Of a DNA stretch of 64,000 nucleotides, positions 1-64,000 are shown one piece after another. The DNA is from Mobula hypostoma (Eukaryota). The DNA lies in NCBI RefSeq assembly GCF_963921235.1, contig NC_086097.1, forward strand, positions 135,720,001-135,784,000, read 5' to 3'. A model generated the notes under the pieces. It was not told the DNA's origin and searched no databases. It saw only the letters and a list, made by a program, of their open reading frames with translations. A program made the position numbers and the translations under genes. The stretch's first letter is position 1, and the number at the start of each line of letters is the position of its first letter.

Positions 1-122
1 CTTTCTTACTTCTCTTCTAATGTTTGTATATCTGTGCACTGTAATGTAACTGTGACACTGCAATTTCCTTTGGGATCAATAAATTATCTATCTACCTATC
101 TAGCTATTTATCTATCTATCTA
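1..122 (+). mobile_element. 3' tail of a Rex1/Babar-type LINE
   Basis: Nearly identical to the 3' end at ~19470-19580 (gtgacactg.aatttcctttgggatcaataaa..tatctatct) of a copy with RT motifs; ends in (ATCT)n. Confidence 0.75.
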
Positions 123-309
123 AAGGTACTTTGAAACTTTGAATCCTTGAGACTCTTTAGATAGGCACATGTTTGAAAATAAAATGGAGAGTTTTACGGG
201 AGAGGAGAGTTAGATTAATCTTGGAGTAGGCACAACATTGTGGGCCAAAGGGTCTGTACTGAGTTGTGTTCTATGATCTACATCAATAACGCATATTTTG
301 GTGAAAACA

Positions 310-790
310 CACCCAGGATACTGTGTGCAGTTTTAGTCTTGCTTCAGAAAGGATACTCTTGCAATTTAACAATGGTTCATGAGCTTTAGTCCTGAGTTGG
401 CAGGAATGTCATCTGAACAGAGGTTGGATTTTCCCGTGCATTCACTTACGATTAAAAGGATGAGAGGAGATCTCATTGAAGTGTAATAAGTTCTTGACAA
501 GATTTGACAGGCTGGTATTTAGGGAAGGCATTGGCCCTGATTGGAGAGGGGAGTTTAGAAGTTTAGATTACAACTTCAAAACTGGAGGCTTCACAGGGAT
601 CAGGAGAATTTTTTTTCTCTCTGAGGATGGTTACCCTGGGGATTCACCACCACAGAAGACAGGGGAGGCCATGTCTCCTAATATAAAGGAGGAAGTAGAT
701 TTCTAAATGGAAAAGGGATCAAGGGGTGTGTGAAGAGAGTGAAGAGATGATACTGGGATCACATCATGTTGAATGGAGGGGTAGGCCTCC
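310..790 (+). mobile_element. Decayed CR1/L3 LINE 3' fragment
   Basis: tactgtgtgcagtttt and aggatgagaggagatctcattgaa match the ORF2 C-terminus of the CR1 at 55588-56872. Confidence 0.7.
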
Positions 791-1149
791 TCCTTCTCAC
801 ACATTTCATCACATTGGAGAGAGGGCACCAGTACCTCGAGGCTCATACATTTGAGTTCCTGACATCAATCATTGTGAAACATTGATTTTACACTGTGCTG
901 CCTTATTGGAGCACACCAATGTTGAGTGCTCACCAGGAAGATCTGCTCAACAGGAAGAGTCTCCTTATGCTTTCAATTGCTGCTTATTGTATTAGTTGGA
1001 CCAGGGCTCTAATATTGGCATACATGTAGAGTACATGGGAGTTAGGCAGATAAGTCAAGTCTATTGTCATGTGCACAAGTACAATGGAAATACTCAGACC
1101 ATAAATTATACATAAATTATATAAGACAGTGAGGAAAAAAACAATGCTT

Positions 1150-3142
1150 GTTCATCACTGCCTGCCCTCAATGTGCTCTATCCAATTCTTCCAACCAGCA
1201 GCCCTCTGGGTTCCAGTGTTGCCACTGAACCCCTAACATTTGTGGTGTCACATTGCCATAGATTTCATCACGGGTTTTCCACCATGGTGACCAAGGTGAC
1301 CAATGATGAACCATTACTCCGAGGCAGCCCAGTTCATTGCTCTCCCCAAACTTTAGTCAGCCTCTGAGACAGCAGGCCTGGTTCGCCTCCACCGTTTCCT
1401 CAGGACTGGGGCCCATAATTCGTCTTCCACTTCTGGCAAGCCTTCTGCTCCCTCTTCCGCATCTCAGTGAGTTTGTCCTCTGGATATTATTTGCAGACCA
1501 ACTGTCAATCAGAAAGAGCCAATCAGCAAGTGGGGAAGTTTCTGCAATGCTTCACTGCCTCTAACCTTTCTACCGGGAAGAAGTATCTGTTCTGGGCTGA
1601 ACTGCCCTACATTCTACACATCTCATCTGCCACAGGTGCTTCATGGCCACCTGGCGAAGGAGCCAACACTGGAAGTCCTGTCCACCAGGGCTCTAGTTCG
1701 CTGATGCTGGAATGCTTGGAAGGGCATGGTAGGACATCCTAGCTGCCAACTGCACCTACTGCTGCCTGGCTAACCATCGTTGGTGCCCAGCCAGACCACC
1801 CTGGCCTGGGAGCCATGTCTGGCTGTCCACCTGAGATCTGCACTGTGTGCTGACTCCCGCAAACTCTTGCCCAGTTCATTGGTCCCTTTAAGATTACCCA
1901 TTGCATCAACCCAGTCACTTACCATCTCCAGCTGACACTGCCCCTCAGGGTCACACCTTCCTTCCGCATGTCCTGCCTCAAGCCAGTTTTCTATGGGCCA
2001 CCGAGCCCACCTGAGCCTGCACCTCCAGAACCAAGGATGATGGAAGGTGGGTCAGTGTACACAGTTCACTGCTTGACGGATTCATATCATCTGGGACAGG
2101 GAGCACAGTACACGGTTGATTGGCAAAGGTACAGTACAGAGGGGGAGTCTTGGGCTCTATCCAGTTTCATCTTGGATCCATCGCTCATCGAGGACCCATC
2201 AGGATCATCCTGAGCTATTGGTTGCCAGCACTGTTGGAGGGAGGGTCCTGTCAGGGTTGTACAGGCAGGCATCTCCCAGTCTCCACCCAGCTGACAGGAG
2301 TCACCTGACACTCATTTCCAACTCATCACCTGCAACCTATTTAAACCCAGCTCTCATCCGCAGTCCTTTGTTCACCCATCAAACCAGCCAGCTTCAGCCA
2401 CTTACTTCTTATGTTAAGAATCTGTTCTCTCTGGTTTAGTGGTCGCTTGTGGCTTATTGTTTTATAGTTTATTTGTAAAAATTGGTTCCTTAAGGTTATT
2501 ATAGCCGGGGATGGTAATGGAGTCAAGTTCCCACTACTTATTAAATACTCCCAATGGTGTGTGTCTCCAATAGCCTCTGATAATCAAGTCCAGCTCCTAG
2601 CTTTCACATGTGACTTAGCTACTAAGCCCAGTGAAACTACTTCTACTGACAGGAGAAGGGGCAAAGGCAGGATACTGGCACCTTAAAACCAGTCACTTCA
2701 GGCAGATGGGGCTCGTCAGCTCATCTGGGAGAAGGAAAACTGATCTCTACCCTCCACTGCCATGCTGCTCTACCCACTCATGGGGAAGGCTTTGGCAGTA
2801 AATCCCGAGGGAAAAATCTGGAGCTCGAGTCCCTAAGGCAGTCCTACATTAAGTTCAATACTGACTGGCAACTCCTGTGATGCTGCTGGTACCGAACTGT
2901 ATCAGTCTCTGCCGTTCCTTTCGGTTGATCAGATGCGTGGAGAGAGGGAGCTCACCACGTATGGGCAACAGCTTGCTCTGCATATCGTACTGCCCAGGCA
3001 TGTGTATCTAGAGAGCTGGGACGCAATATCCATGGTCAGCTCTGACTGACAGAGGCCCTCACCCCATTAGTAAAATATTGTTTACTGCTAAATCATCTCC
3101 ACTGTTCTGCTTTTTGTCAAGCTTCCTGTACATCTCTCAACA
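1150..3142 (+). mobile_element. Gypsy (Tf1/sushi chromovirus) 3' part: decayed integrase, chromodomain and 3' LTR (2249-3142, interrupted)
   Basis: Integrase remnant SLSSGYYLQTNCQSERANQQV; chromodomain YTVHCLTDS..QYTVDWQRY..ESW..SSFILDPSLI; PPT ggagggagggtcc directly before TGTCA at 2249; LTR matches 35367-35697. Confidence 0.9.
2485..3065 (+). mobile_element. Non-autonomous retroposon (probably RTE-derived) inserted in the Gypsy LTR
   Basis: Absent from the sister LTRs at 35367-35697 and 38900-39197; flanked by a degenerate duplication atttgtaaaaattg (2471-2484) / attagtaaaatattg (3066-3080). RTE assignment is from recalled similarity. Confidence 0.6.
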
Positions 3143-4904
3143 AATACGATGAAGACCTTTTTTTTATTATTAATGCTTCCCATTACCCAAAACTAATGAT
3201 TATTCACCCTCTGCACCCTTGCCTCCCAGCAAAACATTAGAAACAATGAGGTGTGTTTAGTCCATCATGAAGATCCATCTTTTACCAGCTAAGATCTGGA
3301 AGGATTAAAGCTGGTTTCTTTCCAGATCTCAGGCTGGTTTTTAAAGCCTGCAGGAGAGTGAGAGGAGGACAACCTTGCTCCTGATTTAGTGAGACTTTCC
3401 CTCTGTTTGACAGGTAAGTAACCAAGTGAAATGAAGTTGACATGTTCTTCACCTACGCTCAATAAGTAGTCTGTAGCTTTGTGGAAAGGAAAGGTAGCAA
3501 CCAGCAAACCTTAATGTCTTCTTACTGCTTTGTAAATTCCTGTTCTGTGATGAAAGAGACCATTCAGTCCATTGGGTCCATGCCAACTTGCAGCAGTGCA
3601 ATCCCGTCAGTACTACTGCCCATTAATCTTCTAGTTTGTTTCTTTCATGCATTCATCAACTTGATTTTTTTGTCACTTACCTCCACCCATAGTTTAATGA
3701 AAGAGACTGGATCATCTTAAAGTAGCAAAGAAATATCAAGATATGAAGAGAACTGAAATGCAAAGCCTTGGAAGTTGAAGGTATGGCTGGAAATGATCAA
3801 GGGGCAAGAACTGGAGCAATGTAGAAATCTCAGATATCTGGAAGATATAACATTCAGAGGAAGGCTGTAGAGGGCTTTGAGAATTTTGAAATTGATGTAC
3901 TCCTTAACTGAAAGGATATGCGAGTCATCAAGGGCCAGCACTGTGGGTGACTGGTATGAGGTGGGACAAGAGTGACAGAATTTTGGGTAGCTCCAAGTGT
4001 TCAGGGAGCAAAGCAAGAGCAATCAGCTAGGGGTAGTCACATCCAATGCTCTGATGGTAATCATGCTGCAGATGAGGATTTCGGCAGCAAGTGAGATCAA
4101 ACAGGCCAGAGGTTGCTAACATCAACACTGGATTCAATAATCTTAATGATTATCAAGGTGGTTATTGAGGAAGTGAAGTGAAGCAGATGAACGATGAGAA
4201 ACAAAAGAAAATGGTTTGATTCTGTCTAGGACAGTTATGTCCTTCAGAAGAAACATTGCCTATAGTTTAACTTCAGGATTCTAATCTCAAGACTCAAAGC
4301 AGCTAAACCAATTATATGTCCTCATATGTGACAAACAAAATAGTTTGGTTATAATCAGACACCCTATCTTCTCTTTTTGTCATATCTCACAATGAATGTT
4401 TCAGCCAGATTTTCTGATCTAAGACCTCCATTGAGATGTGGACTGGGACTGTGACCTTGGATTTAGTTGTGTATTTTCTACCTTTGCCGCTTGTTGCTTA
4501 TTACAAGTTCATCCCACAAATGCTCTTTAATACCATTTTAATCCAAACTTGGTGCTCTCCTGAATGTATAGACTAGTCAACAGTATGAATGTAAAGAGAA
4601 CCGTGTACTGTTTACTATTTCCTGTCTACAGATGCCTCTGGTTACTTCTGACGTGCAGCCACGCCTACATATGAACCATTATATTATTTATTTCAAAAAT
4701 CCAACAAAACATACATATTCATTCATACGATTGGCAGAATTAATTTCTTTCTACTTTTATTGACACCATGCATGGACTTATGTTTACCACAGAATAATTT
4801 TTGCATAGGGACAAAATCTGTAAAAATGGAAACTATTCATTATCTGGGCATGTCCTGTATATTTTTTATGAATAAAGTTTAGTTTTTGGAATTAAAAAGG
4901 GGCA

Positions 4905-5130
4905 TGGTAACGTAAAGGTTAAGGCAATGAACCAGCGTCAGTGTTCTGGATTATTCATCTGGAGACATATGTTCTGATCCCACAGAGCAGTTTAACTGCA
5001 TACAATGGAATAAAAAGTTAGCTTCATTAACAAGCTGCATGAAACTGTTGGATTCTTCTTGTATAAAACCCCATCTGGTTCCCCATTATTGTACAGAGGA
5101 CAATATCTGCCATCTCAACTAGCTTACATA
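4905..5130 (+). mobile_element. Decayed SINE; related copies near 19583-19730 (-), 20050-20240 (-), 57830-58005 (+)
   Basis: Shared core catgaaac...taaaacccatctggttc across copies. Confidence 0.5.
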
Positions 5131-5974
5131 TTACTTGGCATAGACACAGTGGGTCAAAGGGACTGTTCCAGGCAGAACATCATTGTGACTATTGCGTAGA
5201 CCCTCACCAGGCCCTGGGAAGGGTATCAGAATTGCAAATGTAAGTCTTCCATATCATGTGAATTTTTTTTTAAAAACCTAGGAATGTGATGGGGTAACAC
5301 TGGGCTAGTACTCATGAATTCTTGCAGGGAATTTATTTAATTCAAGTCCTTGGCATTGTTAACCACCAAGTCATGGGAAGCAGCTGGTTGAGTATGAGTT
5401 CATTTATTGTTGCATTTCTAGGCCAGATTGTATCCACTGAGATCTGTCCAATGATATAATTTCATTTGCTTTTCAATATTGTGTTGTTTTGTTACCCATA
5501 ATGTGGAACACACATTTTTATAATTATGGATGGCATTTCATATTTTGCTGTCTTATCGCTCATTACAAAGTCTTTCTAAATTGATAGATTTTATCTAAAG
5601 AGAGATGTAGTCAATTGGAAATTTTTGAGGGTGAAGAAATCGTTGCAGCTAATTCACTCATAGCTCCCCATGGAATAACCTTTATAATCTTATTTTTGAA
5701 GGTTAAAGACTAGTCAGGACTGAATGCCACTGCAATATGATAATAGGGAATCTGCTATCCAGAACCATTCTACAAAGCAGGCAGCCAGGTTACACCTTCT
5801 GCTTCTAATCTTCTTTTTCTCAAGTGAACTCCATCCACCTGTGCAGTTGTAGAGAAATATAGTACAAAAACAGGTCCTTCGTTGAGCACCCAGTTAAACC
5901 ACATGGTCACAAGAAGAACATGCAAACTCCACATAAACAGTATGTGAGGTTAAGATTGATCCTGGATCTCTTAT

Positions 5975-6545
5975 ATAAAACCATAAGATATAGGAGCAGA
6001 ATTGGGCCATTTGGCCCATTGAGCCTGCTCCGCCATTTCATCATGGCTGATCCAATTTTCCTCTCAGCTTTAATCTCCTGCCTTCCCCCCATATCCCTTC
6101 ATGCCCTGACCAATCAAAAATCTATCAACCTCTGTCTTAATTATACATAAAGACTTAGCTTCCACAGCTGCCTGTGGCAAATAATTTCACAATTCACCAC
6201 TCTCTGGCTAAAGAAATTCCTCCTCATCTCCGTTCTAAAAAGATGCCCCTCTATTCTGAGGCTGTGTCCTCTGGTCTTAGAATCTCCCACCACAGGAAAC
6301 ATCACATCCACTCTATTAAGACCTTTCACCTTTCAATAGGTTTCAATGAGGTCACCCCTCAATCTTCTGAATTCCAGCTAATACAGGCCCAGAACCACTA
6401 AATGCTCCTCATATGACAAGTCATTCAATCCTGGAATCATTTTCGTGAATCTCCTTTGAATATCTCCAGTTTCATCACATCATTTCTAAGATAAGGGGCC
6501 CAAAACTGCTCACAATACTCCACGTGAGGCCTCACCAGTGCTTTA
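5975..6545 (-). mobile_element. CR1/L3 LINE 3' fragment
   Basis: Minus ORFs KALVRPHVEYCEQFWAPYLR and KTRGHSLRIEGHLFRTEMRRNFFSQRVVN; tail cttatggt. Confidence 0.9.
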
Positions 6546-6974
6546 CATACGTCGTTGTTTATATATTCCAGACCACATTGTGAGGCAATTGGTTCTACCA
6601 ACCGCGCTACAATGCTACATCTAGAACAGTCAATGAGTGGGCTAGAAGCAATTAACAAATGGTGCTTATTGTGGCATCTTTTAGATGAAAACTGGCAACA
6701 AACTCATCAGCAGTGGCAAGAGGCAAATGAAAGTATTAGGCAGTAGGGAAGGACACCGAGAACATGGTGTTACCTGCAGAGAGGCCCTATCCAGTCAAGT
6801 GAATTTAGGTTATTGTGCTGTGAGCAAGTACAGGTACAATGAAAAACCTGCTCAGAAGGACATGGATTCAGACACTACATAAAGCATAAATTACACAAGG
6901 TTGCGAAGAAAAGGACCATGTAAAGTATTAGAGCAAATAAACATAGAATGAGAACAATGAGACATGGCAGTGGC

Positions 6975-7268
6975 ACAAGAAGGCAGCATCATCCAAGGAC
7001 CCTTGCCATCAGAATTTTGCCCTATTCTCAGTACTACCAACAGGGAGGAGGTTTAGGACCCTGAAGACTCACAAATTAATGATTCGGTAACAGCTTCTAC
7101 CCCACTGCCATCAAATTTCTGAATATCCATGAACCCATGAATTTGACCTCATTATTCCATTTTTTAAACTTTGTGATTTATGGCAATTCCATATCTTTGC
7201 ACTGTGCTGCTGCCAATAACAACAAATTTCACATCATACAAGTCTGTGGTAATAAAATAGATTCTCAC
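6975..7268 (+). mobile_element. Rex1/Babar LINE 3' fragment
   Basis: aagaaggcagcatc...aacagcttctaccccactgccatc, then aataaa and a gattct tail, as in 45680-46070. Confidence 0.7.
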
Positions 7269-7399
7269 TCAAAGTTCAAAGCAAATTTTATTATCGAAGT
7301 ACATATACGTTGTCATAGACTACTCTGAGATTCATTTCTTGAGGGCATTCACAATAGGTACAAAGAGACACAATAGAATCAAAAGTAGAGCAAGGAATT

Positions 7400-7960
7400 C
7401 ATAAGATCATAAGAAATGAGAGCAGGAGTAGGCCATCCGGCCCATCAAGCCTGCCCCGCCATTCAATAAGATCATGGTTGATCTGTCCGTAAACTCAACT
7501 CCATCTGCCTGCCTTTTCCCCATAACCCTTAATTTCCTTACTATGTAAAAAACCTATCTAACTGTTTCTTAAATATATTTAGTGAAGAAGCTTCAACTGC
7601 TTCCCTGGTAGAGAATTCCACAGATTCACCACTCTCTGGGAAAAACAGTTTCTCCTCATCTCCATCCTAACCTTCTCCCCTGAATCTTGAGGCTATGTCC
7701 CCTAGCTCTAGTCTCACCTATCAATGGAAACAACTTTCCTACTTCTCTCTTATCTATCCCTTTCAAAATTTGTATGTTTTTATAAGATCTCCTCTCATTC
7801 TTATGAACTCCAGAGAGTATAGTCCCAGGCGACTCAATCTCTCCTTGTAGGTTAACCCCTTCATCCCCGGAATCAACCTGGTGAACCTCCTCTGCTCTGC
7901 CTCCAAAGTCAGTATATCCTTCCTCAAGTATGGAGACCAGAACTGCACACAGTACTCCAG
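7400..7960 (-). mobile_element. CR1/L3 LINE 3' fragment
   Basis: Minus ORF QFWSPYLRKDILTLEAEQRRFTRLIPGMKGLTYKERLSRLGLYSLE. Confidence 0.9.
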
Positions 7961-8904
7961 AAATTCAGAAGGTTTCTTTTTGCATTTTCCTTCTCATCAA
8001 TAAATGTAAGTTTTGGGTATCTTTAGACAAGATTTTGTTGCACATACAAATCCACATTCAATGAAGCCTTGCATTTGTGGCTTTAACAAATGTGGAGAGA
8101 CTGGCAGAGTAGTTGGTTGTTTGCAGTCCCATTTTGCTGCGGATTTACCCTTCAGGAGAAAGGGCTTCTCATATGATCTTCATAGCAAAGTTTTTACAAG
8201 TCTGCATAACTTCGGTGCATGCCTTGGCACATTGAAGGTCTGGGATTGTTCACCAGATATCATGCTATGCCAATGTGTATTTGCTCATGTTGGTCACTGA
8301 ATTACATTCATTGAATCAGTGTATCTTGTAGAGAGTTTGGGAGGCTGAAGCCTCCACATGAGTATCCGAAGGGGCTGCACTTCAAATCCACACTCCTAAT
8401 CTTTGGTCACCAGTGTAGAGGGGGATGGGTCAGTCGAGGGATCTCCTAGTTGGCTTGCTCCTGGTTTGGCCGAGGGGGCTATTCATGGTCCAGGAGACAG
8501 ACAGACAGGCAAGGGACAGGCCAGTTCAGCTTGCTGCTCTGCAACGTTTACTTGGCTCTGTGCTGAACCACGGGTCTCTGACTGTAGATTTCAGTTCAGA
8601 ATGGTGTTTGCTTGTGCTTATTGTTTGCACGATTTGTTGTTTTCTCACTCTGCACATTGGGTGTTTGATAATCTTTTTTTATGGGTTCTTTTGGGTTTCT
8701 TTGTTCCATGGCTGCCTGTTAGGATACGAATCTCAAGGTTACATAATGTGTACATATCTTGATAAAAACGTATTTTGAACTTCGACAATCTCATAATCAG
8801 TCAGAGTCACATTTATTATTATTGACAGTCAGTGATAATAAATTTGATTCTTATCTGTACATCATTTAGGTTTCTGGAAAAGGATCTCATACTTTCCGAG
8901 TGTA

Positions 8905-9270
8905 TATGATGAATAAACTCTCCTCAGGCTTCCAGCCAGCTACAAGTATCAATTATAACTGATGTTTTGATGACAAACTTTGGTACCTTCATCAGGGATG
9001 ATGCCTGGGCATGTCTAGCCCAATGGTATTTATACCTCTGTAGTCCGTCCCTCCTGATTGGTTAGTCCGTATCCAATCAGGTTTCCGCTGACCCACTTTG
9101 TTTACAATGAATCCCAGTTCTTACTTAGAGCGAGACCTTCTTTGCTAAAATTCTTTTCCACAAGTTTTATTTCAATGGCTTCCTTCACCCAACAGTCCCA
9201 AAAGCCATTGGTGTGACTCAGTAGTTTTGTGCCGTCTAAGTCAATCTTGTGGCTATTGCAAGTGGTTCAG
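8905..9270 (-). mobile_element. Penelope-like element 3' end (GIY-YIG C-terminus plus pLTR with decayed hammerhead)
   Basis: Minus translation HKIDLDGTKLLSHTNGFWDCWVKEAIEIKLVEKNFSKEGLALSKNW; CTGATGA at 8995-8989 followed by a stem and AAAAC (GAAAC mutated). Confidence 0.8.
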
Positions 9271-10349
9271 GTTTTTAATTATATTCATTCAAGAGGTGTC
9301 TATTTTGCAGGCTGTGCCAGCATTTAATTGCCTGTCCATAGTTACCCCTGAGAAAGCAATGGTGAGGTGGCTTCTTGAGCAAGTGCTGACCTTGATGTTG
9401 GTGTACAGTACCAGTTCCTCCAGTAGCTTGTTCCACACGGGCATTACCTGATGATGTAGGATTTTGAGTACAGATCTGTTCATGGTGACTGGCATCATGT
9501 GCTATGCCGCCCCAAGTAATCTCTGCCTCCTTGTTTTCTGACCTCTTTGCAGCCTCTGAAACAATCAACAGCACCAAGCACACACGTAGCCTCTCCACTG
9601 GTGCCCTGTGGGTGGTGCACTCGATGAAATCTCGTCTTATCCATGCAAGGTACACAAACTTTCTAGTGTAAAGGGAATACATATGTTGGGGTGGGAACTA
9701 CAAAACATATTTGGACTCCAGAGCCAAATAACATCTACATTTTCCCACACCTCGTTTTGCCTGCCTCAAATATAAATTAAACAACTTGGAGACAGGACCT
9801 TCAGCCCAATTGATCCACACTGACCAAGATGTCTACCTGAGCAACTCCCATTTGCCCAAGTTTGACCCATATCCTTCTAAACTTTCCTACTAATATATAC
9901 CTGTCCAAACATTCTTTAAATGTTGTGATTGTACCCACCTCTACCACCTCCTCTGGTAGCTCATTCCATATATCCGTATATCTATGCGAATAATTAACTT
10001 ATCCTGTTAGGAAAAGAGTTGTGGGATTCTGTCTTAGTGACAGAGAAGGAACTGTGATCTACCTGTATTTCCAAGTCAGGATACTGTGTGGTTTGAAGTG
10101 CAACTTCCAGGCGCTGGTGTTCCCTATGCTTTTGCAGACCCTGTCCTTCTAGCTTGCAGAGGTAGTGTGTTAGGAAGGCGCTGTCTAAGGAGACTTGGTG
10201 AGTTACTTCAGTGCATTCTGTAGTGGTACAAACTATTGCTACTGCGCATCGCTGGTGGAGTGAACGTATGATTGCGGATGAGGTGCCTTTAGAGAGTGCA
10301 GAGCAAAGTTATCCAGGAAGCAATTTTTTTAAAAATCTCAAAAATACAT

Positions 10350-11160
10350 TTTCAATAGGTTCAATAGGTGCATTTAATGTCAGAGAAATGTATATAATAT
10401 ACATCCTGAAATTCTTTTTCTTTGCAAACATCCATGAAAACAGAGGAGTGCCCCAAGGAATGACCATTTGATGTTAGAACCCCAAAGCCTCCCCAGCTCC
10501 CCCCTCCCACGCACAAGCAGCAGCGAGGCAATGACACCCCACCCCATCAGCAGAAAAAAGCATCAACGCCCTCCACCGAGCACTCAAGCGTGCAGCAAGG
10601 CATCAATAAAGACACAGACTTGCAGTACCCCAAAGACTACTCATTCACCCGGTAATTCGACGTACCACAGGCCCTCTCTCTCTCCCTAATAAGGGTAAAA
10701 GAGGTGTCCCTGTTCCACAGCGAGAGGGGAGACGTAACAAACAACTTGCTGATTTATGACGTTAAAAGTCTGTTGCATCACTTTTTCTGAGCTCTGTACC
10801 CAGAGAGTTGGCCCCAGTAAGGCTCAGGTCTCTGGTCACACAGCCCACGGCAGCTAACCCGCTGCTCCCGATGTTCCGTGTTCTCCAGTGACTCCTGAGT
10901 CAGGGGCACCGACCTTGAATCAGCCCGCCTCCAGAGCCATGAAAATCTGGCACCCTGAAAGCGCTCTAGTCTTCCAGGCCACGTCCTTGGGATATCAAAA
11001 AGCGGCCCTGAGAGTGGGTCCCATTCCCACAAAGAACCAATGTCAGCGTGTAACTCCAGGTCAGGTCTTCAAAAGAAACTTGAAAAGGGTAAAAAAAGCG
11101 ATATCAAAGATAGAAATAGAGCTGTTTCTGAAGATGCAAGCAGAGGAGTTGCTGTTTAAT
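10350..11160 (-). mobile_element. Non-autonomous SINE/LINE-derived element, same family as 32019-33762
   Basis: Reverse complement matches 32040-32790 plus 33717-33762 (cttgcatcttc.gaaacagctctatt; catttctctgacattaaatg). Confidence 0.8.
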
Positions 11161-11164
11161 AGCA

Positions 11165-11750
11165 TTTACATAAAGTACATTTTTTCATAATAACAAGATA
11201 CGCAAAAGAATAAACATGCAAAAATCTTTACATTCTTAGTGTTGTTTGATCAGTGCATCCAGTAGTGTTAAACATATTTGTTTCTCATAACGTCATTGCC
11301 ACCTATGTGGACGATTTAGCCATTTCAAAGTTGGAGGGACTTCACCAGATTCAGCCCCTTCACATGCAGTAATGGAAGGAAATGAGACTGTGGTCCTTTC
11401 CTAAAGAGCCTTTGCATTGACTGCACCAACTTTTAGTGTGTCGCTCAGCATATGTACCCCTGCACCCTGAAATGTGCCAGCCAGCAGCCTTCCATTACGG
11501 ACTTCTCTTTGTTCAGAAAGACCCACAACTTTCAGGGAGACAAAGGGGCATCTTTCACTGAAATACTAATCTAGCTGCATTTGATGTCTGCCTCAGTGTG
11601 TGATCCTGGGAACAGACGGTAGATCACAGAGTCCTCTGTTACACAAATGTTTGGAATGAACTGAGACAAGGACCATTCCATCCTTCTCCACACCAGCTTA
11701 GCAAATTCACACTTGACAAAGAAGTGGGTGACCGTCTCCTACCCCTTGGA
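11165..11750 (-). mobile_element. Decayed Tx1-type (L1 superfamily) ORF2 C-terminus
   Basis: Minus translation ETVTHFFVKCEFAKLVWRRMEWSLSQFIP..VTEDSVIY.LFPGSHTE (zf-RVT-like region). Confidence 0.7.
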
Positions 11751-11819
11751 CTGTCCTGACTCCAAGTACCAAATATTCCAAACTGGCAGCTGGAGAGAGA
11801 AGGGGAATAGGTATCCGCA

Positions 11820-13345
11820 TTGGTATTTGTTTATTAATGTCACATACCAAGATCCAGTAAAAAACTGAATTTGTATACTGTTTATACAAGTCAAATCAAT
11901 ACACAATGCATCGAGATAGAATAAGCTAAAACAATAAAAAAGTAGAATAAAGTGTAAAAGCTAATAAAAAAGTGCAGTACAGATAAATGATAAGTGCAAG
12001 ATCATAACATGGCGGATTGTGAGATCAAGAGTCCATCTTAACATACAAAAGCTCCGTTTAAGAGTCTGACTGCAGTGGGATAGAAGCTGTCCTGGAGCCT
12101 GGTAGCAGATGCTTTCTGACTTTTGTATCTTCTACCTGATGAGAAAGGGGAGAAGAAAGAATGTCCAGAGTGGGTAGACTCTTTGATTATGCTGGCTGCT
12201 TTACTGAGACAGCAGGAAGTATAGACAGAGTCCATGGAGGGGAGGCTGGTTACTGTGATGTGCTGAGCTGTGTCCACGACTCTGCTGCTTCTTGTGGTCA
12301 CGTGCGGAGCGGTTGCCGTACCAAGCTGTTATGCATTCAGACAAAATGCTTTCTATGGTGCATCAATAAAAATTGGCAAGAGTCAACAGGGATGTGCCAA
12401 ATTCCTTTAGCCTCCTGAGGAAGTAGAGGTGTTGGTGAGCTTTCTTATCCGCGACATCAGTGTGTTTGGACCAGGTCAGGCTATCGGTGTTGTTCACACC
12501 TGGGAACTTGAAGCTCTCACCCTCTCAAGTTCAGTACCGTTAAAGTAGTCAGGGGCTTGTGCACTGCCTCCTGGCCATTTCTAAACTCAATGACCAGGTC
12601 TTCTGTTTTTTTGACAATGAGGGAGGGATTGTTGTCATTACACCATGTCACCAAGCTCTCTGTCTCTTTCCTTGCTCCAACTCATTGTTATTTGGGCATA
12701 TGGCTCACTACAGTGGTATCATCCACAAAACTATAGGTGGAATTAGAGCAGAATCTGGCCAAACAGTCATGAGTGTACAGGGAGTATAACCATATAACCA
12801 TATAACCATATAACAATTACAGCATGGAAACAGGACATCTCGGCCCTACTAGTTTGTGCTGAACTCTTACCCTATCCTAGTCCCACCGACCTGCACTCAG
12901 CCCATAACCCTCCATTCCTTTCCTGTCCACATATCTATCCAATTTAACTTTAAACAACAACATAGAACCTGCCTCAACCACTTCTGCTGGAAATCAATCC
13001 CCCTCATAATTTTAAACACCTCTATCAACTAGAACAGGGAGCTGAGGATGCAACCTTGCACCAGTGTTTGGAAAAATTGTGGTGGAGATGTTGCTGCCAT
13101 AAGACCATAAGAGAAGGGAGCAGAATTAGGCCATTCAGCCCATCGAGTCTGTTCCACCATTCCATCAAGGCTGATTCCAGACCCCTCTCAACCCCATACA
13201 CTTGATATCTCGCCATATCCTTGATGCCCTGAATCAGGCAATAAGACATAAGAGCAGAATTAGGCCATTCAGCCATTGAGTCTGCCTATCCTTACTGATT
13301 GTGTTCTATTGGTCAGGAAGTCAGGGATCCAGTTGCAGGTCCAGG
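11820..13345 (-). mobile_element. Rex1/Babar LINE interrupted by CR1 3' tails (~12789-13030, ~13099-13280)
   Basis: Minus ORFs RVVDTAQHIT..KAASIIKE..RLQDSFYPTAVRLLN and CNWIPDFLTNRTQSVRIG; (taaccata)n and (ataagacc)n CR1 tails inside. Confidence 0.8.
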
Positions 13346-13399
13346 TGAAAAAACTGAGTGAGAGAGGAAAAAGTTTGTCAGTCTGTGTCAATATTAGCT

Positions 13400-13790
13400 C
13401 CCAAAGGCTAAAGTGTGCTGTCTGGTTTGGAGGGGCCACCGTACAAGATCGGGAAAAGCTGCAGAAAGTTGCAAACTCAACCACCTCCATCATGGGCATA
13501 AGCCTTCCCAGCGTTAAGGACATCTTCAAAAGGTGATGCCTCAAAAAGGCAGCATCCATCATTAGGGACCCCCATCACCCAGGACATGCTCTCTGCTCAT
13601 TGATACCATCAAAGAGGAGGTACAGGAGCCTGAAGACATGCACTGAATGTTTTAGGAATGGCTTCTTCCCCTCCACCATAAGATTTCTGAACGGACACTG
13701 AACCACGCCACAAACACTACCTCACTATTTCTGGCTCTCTTTTTGCTCTACTTATTTTATAAATATATATATATAAATAAAAGTATTCTG
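13400..13790 (+). mobile_element. Rex1/Babar LINE 3' fragment
   Basis: VWFGGATVQDREKLQKVANSTTSIMGISLPSVKDIFKR. Confidence 0.8.
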
Positions 13791-14799
13791 TAATCATCCA
13801 ATCCTGCATCTGGTTACTCTGAAGTAGAGGAGACTACACTGTGATCACAGAAAGCAGTACATCAGATTAAAAGAGGTGCAAGTGATTCATTGCTTCTTCT
13901 GGAAGGACTGTTTGGATCCCTGGATGCTGGCAAACGACTGAGGTACAATGACAAGGGACAATGACTCTTGTTCTCCTTCTGAGGGGAGAGGATGAGAGGT
14001 GTGGGAAACAGAGAAGACATGGTTGAGGTTCCTATAAACTATGGCAGAAGGAAAGAAATTCAAGGCTCTGGTGTGGAAAGTCCCATTGTTAGTAAAGATA
14101 TGGAGGACACGAGGAAACTGGATGAATGGAAGGTGGGAAGAGGTATCATGAATATAGGTGTGGGTTGCAGTGAGTATTGGTCACCAACCTATTTTCAAAG
14201 ATGGAGACAGAGATAAATAAATGAATGTAAATCTAAACATACACGATTTTTACAAGAAAAGAACACAATAAGAACCATTAAAAACAACCCCATCTTAGTG
14301 CAAGATGGTCAAAGTAGTCATTGTAATTAGGATTGTGCTGGCTGATTAAGAAATGAATGGTTGAAGGGAAGTAACTGTTCTTGAGCCTGGTGATGAGATG
14401 CTTCAGGCTTCTGTATCTCCTGTCTGAATGTAGCTGCTATCCTTTTGATGGTGTGGACCGGATGGTGGGGATCTTTGATGATGAAAGAGGCCTTCTGAAA
14501 GCAGCATCACCTGTAGATAGTACACGTAATAATGAAGGGGCCGGCAAAGTTGGTGAGTGAGCGCTGCTTGGTGGGGGTGGGGGGGGGTGTGGTAGGACTG
14601 CACACTGTGTGAGAACTAACTGTGATTGCAGATCCACTGACCACAAGGAAACCAGAATCTTCAACTGGTGGGTACCAGGCTCGAACTCCAAACCTGGAGA
14701 AAAGATCTTAACACCAAAGTCTGGAAGAGGAGGAAGAACTTGTCCTGGACCCTTCAGCAGGGTTTATGGAATTCCAATGATAAAACAATGTTGCGGGAC

Positions 14800-15085
14800 A
14801 TAAAAAGGCTAGATCTTTGCCCCATGAGAGTGGTATTTAAAAGCAGTGGGAAGAAGTTTGAAGGGGATGAGTGCAAGAATCTGTTCTCCCAGAAGGTGGT
14901 TGGAATCGGGAGCTCACTGCTTGTGAGAGAAATGGAGGCAGACCTTTTCACAACAATTATCTGGATGAACACTTGAATTACCAAGGTATAGAAGGCTAAG
15001 GAACAAGTGCTGGTGGAAGGGATTAGTATAGGTGACATGGACATAGTGGGGAGAAAGGCCAGTTTTTGTCTGTACGACTCTATGG
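14800..15085 (+). mobile_element. Decayed CR1 3' end
   Basis: KNLFSQKVVGI..L..EMEAD; typical CR1 3' UTR. Confidence 0.65.
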
Positions 15086-15299
15086 CAATCGTCAAATGGG
15101 TGAGGGTGAACCTGCTGAGCCTTCTGGATGGAGCACTGGAAGACAAGGGAACTTCTCGCTCAGTCACCCTGACCTTAATGGATAGCTCTATCCCATTACA
15201 GTGGGTATCACACAATCAGAGAGGAGAAGGCCTCCTGGCTCATAATGTCTGTACTGGATTAAAGGAAGATTTTTTTTTCCAGCGTTTTAAAGTTCATTG

Positions 15300-15690
15300 C
15301 TCTTCAGGAACATAAATGCGGGTCAGATTTCTGCCTCTCTCACCATTTCAAGGCATGAATTCTAGACATCCAGACCCCAGTGAGAAACTTTAACTTCCTA
15401 TCCTGTTTTTCTACAAATTACTTTAAGCCTCTTCCTCTCTTGCCCTTCGCAGTGAATTACTTCCTTCCTCTTTCCTCTGAATTAACCCTACGTAACTCTA
15501 TGCACCTCATTAAGTCTCCCCTCAGCACTACTATATTCCATTGAGGCAATATCCTGGTAAATCTGCCCTGCAACACTGCTAGTGCAAGCCTATCTCTCCA
15601 GTAAGGTAGTGACCAGAAATGTACACAAGTAGTGTAGTGTCCTAACAAGAACTATAAACACAACTTCCCTGTTCTGATTCTTTATTCCTT
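15300..15690 (-). mobile_element. Decayed CR1 fragment
   Basis: CVHFWSLPYWRD..LQGRFTRILP..LRGDL. Confidence 0.65.
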
Positions 15691-18399
15691 GGCTAAATAA
15701 GCTGAGGGGCAGTGTTATGTTCTCTCAAACACTTCAAGGGTGCATTCTTTAATAAGAAAACAGATGCATTGTGAGAGAATGTGTTGGTTTGATGGCACAA
15801 CAAATCTAAACTGTATTGTATTCCCTGCATTTTTCATGAATAATGTTTATTTTGTAATTGAAATAATGATTTCAGTTATCAAAAAGAAATCCCAATTTCC
15901 AGTAAACTGCTCTCCCTTTGTTCCTTTTCTCTCTCTTTCTGATCTAGCCATTTCCTCATACACCCATCACCCTGTTCATTTCTCTTCCACCACACACTCA
16001 ATCTGCTCATCGGCCACACACTCCTTCCACCGAGTTCCCTCCCTCTCCCAATCTCATCTGCCCTCCCACCTCCTTAATTTGATTCATGACTCCATTTTCT
16101 TTTGAGATTCCATCACCTTCATCCCTTTGTCACCTCCACCCATCACCTCCCAACCTCTGTCACTATTCCTACTCTTCCTTCTTTCATCTGCCTATCAGCC
16201 CTCGTCGCCTGGCTCCATCTCTTACATGCAACCTCTTGCCTAACCTCTTTCTTTCCTATCTTTCACGGTCTTTCCTTATATTTCACTGCAGACAAAGATC
16301 CCAATGTGAAATGTTAAATGTCCATTTCCCTCCGCAGATGTTGCCTGACCTGCTGAGTTCCTATTCAACCATTCCATTTGCCTATTGACCACTGCATTAT
16401 CCTGTCCTGCTATCTTTAAGGATCTGTGCACATACATTCCTCTATTTAGTATGATTACAGCCAACTGTTGTCCTGGAAACAGTAACTTGCATGCTCTCAC
16501 CCCAGAGTATTTCTCTGCCTTCAGTAATTGGTTGTTCTCATGGGTGACAGCTTTATTGTCTCCTGTTCTTACAATGCTGATGCATCGTCTTTGAACCCAG
16601 CAACAATTCTTAGTGGGGATGAAGTGGAGAGGGAGCCAACTGGACAGAAAATAGGGCTACCCTAAATGAACATTGCAATACCACTTGGTCAGTATCCTTC
16701 TTGTAGCTGGAAGCCATCAGTATTTTGTGAGCAATCCATTTTAAACCTCAAAAACTCATCTGGCTCTCACACACACGATGGCATATTGCAATAATTGTCA
16801 CATTAACAGAAACTTGGATTCGCTTCAGGAAGTGTTTACATTAAGTGAGTCAGATCCAGAAAGAATAAACTGTGTCAGCAAGGCCACTAGTTGGCAACAA
16901 GGAATACACAGGGTATGAAATCCTCAGAAGCAATTGATTAAATAAAAAAGGGAAATTGGGCAAAAGCAAGGCGTCCCTGCACACACCGCCCATTTGCAGA
17001 AATTAATTCACATTTTCCATGCTCTATGTTCTTCCGAAAGCTTCCTGTTACTTCCATCCAGTCTGATTCCTCCACTGTCTATCAGTCTTAAGCAAGCCTG
17101 AGGAACAGCACCTCATCTCCCTCGTACATAGGTTGCAAGATGCAGTATCAAATGCTCCAATTTCTGGTAATTCCCTTTCTCCGCTCATGCCAGAACGAGC
17201 AGTTCTGGTATATGGTCTGCAATTCCGCTCTCCGTTACAGGAATATGGATCACATACAGGCAGACGAGATTTAGTTTAATTTGGCATTGTGCTTGATGCA
17301 GACATCATGGAGCATAGGGCCTGTTCTTGTGCTTTAGTATTCTATGTAAGTCATCAGTTTTCGATATTGGCTCAGTTGCTTCCCCTCTCCATTACCACAA
17401 CCTGACCTGCAATGCCAAACATATCACACTTCTCAGGACCATCTGACAGCCCCATTAACAACCCATTCCCATGGCCTCACAATATCAGAGAAATTCCTTT
17501 TATCCCATTCATCTCTCCTCAGTTTCACCTTCTCTGCAACTTCTGTTATCTTTCCCAATTCTGCAAAAGGATGATCAACACTGTTTCCCCCTCCACAGGC
17601 GCTGCCTGACCTGCTGAATGTTTCCTGTGTTTTCTGCTTTTGTTGCGTTTTCTTCTAACTGGTTTCTTCACAGTGGGCAGATCTGCTAGTTCTCAGGGCT
17701 TCACTGAAAACCTGCTTCAGCTCAAAATACCCCCCTTGATCTGGTATATTTCTACTGGATGGACATATGCAAATGAGTCCCATGTACATGACTGGTGCAC
17801 AAGTGGAAGAATGGTGATTACTAGGAACAGCAGAAGGAACTTGGAAAGAGTTTCAACCCAACCACTGAGCCGTGGAGTTAGTTGGCATGGAAACCAAGTC
17901 CAGACTGACCATCAACCCACTACCACCACTCCCATTTTATTCTCTCTCCAACTCCATCAATTTCTCATCCTCCCCACAGATCCTACCATTACCCTCTTCC
18001 CCCCACCCCCACAGATTGTGCCATGCACTAGGGACAATTTGTAGTGGCCTATTGATCTATCAGCCTGCACACTTTGGGATGTGGGAAGAAACTGGAGGAA
18101 ACCATGTAGTCACAGGAAGAACATCCAAGCTGCACGCTGACAGTGCTGGAGATTGGGATTGAACTCGGGTCACTGGGACTATGCCATGGGAGCTTGGAAA
18201 ACTAAGTTACATTGACCTGCTTTGTTTTAATCAGCAGGTCTGATAAGTGTCTTTTCACTTTGGAACTTTGTAAATAGTCTGTTGGCATCATTTAGCATGA
18301 TAGGAGGCTATTTGGCCCATTGAGCCTGTGCTGGCTCTCTGACCTTACTAGTCAGTCCTTCTTCCCTGTTCTTTCCCCACCATCCCCCATATATCTCCT

Positions 18400-19580
18400 T
18401 TGGCCATGACCCGATACATTATGAAGACCCTGGAGAGGTTGGTCCTGGCTCACCTCCAACCTCTAGTCAGATCAGCCCTTGACCCCCTGAAGTTTGCCTA
18501 CCAGGAGCACACTGGAGCTGACAATACTGTCATCCACCTGCTGAACAGAGCCTACTCCCAGTTAGATAAGCTGGGCAGCACTGTGAGGATCATGTTTTTT
18601 GATTTCTCAAGTGCCTTCAAAACCATACAGTCCTCCTTGCTGGGGGAAAAGCTCTGTTCAATGCAGGTTGGCACTGCCATTGTATCCTAGACAACGGACT
18701 ACCTGACTGGCAGACCACAGCTTGTGTGGCTTCAGAGCTGTGTGTCAGACATGTCTAGAAGCAACACTCTGGCCCCACAAGGGACCGTATTGACTCCCTT
18801 CCTGTTTACCCTGTATACCTTGGACTTTAGATACAACACTGAGTCATGTTATTTGCAGCAATTCTCTGATGACTCAGCAATAGTCAGGTGTATAAGTGGA
18901 GGACGGGAGGATGAATACAGGGCCCTGGTGGAGGACTTTGTTAAATAGTGCAAGCTGAATCATCTGCAGTTCAACATCAGTAAACAAAAGATATAGTGAT
19001 GGACTTTAGGAAGACTGCTGCACCTCCTTCTTCTACCTCCTGAGGAGAATGAGGTCCTTTGGAGTAAGGCTTCTCCTTCACGTGTTCTGCCAGTCAGTTG
19101 TCACCAGTACAATCTTCTATGCAGTGGTATGCTGAGCAATGACATCAACATGGGTGTTGCTAACAGGCTCAATAAACTGATTAGAAATGCTGGCTCTGTT
19201 ATAGGAGACAAACTAGACACACTGGAGGCTGTGGTAGAACAAAGGACCCTCCGGAAAATCCTGGCTATTCTGGACAATATTTCTCACCCTTTGCATGACA
19301 CCTTGGCTGAACGGAGGAGCACTTTGAGTAACAGACTAAGACAACTGTGCTGCTCCAAAGAGCGATATATGAGGTTATTCTTACCTTCAGCCATTAGGCT
19401 CTATAATGAGTCAACCAATAGCTGTGGAAGTGATGACCCCCTCCTGCTAGACTGGGGTAACTTATTTTTTATTCTTTCTTGCTTCTGTTCTAATATTTGT
19501 ATATCTGCGCACTTGTAATGCTACTGTGACACTGTAATTTCCTTTGGGATCAATAAAGTATTTATCTATCTATCTATCTA
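18400..19580 (+). mobile_element. 5'-truncated Rex1/Babar LINE with disrupted RT
   Basis: MKTLERLV, LDPLKFAY, RIMFFDFSSAF, APQGTVLTPFLFTLYT, QFSDDSAI; (ATCT)n tail. Confidence 0.92.
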
Positions 19581-20334
19581 GTGAACCAGATGGCAGTCTT
19601 TTCTGACAATCCTATAGTTTCATGGTTACTGGTTCCAGATTTTTGTTCCAGATTGACTTAATTAACTGAAATAAATTCACAGCTGTCATTGTGGGATTCA
19701 AACATAAGCCTCAGGATCATCAGTCCAGTTTCTGTTTTGCCAATAATTTTATCATCAATCCATTCCTAGCCCACTGCCCATTGGCTGTATTTGTTCCTTT
19801 TCTGCATCGAATCCAGTGACCAGACCCGTTTTTTGCCAGCTTGCAGTTTTGTTACAATTGGCTAAAAGGAATGTTTATTGGGAGGCAAGAAGGCTCTCTA
19901 CTTGTTTTCTGTGACATAGGCAGCCATTTTGTCCTTACAGACTGCGCAGAACAATCCAATTGGTTCCAACACTTCTCCTATTTCTCTGAACCTATCTCTT
20001 GTCCTCCCACAATTTCTTTGTTTTTTTTTCCAGCCCTCTGCATCAGGACGTTGCCAGTGAGCTGGTCATGCCAGATGTCCAGACCTAGTTGACCACTAAC
20101 CAGTTTGGGTCAGGAGTCACATATAGTTCCGATCAGGCTGGGTTCCTGCCTCTGAAACGTGTGAGTGAATGCAATATTTTATTGCAATAATGACCTGGTA
20201 GTTTAACAGCGACTGATACCAGATTATTTAATGAGTTCATTTCAGGTTCTTCATCTGCAGCAGACAGAAATTGGTGTCCCTGCATTGACAGTCCAGAACT
20301 AGGATGGGAGTCCAGAGTGAGCTCGGTGTCTTTG

Positions 20335-20700
20335 GGCCTTTTCTTGATGGAGTTCAGAAGGATGAATGGAGCTCTCACTGAAACCTACCAGATACTGGAA
20401 GACCTACAGAGAAGGAATGTGGAGAGGATGTCTCCATTAGTAGGACAGTCTAGGAATGGAGACACTCTTTCATAACTGAGATGATGAGCAATTTCTTCAG
20501 CCGGGGATATCTGCCACTACAGAGGGTTCTGGAGGCTAACACACTTGGTGCAGTTACGTCAGAGAATCTTGATTGGAAAGTGGATTAATGGGGAAAATGT
20601 GGGAGAATGGGGTTAAAAATCAGCCACGATTGAATGATGGAGCAGATGAGATGGGCTAAATGGCCTATTTCTTCTTCTTTATCTGACGGTCTTATGTGCT
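20335..20700 (+). mobile_element. Decayed CR1 3' end
   Basis: gagttcagaaggatga..ctcactgaaacctacc; tail atgggctaaatggcctattt...ggtcttatg. Confidence 0.7.
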
Positions 20701-21177
20701 TATGGAAGTGTAGCCAGTATTATAGCCTTATCTTTCAAAAACCAAATAATCTGGCCATGTTTCTTATCAATACGTGCCTCCTCTGAGTCAGATTTCCTAC
20801 CTTCTGTCTCTTGAGATTTCTGCCTTTCGTCTCAATTTACTGGGAAGTTGCATCCTTTGATACTGTACTATGGTTCATAATAATCCTTTAACTCCCATAC
20901 AGTGAGCACATGTTAATAGGTTTGATAATGCTTAAAAGGTTCATATAATCACTCTAGTTGTGGATGATAAACTGAGCACTTAGGTCTCAGGTCAATTAAG
21001 TGACTGGTGATTAACTGCAGTATCTTGAGAATGGATAAGGTTACACTAACTAGTTTAACCCCTTTCTGGCTCTGTGCTCATAACTGACAACTCTGCATAG
21101 AACTTTCTCCAAGCGTTTGCCTATACTCTTTCAATGTTCAAGGGGAAAAAGTGGTTGTTGATGTCTGACTGAATCAA

Positions 21178-24100
21178 CACGCGGAGGGGTTCTGAGAGAC
21201 CAGACACCGCAGTACAGTCCCTAGCTGTTGGCTGGCCCGCTCGTTCTGGCCATTGGCTTGTGGGTGGAATCCTGAAGACAAACTCATGGAGGCCCCAGGA
21301 GATTACAGAATGCCCTCCAGAAGTTTGATGTGAATTGAGAGCCCCTGCCTGACACAACATCTACAGGTAAACCATGCAATTTGAAAACATGCAGTACCAG
21401 TAAGCTGGCTGTTTCTTTGGCAGAGGGGAGTTTAGGTAAAGGAATGAAGTGTACAGACTTGGAGAAACGATCAACTACTGTGAGAATGGTGGTGTTACTA
21501 TCTGATGGGGGAAGACCGGTGACAAAATCCAGGGCAATGTGGATTTCAATGTGGATCCAGGGCAAAGGGTCTCTTGGGGATAGACAGGGGTTGTAACAGA
21601 CCAGCAGGTGGCTGGTTAGAGTTCTTGCCTTGAGCACAGAGCGAGCAGGCTGAGACAAAATTGCGGATGTCATCTCCCATGGAGGGCCACCCGAACCGCT
21701 GACAGAAGGCCTGAGTATGCTTGGTTCTAGGGTGGCAGGATAACTGGGAATGATGACCCCACTATAATACCTGTGAGTGGACAGAGCTGGGAACATAAAC
21801 ACGGTTAGGGGGGCATTGACTAGGGGCTGCCTCGCCCTGTTGAGCAGTTTGCACCATGGATTCAATGTCCCATTGCGCTGCACCCACAAGACAGTGAGCA
21901 GGGAGGATAACATCGGGGACCTCAGGGGTCTCAGAGGAAGGTAATCTTCAGGAGAGGGCACCAGGTTTTCCATTCTTGGAACAGGGGCGGAAGGACAGAG
22001 TAAAATTGAATCTTAAGAAAAGCAGGGACCAATGAGCTTGATGGGAGTTGAGATGTTTGACCATACAGATATATTCCAGATTCTTGTGATCAGTCCAGAA
22101 TAAAAATGGCATCTTTGCTCCCTCCAGCCAATGCCTCCACTCCTCCAGAGCTAGCCTCACAACCAGCCATTCCCAGTTTCCGACATCGTAATTCTGCTCC
22201 GTGGGAGTGAGGCGGTGAGAGAAGGCACACGGGTGTACCTTCTCATCCAAGGCCGAGCGCTGAGTGAGAACAGCTCCTACGCCAGTGCCAGACACATCCA
22301 CCTCCACAATGAACTGCCGGTTGGTATCGGGTTGAATCAGGATGGGGGCAGAGGTGAAACGCTCCTTCAGGTCAGAGAATGCTTTTTCAGCAGCAGGGGA
22401 CCAGGAGGATCTGACAGCCGATGAGGTGAGAGCTGTGAGTGGTTCAGCCAGCGTACTGTAATTTCTGATGAAGCAGCGATAGTAGTTAGCAAAGCTCAGG
22501 AAACGTTGCACCTCCCAACGAGTCGAAGGTTGGGGCCGTTCGATCACCGCCTTGACCTTCTGTTGGTCCATCTGAATGGAACAGCCTGAAATTACATACC
22601 CCAGGTATTGCAATGAAGCTCACATTTCTCAGCCTTCACAAAGAGCTGGTTCTCCAGAAGGCGCTGGAGAACTCTGCGGACGTGACCTGCGTGTTTAGCA
22701 AGGGACTTAGAAAAAAAATCAAAATGTTGTCGAGATACACAAAAACAAATTGGTTCAGCATGTCCCCGAGAACGTCATTTACCAGGGCTTGGAAGATGGC
22801 GGGGGCATTGGTGAGACTGAATGGCATGACCAGATACTCGTAATGGCCTGAGGTGGTACCGAAGGCCGTCTTCCACTCGTCCCCTTCATTGATGCAGACA
22901 AGATGGTAAGCATTACAGAGATCAAGCTTGATGAAAGCTGAAGCTCCTTGTAGTAGTTCAAATGCCTAGGTCATGAGCGGAACAGGGTAGCGGTTCTTAA
23001 CAGTAACTTCATTCAGTCGTAACAGTGACTTCATTCAGTCGCCAGTAAACAATGCATGGACGCAAGGAGCTGTCCTTCTTTTCAACAAAGAAAAAACTGG
23101 CACCAGCAGGGGAGAAAGATGGCCGGATGGTGCCTGCGGCCAGAGACTCTTGAATGTACTTATTCATGGCTTCTGTTTCAGGTACGGACAGGGAATACAG
23201 GCGGCCCCTTGGGGGAGAGATTAATGGTGCAATCATATAGATGATGAGGCAGCAGGGAAGTGGCCCGGTACTTGCTGAACACAGCCTTGAGGTCAATGGA
23301 TTCAGGAAGAATGGCACTAAGATCCGGAAATTCCTCAGGGGGATCTGGGCTTGGAGACAAGGAGATGTGAGCATGGTGGAGGCAGTGGGAGTAACAGAAT
23401 GGGTTCCAGCCTACAATCTTGCGACTGAGCCAGTGGGGGTTGTGTCTGACCAACCAGGGATGGCCCAGGACAATGGGAGCTTGAGGAGAGTCAATAACAT
23501 AAAGGGTTAACTGTTCATGATGGTTGCTGGATAAACTGATACTCACCAGGGCCGTGACATGGGTGATGTTAGCCAGTCTCTGACCGTTCAAGGCATTGGC
23601 CATTAATGGTGACTGGAGAGCAGATGTGGGTAATCCCCACTGGGCAGCATATGACATACACTACCTTGGCTCGATCAATCAGTTGGTTGTAATTCAAAAA
23701 TAAGGGTGCACTGGGAAAGAAAAGAGCAGCAGGTACCGGGATCAACCGAGTACTTTTCTAGAGGAGGCAGACGGGGCTCTTGGACGGGAGGAGTAAGCGA
23801 GAACGTGTAGGGCAGGGCGGAAGATGCAGTTGCAGAATGTTGATGGGCACTCTGGGACAGCTGGAATAACTGAGTCTGGGCCACAAGATCAGCTACATTG
23901 GCAGAAAGCGATTCCACTGCCCTGAACACAGAGTCCAGTTGGTTCTGGTGTCTCCCCAGCATCACTCTATTGTTCCAGGACAACTGTCAGACAACTGGGG
24001 TCTGCTGGATCCATTCTGCCCAGATTGTACTGTCAGGCGCTGGAGCAGGGATCCAATTGCAGGCCCAGTACTGTGCACACAGTGATATTAATTGAGTAAC

Positions 24101-24524
24101 AAATCCCAAGGTGAAAACAAAGTTGGTGTCAAAGTTCAGGCAGAGATCAAAACATCCAGAGAAATCCAAAAACCAGAATCGGGAAACAAGCAGAGTCAAT
24201 ATTCAGATGGACAGAGTACAGATTTGAATGCTGGACAGGCTCAGGATAATTCACTGGCACAGTCTGGCAACAAACATGTGAAAACACAGGACTGAAATAC
24301 ACTGAGCAATAAACAGAGTGGCAGATGATAGGTGGAGCACAATGAGACACAGGGGCTAGCAGTACAGGTAACAATGAGAAACAGTTGAGAGACGGGGTAC
24401 CCAGTAATACAGGGGCTGGAGTAGAGCAGGAGCAGGGACAGGGGCACATGGCAATACAAAACCACAGACTGACAGCTAGGGGGAAAACACACAAAAAGAC
24501 AGAGTTCAGCTGAAGGTACTGACA
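21178..24524 (-). mobile_element. Gypsy (Tf1/sushi group) LTR retrotransposon: 5' LTR plus decayed gag-PR-RT-RH-IN, 3'-truncated
   Basis: gag MDPAD (ATG at 24014) and [122 protein letters not shown]. Many frameshifts. Confidence 0.95.
24031..24524 (-). repeat. 5' LTR (494 bp) of the Gypsy element
   Basis: TGTCA...TGACA termini; directly followed on the minus strand by PBS-like GTACAATCTGG and the gag ATG. Confidence 0.88.
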
Positions 24525-25054
24525 GCATTAGATACTGGTCTTCTCAGCAATGCTCCACTTCTTGTAAATAGATAAAAAATAATTTCCTATTTACTTTGGT
24601 GGACTGCATTCCCTTTCCAGCTTTGGTTTGGCAGACCCTTGCTATTTAGATGGTTTTCCATTTTAAACACAGGTCCATAGTGAGAGGCTGTATCAAAGTC
24701 AAAGTCGAGTTTATTGTCACATGCACAAGAACATACATATATACACAGGTGTTGAAAAGAATTTAAAGCTGCTAACTCTCTCCTCTGCCAGTTCCCAGTG
24801 TAGAGTGGTACATGTTTGTCCTCCTTTTCCTTCCTGAAGCTGACAGTCAGCAATTTAGTTGTGCGGTCAAAAAGCAAGAGGTTATTGGTTACTTAACCAG
24901 GTGTCCTATCGAGCTCCAGTAAGCTGACTCGTTACCACCTGTGAATCCTCCAACAATTGTAGTGTCATTGGCAATCGCACAATCTCCTGGGAGGCAGGGA
25001 TATGAGAAGGAGGGGAGAAACTCAAGGAAAATGTTCCATAGTAGACAGGCTAGG

Positions 25055-25712
25055 CCCTGTAGACATCAATGGATCTGGGGTTGAGAGGGTGAACAGCTTT
25101 AAGTTCCTCAGCATAAACGTCACCGAGGATCTCACATGGTCTATACATAATGGCTGAGGTGAAAGCCTCTTTCACCTCAGATGGCTGAAGAAGTTTGGTA
25201 TGGGCCCCCAGATCCCAAGAACTTTCTATAGGGGCACAACTGAGAGCATCCTGACTGGCTGCATCATTGCCTGGTATGGAAACTGTACTTTCCTCAATCG
25301 CAGGACTCTGCAGAGAGTAGTGCGGACAGCCCAGCGCATCTGTAGATGTGAACTTCCCACTATTCAGGACATTTACAGAGACAGGTGTGTAAAAAGGGCC
25401 CAAAGGATCACTGGGGACCCAAGTCACCACAGCCACAAACTGTTCTAGCTGCTACCATCCGGGAAACTGTACCGCAGCAAAAAAGCCAGGACCAACAGGC
25501 TCCTGGACAGTTTCTTCCACCAGGCCATCAGAGTGATTAACTCTTGCTGATACAACTGTATTTCTATGTTATATTGATTATCCTGTTTTATATACTATTT
25601 ATTATAAATTACTATAAATTGCATATTGCACATTTAGACAGATGTAACTAGATTTTTACTCCTCATGTATATGAAGGACGTAAGAAAATAAAGTCAATTC
25701 AATTCAATTCAA
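25055..25712 (+). mobile_element. Rex1/Babar LINE 3' part
   Basis: TFYRGTTESILTGCIIAWYGNC..LQRVVRTAQRI; (caatt)n tail. Confidence 0.88.
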
Positions 25713-26062
25713 GTTCCTCTCAACCATTCACCAACCTCCTTCCCTGTCATCTTTCCTCCCTAGGTAAAAGGAAGAAGAAATAAAGACTACTTTCCTAGTG
25801 TGGGCACATTTGCCACTCTCCGTACACTAATCTGATTTTGAGTTAGCAGCAACTTTATTCATTATGTGTTGATAATTTGTTCCAGGATTTTACTAATCTC
25901 AAGGAAAACAGATGCTTCCTCACATCTAAACTCATTCCACATTCACCAACTCTCCTGGGTATCTCTGAAGTAACCCATCTCCTTGGCCCTAGTGCTGTTA
26001 CTTGAGACCTCAACAGCCTCTCCTCAAGCTTTCCCAGAGCAAACAAAAAACACTCAGCTCTT

Positions 26063-27549
26063 TCTTTCTTTTTTCAATATTTTTATTAAATTTCATATAC
26101 ACAAATACAGAATTCATAAGGATGCTTATTATAAATCAAAATAAGGTAGCATAAAATACACTATATATAAATCACACTGATACAATCATGGTATCCCATA
26201 TTCATTATCAATCAAATAAAATAAATTGAATTATGAAATACAATAATATGGTTAATTATATTATTTTAAAAAATCTACATCCACTACCAAGACAAAACTG
26301 GTTGACAAAAAAAACAGAAGAAAAAAAAGAGTACTTTACCATATAGTGTTTTATAATAATAGCCCAGATCTATATTTTAATAACAATAACAATTCAAAGA
26401 TTTTCAAAATAGTTCAGAAATGGTCCCCATAACGTTTGAAAATCTTGATTAGAATCAGAAATGGAACAACAAATCTTCTCTAAATTTAAACGTGACATAA
26501 CATCGCATAACCATTGAGCATGTGTGGGGGGTGGGCAATCTCCTTCCATTTAAGCAAGATCGCCCTCCTAGCCATAAGAGAAATAAAAGCCAGCACCCGC
26601 AAATGAGAGGGCTCCAAAATTATAGCTCTTTCCTCAACAATACCAAATAAGGCAGTCAAAGGACTGGGCTTAAAATTAACTTTTAAAAAGTACAAAAAAA
26701 GTTTGGAATACATCTTTCCAATATTTTTCAAGGATCGAACATGACCAAAACATATGAATTAATGAAGCCTCTCCATTATTACATCTGTCACAATAAGGAG
26801 ATATAAACGAGAGAGCCTGTCTTTAGACATATGAGCCCTATGTATCACTTTAAATTGTAGGAGGGACTGACGAGTACATAATGATGAAGAATTAACCATT
26901 TTGAAAATAGCCCTCCAGGTCTCATCAGATAATGAAGTCTGTAAATCCTTTTCCCAATATGTTTTAATTTTGTCTAAAGGAGCCATTCTCAGTCCCAACA
27001 ACAGACCATAAATATAAGATATTGAGCATTGTCAAAAGGTTTCAAATTAAAAGTTACATCTATTATGTTCTTATCTGGGCTGGTAGGAAATATATGTAGT
27101 TTAGATCTTAAAAAATCTCTAATCTCTAGATAATGAAAAAAGTGGGTATTTTGATAGGTTATATTTCACTGAGAGCTGTTCAAAAGAAGAAAGATTCCCT
27201 CCACTAAACAGATTCTGAAATCGTTTAATGCCTAATCTATCCCATTCTCTAAAAAAACAGATCGGTCGTAGATGGTTTAAAAAAAATTTGAAAAAAATAG
27301 GACTAGAAAGGGAAAATCTCAATAAACCCAAAAGTTTTCTAAACTGTAGCCAGATCCTCAAAGTGTGTTTAACCACCAAACTGTCAGTTACCAATAATTT
27401 ATTTAAAGATAAAGGAAGAGAGGATCCAAGAAGAGAGATAATAGAAAATTTCATAACAGAGCTGGCTTCCAAAAAGACCCATATTGGACAATCCTCACGA
27501 TTAATATAATATAACCAGAACGTAAGATTTCGTATGTTAATTGTCCAAT
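26063..27549 (-). mobile_element. 5'-truncated L1-clade LINE with A-rich tail and 14-bp TSD
   Basis: ORF2 C-terminal pieces (QFKVIHRAHMSKDRL, HMFWS, ARRAILLKWK); AATAAA and A-rich tail on minus; TSD aacactcagctctt 26049-26062 / aacacttagctctt 27550-27563. Confidence 0.9.
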
Positions 27550-27594
27550 AACACTTAGCTCTTAAACCCCACTCTGGTACAGAGTGGGGTTCAA

Positions 27595-28510
27595 TACAAG
27601 ATTCAAAGATTCAAAGTACATTTTATTGTCAAAGAATGCATAGATTATACAACCTTGAGATTTGCTTGCTTACCGGTAGCCACAAAGCAAGAACTCCCTA
27701 AGAACCCAATTAACGTAAAAAATGACCAACATCAAGAGAAAGGAAAAAGAAACACAAATCATGCAAACAATTGAAGTGAACAACAACATTCCGAACCAAA
27801 TTGAATCCTCAGATGCAACACAGCCCGGAGCAGCCCTGAGTAGGCCCAAAGCCTCATTTACCAGTTCATCATATTAGAGGGCATGAAGCACAACAGCTGG
27901 GGCAGTCTTCATAGCCTCAGTACCATGGAGAGAGGCGTGACCATCATGGAAACGAGTGATACCGGCTCTCGCCTCAGATCCCAAAACCCTGTCTTTTCAA
28001 TCTATCTGGGTTGGCGTTTATATCGAACAAACAATGGAACAGTGAAAGGCTCCGGTGCTCTGAAGGTAGGAGTGAACATTGTGAAGCACAACAGAAATTG
28101 GCTCTCGCCTCCAATCTGGGCTGCTGTTTAAATTGTCTAATCAGTGGATGGTACCTCGCGCTAGGACCCGGCTACTGTGAAGGGCTTGGGGTTTAGAACA
28201 TGCCGTCCTGCCTGGTTCTGGGCCAAGATTTTGCTGCCCAGCCTGAAGCTGCTCTCAAGTTCTTCAATTCAGCTCAGCACCCAGAGTGATCCAACCTCAC
28301 ACCTGGGCCAGTTGTATGGGCATCAGATCTCCTCTATTCCGACTTCTCCTCCTGCCCCAAGAGCCATTCAGCTTTACACCTGGGCCAAAGTTACGGATAT
28401 TGGAACTCCACTGCACCAATTTCTCCTCTCTGAATTGCTCACTCCATCTGCATGAATTCAGCAACACACCATCTTGACTCATCCCCTGAACCTGCTTTGC
28501 CATCACTCTC
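27595..28510 (-). mobile_element. Non-autonomous retroposon with (tttgaatc)n tail
   Basis: Tail caagattcaaagattcaaagt plus atctcaaggttgtat..aataaaatgtactttgaa 3' end shared with 8740-8785 and 44062-44130; GC-richer body without a recognisable ORF. Confidence 0.55.
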
Positions 28511-28548
28511 CCCCTCACTGTTTACAGTGAAAATTTAACACAATTTAT

Positions 28549-30030
28549 CAGAATCAGAATCAGAATCAGGTTTATTATCACCGGCATGTGTCATGAAATT
28601 TGTTAACAGCAGTAGCAGTTCAATGCAATACATAATATAGAAGAAAAAAAACAAAATTAAATAATAATAAAAATAAATAAATAAGTAAATCAATGGCAGT
28701 ATATGTATATTGAATAGATCAAAAATTGTGCAAAATAAAGAAATAATATATATTTAAAAAGTGAGGTAGTTTTCATGGGTTCAATGTCCATTTAGGAATC
28801 AGATGACAGAGGGGAAGAAGCTGTCCCTGAATTGCTGAGTGTGTGCCTTTGGGCTTCTGTACCTCCTTCCTGATGGTAACAGTGAGAAAAGGGCATGCCC
28901 TGGGTGCTGGAGGTCCTTAATAATGGACGCTGCCTTTCTGAGACACCACTCCTTGAAGATGTTCTGGGTACTTTGTAGGCTAGTACCAAGATAGAGCTGA
29001 CTAAATTTACAACCCTCTGCAGCTTTTTTCTGTCCGGTGCAGTAGGCCCTCCCTCCCACATACCAGACAGTGATGCAGCTTGTCAGAATGCCATCCACGG
29101 TACATCTATGGAAGTTTTTGAGAGTAATTGTTGACATACCAGATCTCTTCAGACTGCTAATGAAGTATAGCTGCTGTCTTGCCTTCTTTATAACTACGTC
29201 GATATGTTGGGACCAGGTTAGGTCCTCAGAGATCTTGACACCCAGGAACTTGGAAACTGCTCACTGTGGTAAACCATGTATATAGGTTGTAACTGGGTTA
29301 CCTGTCTGGACATGCCTGGACATGCCCCTCTGCTGACTGCTCCTGTGGCTCCTCCCACAGACCCCTGAATAAAGGTGATTGTCTCGCTGCTCCTCCCTCA
29401 GTCCCAGACAGATATTCAGTATGGACGTGGGTCCATTTTACTGTTAATAAAAGCCCTTCAGTATCTACTCTACTTCTAGTCTTTTGGAATAATTGATAGT
29501 GCATCAATTTTATTAATAGTAAAATGGACCCACGTCCACTCACCCTCTCCACTTCTGATCCCTCTATGAGGATTGGTATATGTTCCTTCATCTTACCCTT
29601 CCTGAAGTCCACAATCAGTTCTTTCCTCTTACTGACATTGAGTGTCAGGTTGTTTCTGTGACACCACTCCACTAGTTGGCATATCTCGCTCCTGTACACC
29701 CTCTCATCACCACTTGAGATTCTACCAACAATGGCTGTATCATCAGCAAATTTATAGATGGTATTTGAGCTACGCCTAGCCACACAGTCATGGGTATATA
29801 GAGAGTAGAGCAGTGGGCTAAGCACACATCCCTGAGGTGTGCCAATGTTGATTGTCAGCGAGGTGGAGATGTTATCACCAATCCGCACAGGTTATGGTCT
29901 TCCAGTTAGGAAGTCGAGGATTTAATTGCTGAGGGAGGTACAGAGGCTCAAGTTGTGCAACTTCTCAATCAGGATTGTGGGAATGATGGTATTAAATGCT
30001 GAGCTATAGTCGATGAACAGCATCCTGACC
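28549..30030 (-). mobile_element. Rex1/Babar LINE with (gattct)n tail, interrupted at 29265-29538
   Basis: [43 protein letters not shown]; tail atcagaatcagaatcagaatcag. Confidence 0.93.
29265..29538 (+). mobile_element. Single LTR (29265-29506) plus 32-nt extension, TG...CA, 5-bp TSD ctcac
   Basis: TSD 29260-29264 / 29539-29543; host Rex1 is continuous once the insert is removed (compare ~59960-59985); TATA-like and AATAAA signals on +. Confidence 0.85.
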
Positions 30031-30817
30031 TCAGAAAAGCTGTTTTTAGTGACGTCTTTCGCTGAATTTCTTGCCTTTCTAACTAGTGAGCTGTCGCACA
30101 CATTCGGTAGCACCACCTTAACCGGAAGGTTATAATAGGGCTACATCTGAGATACTTCAGCATCGCAAACATGTGAGAGCTTATGCCTGTGTACATATGG
30201 CAGATACGATATGACCAAGGTTTAGCACAGGGAAGGGATTATGTTTCTGGTTCTGTATTCAGTAACACTGGCAATATATCTTTTTCCTTCGCCTGTGATC
30301 TATTTTAAATATGTATTTCTTTGTGTAGATCTAGAAGTTCAGTCTGGATCTATTGGGTAATAATTTATCCTTGGCCTACAGCCTTGTACTGAGAAATTCC
30401 AAGAACACAGTTCCTCAAATTGTGCTGTGGGGTTTCTTTGAACCCACAGAAGTGGGATTGTGAGCACTCACTTTACTGGCGTGTACAAAAGGTGAGAATT
30501 CTAACAGTAACACAAATCTTCCCCCAAGGTCTTCATCTACAAGATCTGAACCCAAGACTTTAAATCACAATTGACATTCAAAGTCACAGCTTGGAGCAAT
30601 TCATACTCTGGGATAGTCCTTGCTGGTACCTCAGAGTCAAAGCAGAGACTTGCTCATCTTTGTAGGGAAGTGTTTATTGCTTTGTCCCCTGAGAACTTGA
30701 AGAAGAGGACCAAGAGTTCTCTTCCTTCTGGGGAAAGGCAGGGATGACTCAGACTTAGAATCAGAATCAAATACATTAATTGTGGATGGATGTTGAATGC
30801 TAATGATAAATCAGGCT

Positions 30818-30908
30818 GCTCCTTCTCTGTCTCTCTCTCTCTCAATCTCCCTCTCTCTGCCTCTGTCTCTGTCTCTGTGTCTGTCTGTCTGTCTGTCTCT
30901 CTCTCTCA
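30818..30908. repeat. (CT)n/(TCTG)n microsatellite
   Basis: Direct reading. Confidence 0.9.
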
Positions 30909-32789
30909 TAATTAAACCCCTCTTTGCCTCTCGCTTTGATGGTAGCATCGTAATTGTCTTCAGAGTCTGTGACGGGCAGCAACCACAGCCACACCATGTA
31001 TCACATGTTTGTCTAGTTTAGAAAGTCTAGTGTTGCAGATGGAACAGTCTACCCTCCATGCAGGCTACAATACTGAGTAATCAAATACCCACTGAAGTAA
31101 GCAAATGTTGCCTGTGGTCCTTTTCCAACAAGTTCAACAGGGGGAGGGCAACTGGGAAATGGGAACAACAATTTAGTCACAGAATCATAGAGCATAGAGA
31201 CAGGTCCTTTGGCCCAACTGGTCCATGCTGACCAAGGTTCTCAATTATACTCACCCCATTTGGCAGTATTTGGTCTATATCCCTCTAAACTTTTCATGTC
31301 CATGTACAATTTACCTTTAATGCAAACAAATTATTGAGTAAATTAAATTTTTGCATTTAAAACCAAAAATAGTAAAAACCACAAAGTAGTGAAGCTCGCA
31401 TGTCTAAGTCAAAATGTTCCAGATGCAGATCGTGTGCAGGCTGATGGGATTAGTTTAATGTAGCATCTTGGTTGGCACAGATACGATGGGCTGAAAGGCC
31501 TGTTCCTGTGCTGCATTATGCTCTATATTGTAGCTTTGTGTCCCAGCGCAGAAACCCAAACACAATAACTCAGCCAGCACGGTAATATTACGTCAAGAGA
31601 GGCTACCTACTATTGTAGTTCAGGTGATGGCTGCTTCCAAGCTGTGCACATCAAGATCCCACAAATCCATTGCAATAGTAACCAGGCTAACTGTTTTAAT
31701 CATTTGTACTCAAGCAAATTACAATTTAGGAGTAGGAGCAGGCAGCTCACTCTCTCGATACTTTTCTCCCATGTAGTAAAATCATGGCTGACTTGACTAT
31801 AATCTAGGCTTTTCATTCCTGCCTCCTTGAAGTAACCTTTCACCTCATTTGCTTATCTGTCTCTCCTGAAAGTTATTCCATTCTCCTCCAAGAAAGTGAA
31901 ATCCAAAGACTCACAGCCCTCTGATAGAGGAAAACAATTCAACTCCTCTGTGTCTGAAATGATAACCACTTATTTCTAACCAATGATTGCCTAGTTCTAG
32001 ATTCTCTTCAAACATATCGGAGGTGGAGCAAAGTGGCAACGGTGTTAAACGGCAACTCCTTTGCTTGCATCTTCGGAAACAGCTCTATTTCCGTCTTTAA
32101 TATCCCTATTTTTCCCTTTCAGGGTTCTTTTGAAGACCCTGAACTGGAGTTACACGCTGACTACGGTTCTTTGCGGGAATGGGACCCACTCTCGGGGTTT
32201 CATAACTGGCTGTTGTTATTCGGCACACCAAGGGCTCAGCCCAAGAGTCTAGCTTAGCTTTGGAGGCCTAGGATCTCGGGGCTCTGGAGATGGGTGGATC
32301 GAAGGTTGGTGGCACAGCAGGAGACCCATGTGGTGTCGCGTGTATCGGAATATTTACGGCTGTGTGTTCAGATCTTTGGGCACAGAACTAGAAAAAAAAG
32401 CGACGTAACGGACTTTTAACATTGTAAACCAGTGAGTTGTTTGTTATGTCTCCCCACTCGCTGTGAAGATGGAGACATCACTTTCTCCCTTATTAGGGAG
32501 AGAGAGAGAGCCTGTGGTATGTCGAATACTGGGTGAAGCGTGAAATCTTTGGGGTAACTACAAGTCTGAGTCTTTGCTGTTACTTTGCTCACGCTTGAGC
32601 GCTCGGTGGCGGGTGCCGATATTTTTCTTGCCGTTGGGGGGAGGGGAGATTGGTGCTTGTTGCCGCTTACGTGCAGGAGGGAGGGGAGTGGGGGGAATTT
32701 TGGGGCTCTAACATTTAACTGTTGTTCATTCTTTGGGGAACTCCTCTGTTTTCATGGATGTTTGCGAAGAAAAAGCATTTCAGGATGTA

Positions 32790-33705
32790 CCAAAGTTGCT
32801 GGTGAATGCAGCAGGCCAGGCAGCATCTCTAGGAAGAGGTACAGTCGACGTTTCAGGCCGAGACCCTTTGTCAGGACTAACTGAAGGAAGAGTTAGTAAG
32901 AGATTTGAAAGTGGGAGGGGGAGGGCGAGATCCAAAATGATAGGAGAAGACAGGAGGGGGAAGGATGGAGCCAAGAGCTGGACAGGTGATTGGCAAAGGG
33001 GATATGAGAGGATCATGGGACAGGAGGTCCAGGGAGAAAGACAAGGGGGGTGGGGAACCCAGAGGATGGGCAAGGGGTATAGTCAGAGGGACAGAGGGAG
33101 GAAAAGGAGAGTGAGAGAAAGAATTTTAATTCCACATCCCATTCCCATTCTGACATGTCTATCCACGGCCTCCTCTACAGTAAAGATAAAGCCACACTTA
33201 GGTTGGAGGAACAACACCTTATATTCCGTCTGGGTAGCCTCCAACCTGATGGCATGAACATTGACCTCTCTAACTTCCGCTAATGCCCCACCTCCCCCTC
33301 GTACCCAATCCGTTATTTATTTTTATACACACATTCTTTCTCTCACTCTCCTTTATCTCCCTCTGTCCCTCTGACTATACCCCTTACCCATCCTCTGGGT
33401 CCCCTGCCCCTTGTCTTTCTCCCTGGGCCTCCTGTCCCACGATCCTCTCATATCCCCTTTGCCAATCTCCTGTCCAGCTCTCGGCTCCATCCCTCCCCCT
33501 CCTGTCTTCTCCTATCATTTGGATCTCCCCTCCCCCTCCCACTTTCAAATCTCTTACTATCTTTTCCTTCAGTTAGTCCTGACGAAGGGTCTCGGCCTGA
33601 AACGTCGACTGTACCTCTTCCTACAGATGCTGCCTGGCCTGCTGCGTTCACCAGCAACTTTGATGTTTGTTGCTTGAATTTCCAGCATCTGCAGAATTCT
33701 TGTTG
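32790..33705 (+). mobile_element. Penelope-like element: inverted partial pLTR, GIY-YIG C-terminus, pLTR; 11-bp TSD
   Basis: 33125-33283 reads FNSTSHSHSDMSIHGLLYSKDKATLRLEEQHLIFRLGSLQPDGMNIDLSNFR*; arms 32791-33124 and 33333-33662 are inverted; TSD ttcaggatgta 32779-32789 / 33706-33716. Confidence 0.92.
33574..33611 (+). ncRNA. Minimal type I hammerhead ribozyme motif (Penelope pLTR)
   Basis: tagtc-CTGACGA-agggtctcggcct-GAAAC-GTC-gactg: stem I tagtc/gactg, intact core, palindromic ACGT stem III, GUC cleavage triplet at 33604-33606. Confidence 0.8.
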
Positions 33706-34339
33706 TTCAGGATGTATATTGTATACATTTCTCTGACATTAAATGTACCTTTGAAACCTTTGAAGATGAAACATCTTCTCCACATCCACCATGTCAGCAC
33801 CACTTAGGATCCTGTGGGCTTCACAGGGAGATGAGGAATTCACAGGCAGTCCCTTATTGCCCTCAGGTGATGGCTGCTTCCTTAAACCATTGTAGACCTT
33901 CTGGTGAAGGTGCACCCATGGTGCTGTTGGAGAGGAAATTCCAGGATTTAGATCCCAGAGATAATGATGAAGAATTGGTGATATTAGTGGAGGACAGATA
34001 TCAGCCATACCAAAGGATGGATATGATGCTGTGGAGCCCATGTCATTGAGCGTATTTAAAAAAGAGATTGATAGACCGTGATTAGTAAGGGGGGTAGTTA
34101 AGGATTACAGGAAGAAGGCAGGATAATGGGATTTAAAATGTCAGCAGAGTATTCAATGGGCCGAATGGCCTAGTTCTGCTCTTATACCTTATGGCCTTAA
34201 GGGTAAATTCCATAAACCCTTTGAAAATAATGGCAAGGAGGCTTTATTTTAAATCCTGTTGAAATGACAACACGTCTGACTGTGTAACATTCTCTCATTT
34301 CTGCACATTTCAAAAAGGTGGGCACAGCATAGTTTAGTT

Positions 34340-34670
34340 ATTTTATTTAGAGATGCAGTGCAGGACAGGTCTCTCTGTCCCACCACGCTGTACTGCCCAG
34401 CTATCTATCTATTTCTATCCATAGTGTAATCACAGGACAGGACAACTTACAATGACCAATTAATCTTCTAAACAATACGTAAGAGGAAACAGGAGCACCT
34501 GGAGAAAACTCACCTGGTCATGGGGAAGCCGTACAAGTACTTACAGACGGCTCCAGAATTGAACTCTGAGCTCCAACACCCTGATCTGTAATGGCACTGT
34601 GCAGACCGCTATGCCACTGACGCACCGAGCTGTAATAACGTCACACTAACCACTACTGCTACCATGGCAA
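34340..34670 (-). mobile_element. tRNA-derived V-SINE (HE1-like)
   Basis: Reverse complement contains ctgtaagtacttgtacggcttccccatgacc..gagttttctccaggtgctcctgtttcctc, the V-SINE core. Confidence 0.7.
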
Positions 34671-35366
34671 CTGTAAGTGTCTGAAGGAAGAAAGGGGCAT
34701 CAGTCATCAAAGACCCCAACGTCTGGGTTATGGCCTCTTCTCACTGCTACCATTGGGCAGGAGCTACAGAGGAATAAATTCCCTCAACATCAGGTTCAGG
34801 AACAACTACTTTCATAGAACCATCACATACCTGAACCAGCCTGCACAATGCTAATCCTTCCTCAGCCACAAGTCCATCTCTTGCACTGTCATGAACTTGT
34901 CATTGATCGTAATTTTTTTTGCATTTTTTTTTTGCACAGGCTTTCTTTTCATTTCATTGTCTTATATCATTTATCTATAATTTATCATATGTGTGTTGTT
35001 CATACCTATGTGCCACTGCAGGCATTTTTTTCATTTTACCTACATCTCATTATATTTATGCACATTACATTAAATTGACTTGATTTGATACTCTTGTCCA
35101 TTGGGCATTACCCTCTGACCAGCAGCTGACAATGAAGACATCACTAACTTAAAGAAAAAATATTGGAAACACTCAGTAGTCAATGTCAGAATCTAAGTAA
35201 AAGTTGAGCTTATGGGCATATGCACAAACATGTGTATGTACAGGCACAATGAAAAACTTATTGCAGCAGTTTTACATAGCTGCATTCACAAGGGAAACGT
35301 AAATTATACACAAATTTTTACAAGAAAGATGTAATTACAACTAAAAGAGTCAACTTTAGTGCAAAC

Positions 35367-38300
35367 TGTCAGGCCAAAAACAATGTTATTACACCTTCCA
35401 GTATCCAGCTAACTAATAAGATTCAGCTGCTACTCATGTCCAACTCATCACCTGCAGCCTATTTAAATCCAGCTCTTATCTGCAGTCTTTTGTTCACCCA
35501 TTGAACCAGCTAGCCTCAACCAGTGGCTTTGAGCCTTCAATTACATTCTTTCTTTGTTCTTGTTAAATATCTGTTCTCTCTTGTTTGGTGGTCCCTCCTG
35601 GCTTGTTATTTTGCAGTTTGTTAGTAAAATATTGTTTACTGCCAAATTGTCTCTGCTGCTCAGCGTTTGGGTCAAGCCTCGTCTATATTTCCTGACAGGA
35701 TGGGTGAAGTGCCTACTGTGTGTAGAAAAATAGTACCACCAGGTAGAGACAAGCGGTCTTCTACCTGGCAAGCTTCCTGTCCTTTTGTTCCAGCACCACA
35801 GATCTGTATGCTCCTCCACACCCTGATTGTACTACACAGGAGGTTCTGGTGAATTCTGGCAGCAGGCAACTTACTGGACTGGCCACTGTGTGTGCAGCTT
35901 GGACTCTCTTCTGAGTCTTATCTCTCGCCCATTCTGCATCACAACCGTTGACGGATATCCCTTGTGGTCTGGGATGGTCAGATTATGCTCACGGCCTGTG
36001 GATGTGTGCATCAGAGAATATTGTAATCTATCCAATTCCTCATTATCCACTCACCTAACACTCCTCTCATCTTGGGTTACCCCTGGCTCTCAACTGGTGA
36101 TCCTCACTTGGCCTGGCCATCCGGTTCACTACTGAGTTGAGGACCCATTTGCCGGAGCAGCTGCCTGCACGCTCAGCTGGTTTCACACCGTAAATCTGAG
36201 GAGACAGAGGAAACTCTCGACCTCACTCAACTCCCACAGGACTATAATGACTTAACAATCACCTTCAGTAGGAGGGAAATTGGCACCCTGCCGCCTGACA
36301 GACCGCACAACTACACTATCAACCTCCTCCTGGGCACCACCCTGACACCCAAGCCTTGAATGACTACATCCCTGAAGCGCTACAGCATGGTGACCTTCAG
36401 CCATCCCAGTCCCCAGCTGGTGCAGGATTCTTCTTTGTCAAAAAGGATGATGGGGGTCTTTCTTCCTGCATTGACTACCATAGACTCAACAAAATCACCA
36501 CTAAGGACCGCTACCCTCCTTGATGGATAGCCCATTGAAACACCCTGCGGGGCCCAGATCTTCACCAAACTGGATCTATGGAGTGCTTACAACATGATCA
36601 GGATCAGTCAGGGACAGGAATGGCAGGCTGTGTTCATAACACACACAGGCTACTACAAATACTTGGTGATGCTTTTTGGAATTTCCAGCAGTCCAGCCAT
36701 TTTCCAAGCCTTCATCAACAAGATCCTCCGAGACATCCTCCGAGACATGCGACATGTGTTCATCTAACTCAATGCCATCCTCGCCTTCTCCAAGGAGCCC
36801 TAATACCATGTCAGTCTTTCAGAGTCTTGTCGAAAACCAGTTGTACAGCAAGTTAGAAAAATGCCAGTTCCACGCCCCAGTCATTTCATAGAAACCAAGA
36901 AACATAGAATACCAGCATAATACAAGCCCTCTGGCCCACAAAGCTGTGCCGAACATGTACTTACCTCAGAAATTACCCAGAGTTACTGATAGCCCTCTAT
37001 TTTTCTAAGCTCCATGTATCTACCCAAGAGTCTCTTAAAAGACACTATCGTATCTGCCTCCACCACCGTCGCCAGCAGCCATTCCACGCATTCACCACTC
37101 TCCGCATAAAAAACTTACCCCTGACATCTCCTCTGTACCTACTTCCAAGCACCTTAAAACTGTGCCCGCTCGTGCTAGCCATTTCAGCCTTGGGGAAAAA
37201 ACCTCTGACTATCCACACAATCAATACCTTTCATCATCTTATACACCTCTATCAGGTCATCTCTCATCCTCTGTCACTCCAAGAAGAAAAGGCCGAGTTC
37301 ACTCAACCTATTCTCATAAGGCATGCTCCCCAATCCAGGCAACATCCTTGTAAATCTCCTTTACACCTTTTCTATAGTTTCCACGTCCTTCCTGTAGTGG
37401 GTGACCAGAATTGAGCACAGTACTCCAAGTGAGGTCTGACCAGGGTCCTATATAACTGTAACATTACCTCTCGGCTCTTGAACTCAATCCCACTGTTAAT
37501 GAAGGCTAATACACCGTATGCCTTTTTAACTGCAGAGTCAACCTGTACAGCAGCTTTGAGTTTCCTCAGACCCCAAGATCCCTCTGATCCTCCACACAGC
37601 CAAGAGTCTTACCATTAATACTATATCCTGCCATCATATTTGACCTACCAAAATGAACCACCTCACATTTATCTGGGTTTCCTTCCAGGGTTACATCTTT
37701 TCACCACAAGGCATGGCCATGGATTCAGAAAAAGAGTGCACCATCATTGAATGGCTCTGGTGGCGTTCTTCAAACCACTACAGCACTTCTTGGGCTTCTT
37801 CAATTTTTGCCGCTGTTTCATCGGAAACTACAGCCAAATCACCACTCCTCTCACCCCCCTCACCAATTCACTGACTTCACGGCTAAACTGGTCTGCTGCT
37901 ATAGACCACACTTCACAGGAGGTCAAAAGACACTTTACCACTGTTCCCATTCATTACCCTCCCCAAACATCCGTTAGCCGCTGAGACAGCGGACCTGGTT
38001 TTCCAAAGGGTGGTGTGCCTCCATGGTTTCCTTCAGCACATTGTGTTGGACTGGGGCACACAATTCGTCTTCCACGTCTGGTAAGCCTTCCGTTCCTTCT
38101 TCCGCACCTCAAAGAGTTTGTTCTCTGGCTATCATCCGCAGACCAATGGTCAGTCAGAAAGCCAGTCAGCAAGTGGAGATGTTTCTGCAATGCTTCGCCA
38201 CTTCTAATCCTTCCACACAGAAGAAGCATCTGCTCTGGGCTGAACTATTCCACAATCTACACACCTCCTCTGCTATATGAAGTGCTTCATGGCTACCAGC

Positions 38301-39197
38301 CCCCAATCTTCTCTGAAGAGGAGACAATGGTGGAGGTCTCATCCTCCAGGACCCTGGTTGGCCAACGCCAGAATGCTGGGAAGAGGACACGGAGGGATGT
38401 CCTAGCTGCCAACTGTGCTTGCTGCTACCAGGCTAACCACTGTCAGTAGCCAGCTAGGCCACTACGGCATGGGGACCATGTCTGGTTGTCCACCAGAGAT
38501 CTGCCCCTGTACACTTACTCCCGCAAGCTCTTGCCCAGTTCATTGGTTCCTTTAAGATTACCCATCGCATCAACCCAGTCACTTACCGTCTCCAGCTGCC
38601 ACTGTCCCTCAGGATCACACCTACTTTCCACATGTTCTATTTCAAGTCCATTGTCCATGGACCACTCCACCCACCTGAGCCTGCACCTCCAGAACCAAGT
38701 ATGGCAGAAGGTAGTTCAGTGCACATGATTTGATGGTTGATGGATTCATGTCATCGTGGACGGGCTGTGCAATGCCTGATTGACTGGGAAAGGTACGGCC
38801 TGAAGGACAGGTCTGGGTGCCATCCAGTTTCATCTTGGATCCGTCGCTCATTGAGGAGTTCCACCGGACCCATCCGGATCATTCTGAGCCATGGGGTGCC
38901 ACATGGCTGTGGAGCCAGGCACCTCCCAGTCTCCATCCAGCTAACAGGCACCATCTGCCACTCATTTCCAATTCATCACCTGCTGCTTATTTAGACCCAG
39001 CTCTCATCTACAGTCCTTTGATCACCAGCTCTGAGCCTTCAGTTAGTTTGTTGCCTGGTTGGTTAAGTATCTGTTTGCTCTTGTTTAGTGGCCCCTCGTG
39101 GTTTGTTATTTTGTAATTTGTTAGTAAAATATTGTTTCCTGCTAAATCATGTCTTCTGCTCTGGTTTTGGGTCAAGCCTCCTCTACATTTCCTGACA
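35367..39197 (+). mobile_element. Two-LTR Gypsy (sushi-type chromovirus), internally deleted and decayed
   Basis: 5' LTR 35367-35697 (TGTCA...TGACA); 3' LTR ~38900-39197 ending cctgaca; RT remnants (IFTKLDLWSAYNMIRI, SKLEKCQFH..SFQGYI), integrase, chromodomain (SSFILDPSLIEEFH); TSD caaac/caaaa; the flanks form one continuous host repeat. Confidence 0.9.
36888..37677 (-). mobile_element. CR1 3' fragment inserted into the Gypsy RT
   Basis: (catagaaa) tail at the left; Gypsy frame KCQFHAPVIS resumes as SFQGYIF; tttc duplicated at both junctions. Confidence 0.88.
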
Positions 39198-40342
39198 CAA
39201 AATGGTTGTAGTGTTGCTAAACTGAGATAGTGATTGGTACTGTACAGGTTGGTTCCAGAATCAAATGGTTCAAGGGAAGTAGCTGTTTTTGAACAATGTG
39301 GCGTGGGACTTCAAACTTTTATACCTCCTTCCTGATGTTAGCTATGAACCAGATGGTGGGGATCATTGATGATGGATGCTGCCTTCTTCAGGCAGCGTCT
39401 CTTGAAGACACTACCAATGGTGGGGAGGAATGCACCATGATTCACGAGGCAGAGTCCGCTACTCTCTGTAGTTTCTGATGAATTGCTGCACGAGACCATG
39501 ATGCAAACAATCAGAATATTCAGCAAGACAAACCTCCTTAGCCTTCTGAGAAAGCCAAGACGTTTCACACTTTTCTTCATTTGAGTCTATATGCTGTGCC
39601 CAGGACCTGGTTATTTGGTGAGTTAGGTCAGGCAGCATGTCTGGAACGGAAGACAGAGTTAACAGTTCAGGTCTGATTGGATTCTGGTGAAAGATATATG
39701 GAGAAAGTAATGTTCACCTCTCCCTAATGACTCCCATTTATACAGGAATATCAGGAATAGGCCAACAGTTACTTACCAGAATCTAGCACTGCTAAAGCTT
39801 TGTGTTCCTGCTTACCTCCCTCCAGCAGCTGTCTTCTATCTTCAGACTTCCTTGCCACCCCCCCTCCCCACCATCTTGTTCCATCTGTTTTTCCCTCCTT
39901 TTTCCTCTCTGGCTTGGTCTGCCATTGTCTTCCCACTCATAATGGCACCATTTATTCCCCTGTCATTATCTTCCCACTCGCCTTCCCTACATGATACTAC
40001 CAGTCTGCCCCCTTACACTCCTCAGTCCACCAGTCACCTCAAAACCTTCCTCTCCACTCCCTTTCTCCTCTTTGTACTGGCCGTTTCATCTCTCCACTCT
40101 CTGCCCTGATGCAGGATTTTGACCTGCAATGTTGACTATTCCTTTCCCCCTACATATGCTGCTCAACCCATTGAGTTCCTCTCATCAGAGATGCCCAATG
40201 GGTGAGCCTTCATCCACACTTTGGTAAATCTGACCTCCGGGCTACAGCCCATCCCCCTGCAGACAAAGAGAAGCTGGGAGCATCCAGTACAGAAGGCCAT
40301 ATGATGTAGGTCTGAGCAAACAGGTCAGCTTCTGCATAACTA

Positions 40343-40965
40343 CAAGGGTGATTGATAAGTTTGGGGCCTAAAGTAGAAGGAGTCGATTTTAGAAAGCCTA
40401 GCATGTTTATTTTTCAACATAGTCCCCTCCTACATGTACACACTTAGTCCAGCGGTCGTGGAGCATACGGATCCCTTCTTTGTAGAAGTGGTCTGCGGCA
40501 TGTGTGATTGATAAGTTTGTGGCCTAAGGTGGAAAGAGACGACTGATTGACTTCAAACTTCCTGCATTTTCACTCAAAGAGTTGAACTGCACATGCATGT
40601 AACGAGAGCATCTTGGACCTCAAGGTGGTCCACAGCAGGGGTGATTGATAAAATTGTGGCCCAAGGTAGAGGGAGATGAGTTATACCGCCCTCGTTACAT
40701 ACTCATGCAGTTCAACTCTTTGAATGAAAATGCAAAAAGTTTGAAGGTAATAACTCATCTCCTTCTACCTTAGGCCACAAACTTATCAATCACTCCTGCT
40801 GTGGACCACTTTCTGGAGGTCCAAGATGCCGACTTCTACAAAGAAGGGATCTTTATGCTCCATGACCGCTGGGCTAAGTGTGTAAATGTAGGAAAAATAA
40901 ATGTGCTAGGTTTTCTAAAATTGACTCCTTCTACCTTAGGGCACAAACTTATCAATCACCCCTTG
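40343..40965. mobile_element. Mariner-derived MITE with TA TSD
   Basis: TA at 40341-42 and 40966-67; inverted ends caagggtgattgataagttt / aaacttatcaatcaccccttg; arm encodes mariner C-terminus DADFYKEGIFMLHDRWAKCVNVG. Confidence 0.88.
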
Positions 40966-42390
40966 TACTTAAGAGTCGGTAGACTGGACAATGTTCAAGC
41001 ACCCAGCTGTCAGTCTAAATGAGTATGTTATCATCATCCTCACAGAAATATGGTGAGAACTCTGTACCAAAGAGGGTAATCCAGATATTCCTAAACCAGA
41101 AATGATGAATAAAATGGGGGATGCACTCCTGGTTTAGGTCTCCAATTTTCAAACCAAGTGATCTTGACCTGTACAATAAATCAAAATATGACCTCCAGAA
41201 AGCTATCAGAAATACCAAGAAACAGTATCAGCTCAAAATTGAGTCTTGCCATGAATTGCATGTTATAACAGACCAGAAAACAAAGTCAGCCGGTATTATC
41301 AACAATAGCACATCCCTTCTTGATGAATTTAACACATTCTATGCTCATTTTAACAGAAGGACAGCAGAATGTTGCCACCTACCCCTACAGTCTATGATGT
41401 ACCACTGTGGACGTAAGGACAGTCTTCTGGAGAGTGAGCTGTGAAAAGCATCTGGTGTACTTGGATACTGTGCAGATCAGCTGATGGGTAATTGCAGACA
41501 ATTGTAATTTCTCCTTGTTTTCATTTGTGGTTCCCATCCACTTTAAGAAGACCACTATCATCCTGCTACCTAATGAAAAGAAAGTAACACGCCTTAATGA
41601 CTATCACCCAATGGCTCTAACATTTACCACCATGAAGTGCTTCGAGAGGTTGGTCATGGCATGTGTTAACTCCAGTCTTCCAGACAACCTCAACCCATTG
41701 CAATTGACCTACTGATGAAACAGGTCAATGGTGGACACTGCTTCAAGTTTAAGTTTAATTGTCATACAACCATACATATGTGTACAGTGAAATGAACCAG
41801 TGTTCCTCTGGGACCAAGGTGCAAAGTGCAGTATGTATAGTTACACTCTGCACATATAGTTACGATAGCACATACAGTCACAAAATCAATATTAGCACAA
41901 GTCCCTGAGTGGCATGGCCTGGAGATGAAGATGCATGTGATGTTGTCCTGGAGCCACGTTTCTGCAAAAATAATATGCAGCAGTTCTTCATCTCACACTG
42001 GGTCAGCTGCAAATGAAAGCAAATCAGCTTGTCTTCCAGAGAGCGAACACTGGAGAACAGCCTACAGGGGCCAGCCCCCAGCCCAGCATGGACATCAACA
42101 TGCCCGCCATGCCTCTGTTGTCTCTCACACCATATCCGGTGCCTCCTTCCTTGGGTGGCTGTAACAGGTGACCCTGGTCCTCATAACAACCACGGCCACG
42201 CAGCTTTCCTGCCATCCGTCTCCCCAATTCACCGGACTTGCAATATTTTATATTACCAATGTCCAACAGGGTCTTGCGATAACAAGGAAAACATTATACA
42301 CACACATTTGCACCATTTATTTGACTTGGAGAAGCCACAGCAACCAAGTGCACAGCTAGCTTACTGTAAGATGCTAGATTCCATGGTCCT

Positions 42391-42944
42391 TGTTGTGGCG
42401 TGGATGAAATCACTGGAGAGACAGAGTCACTGGTAGATACAAAGCAGCTGCTTTATTCGACACAACAAGGTACAGGCGGAGACGCTTTCGGTAGAAAGGT
42501 CTGCTAGCTCAATGTGGGCTCGATATTTATACGCTAAGCACAAAGGCAATCGCTACTTAAAAGTTAAAGACAATGCTTAGACAATGCTTCCTTTTGAAGC
42601 TACCTACAAACATCACATCTTCTGACTTCCTCCTGTCCTTCCGACGCCAACATGTCTGGGTTGGTATCCACAGCCTTCAGGAATGCAAGTTAAATCGACA
42701 ATACATTTATTTGGCATTTTACGTGCTAACATAGAAGACAATTAATATTTATAAAGTATAGATAATACTGTCTTCGAAACTACGGCATCTGGTCAAACTA
42801 CGGTGCCAAAAGCATCTGGTATTCACATCTTTTTAGGAAGCGCATTGTTGTGGACTCAATCCACAGTACTTTGTCAAATAGAAGTCTGGTGGCCAAAGTC
42901 ACTTAAGTGTAAACGAATCATCTACCCAAAAACTCACTCTAACA
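42391..42944 (-). mobile_element. Solo LTR (554 bp) with 5-bp TSD gtcct
   Basis: TGTT...AACA termini; TSD 42386-42390 / 42945-42949; TATAAA then AATAAA on the minus strand. Confidence 0.88.
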
Positions 42945-43780
42945 GTCCTACATTCAAATCTGGAGCATTTGGAAAGCCTAGACACCTACGTAAGACTATT
43001 TTTATTGACTACAGCTGTGCAATAACTCCAAGCAAACTCATCACCAAACTCCAGGTCCTGTGAGTCAACATTTCCCACTACAAATGCATCCTTGACTTCC
43101 TGGCCAACAGACTGCAATAAGTAAGGAAAGGCAGCAACACCTCTGCCACCATTACTCTAAACACTGGTGCGCAGTTTTCACACCTCCGCTTTACTCTTTA
43201 TATGCTGATGACTGTGTGGCCAGGCTCCAACTACAAGTTTGCAGATGATACCACTGTGGTGGGCCATTTCTCAAATGACAATGAGACACAGCTTAGGAAG
43301 CTTAGCAACATGGTGTCATTACAACAACCTTTACCTCAATGTCAACAAAACAATTAGGCTGGACACTGACTTCAGAAAAGGGAGCAATGTACATGCTTCT
43401 ATCTACATCAAAGGTTCTGCAGTTGAGAGGGCTTAGAGCTTCGTTCCCAGGTATGTGCACCACCAATAGCCTATCTTGGTCCAACAACATACATAGACAC
43501 GATAGCACAGAAAGCTCACCAATGCCTTTGCTTCCTCAAGAAGATAAAGAAACTTGGCACACTGCCTTTGATTCTTACCAATTTTTATGAATGCACCATA
43601 GAAAGCATCCTGTCTTAATTCATTATGGCTTGTACAGCAAATACTTTGCACATCTGCAAGAAACTACAGAACAATGTGGACACAGCTCAGGACATCATAG
43701 AAATAAATGAACTGTGTGTCCCTGCAAATGAACTCTGTCTATTCTTCAGGGAACCTTGATAAAGCAGCCAGCATAATCAC

Positions 43781-44030
43781 AGAAACATAGAAAACCTACA
43801 GCACAATACAGGCCCTTCGGCCCACAAACCTGTGCCAAACATGTCCTTAGAAATTACCTAGTGTTACTCATAGCCCTCTATTTTTCGAAGCTCCAGGCAC
43901 CTATCCAGGAGTCTCTTAAAAGACCCTATCGTATCCGCCTCCACCACCATCGCTGGCAGCCCATTCCATGCACTCACCACTCTCTGCATAAAAAAACTTA
44001 CCCCTGACATCTCCTCTGTACCTACTTCCA
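43781..44030 (-). mobile_element. CR1 3' end (same subfamily as 36888-37677)
   Basis: FFMQRVVSAWNGLPAMVVEADTIGSFKRLLDR; catagaaa tail. Confidence 0.85.
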
Positions 44031-44061
44031 AGACCCCAAAGTGAATCGAAGCCACTCGCCC

Positions 44062-44672
44062 TCAAAGTTCAAAGTAAGTTTATTATCAAGGTACATATAC
44101 ATCACCTGATACTGCTCTGAGATTCATTTCCTTGCGGGCATTCACAGTAAGTATAAAGAAGCACGATAAGATCAACGAAAACCACACACAAGAAGACAAA
44201 CAACCAGTGTGCAAAAGACAACAAACTATGCAAATACAAAATGGAAAAAAAACAAATAGACTAATAATCATAAGATAAGCAATAAATATAAAAACAATGA
44301 AATGAAGAGACCTTGAAAATGGACCAAAGGTTGTGGGAACAATTCAATGATGGGGTGAGTGAAGTTATCCCCTCTGTTTCAAGAGCCTGATGGTTGAATG
44401 GCCATAACTGATCCTAAATCTCGTGGTGCAGGTCTTAAGGCTCCAGTACCTTCTTCCTGAAGGCAGCAATAAGAAGAGAACATAGCCTGGATGTTGGTGG
44501 TCCTTGACGATGGATGCTGCTTTCTTGCAACAGCTCTCAATTATAACTGTGCTCAGTAGTGGTTAGGGCTTTACTCGTGATGAACTGGACTGTCTCCACT
44601 CATTTTGTAGGCTTTTCCATTCAGAAGCATTAATGTTTCCATACCAGTCTGTGCTACAACCAGTCAGTATTG
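44062..44672 (-). mobile_element. Rex1/Babar LINE 3' part
   Basis: (tttgaac) tail; minus aagaaagcagcatcc.tcaaggacc motif. Confidence 0.75.
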
Positions 44673-44751
44673 ACTGAACATTCTGTCTTCTTCCCTCTTC
44701 CATTGGGCAGAGCATTTACCACCAGGCTCAAGGAAAACTTCTATCCCACTG

Positions 44752-46072
44752 AATTCCTGCCTCAGCAAGGACCTGGACCCACTGCAATTTACCTATTGTC
44801 ACAATAGGTCAATGGCAGACGCAATCTCAATGGTTCTCCACACAGCTTTAGACCACCTAGACAACACAAATACCAATGTCAAGATGCTGTTCATCGACTA
44901 TAGCTCAGCATTTAATGTCATCATTCCCACAATCCTGATTGAGAAGTTGCAGAACCTGGGCCTCTGTACCTCTCTCTGCAACTGGATCCTCGACTTCCTA
45001 ACCGGAAGACCACAGTCTGTGTGGACTGGTGATAACATATCCTCTTTGCTGATGATCAACACTGGCGCACCTCAGGGGTGTGTGCTTAGCCCACTGCTCT
45101 ACTCTCTGTATACACATGACTGTGTGGCCAGGCATAGCTCAAATACTATCTACAAATTTGCTGTCGATACAACTATTGTTGGTAGAATCTCAGGTGGTGA
45201 CAAGAGGATGTACAGGAGTGAGATATGCCAACTAGTGGAGTGGTGTTGCAGCAACAACCTGGCACTCAACATCAGTAAAACGAAAGAGCTGATTGTGGTC
45301 TTCAGGAAGGGTAAGACGAAGGAATACATACCAATCTCATAGAGGGATCAGAAGTGGAGAGAGTAAACTGTTTCAAGTTTCTGGGCGTCAAGATCTCTGA
45401 GGATCTAACCTGGTCCCAACAAATTGATGTAGTCATAAAGAAGGCAAGACAGTGGCTATACTTCATTAGGAGTTTGAAGGGATTTGGCATGTCAACAAAT
45501 ACACTCAAAAACTTCTATAGTTGTACCATGGAGAGCATTCTGACAGGCTGCATCACTGTCTGGTATGGAGGGGCTTCTGCACAGGACCAAAAGAAGCTGC
45601 AGAGGGTTGTACATTTAGTCACCTCCATCTTGGGTACTAGCCTACAAAGTACCCAGGACATCTTTAGGGAGCGGTGTGTCAGAAAGGCAGCGTCCATTAT
45701 TAAGGACCTCTAGCACCCAGGGAATACCCTTTTATCATTGTTACCATCAGGTAGGAGATGCAGAAGCCTGAAGGCACACACTCAGCGATTCAGGAACAAC
45801 TTCTTCCCTTCTGCCATCCGATTCCTAAATGGACATTGAAGCTTTGGACATTACCTCACTTTTTTAATATACAGTATTTCTGTTTTTGCACATTTTTTTA
45901 AAGATCTATTCAATATACGTAATAGATTTACTTGTTTATTTATTATGTTTATTTTATTTATTATTTTTATTTTTTCTGTCTCTGATAGTTTATGTATTGT
46001 ATTGAGCTGCTGCTAAGTTAACAAATTTCACGTCACATGCTGGTGATAATAAACCTGATTCTGATTCTGATT
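44752..46072 (+). mobile_element. Younger 5'-truncated Rex1/Babar LINE
   Basis: ORFs 44812-45342 and 45354-45713 ([45 protein letters not shown]); (gattct)n tail; TSD ccactg 44746-44751 / 46073-46078. Confidence 0.93.
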
Positions 46073-48638
46073 CCACTGTTATCAGACTCTTGAACAGATG
46101 TCTTGTATGATAAGATGAAGTCTTGACTTCATAATCTACCTCATTATAATCTTGAACTTTATTGTTTACCTGCACTTTACTTTCTTTGTAGCTGTTACAT
46201 TTCATTTTGCATTCTGTTAATTTTTTAGATTGCTCTGCGTCAATGCACTAAGTAATAATATGACCTATATTAACAGTATGCAAGAGAAGCTTTTCACTGT
46301 ATCCCGGTACGTGTGACAATAATAAACCAATTCCATTTTCAATTCCTGTAGATTGCTTGTTGCCTCTTGACCTGCAGAGTGTTTCCCGTATTTTCTGTTT
46401 TTAATTCAGATTTCCAGCATCTGCAGATTTTAAAAAATATTTTACTGAGGGTGTTGCAACTGCTGTCAATCAAGTTGAGTGGCCCTTTGATGTGTGGTCA
46501 GGGGCAGGAGCTGAGAAGAGTGATGTGTGGATGTTGGAATTTGGAGTCTCTTTGCAAATAGCTGGGAACATTTGGAAATATGAACAATGGCTCCCCTCAG
46601 ACCAATTAGCAAGTTAACACTTCGGACCCCTGTTGTGTGACTGAAAACAAACTTTTGGGAGAATCAAATGGATATATAGATAGCTTCAGAACTGATCCCT
46701 CTTTTGTAGGCAGGCAGCATTGGCAATTAACTCCTCGCGTGCTGAAGCTTTGCCAGAACTCTGGTGGCCAACTCTCACAGAATGTCAAAGTTTGTTGATC
46801 CTGGAAGTTTGCAGGAAATAACATGGGTGATAGAACTATATACTGCAAACTGGGAGCAGGAAAAGGAAAGAGGAATTCCCAAGAGGGAAAAAGAATTGGC
46901 CACTAATCTGCATCCTGCATGAATTGATAGTAATTTAATCTCAGATAAACTCACAGATGGTAATCCGGTCTCAGAGTGATTTACTGTACTCTGGAGCAAC
47001 ACAAAGTGCTGGAGAAACTCGGCAGGTCAGACAGCATCTATGGAGAGGAACTAACAATGCTTCAGGCCAAGACCCCTCATCAGTACCCTTGTGTTTATAC
47101 TGTAATCTGGAGTTGGAACATACTGTATCACTGCTAGTAAACCGCTGGACTCTCTAAAGCCGTGTCGTCAGCTGCCTGGACCCTAACCTTAGGATTTCCC
47201 TCCTTAGTGCTCTCTGAACCCTCTTTCCTCCTCTATTCAAAGACCATAAGGAGAGGGAGATGGAGTAGAGCTTTTGGCCTCTCAAATCCGCTCCAACATT
47301 CAATAAGATTGAAACTGATCCCACATTCCTAAAGAATCAGAATCAGAGTTAGGTTTATTATTGCTAACATATGCCATGAAATTTGTTGTTTTGCGGCAGC
47401 AAAACCTTCTGCCTTTTCCCTGCAACCTTCGATTACCTTACTGATTAGATAGCTATCTAGCTCAGCCTTAAATGTGCCCAAGGTCCCTATCCCTATATCC
47501 CTGTCTGGCAAGGAATTTCAAAGATTTTGAGAGAAGAAAACTTTTCTTCTTCATCTCAGATTTATTGGGTACCTCCTTTTTCTTGACCATAACATCCGGT
47601 TCTGGATTCTCTCATGAGCAGAAGCCCTTCTCAACATTTACTCTGTCTCGTCTCACCACTAAGAACTTGATGTATTTCAATAAGATTATCTTTTGTTCTT
47701 CAAACTCTAGTGGGTTGAGCCCAAATTTATTTGGCCTTTCCTCATTGGATAGCCCCTCTATACCCTGGGATCATCCTGGTGAGTGTTTTCTGAACTATGT
47801 CAAATGAAATAATGCCTTTCCTTGAACAAAATTAAAGCCCATTTCTTGGCTCAGTATTCTTCAGTGTAGTTCAATAGCTCTTCTTATATCTTCTCATATT
47901 TTTTTTAATAAATTTGCCCCAATGAGTCAATGCTGGCTCTCACAGTAACCCCAACAATCTTGTTCTCTCACAAGATTGTTACTATTCACACCTCAACTCT
48001 AAACCTTCTCCCCACTGCCCACAGCTATTCTTCTACCACCTACACACTAGGGACGAGGTACTGCAACCAAAGTCAAAGTCAAGTTGATTGTCAAATGTAT
48101 AAGTACATGCATGTGCAGGTGCAATGAAAAACTTACTTGCAACAGCATTGCAGGCACATAACATCACAAGAAAAGTATGCATTAAGCCTAAGGGTTACAA
48201 GAAAAGAAAATAAATTAGGACTAAAATATCCATTTTAGTGCAAAGTGATTTAAGTGGGCATAGTGTTGCTAAACTGTAGTGACTGGGGTTGTGCTTGATG
48301 GTTCAAGAAGCAAGTGGCTTTCCCATCTGCACGTCTTTACATGGGAGGAAATCAGAGCACCTGGGAGAAATTCATGCAGTCATAGTGAGAACATGAGCGA
48401 CGGTTCACCATCGAACCCTGGGAGCTGGAGCAGCACCAACCACAGCACCTCTCTGCCACCCTAGTTGCCTCGTGCTCCCGTGATGTTTTGCTCAGTTTTA
48501 CTGGTTAATTTGCAATGCTGTCCACAATATAGAACAAAGCAGTTCTGTCGTATCAATGGATCTTTTTGATTCTCCCTTATGTTTGATTTCATTCACGCAA
48601 TGGGGCTTCTGTAATGGAGCCGAACAGGCTGAAAAGGA

Positions 48639-49789
48639 GCAGGAAGGTGCTTGAAATGATGTGAAGGTTTGTCTTTCCAACAACGTGAAGGCGTGTGCTT
48701 GAAACTTTGTAAAGGCCCGCATTTAAAATGGTGCGAAGGCCAGTGATTGAAATGGTGTGACCTGCACTTGTATAGACACAAGTTTCCACACTCAATTCTG
48801 CACTTGCAAGTCACCAACTCACTTTCAAGGACTCTACAACTTGAGTTCTCAGTATTATCTATCCACCAATCTATTTATTTATTATTTGCGCAGTTTGTCT
48901 TGTTTTGCACATCGGATGATTGTCAGTCTTTATTTATATATAGATTTTCATAAATTCTATTGTTTTTAAAAATTTTTCCTGTAAATGCCTGTGTAAGAAA
49001 ATGAATCTCACCATGGTATATGGTGACATATACGCACCTTGATAATAAATTACTTTGACTTGACTTGCAGATTAAGTCGGTGTTAAGGAAGGCAAATACA
49101 ATGTTAGAATTAATTTCAAGAGGACCAGAATATAAAGCAAGGATGTAATGCTGAGGCTTTATAGGACATTGGTCAGACTGCACCTGGAGTACTGCGAGCC
49201 GTTTTGGGCCCCTTATGGAAGAAAGGATATGCTGGCATTGGAGAGAGTCCAGAGGAGGTTTACAAGAACGATGCTGGGAATGAAAAGGTTAATGTATGAG
49301 AAGAGTTTGATAGCTCTAGGCCTGTGCTTGCTAGTGTTTAGAAGAATGAGGGAGTATCTCATTGAAGCGTATCAAATATTGAAAGGCCTCGATAGAAGTG
49401 GATGTAGAGAGGATGTTTCCTACCGGGGAAGAGTCTAGAATAGAAAGATGCCTGTTTAGAGCAGAGATGAGGAGGTAAATCTTTAGCCAGAGGGAGCTGA
49501 ATATGTGAACTTCTTTGACACAGGTGGTTGTGGTGGCCAAGTCACTGGGCATATTTAAAGTGGAGGGTGATACGTTCTTGATTAGTAAAAGTATCAAAGG
49601 TTACTGGGAAAAGACAGGAGAACGAGGTTGAGAAGGACAATTGATCAGCCATGGTGGAATGGTGGAGCAGATTCAATGGGCTGAGTGGCCTAATTCTGCT
49701 CCTGTGTCTTATGTTCTTATAAACTTGAGTTAAAGCACTGCAAAGGCCCGTGCTTGAAATGATGCAAAGGCCTGCTCTTGAAAGAATTG
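48639..49789. repeat. Degenerate 24-bp tandem repeat split by LINE insertions
   Basis: Units start at 48639, 48663, 48687, 48711, 48735 and at 49742, 49766; consensus approximately RAAGGCCCGTGCTTGAAATGRTGY. Confidence 0.75.
49065..49720 (+). mobile_element. CR1 3' fragment
   Basis: MLRLYRTLVRLHLEYCEPFWAPY.RKDMLALERVQRRFTR; cttatgttcttat tail. Confidence 0.9.
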
Positions 49790-51771
49790 TTGACTGTGAA
49801 TTGCACTACTTTTTCTGGATCGTAATCCAGTTCCAACAGAGAAGGCCAAACTGCTGTGTGCACGCACATCAGCCCCACAGTGACATTGATATCGACAGGG
49901 GACAGAATTGACTCTGGGGGATGGAGCTCATGGTCTGAGCCTCACAGAAATAGACAGCATGAGTCCTATATCAGTCTCCCGCCTCAGACCCCGTGTGTGC
50001 AGCACCACCCCCTGAGCAGATGGAGCTCCCTGCTGTAGAAGCGAGCTGACCCCTTTCACCCTTGTTGGGAAAGAGAAGGGTGGCCTATTGGCCCGCAGCG
50101 GTCAGACTCCCTGACTGATGAGCAGAGTGCAGAAGTGTACAGGGAAAGAGCCTAAACCCAGCCGTGACGTTGTGTAATCACCCAAAATCACCCCATCAGA
50201 GAAATGTTAAACAACATCGACAGCCTCTGTTAAAAATATTTAGAACAGGTCCTACCGAACAGGAAGGTCTGTTACTGAGAGTCAGTTAATGGGACGGCAG
50301 AGGTAGCATAATACTGTACTGAAGTCTTGCTTTGACCCTTGAAGACTTCACCTCACCGATTAAGGAAAACAAATAGAAATAATTTGTTTCCAGTGCTGAC
50401 AGCATCGTTTGGTCTAAGCATTTCGAGCAGAGACAAAAAGAGTCTTGTTACAAAGAACCAAATGGCATAAGCCAGTCAGGATTTTGATTCTGGCCCAGGA
50501 GGAAGAAATCCATCTCCTGGGAAAGCTGGCTTCCTTTGTTCTGAGCTTATTATTACAAGTGGGGGGGGGGTGGTGAGTGGTGGGTAGGAGTGGAGGTGGG
50601 GGGTGGAGAAAAGGGACAGTCAGAAAGGGATGCCATGGGGCATTTACAATTGTACAGGGTGTAAGAAGAGAGGGGAATGGAACTGATGGAATTGTTCTGC
50701 TGGGAGGCAGCATTAACCCGATAGGCTGAATGGCCTCTTCCTGTGTCTCCATAACGTTATTTTGACTCCGTAGCCCTCACTTTGCCACAAGTATATTAAC
50801 TCTTCATGCGTCTGCACTGGGACACGATTACGTCGCTGAATTAGTCTACACTGCTTTCACTTTTTCTGTAAATTCAACTGATTTCGACTAACAGGATGTC
50901 AGAAACTGGCAGAACATGTTCCAAAGTGTCTCACAGGAAAACTTCCTGCTCTAGAACCAGGTAAGGAGATGTAAGGGCAGGAATTGAGAGTTTGATTAAA
51001 GGAAGAATTAGGAGCTTTCAGTGGTGCCACGAGAAGAGCTGCTGCTTCTCAGCTGCAGAGAACAGAGACCAGGGTTCAATCCAGACCTTGGGTGCTGTCT
51101 GTGTGGAGCTTGCATGTTATTCCTCCCACAGAATAACGAGTTGGTGGGAGGAAACTGGAGCCACTGTATGTTGGTCGTAGCGTGTGGGTTGAGAGGTAGA
51201 GTGGAGTGGATGGGAACATGGAAAGTCAAGTTTATGGTCACATGGACAAGTACAGTGAGGTACTGGTGCAATGAAAAACCTGCTTGCAATAGGATCACAA
51301 GTATATAGGTACGGAATAACCCACAAAATAGAAATTAGACATAAATTGTAGATGACACTGAGGAGAAAAACGTGTAGGATAAGTACAGGCACAGACATGG
51401 CAGGGTGATGCGCCTGTTCCTTTGCTGAAAAGTACCACTGTTCCATTCTATAGCCAAAGAAAGAAGAGAGAGGCAGGGAGAGCGAGAGGTTTAGGGAGGA
51501 ATACTGGGGTATGGCACGCCTGTGGGTGGAGAATTTGAATCCATTTAAGTGTAATCAGGAGGCCAGAATGTGAGGAGCACAGAGAGCTGCAGCCTTAATG
51601 CAGGAAAGGGGGATTGGTGTAGATGGGTAAAGCTGTCACTCAGCAGGGACAGACTGGCTGCAGGGCCTGATCCTGGGCTTCACCACCCCATGACCCTAAG
51701 TCTGGAGCAGGTCGTGGAGGTCACGAGGGGCAAGCTCAAAGTCAAGGGCAAAATCAAGTTTATTGTCACAT

Positions 51772-52140
51772 GCGCTTTTTAAAACATAAACTTCTTAATA
51801 TCCTGACTTTTTGTGCGAGGAAGAACATTTTACTTTGTTGGAGATCCAATAAGGCGCCTGGACTTTCTGGTTGGCGTAAATTAATCATGGAATACATTCC
51901 TTTGGACTTATTAACATGTATGGTCACTCAAAAACAAATAGTTTTCATAAAACAAGGCAACCTTTTCTGCAATATGTAGATGTAAACCTGTCTGCTATAC
52001 TAATAAGGGCTTTTGTACAGGATGTTGTGGTGATGTCTATACTTTGATGGAAGTGTTCTGATAACTGATATCTGTGAGGGGAAGAAATGTAAATGTACCT
52101 GGAAACTGAAAGTTTTGTTATGCTGAGCAAAAAAAAAATT
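51772..52140 (+). mobile_element. L1-clade LINE 3' end with poly(A)
   Basis: LLNILTFCARKNILLCW...W..LIMEYIPLD; A-run at 52129-52138. Confidence 0.75.
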
Positions 52141-52845
52141 TTTTAAATTTAAAAAACACAAATTCTATATAATTTTTAGAAGATAGAGCATAATTTGAAC
52201 AAAAAAAGGCCCATTGTCGTGCAGTGTTCAAAGTCATCAGAGTGCAACTGAAAAAGGAACTGGAGGGAGTCAGTGAGCCATGCAGCTCTCATGGAGGGAA
52301 ATGGACAGTCAAGGTTTCAGGTCGAGACACTCCCTCATAATGTTGCTATACTGAGGTAGTGATTAGGGGTTTTCTAAAAATGGATGAGGATCTCAAAAGC
52401 AGAGCATTGATTCTGGAAACCAGTAAAGGTCACCAAGCACAAGAGGTGATGGTGAACATCACTTGCTGTGATTTGAAACAGAGTCAGCAAAGGTTTGGAA
52501 TGAGACTGAATTAATAAGGTAACAAAGTACTGGCGAAAGTTTCAGCAACAGAGGAACTGGAGTAATCAGAGCATAACAAAGCTAGCTAAGGCTGTCCATG
52601 TGTGTTGATTAACAGAATGAGAAACTCCAGGATAGCTAAAGATAGACAGGCAGTGATATCCGTGTGCTTGTTTGTATATGTGTGTGTTTCTATAGATCAT
52701 TGTGTGTTTGTATGTACTGATTTCTTTGTAATAAAGATTGATATTTATAAGAGAGACACACGAGACTACAGGCACTGGAATCTAGAACAACAAACAATCT
52801 GCTTCAGAAACTCACATATTTATTATCTATATGTTATTATGTATG

Positions 52846-52846
52846 A

Positions 52847-52890
<44 letters not shown>
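52846..52890. repeat. (GT)(AT)n(AC) microsatellite
   Basis: Direct reading. Confidence 0.9.
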
Positions 52891-55579
52891 CACTATACTA
52901 CTACTGTACTATGTATATAGTAGTAAATATTTAAAATGCATAATAAGGTACAAATGTTCATATCATGTAGTGTAAAGATTATATATCAATTTATATATTC
53001 ATGTGCTTAAATTTATCATATAATGTAAAACATAGATATTGTACTTGTCTCTCTCATTCGGGAAAATTTGGATAGAGAGGGATAAGTGCGGATTGGAAGG
53101 AATAAAAGGTCTTGTGGAACAGGAAAGTTCCTGCACTATTGGGGCTGTGTTAATGCCATCACAAACTGAACAAGGGAAATAGATGTACATATAACTTAGG
53201 AGTTCTGATCAAATTTTCTCACCTGGTTTCATGGAGAAGCTTTGAGGACGTTTCCCTGAGGAAGTTGTAGGTCATGTCCAATGGGATGAATTAGCTATCC
53301 TTTCATGCTGGGGACTCATTTTGGGGACTGTGAGTGCTGTTAATTGTTTTAACGATAATCTTTTTGTTTAACACAAAAGATAATGAAAATAAGATGCTTT
53401 ATTTGTCACATGTACGTCAAAATATCGAAGCATACAGCGAAATGTGTCGTTTGAGCCAACACAATGCGCGCACAATTTCATCATCCCAACCTGTGCATCG
53501 TTGGAATGTGAGACGAAACCGGAACCCAGATGAAACCTCTACAGTTACGGGGAGACCGGGCAAGTTGTGGGCATGGAGACACTTGCGGGCTGTTCCCAGC
53601 ACATCTCGGACTGTGTTGGTCACTAATGCAAATGACACATTTCACTGTATGTTGCAATGTACATGGGATAAATAAAGCTAATCTTTAAATTTGTAAAACG
53701 TTACCCTGACCACTATGCTACTGCACTCTCCTTTTTTTCTCGGGGAGGGGGTGGGGGCATTGGTGGAAGCCCTTCTCACAGTTAAACAGTGACTGCAGGT
53801 GAACTTAAAGTTAAATCAAGTTGCGTTTATTGTCATGGGCACAGGTACTGTGAGGTACAGGTGCAGTGAAAAACTTCCTTGCCGAAGCATCACAGACACG
53901 TGAGTACAAATGACACACAGAGCATGTTACACATAATTATACCTAAATTGTACAACACAAAGAAAAACAGGACTGTGGAAAACAAGAATGCAAAAAATCA
54001 AAATCAGAGACAAGTCTGCATTCCGTTATTGCTTATCCGTGTACTGCATCCATACACTGATATGATGAAATAACCTGTAATGATGGAATTTTTACTGTGC
54101 TAAGGTACACGTACCAATAAAACAATTTACTAAAATCCATGGTAGTGCCAGAGGTAGTCCATAGTGTCTGTTGCTGCGGTAAAGTGAGGGTTGTGCAGGT
54201 CATTTCAAGGAAATGATGGTTGTAAGAAGGGAGCCGTTCCTGAACCTGGTGGTGTGGGACCTCAGGTACACTCTGCCTGGCAGTAGCAGCAAAAAGTGGG
54301 CATGAACCAGTTAGTGGAGATCGTTGATGATAGATGCCACCTTCTTGAGGCAGACCAGTTAATCACAGGAAAACCTCTCCTCACCGTTGAGCACACCTAC
54401 AGGAGCACGGCCACCAAAAAGCAGTGTCCATCACCAAGGACCCTCACCATGCAGGCCGTGCTTTCGTCTCACTGCTGCCAAGGGGCAGTTACTACCCCTT
54501 AACCATCAAGCTCCTGAATTCATGTGGATAACTTCACTCACATTTGAACTCACTTTCAGTGACTCCACAACTCATATTACAACTCAGCATTATTTATTTA
54601 TTTGTGCATTTGTTTATTTATATACATTTTTCCATTTGCACAGTTTGTCTTTTGCAAATTGGTCGTTTTAGTCTTTGTGTGATTCTCCTGTATTTCTTTG
54701 TTCCACTGTGAATGCCTGTAAGAAAATGAATCTCAAGGTAGTATGTGGTGACATTTATCTACTTGGATAACAAATTTTCTTTGAACTTTGAACTTTGTGA
54801 TTAGTTTCGCTTGAAGAGCTGTGACCCACTACAGAGGATGGGACAAGGGTGGGAAACTCCTAACCAGCATTGAGGCTGTTGGTCAAGTGGCCTACATCTT
54901 CTGGAATTCAGTCCTCTTTGGTGGGCATTCATGGCTCTTCTAGGGTATGGAAGTCCACAGATTTGCATCTGTCTGCATAATAAAAATTACACCGAGGTCT
55001 CACATAGCCAGCATTTGCTTGGTTTGTCAGACATTGGAGAACTGAATATCGTCTCCGTCTGAAGCACTGGCTACTGAAGTTTGTCGGTAAGATAACAGTC
55101 TTTGCTATGCCTGGTATTTGCCATTCTCTGACCTTCCATTGGTCTCTGCCAGAACATCTCATATGAACTTGATGTATGGAAGAGGTCAGCTAATCCGTCA
55201 ATCCTAAAGAAAGACCAGGGCCATGACAGGTAATTCTTCAGACACTGGTACTGCAGATATATCTGGAGTGGAAGCTGCTTCATCACAATGCTGGAACATG
55301 CAACTCACAGAACTAATTCCCTAAAGACACCTCACTGCAGCAATTCTTCAGACACACAGCCAGGTCTCATGAAGGAGTTTTATTTTATAAAATAAATTTA
55401 AAATGAAATTCTCTGGAAATATGCTGTTTATTGATTACAGCTCACTGCTCAACGCTATCATCCCCTCAGTATTAATTAACAAGGGCTTAAAATTTTGAGT
55501 CACTGTCCCTCCTTCTGCAACTAGATTCTTGACTTCTTTATTGAGAGACCATAGTCAGTTCAGATAGACGCTACTGTTG

Positions 55580-56872
55580 CTGGATTTGTGAAAGGAAAAT
55601 CATGTCTGACGAATCTCATGGAATTTTTTGAGGATGTAACTAGTAGAGTGGATAGGGGAGAACCAGTGGATGTGGTATATTTGGATTTTCAAAAGGCTTT
55701 TGACAAGGTCCCACAGAGGAGATTAGTGTGCAAACTTAAAGCACACGGTATTGAGAGTATGGTATTGATGTGGATAGAGAATTGGTAAGCAGACAGGAAG
55801 CAAAGCGTGGGAATAAATGGGACCTTTTCAGAATGGCAGGCAGTGACTAGTGGGGTACCGCAAGGCTCAGTGCTGGGACCCCAGTTGTTTACAATATATA
55901 TTAATGACTTAAATGAGGGAATTAAATGCAGCATCTCCAAGTTTGCAGATGACACGAAGCTGGGCGGCAGTGTTTGCTGTGAGGAGGATGCTAAGAGGAT
56001 TCAGGGTGACTTGGATAGGTTGGGTGAGTGGGCAAATTCATGGCAGATGCAATTTAATGTGGATAAATGTGAGGTTATCCACTTTGGTGGCAAAAACAGG
56101 AAAACAGATTATTATCTGAATGGTGGCCGATTAGGAAAAGGGGAGGTGCAACGAGACCTGGGTGTCATTATACACCAGTCATTGAAAGTGGGCATGCAGG
56201 TACAGCAGGCGGTGAAAAAGGCGAATGGTATGCTGGCATTCATAGCAAGAGGATTCGAGTACAGGAGCAGGGAGGTACTACTGCAGTTGTACAAGGCCTT
56301 GGTGAGACCACACCTGGAGTATTGTGTGCAGTTTTGGTCCCCTAATCTGAGGAAAAACATTCTTGCCATAGAGGGAGTACAAAGAAGGTTCACCAGATTG
56401 ATTCCTGGGATGGCAGGACTTTCATATGATGAGAGACTGGATCGGCTAGGCTCTTACTTGTTGGAATTTAGAAGATTGAAGGGGGATCTTATTGAAACGT
56501 ATAAAATCCTAAAGGGATTGGACAGGCTAGATGCAGGAAGATTGTTCCCGATGTTGGGGAAGTCCAGAATGAGGGGTCACAGATTGAGGATAAAGGGGAA
56601 GCCTTTTAGGACCGAGATTAGGAAAAACTTCTTCACACAGAGAGTGGTGAATCTGTGGAATTCTCTGCCCCAGGAAACAGTTGAGGCCAGTTCATTGGCT
56701 ATATTTAAGAGGGAGTTTGATATGGCCCTTGTGGCTACGGGGATCAGGGGGTATGGAGGGAAGGCTGGTGCAGGGTTCTGAGTTGGTTGATCAGCCATGA
56801 TCGTAATGAATGGCGGTGCAGGCTCGAAGGGCCGAATGGCCTACTGCTGCACCTATTTTCTATATTTCTATG
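55580..56872 (+). mobile_element. Young 5'-truncated CR1/L3 LINE (RT and C-terminus)
   Basis: GKSCLTNL..VVYLDFQKAFDKVP; SGVPQGSVLGPQLFTIYINDL; SKFADDTKL; one in-frame stop at 55786-55788; (tttctat) tail. Confidence 0.96.
55588..56781 (+). pseudogene. CR1 ORF2 reverse transcriptase fragment (~397 codons, one premature stop)
   Basis: ORFs 55588-55788 and 55807-56781 are in the same frame. Confidence 0.9.
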
Positions 56873-57518
56873 AACCTCAGATGACGAGGAGGAGGTGTAC
56901 AGACATACACTAGCAAGACTAAGGAACTCCTGGGTGTCAACATCTCAGAGGATCTACCCTGGGCCCAACGCATTCATCCAATCGTGAAGAAGGCATGCTA
57001 GCTGCTTTATTCCTAATGTTGAGGAGATTTGGTAAGTCACCAAAGACTCTTGCGAATTTCTATAGATGCACATTGGAGAGCATTGTGACTGGTTGCATTA
57101 CAGCCTGGTATGGAGGCTCCCACGCACAAGACTGCAAGAGGGTGTAGAGGGTTGTAGATACAGAGACAACTCTCCACATCGAGGCCATCTACAAGGGGCA
57201 GTGCCTCAAGAAGGTGGCATCCATGTTCAGGATCCTCACCATCCAGGACATGCCCTCTTCTCATGGCTACCAGCAAGGAGGTGGTACAGGGGCCTGAAGA
57301 CCCATACTCAATGTTTTAGAAACAGCTTTATCCCCTCCGCTATCAGATCTTTGAATGGTCCATGAACCTGTAAACACAACAACCTTGCTATTCCTCTTTG
57401 GCACTATTTACTTATTTATTGTAACTTATTTGTTTATGTCGAACTGTAATGCTACTAAAATAATCAAATTTCACAATGTACAGTATGTCAGTGAGAATAA
57501 AAGTGATTCTGATTCTGA
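56873..57518 (+). mobile_element. Rex1/Babar LINE 3' part (upstream piece at ~55420-55570, split by the CR1)
   Basis: HALFSWLP..LKTHTQCFRNSFIPSAIRSLN; gattctgattctga tail. Confidence 0.8.
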
Positions 57519-58009
57519 AGATACTGCAGAGATATAGGAATAGATGGGCAGAAGAACAGAAGGATAGTAGATGAGTGGGTCATCAAGTTCCCACTGGCTC
57601 TTTGCAGAGCAATTTACTTGGCCTGAACTCTCCACTCTTGTCCCATAGCCATGCCTGTTACTTTCTGGCAAGCGCCCATGCAATTCTCTTATGAGAATGC
57701 TGATTCTTTGGCAATGCTGAAGTGCAGAGCATTGGAGAGCATCTTCCTTACAACTTTTGCCTATCACTTGTAGTGTGTGTCCCCTAGTCTGTAATCATCT
57801 GCTGTGCAGTACTGTGGAGTTAATATGGTGAACTGGCAGAGGCAAAGATTGAAGCTAATGAACCAGAAACAAAAGTTTAAGCCCCATCAGGGATTTTGGA
57901 TAATTAACTTTAAATAATTTAATTAAGTAAAGCCAATATCAGTAAATAGTGATCATGAATCGACCTGATTGCCTTAAGAACCCACTTAAGTTCACTTGTG
58001 TGCTTCAGG

Positions 58010-58305
58010 AGTGGCACGGTAGCATAGTGATTAACACAACACTTTATAGTACAGGCGACCCACGTTCAATTCTTGCCGCTGCCTGTAAGGAGTTCATATT
58101 TTCTCCCCGTGGCCGTGTGAGTTTCCTCTGGGAGCTTTGGTTTCCTCCGTCAGTCCAAAAACATAATGATTGGTCGGTTTGTTGGTCATTGTAAATTGAC
58201 CCATGATTAGACTAGGGTTAAATCTGTGGATTGCTGGGTGACATGACTCAAAAAACCAGAAGGTCCTATTCTACACTGTAGCTCACTAAATAAATAATTA
58301 AATAC
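58010..58305 (+). mobile_element. tRNA-derived V-SINE (HE1-like); further decayed copies near 18000-18190 (-), 48320-48460 (-), 51020-51220 (+), 63860-64000 (+)
   Basis: A-box-like gtagcatagtg, B-box-like gttcaattc, V core ttctccccgtg..gtttcctc, (taaa)n tail. Confidence 0.75.
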
Positions 58306-58314
58306 ATGTTTCTG

Positions 58315-61300
58315 CAGTCTCTTCAGTTACCTTTCTCAGAAACCTGAGCTGTAGTCCAGCTGGTCCAGGTGACTTATCTACCTTCAGACCTTTCAGCTTC
58401 CCAAACACCTTCTCCTTAGTAATAGCGACTTTTCCGACCTCTGTCCCCCGACACACTCAAATACCCGGCATACTGCTAGTGTCTTGCACAGTGAATATTG
58501 ATGCAAAATACTTATTCAGTTCGTCCGCCATTTCCTTATTTCCATTACTACCTCTCCTTTTCTGTTTTCCAGCAGTCTGATAGTTACTCTTGCCTCTCTT
58601 TTACTCTTTATATATCTGAAAAAACTTCTGGTTACTTCTTTGATATTACTGGATAGCTTACCTTCATATTTCAGTTTGGCTTTTTATGGCTTTTTTAATA
58701 GTCTTCTGTTGATTTTTAAAAGCTTCCCAATCCTCTAATTTCCCACTAATTTTTGCTATATTTTATGTCTTTTCTTTTGCTTTTATGCCGACTTTGACTT
58801 CCCTTGTCAAACATGGTTGCCTGAATCTCCCTTTAGAATACTTCTTCAACTTTGGGATGTATGTTTCCTGTGCCTTCTGAATTGTTCTCAGAACCCCCAA
58901 CCATTGCTGTTTGGCACCTTCCCCGCTAGCGTCCTCGACCAATCAACTTTGTCCAGCTCCTCTCTTGTGCCTCTGTAGTTCCCTTTACCCCACTGTAATA
59001 CTGATACATATGGCTTCAGCTTCTCCTTCTCAAACTGTAGGATGAATTCTATCACATTATGATCACCGTCTCCTAAGGGTTGCTTTGCCTTAAGCTCCCT
59101 AATTAAGCCTGGTCATTACATAACACCCAGTCGAGAATTGACGTTCCCCAAGTGGGTTCAACCACAAGCTGCTCTAAAAAGCCATCTCGTAGGCATTCTA
59201 CACATTCCCTCTTTTGACATTCAACACCAACCTCATATGCCCAATCTACCTGCATAATGAAATCCCCCATGACTAATGCAACAATGCCCCTTTTACATGC
59301 CTTTTCTATCTCCCAGTGTAATTTGTAGCCCACATCCTGGCTTCTGTTCAGAGGTCTATATATAACTTCCATCAGGGTCTTTTTGCCTTTTTATTTTCTC
59401 CAAAGTTTCTACATCTTTCGATCCTATGTCGACACTTTCTAAAGATTTTATTTTATTTTTTAACAACAGAGGCGCCCCACCCCCTCTGTCTACCTGCCTC
59501 CTTTTGATACTAGGTGCAGAGGGGAAGAAGTGGTTCCTGAATCGCTGAGTGTGTGCCTTCAGGCTTCTGTGCTTCCTACCTGATGGTAACAGTGAGAAAA
59601 GGGCATGCCCTGGGTGCTGGAGGCCCTTGATAATGGACTCTGATTTCTGAGACACCGCTTCTTGAAGATGTCCTGGGTACTTTGTAGGCAAGTAACCAAG
59701 ATGGAGCTGACTAGATTTACAACCTTCTGCAACTTCTTTCGGTCCTGTGCAGTAGCCCCCCCACCCCCCATACCAGACAGTGATGCAGCCAGTCAGAATG
59801 CTCTCCAAGGTACATCTATAGAAGTTTTTGAGTGTATTGTTGACGTGCCAAATCTCTTCAAACTCCTAATGAAGTATAGTCACTATCTTGCCTTCTTTAT
59901 AACTGCATCGATATTTTGGGACCAGGTTAGATCCTCAGAGATCCTGACACCCAGGAACTTGAAACTGCTCACTCTCTCCACTTCTGACTCCTTTATGTGG
60001 ATTGGTATCTGTTCCTTCGTTTTACCCTTCCTGAAGTCCACAATCAGCTCTTTCGTCTTACTGACGTTGAGTACCAGGTTGTTGCGGTGGCACCATTCCA
60101 CTAGTTGGCATATCTCACTCCTGTACGCCTTCTCATCTCCATCTGAGATTCTACCAACAATGGTTGTATCATCAGCAAATTTATAGATGGTATTTGAGCT
60201 ATGCCTAGCCACACCGTCATGGGTATACAGAGAGTAGAGCAGTGGGCTAAGCACACATCCCTGAGGTGCACCAGTGCTGATTTGCACGATTTTTAATCTT
60301 TTCAATATATGTATACTGTAATTGATGTATTTATTTATTTATTTACTTACTACTATTTTATTTTCTTCTATATTACGTATTGCATTGAATTGCTGCTCCC
60401 AAGTTAACAAATTTCATGACACATGCCGGTAATAACAAATCTGATTCTGGGTGTTAAACTCCCAACTATGATCTTCTTTCAGCCATGACTCAGTGAGGCC
60501 CACATCGTCATACTTACCAATCTCTAACTGTGCTACAGGATTATCTACCTTATTCCGTATACTGCATGTATTCAATTTTGACACCTTTAATCCTATATTC
60601 GTCACCCTTTTCGATTTTGTCCCTATGTTACTTTGCAACTCATCCCACTGACTGCAATTTCACCCTATCATCTGCTTGTCCTTCTTGACAATCACAGTGA
60701 ACACTGCATCTAGTTGTATACCAACCACCCCATCCCCCTGACAGGTTAGTTTAAATCCTCCCCACCCCCCAAAAAAAAACTCAAGCAGGTTTTCCCATGA
60801 GGATATTTATCCCCCTCTGGTTCGGGTGTAATCCATCCTTTTTGAACAGGTCAATACCTTCCCCAGAAGAGACCCAATGATCCAGAAACCCTGCGGCCTA
60901 CACCACTCCCTCAACCATTCATTCATTCATCTGTGCTATCATCCTATTCCTGCCCTGACTACCAGATAATACCGCTGGAAGTAATCCAGAGATTACTACC
61001 TTGAAGGTCCTGCTCCTCAGCCTCTTCCCTAACTCCCTATACTCATTGGCCAGGACCTCTTCCCCCTTTCTATCTACGTCATTGGTGTTAATGTACACCA
61101 CGACTTCTGGCTGCTCACCCTCTGTCCTGAAAACCTTCTGCAGCCGCTCTGAGATATTGTGGAAAGAACTCGGGAGGCAACACACCATTCTGGCTTCTCT
61201 TTCGCAACCACAGAATCTGCTGTCTGTCTCCTAACTGTTGAGTCTGCTGTCACTATTGTTCTGCCCGAATTTACTCTTTCCCTCTGAGACTTAGCGCTGG

Positions 61301-61420
61301 CCGAGCTGCCACTTCCCTGGCTGCTGCTGCTGTGCCCTGATTGGTCATCTCCACCAGCAATACCCAAAGGGGCACACTTGTTGCTGAGGGGAACGGCCAT
61401 GGGGGAACCCTACACTGACT
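58315..61420 (-). mobile_element. CR1 5' half: ORF1 SGNH esterase and ORF2 endonuclease, interrupted at 59511-60449
   Basis: ORF1 MVCCLP..EQPEVVVYINTNDV..VVISGLLP; endonuclease LNTCSIRNK..VGLTESWL, RGGG..LL, VIYRP, MGDF, ILDWVLCN. Confidence 0.9.
59511..60449 (+). mobile_element. Rex1/Babar LINE insertion with 5' inversion
   Basis: RT body on minus at ~59515-60280; its own 3' UTR and gattct tail on plus at 60281-60449. Confidence 0.85.
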
Positions 61421-61439
61421 GCTTATGAGAGGAGGGTGG

Positions 61440-61840
61440 ATAAGGGTCTCCGGAGCATCAAAGGCTGATGGACAACCTGCTGGAAGTATAAAAAATTATG
61501 TGAGACCTAGAAAGAGGTAGACAGTCAGAATCCATTTCCCTGAGATGAAAATGTCAAATAGCGGTGGGTGTAGCTTTAAGATGTGAGGGTGAAAGTTTAA
61601 AAAAAGTTTATGAAACAAGTCTTTTGCGCAGAGGCTAGGAGGTGTCTATAGAGTGCTGCTGAGTCAAGAAGTGGAAGCAGATATGATAACAATGTGTAAG
61701 AGGCATGCAGACTAGCATATGGCAGGCAGGGAATGGAGGGATATAGATCTTGTACTGGCAGATGGGCCAAGTTTAAACTGGCATTGTGGTTGTCACAGAT
61801 ACAGTGTGCTGAAGAACCTACTCCTTTGCTGTACAGTTCT
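61440..61840 (+). mobile_element. Decayed CR1 3' end
   Basis: aggctga..gga.acctg..gaagtataaaaaattatg; ttttgcgcagagg..gtggaagcagat. Confidence 0.65.
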
Positions 61841-63117
61841 GAGCACTCTTTTCAATTACTCTAGCAAAACTTACTCTTCTCTTCACATTCCGCCACCACT
61901 CCCCCCCCCCAACATTGGGCAGAAAATTCTAAAGCCTGAAATCACATAGCACCATGCTGAGGGACAGCTTCTGTTCAGCTGTTGTTAGACTATGGAATAG
62001 ATCTCCTGTACACCAAGATGGACTCTTGATTTCACAGTCTACTTCGTCATGGCCTTGCGCTGAAATGCCCGCACTGCACTTTCTCTGTTACTGTAACACT
62101 CTATTCTGCATCCTGTTACTGCTTTCCCCTTACATCACCTCAATGTAGTGATGTGTTGAAATGATCTGTATGGATGGCATGCAGAACGAAGTTTTTCACT
62201 CTACCTCAGTACATGTGACAGTAATAAACTAGTTAGTAAAATTTGCCAAGTCGTAGTCTTGTTAAGCTATAAAACTCAGCTACACATCATTGCCTGCTCT
62301 TGGGGTTGTACAACCTGCTGCTGCTTCTATCCCTTACATTCCTTGTCCCATTACCATTGCTAGGACACCTCAGGGTGGCAGTAGACCTTGGGCTACAGAC
62401 TGCTGCCAAGAAACAGGTCTCCCAAATTTCCACTCTCAATGTGCAAGCCATGTGAAAGACTCTGAGATTAATTATGACAAGTGAGAGAGTACATGTGCTG
62501 GTGATGTTAGCTGTGGATAGGGCTAGGTCATCTTGTCGATCGGCAGTTTCAACAGCTCCATTGTAGGCAGCAGTGACTTAATCTGTTCGCAGAACTAAGG
62601 ATACATGACATCATCGTCCCTTGAGACTTCCAGACATTCATCTCGGTCTTTCCAAATCTGTCTTGTGTACATACGGAAGAGTGAGCTATGAACAGGCGTC
62701 GGCTACTCACCTCCTTAAGCCTGCTCCACCATTCAAGTAGCCTGATCTAATTATTCCCTTCAATCCCAGTAACCTTTCACAACACCCCGCCTTACTTATC
62801 ATAAATCTATCTACAGTTGCCATTAAAAGATCCAAGGCTCGATAAAAGAGAGAGTTCCAAAAGCTCACAACAATCAGAGGGACAATTTTCACTTTCGCTA
62901 CATGGTGACCATTATTTTTAAACCATTAATCCTAATTTTAGATCCTCCCTCAAGAGGGAACGTCCTCTGTGCATGCACACTCCTGAGATCCCTCAGGATC
63001 TTATCTGTTTCAGCCACGCCCCCTTTCACTCTTCCGTTGCAGTGGGCTCAAGCCTTATCTTCACGACCATCCCCCATTAGATAACCTGCCTATTGCATCC
63101 ATTATTTTGGTGCTGAA

Positions 63118-63684
63118 TGTACCACGGGTCAAGAATGATGAGTTCGGAGAAGTACATAAAGGTACGGAAGGCGCTGGCGTGGAGGGCTATGAAAGACATG
63201 AAAGAAATCTGGAAGTCGAACCTGACCAGAGGGCTTAAAAAGAGGATCTTCATAGCAGTCATAGAGTCCATCCTCACGTACGGATGTGAGACGTGGACAC
63301 TCACCAAGACTATGCGATGGTTGCTATACACGAATGCTCCGGATGGCTCTTGACGTGAGTTGGCAACAGCACACGACGAACGTCGAGCTCTGTAATGACC
63401 TATTGATGCTCACCACCAAAATCGAGGTGAAAAGACTGCAACTAGCAGGGCACTGTCTACGCCACCCCGAGCCACCTGCCAGCCTAGTCATCACATGGGA
63501 GCCCAAGCACGGGAGGATGAACCCTGGGCGCCCTCCCAAGACTATGGTCAACACGCTCCTAGAAGACAGCTGCGCGGCTAATGTAGATGAACTGAACACA
63601 CTGATGAGGGAGAGGGAGAAGTGGAGAGTCTGTCATCGTGCGCGACGCCGGCCCCCTAGACCTGAGTTGACGTCGTAGTAGTGG
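63118..63684 (+). mobile_element. RTE-clade LINE 3' fragment
   Basis: ESILTYGCETWTLTK, YTRMLRMAL.VSW, RLQLAGHCLRH, GRPPKT, REKWR; (gta)n-like tail. Confidence 0.88.
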
Positions 63685-64000
63685 TTTACAGAAACACAGT
63701 TTGTGCAAAGCCCTTGATGGAAGTTTGAAAGTTGAGTATTCATCAAGTCTTGGATTTATGACATTGGGACATCCGAGGTATCAACTGCCATCAGAAAGAT
63801 AAAAGGTCATCCAGATACCCTGGAATAAATTTATTAGCTTTGCACCCTTCCCCCACAGAGCAGTGCCATAGTGTAGCTACCTCTGTGCTCCCAGGTTCAA
63901 TCCTAACCTCCAGTGCCGAGTGGAGTTTGCACATTCTCCCTGTGACCACCTATGGGCATTGGTTTCCTCTCAGATCTCAAAGCTCTTTGGATTAGGAGGT

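What the first reader, a model, noticed from the sequence alone, without database searches (positions are those of the whole stretch)
29260..29543. LTR plus inverted internal copy, with TSD: possible integrated strong-stop cDNA of a self-priming retrotransposon
Seen: a 274-bp insert in a Rex1 LINE starts TG, ends CA and has a perfect 5-bp TSD (ctcac). It is not a plain solo LTR. After the apparent LTR end (gtgcatca, 29506), 29508-29538 is the reverse complement of LTR-internal 29422-29452 at 30/31 nt, and the one mismatch is G.U compatible. Established: Tf1/sushi-type elements prime reverse transcription with their own 5' RNA annealed next to U5, using about 11 nt. Inference: RT copied a much longer self-primer into plus-strand strong-stop DNA, and integrase inserted this abortive product using a CA inside the primer copy. 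That would be a route to single-LTR insertions without LTR-LTR recombination. Alternatively this is a mobile mini-element with a fold-back 3' end.
Basis: partly seen in the sequence, partly recalled or inferred. Interest (0 to 1): 0.75.

Follow-up and report, generated by a model that had tools for sequence, protein, structure and literature searches.

The report
Over-copied self-primer fossil in solo LTR
This 274-base insertion is one end-repeat of a very common jumping gene plus a 31-base mirror copy of part of that repeat, 16 bases more than its parent-type relatives carry; it is likely a rare copying slip in which the element's enzyme over-copied its own RNA primer before insertion, and such fossils would help map how these elements likely prime themselves.

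Summary
The 274-bp insert (29265-29538) has a CTCAC duplication, and its arms match at 30/31. Public runs of three related species show a high-copy LTR ending at 29506. Parent-type copies keep only 15 nt of LTR complementarity (to 29522) and then turn into a shared leader. The last 16 nt are therefore extra, templated on the element's own R sequence. Over-long fold-backs recur: three contigs look genomic and one junction-only contig appears in two species. They are rare and of unequal length, and one runs into U3, past the predicted RNA start. Best reading: a self-priming element likely over-copied its retained RNA primer and was joined at a CA that closes a 5-bp terminal hairpin. The single LTR needs no strong-stop integration, because a full-length cDNA plus ordinary LTR-LTR recombination gives the same product. 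The TSS, the family TSD length and pol were not obtained. Earlier scan notes already report this self-priming clade in this genome, fold-back copies, and analogous tRNA over-copies on other DNA.

The parts
29260..29264 (+). Left target-site duplication CTCAC
   Evidence: one copy at the empty site of the LINE paralog at about 59.9 kb
29265..29506 (+). LTR, 242 bp, TG...CA, of a high-copy family; carries a 10-bp tandem duplication at about 29306-29325
   Evidence: loose ends diverge before 29265 and behind 29506; L045 has the same ends, 181/203 aligned columns identical
29367..29374 (+). Predicted TATA box (AATAAA here, TATAA in sister copy L045)
   Evidence: function inferred
29398..29402 (+). 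Initiator-like TCAGT; predicted transcription start near 29400
   Evidence: spacing from the TATA-like box; inferred, not measured; positions 29398 and 29400 vary in organism D
29422..29437 (+). R segment that templated the extra 16 nt; holds a small hairpin (29421-29436)
29438..29452 (+). Predicted self-primer pairing segment, ending in the poly(A) signal AATAAA (29446-29451)
   Evidence: complement of the native 15-nt site
29507..29507 (+). One-base spacer between the LTR end and the primer site
   Evidence: sequence
29508..29522 (+). Native primer-binding-site position, 15 nt, shared with parent-type copies; not tRNA-like, complementary to own R
   Evidence: 21 contigs in 4 runs follow the window to 29522/29523 and then enter a shared leader
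29523..29538 (+). Non-native inverted extension, 16 nt, ending in CA; 29525-29538 can fold into a flush 5-bp hairpin (TG...CA)
   Evidence: absent from parent-type contigs; terminal pair probability 0.84-0.98 as single-stranded DNA
29539..29543 (+). Right target-site duplication CTCAC
28551..30029 (-). Host LINE fragment (RT 3' part, microsatellite tail near 28550), split by the insert
   Evidence: 85-90% identical to paralogs at 44.9-46.1 kb and 59.5-60.4 kb; RVT_1 and PF09004 hits

Best explanation
This is one LTR followed by the family's 15-nt self-complementary primer site plus 16 extra inverted bases; reverse transcriptase likely made the extra bases by copying a still-attached piece of the element's own RNA (a likely self-primer), integrase likely joined the product at a CA inside that copy, and later LTR-LTR recombination likely left the single LTR. 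Steps: (1) the RNA would start near 29400 (predicted); (2) R segment 29438-29452 would pair with the site after the LTR and be cut behind AATAAAA, leaving a primer with a 5' tail of about 38 nt (inferred from Tf1); (3) the plus strand, finishing the right end, would run into the primer and here copied 31 nt (the 31 nt are seen, the template is inferred); (4) after RNase H, the single-stranded overhang would fold into a 5-bp TG...CA mini-duplex ending at 29538 (computed), a possible integrase substrate; (5) insertion left a 5-bp duplication (seen); (6) recombination between the two LTRs would remove the interior (inferred).
For: The native site is 15 nt: 21 contigs leave at 29522/29523 and 5 more at 29516 into a shared ATG-bearing leader, in organisms A, B and D. 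The extension matches own R 30/31 but sister copy L045 only 18/31 ungapped (about 24/31 with one gap, by eye). It also mirrors the G at 29431, a minority allele (about 34% of depth in X1, 3% in X10). Three organism-D contigs carry changes at 29519/29520 that mirror organism-D R variants at 29441/29440 (unphased), as expected if the site tracks R. Fold-backs beyond 15 nt recur: X1 record 8 (at least 47 nt), X10 records 9 (at least 39 nt) and 16, and X5 record 32 (28 nt). Each has fewer differences than an ordinary LTR laid backwards would show (4 vs 7, 7 vs 15, 8 vs 13, 2 vs 8). The 31-nt end lies inside the predicted 53-nt primer. Its CA is 1 of 3 within that span, and 1 of 2 among 22 along the whole inverted LTR, that closes a stem of at least 5 bp. 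Only about 3% of LTR-end depth continues into the primer site, so lone LTRs likely dominate this family. Tf1 precedent: about 50% of cDNAs keep a single-stranded primer copy at the 3' end (PMC11042837, passages).
Against: X10 record 16 folds back into U3 (joint 29363/29536, shorter side 64 nt), which a 5'-end primer starting near 29400 cannot template. The TSS is predicted only. No full-length element with an extended 3' LTR was seen (none could be read with these tools). The terminal-hairpin point is post hoc and rests on one end; the extension end shares only CA with the U5 and U3 ends. A 4-bp TSD reading cannot be excluded. Record 8 has no counterpart in run X2 of the same sample (plateau minus arm-only depth = 0). 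Record 32 is junction-only and could be a library chimera. Summed contig depth is not a copy number.
Confidence: 0.4

Rival explanations
1. A U3-containing template made the extension. The plus-strand 3' end carrying the 15-nt site snapped back on its own R (displaced strong-stop DNA), or switched onto another R copy (second RNA, or a primer taken from the RNA's 3' LTR), and was extended as DNA. It stopped at 31 nt or was cut back from a longer fold-back.
For: LTR plus native site folds with its 3' end paired on R as single-stranded DNA. Record 16 passes 29397 and reaches about 29300 or further. Displaced dead-end plus-strand strong-stop DNA accumulates in Ty3 particles (PMC5371799 section 2.2). 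Strong-stop self-priming is known for the HIV-1 minus strand (PMC4668388 passages).
Against: A lone snapped-back strand has one 3' end and would not give two joined ends with a neat duplication without further steps (inference). Cutting back from a full palindrome would need a deletion ending exactly at the TSD on 2 nt of microhomology.
Confidence: 0.27
2. One reading: an LTR-only duplex was integrated directly. Displaced plus-strand strong-stop DNA with the over-copied primer was made double-stranded, for example by re-priming with the self-primer RNA, and integrase used its U3 end and the CA in the extension. No recombination step is needed.
For: The anatomy fits exactly. A self-primer can re-anneal to its own DNA copy (inference). 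The primer site follows only about 3% of LTR-end depth.
Against: A strong-stop intermediate as such has no finished minus-strand U3 end, so an extra synthesis step is needed (established reverse-transcription scheme, own knowledge). The locus cannot be told apart from a recombination product. Solo LTRs by recombination are the standard outcome (PMC7175516 passage).
Confidence: 0.2
3. A host rearrangement after insertion: a replication template switch at the native 15-bp inverted repeat of a full-length element lengthened the repeat, then rejoined at the far end, deleting the interior and the 3' LTR.
For: The native stem exists. Fold-backs vary in length. One mismatch in 62 arm bases is compatible with formation at or after insertion (P(<=1)=0.25 at about 4% private divergence).
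Against: Rejoining would have to fall on the last 0-2 bases before the TSD out of several kb. The end is a CA.
Confidence: 0.08
4. The 274-bp unit is a mobile mini-element with a fold-back 3' end.
For: It has its own predicted promoter and a strong hairpin. X5 record 32 and an X2 contig stop at the homologous CCA, 2 nt earlier than an unbranched graph path would, which hints at more than one copy ending there (inference).
Against: No row of diverse loose ends behind 29538 among 89 contigs laid, 22 of 23 rows shown; this check only sees copies sharing about 21 exact bases. There is no second LTR and no polypurine tract: the flanks are LINE.
Confidence: 0.03

Closest known systems
Tf1/Tf2 (S. 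pombe), Tj1, Tosmo and the Tf1/sushi group: self-primed reverse transcription (PMC7175516, PMC4600332, PMC10085805, PMC5341516; passages read)
   Same: No tRNA site; the bases after the LTR are complementary to the element's own LTR; the primer copy can stay on the cDNA 3' end (PMC11042837 passages).
   Different: Pairing is 15 nt, one base from the LTR end, and covers the poly(A) signal. It is predicted to lie about 38 nt inside the RNA rather than at its first 11 nt. Here an over-long copy is fixed in the genome with a TSD. Clade membership is untested (no pol obtained).
Integrase-independent Tf1 and HIV-1 insertions guided by single-stranded PBS (PMC11042837, passages)
   Same: Primer-derived letters persist at the right junction of an insertion.
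   Different: Those use homology to the target; the HIV-1 cases mostly lacked TSDs. Here there is a clean duplication, an intact U3 end and no target homology beyond the junction.
Dead-end plus-strand strong-stop DNA of Ty1/Ty3 (PMC5371799, section 2.2 read)
   Same: LTR plus a copy of the minus-strand primer.
   Different: There the primer is tRNA, 12 nt are copied, and the product is described as non-integrated; here the copy is of self sequence and sits between TSDs.
Ordinary solo LTR (PMC7175516 passage)
   Same: One LTR, TG start, short TSD.
   Different: 32 extra bases lie between the LTR's CA and the TSD.

Membership tests
LTR of an LTR retroelement | TG...CA termini fixed across many copies | tested here: met
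LTR of an LTR retroelement | TATA-like box and poly(A) signal in U3-R-U5 order | tested here: met
   motifs at 29368 (TATAA in L045) and 29446; function not measured
Ordinary solo LTR | TSD directly abuts both LTR ends | tested here: not met
   32 nt between 29506 and the right TSD
Tf1/sushi self-priming group | Site after the LTR complementary to own LTR, not to tRNA | tested here: met
   15 nt native; no tRNA family among the 4 weak Rfam matches over 29100-29700
Tf1/sushi self-priming group | Primer is the first ~11 nt of the transcript | tested here: inconclusive
   promoter motifs predict a start about 38 nt upstream of the pairing segment; no RNA 5' ends available
Tf1/sushi self-priming group | Three-duplex 'pretzel' structure | not tested
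   one search shows the central duplex only; the parent leader was not folded
Tf1/sushi self-priming group | Chromovirus RT/IN phylogeny and chromodomain | not testable with these tools
   no pol of this family obtained
Tf1/sushi self-priming group | RNase H cleavage releases the primer | not testable with these tools
   needs experiment
Integrase-made insertion | CA at both joined ends with the family's TSD length | tested here: inconclusive
   the 5-bp reading gives CA at both ends; a 4-bp reading is possible; L045 has no TSD
TRIM or MITE-like mini-element | Two terminal repeats and many copies with the same ends | tested here: not met
   one LTR only; no diverse loose ends behind 29538 (limited sensitivity)
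Rex1/Babar LINE (host) | RT phylogeny | not tested
   RVT_1 plus PF09004 and a microsatellite tail fit; the label is recalled

The most novel reading that the evidence does not exclude
In this self-priming family the primer can re-prime on displaced strong-stop DNA, so LTR-only double-stranded cDNAs are made and integrated directly. This insert is one whose right end kept an over-copied primer, and a real share of the family's lone LTRs would then be born solo rather than made by LTR-LTR recombination.
Probability: 0.2. Interest if true: 0.75.

Novelty: new variant of a known kind. Interest (0 to 1): 0.5.

Why it matters
Self-priming has been shown experimentally only for Tf1-type elements, where the primer is the first 11 nt of the RNA. 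Insertions like this one record what lay 5' of the pairing segment, so their length distribution in one assembly can map the primer's 5' end, separate RNA-primer copying from DNA snap-back, and show how relaxed integrase is about its CA end, without any bench work. If no full-length carriers exist, solo-LTR counts, widely read as a measure of recombination and DNA loss, would be inflated in self-priming families. The locus itself is a dead, rare by-product with no sign of host function.

Tried and rejected
No whole genome is held for this window, so copies could not be tabulated in the assembly. No second LTR copy lies in the window. A viral scan with a 17-nt junction motif gave 44 loci, all chance-level: no LTR similarity beyond the motif, and the best one (L003) is a phage-like gene. 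Two metagenome scans and a second viral scan gave 0. The genome scan gave 1 locus (L045); its assembly had no RT_RNaseH or LINE match, but nothing rang in the controls either, so these are uninformative. No RNA holder was listed as such; run X12 (RNA is a guess) had no cover at 29514-29555, which is no evidence either way. Contigs that align only to 29508-29538 (depth 152.5 in X1, 204.3 in X2, 12.2 in X10), and the joint 29412/29538, are ordinary LTRs laid on the wrong arm and were dropped. Three single-locus contigs that leave at 29515, 29517 and 29526 into long unrelated sequence (X1 and X2) were left as ambiguous; their other flank is unseen. The Rfam matches are 4 microRNA models far below their cut-offs, reflecting any long hairpin. 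ARAGORN found no tRNA. The sigma-70 scan is irrelevant for a eukaryote. The G.U argument was rejected (see observation check). Literature: 9 searches listed no paper on integrated over-copied self-primers or on a poly(A)-signal self-primer in animal elements. The library lacks most subscription papers, and Atwood-Moore 2005/2006, Butler 2001 and Lauermann & Boeke 1997 were seen only as citations. No supplements were read; LTR tables in them could bear on the clade.

Full report
Observation. The insert is as described. It runs from 29265 to 29538 (274 bp), starts TG, ends CA and is flanked by CTCAC on both sides; 29508-29538 is the reverse complement of 29422-29452 at 30 of 31 bases. It interrupts a minus-strand LINE (RVT_1 and PF09004 hits; the name Rex1/Babar is recalled) whose paralogs at about 45.3 and 59.9 kb are continuous across the site. 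The hairpin is far beyond chance (z -6.25, 0 of 200 shuffles) and is the only 30/31 close inverted pair in the window. One caveat: the right junction can also be read as a 4-bp duplication with the insert ending CAC, and I could not measure the family's duplication length.

Where the LTR ends. No assembly is held, so I used public runs and laid their contigs on the insert (X1 organism A, X5 organism B, X10 organism D, X12 organism A; 24 of 248 loose-end rows, 40 of 74 variant rows and 32 of 4294 pieces were shown). The family is very abundant. Loose ends diverge before 29265 and behind 29506, so the LTR is 29265-29506. A sister copy found as a 508-bp stray contig in a bacterial assembly (L045) is identical at 181 of 203 aligned columns, ends at the same CA and has no extension and no TSD. 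It has a purine-rich stretch upstream (15 of 20), so it is likely a 3' LTR. It shows TATAA where the window has AATAAA at 29368, which, with TCAGT at 29398, predicts a start near 29400. No run covered the right junction into the LINE, so this locus itself was not seen elsewhere.

What parents carry. In one search (29483-29545; 89 contigs laid from X1, X2, X5, X10; X1 and X2 are one sample; 22 of 23 loose-end rows and 32 of 90 pieces shown), 21 contigs follow the window to 29522 or 29523 and 5 more to 29516. All then enter a shared sequence with an ATG about ten bases on, in all three organisms. I read this as the leader and gag start of parent elements (inferred; no protein obtained). Native complementarity is thus 15 nt (29508-29522 with 29438-29452), one base from the LTR end, covering the poly(A) signal. 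The three rows that leave at 29516 begin with C at 29517, and L045 has G at 29443, so the window's mismatch is likely a later C-to-T change. Three organism-D contigs carry changes at 29519 and 29520 that mirror organism-D LTR variants at 29441 and 29440. This is unphased but is what self-priming predicts. A rival function of the stem, masking the poly(A) signal in the 5' LTR, is compatible and not excluded. Only about 3% of LTR-end depth continues into this site; summed depth is no copy number, but lone LTRs likely dominate.

The extension recurs. After removing contigs that are ordinary LTRs laid on the wrong arm, four shown pieces join a true LTR end to an inversion longer than 15 nt. These are X1 record 8 (at least 47 nt), X10 record 9 (at least 39 nt), X10 record 16 and X5 record 32 (28 nt; a like contig in X2 is inferred from the row's median length). 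Each has fewer differences than a backwards LTR would have. By eye, the loose ends of records 8, 9 and 16 continue the inverted LTR and differ from the window mostly at listed family variants; that of record 32 reads like the inverted R of a sister subfamily. Records 8, 9 and 16 run on as single contigs through sequence that a perfect copy would share with normal LTRs, so they likely carry private changes and are genomic rather than library chimeras (inference). Against: record 8 has no counterpart in X2, and record 32 is junction-only. Record 32 stops exactly at the CCA homologous to the window's end, two bases before an unbranched graph path would stop, a weak hint of further copies ending there. 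Record 16 has the same depth (8.6) as the joint 29363/29536 on opposite strands (shorter side 64 nt), so it likely folds back to about 29300 or further, well into U3. In X1 the pieces that pass 29527 make up a depth of 12 against about 909 for all site-bearing pieces: a rare by-product. No TSD could be read for any of them.

Mechanism. The extra 16 nt were templated on this element's own R: 30/31 against own R versus 18/31 ungapped against L045, including the minority G at 29431. The simplest template is the primer RNA, already paired in register. If the RNA starts near 29400, the primer has a tail of about 38 nt, and a plus strand that finishes the right end can copy up to 53 nt. In Tf1 about half of the cDNAs keep a single-stranded primer copy (PMC11042837, passages), and the primer is the first 11 nt, cut by RNase H (PMC7175516, passages). 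The 31-nt end closes a flush 5-bp TG...CA hairpin (29525-29538; terminal pair probabilities 0.84 and 0.98). Only 2 of the 22 CA sites along the inverted LTR, and 1 of the 3 within 53 nt, do so. This could be why integrase used it, and it would form only if the overhang is single-stranded while R is duplexed, as in a finished cDNA. It is a post hoc observation on one end. A finished full-length cDNA also supplies a proper U3 end, which a strong-stop intermediate lacks. Later LTR-LTR recombination then yields exactly this locus. Record 16 shows that a U3-containing template is used at least sometimes: snap-back of displaced strong-stop DNA (which folds with a paired 3' end; dead-end products accumulate in Ty3, PMC5371799 section 2.2), or a switch to another R copy. 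That rival gets 0.27. A host template switch (0.08) must rejoin exactly at the TSD. A mobile 274-bp unit (0.03) should leave many diverse loose ends behind 29538, and none was listed.

Relation to what is known. It works like Tf1/sushi self-priming (PMC4600332, PMC10085805, PMC5341516, passages). Membership of that group is untested, and its defining geometry (primer at the very 5' end) is predicted not to hold. Self-priming has also been predicted from sequence for plant Tcn1 and TAR lineages (PMC6317226, passages), so LTR-complementary sites outside Tf1/sushi are not unheard of. Fungal GalEa elements have a different hairpin that is not LTR-complementary (PMC5445492, passages). PMC3601003 (passages) was used only for general LTR layout. 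Nine literature searches listed no description of integrated over-copied self-primers; the library is incomplete and the primary Tf1 papers were seen only as citations. Earlier scan notes, which are unchecked AI notes, describe a self-priming Gypsy clade in this genome, said to be ray-like, with 12-16 nt sites at the poly(A) signal, fold-back copies, a two-U3-end fold-back in another genome, and LTR plus over-copied tRNA fossils. My data agree independently on the 15-nt site and on fold-backs; the labels Gypsy and Mag-like come from those notes and were not tested.

Verdict. A real and non-ordinary structure, a rare reverse-transcription by-product of a likely self-priming family, and a new variant of a known kind. 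Its value is as a member of a fossil series that can map the primer and test whether some solo LTRs are born solo. Interest 0.5.

Noticed in passing
L045:225-427 (minus strand): A 508-bp contig of a bacterial assembly titled Aeromonas cavernicola holds a copy of this animal LTR family (89% identical over aligned columns) with a purine-rich stretch upstream: likely animal DNA contaminating the assembly.
   Followed up: partly
window 29306-29325: A 10-bp tandem duplication in U3 of this copy; many family contigs and L045 show a 10-base gap here.
   Followed up: partly
window 32791-33662: Inverted repeat with 334-bp arms at 94%; resembles the two-armed Penelope-type insertions described in earlier notes on this genome (label not tested).
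   Followed up: no
window 40337-40971: Imperfect long inverted repeat with several nested 28-29/31 arm pairs.
   Followed up: no
window 21284-24500 (minus strand): A separate decayed Gypsy-type element with rve and RT_RNaseH hits; no LTR pair found in 19.5-25.2 kb and no similarity to the studied LTR.
   Followed up: partly
X1/X2 loose ends behind 29515, 29517 and 29526: Three single-locus contigs in organism A carry the LTR end plus 9-20 further matching bases and then long unrelated sequence; they may be further truncated or extended ends, but their other flank is unseen.
   Followed up: no
depth table: The U3 part (29327-29370) draws about ten times the contig depth of the 3' end in X1, suggesting sister families that share U3 but differ in R-U5.
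   Followed up: no
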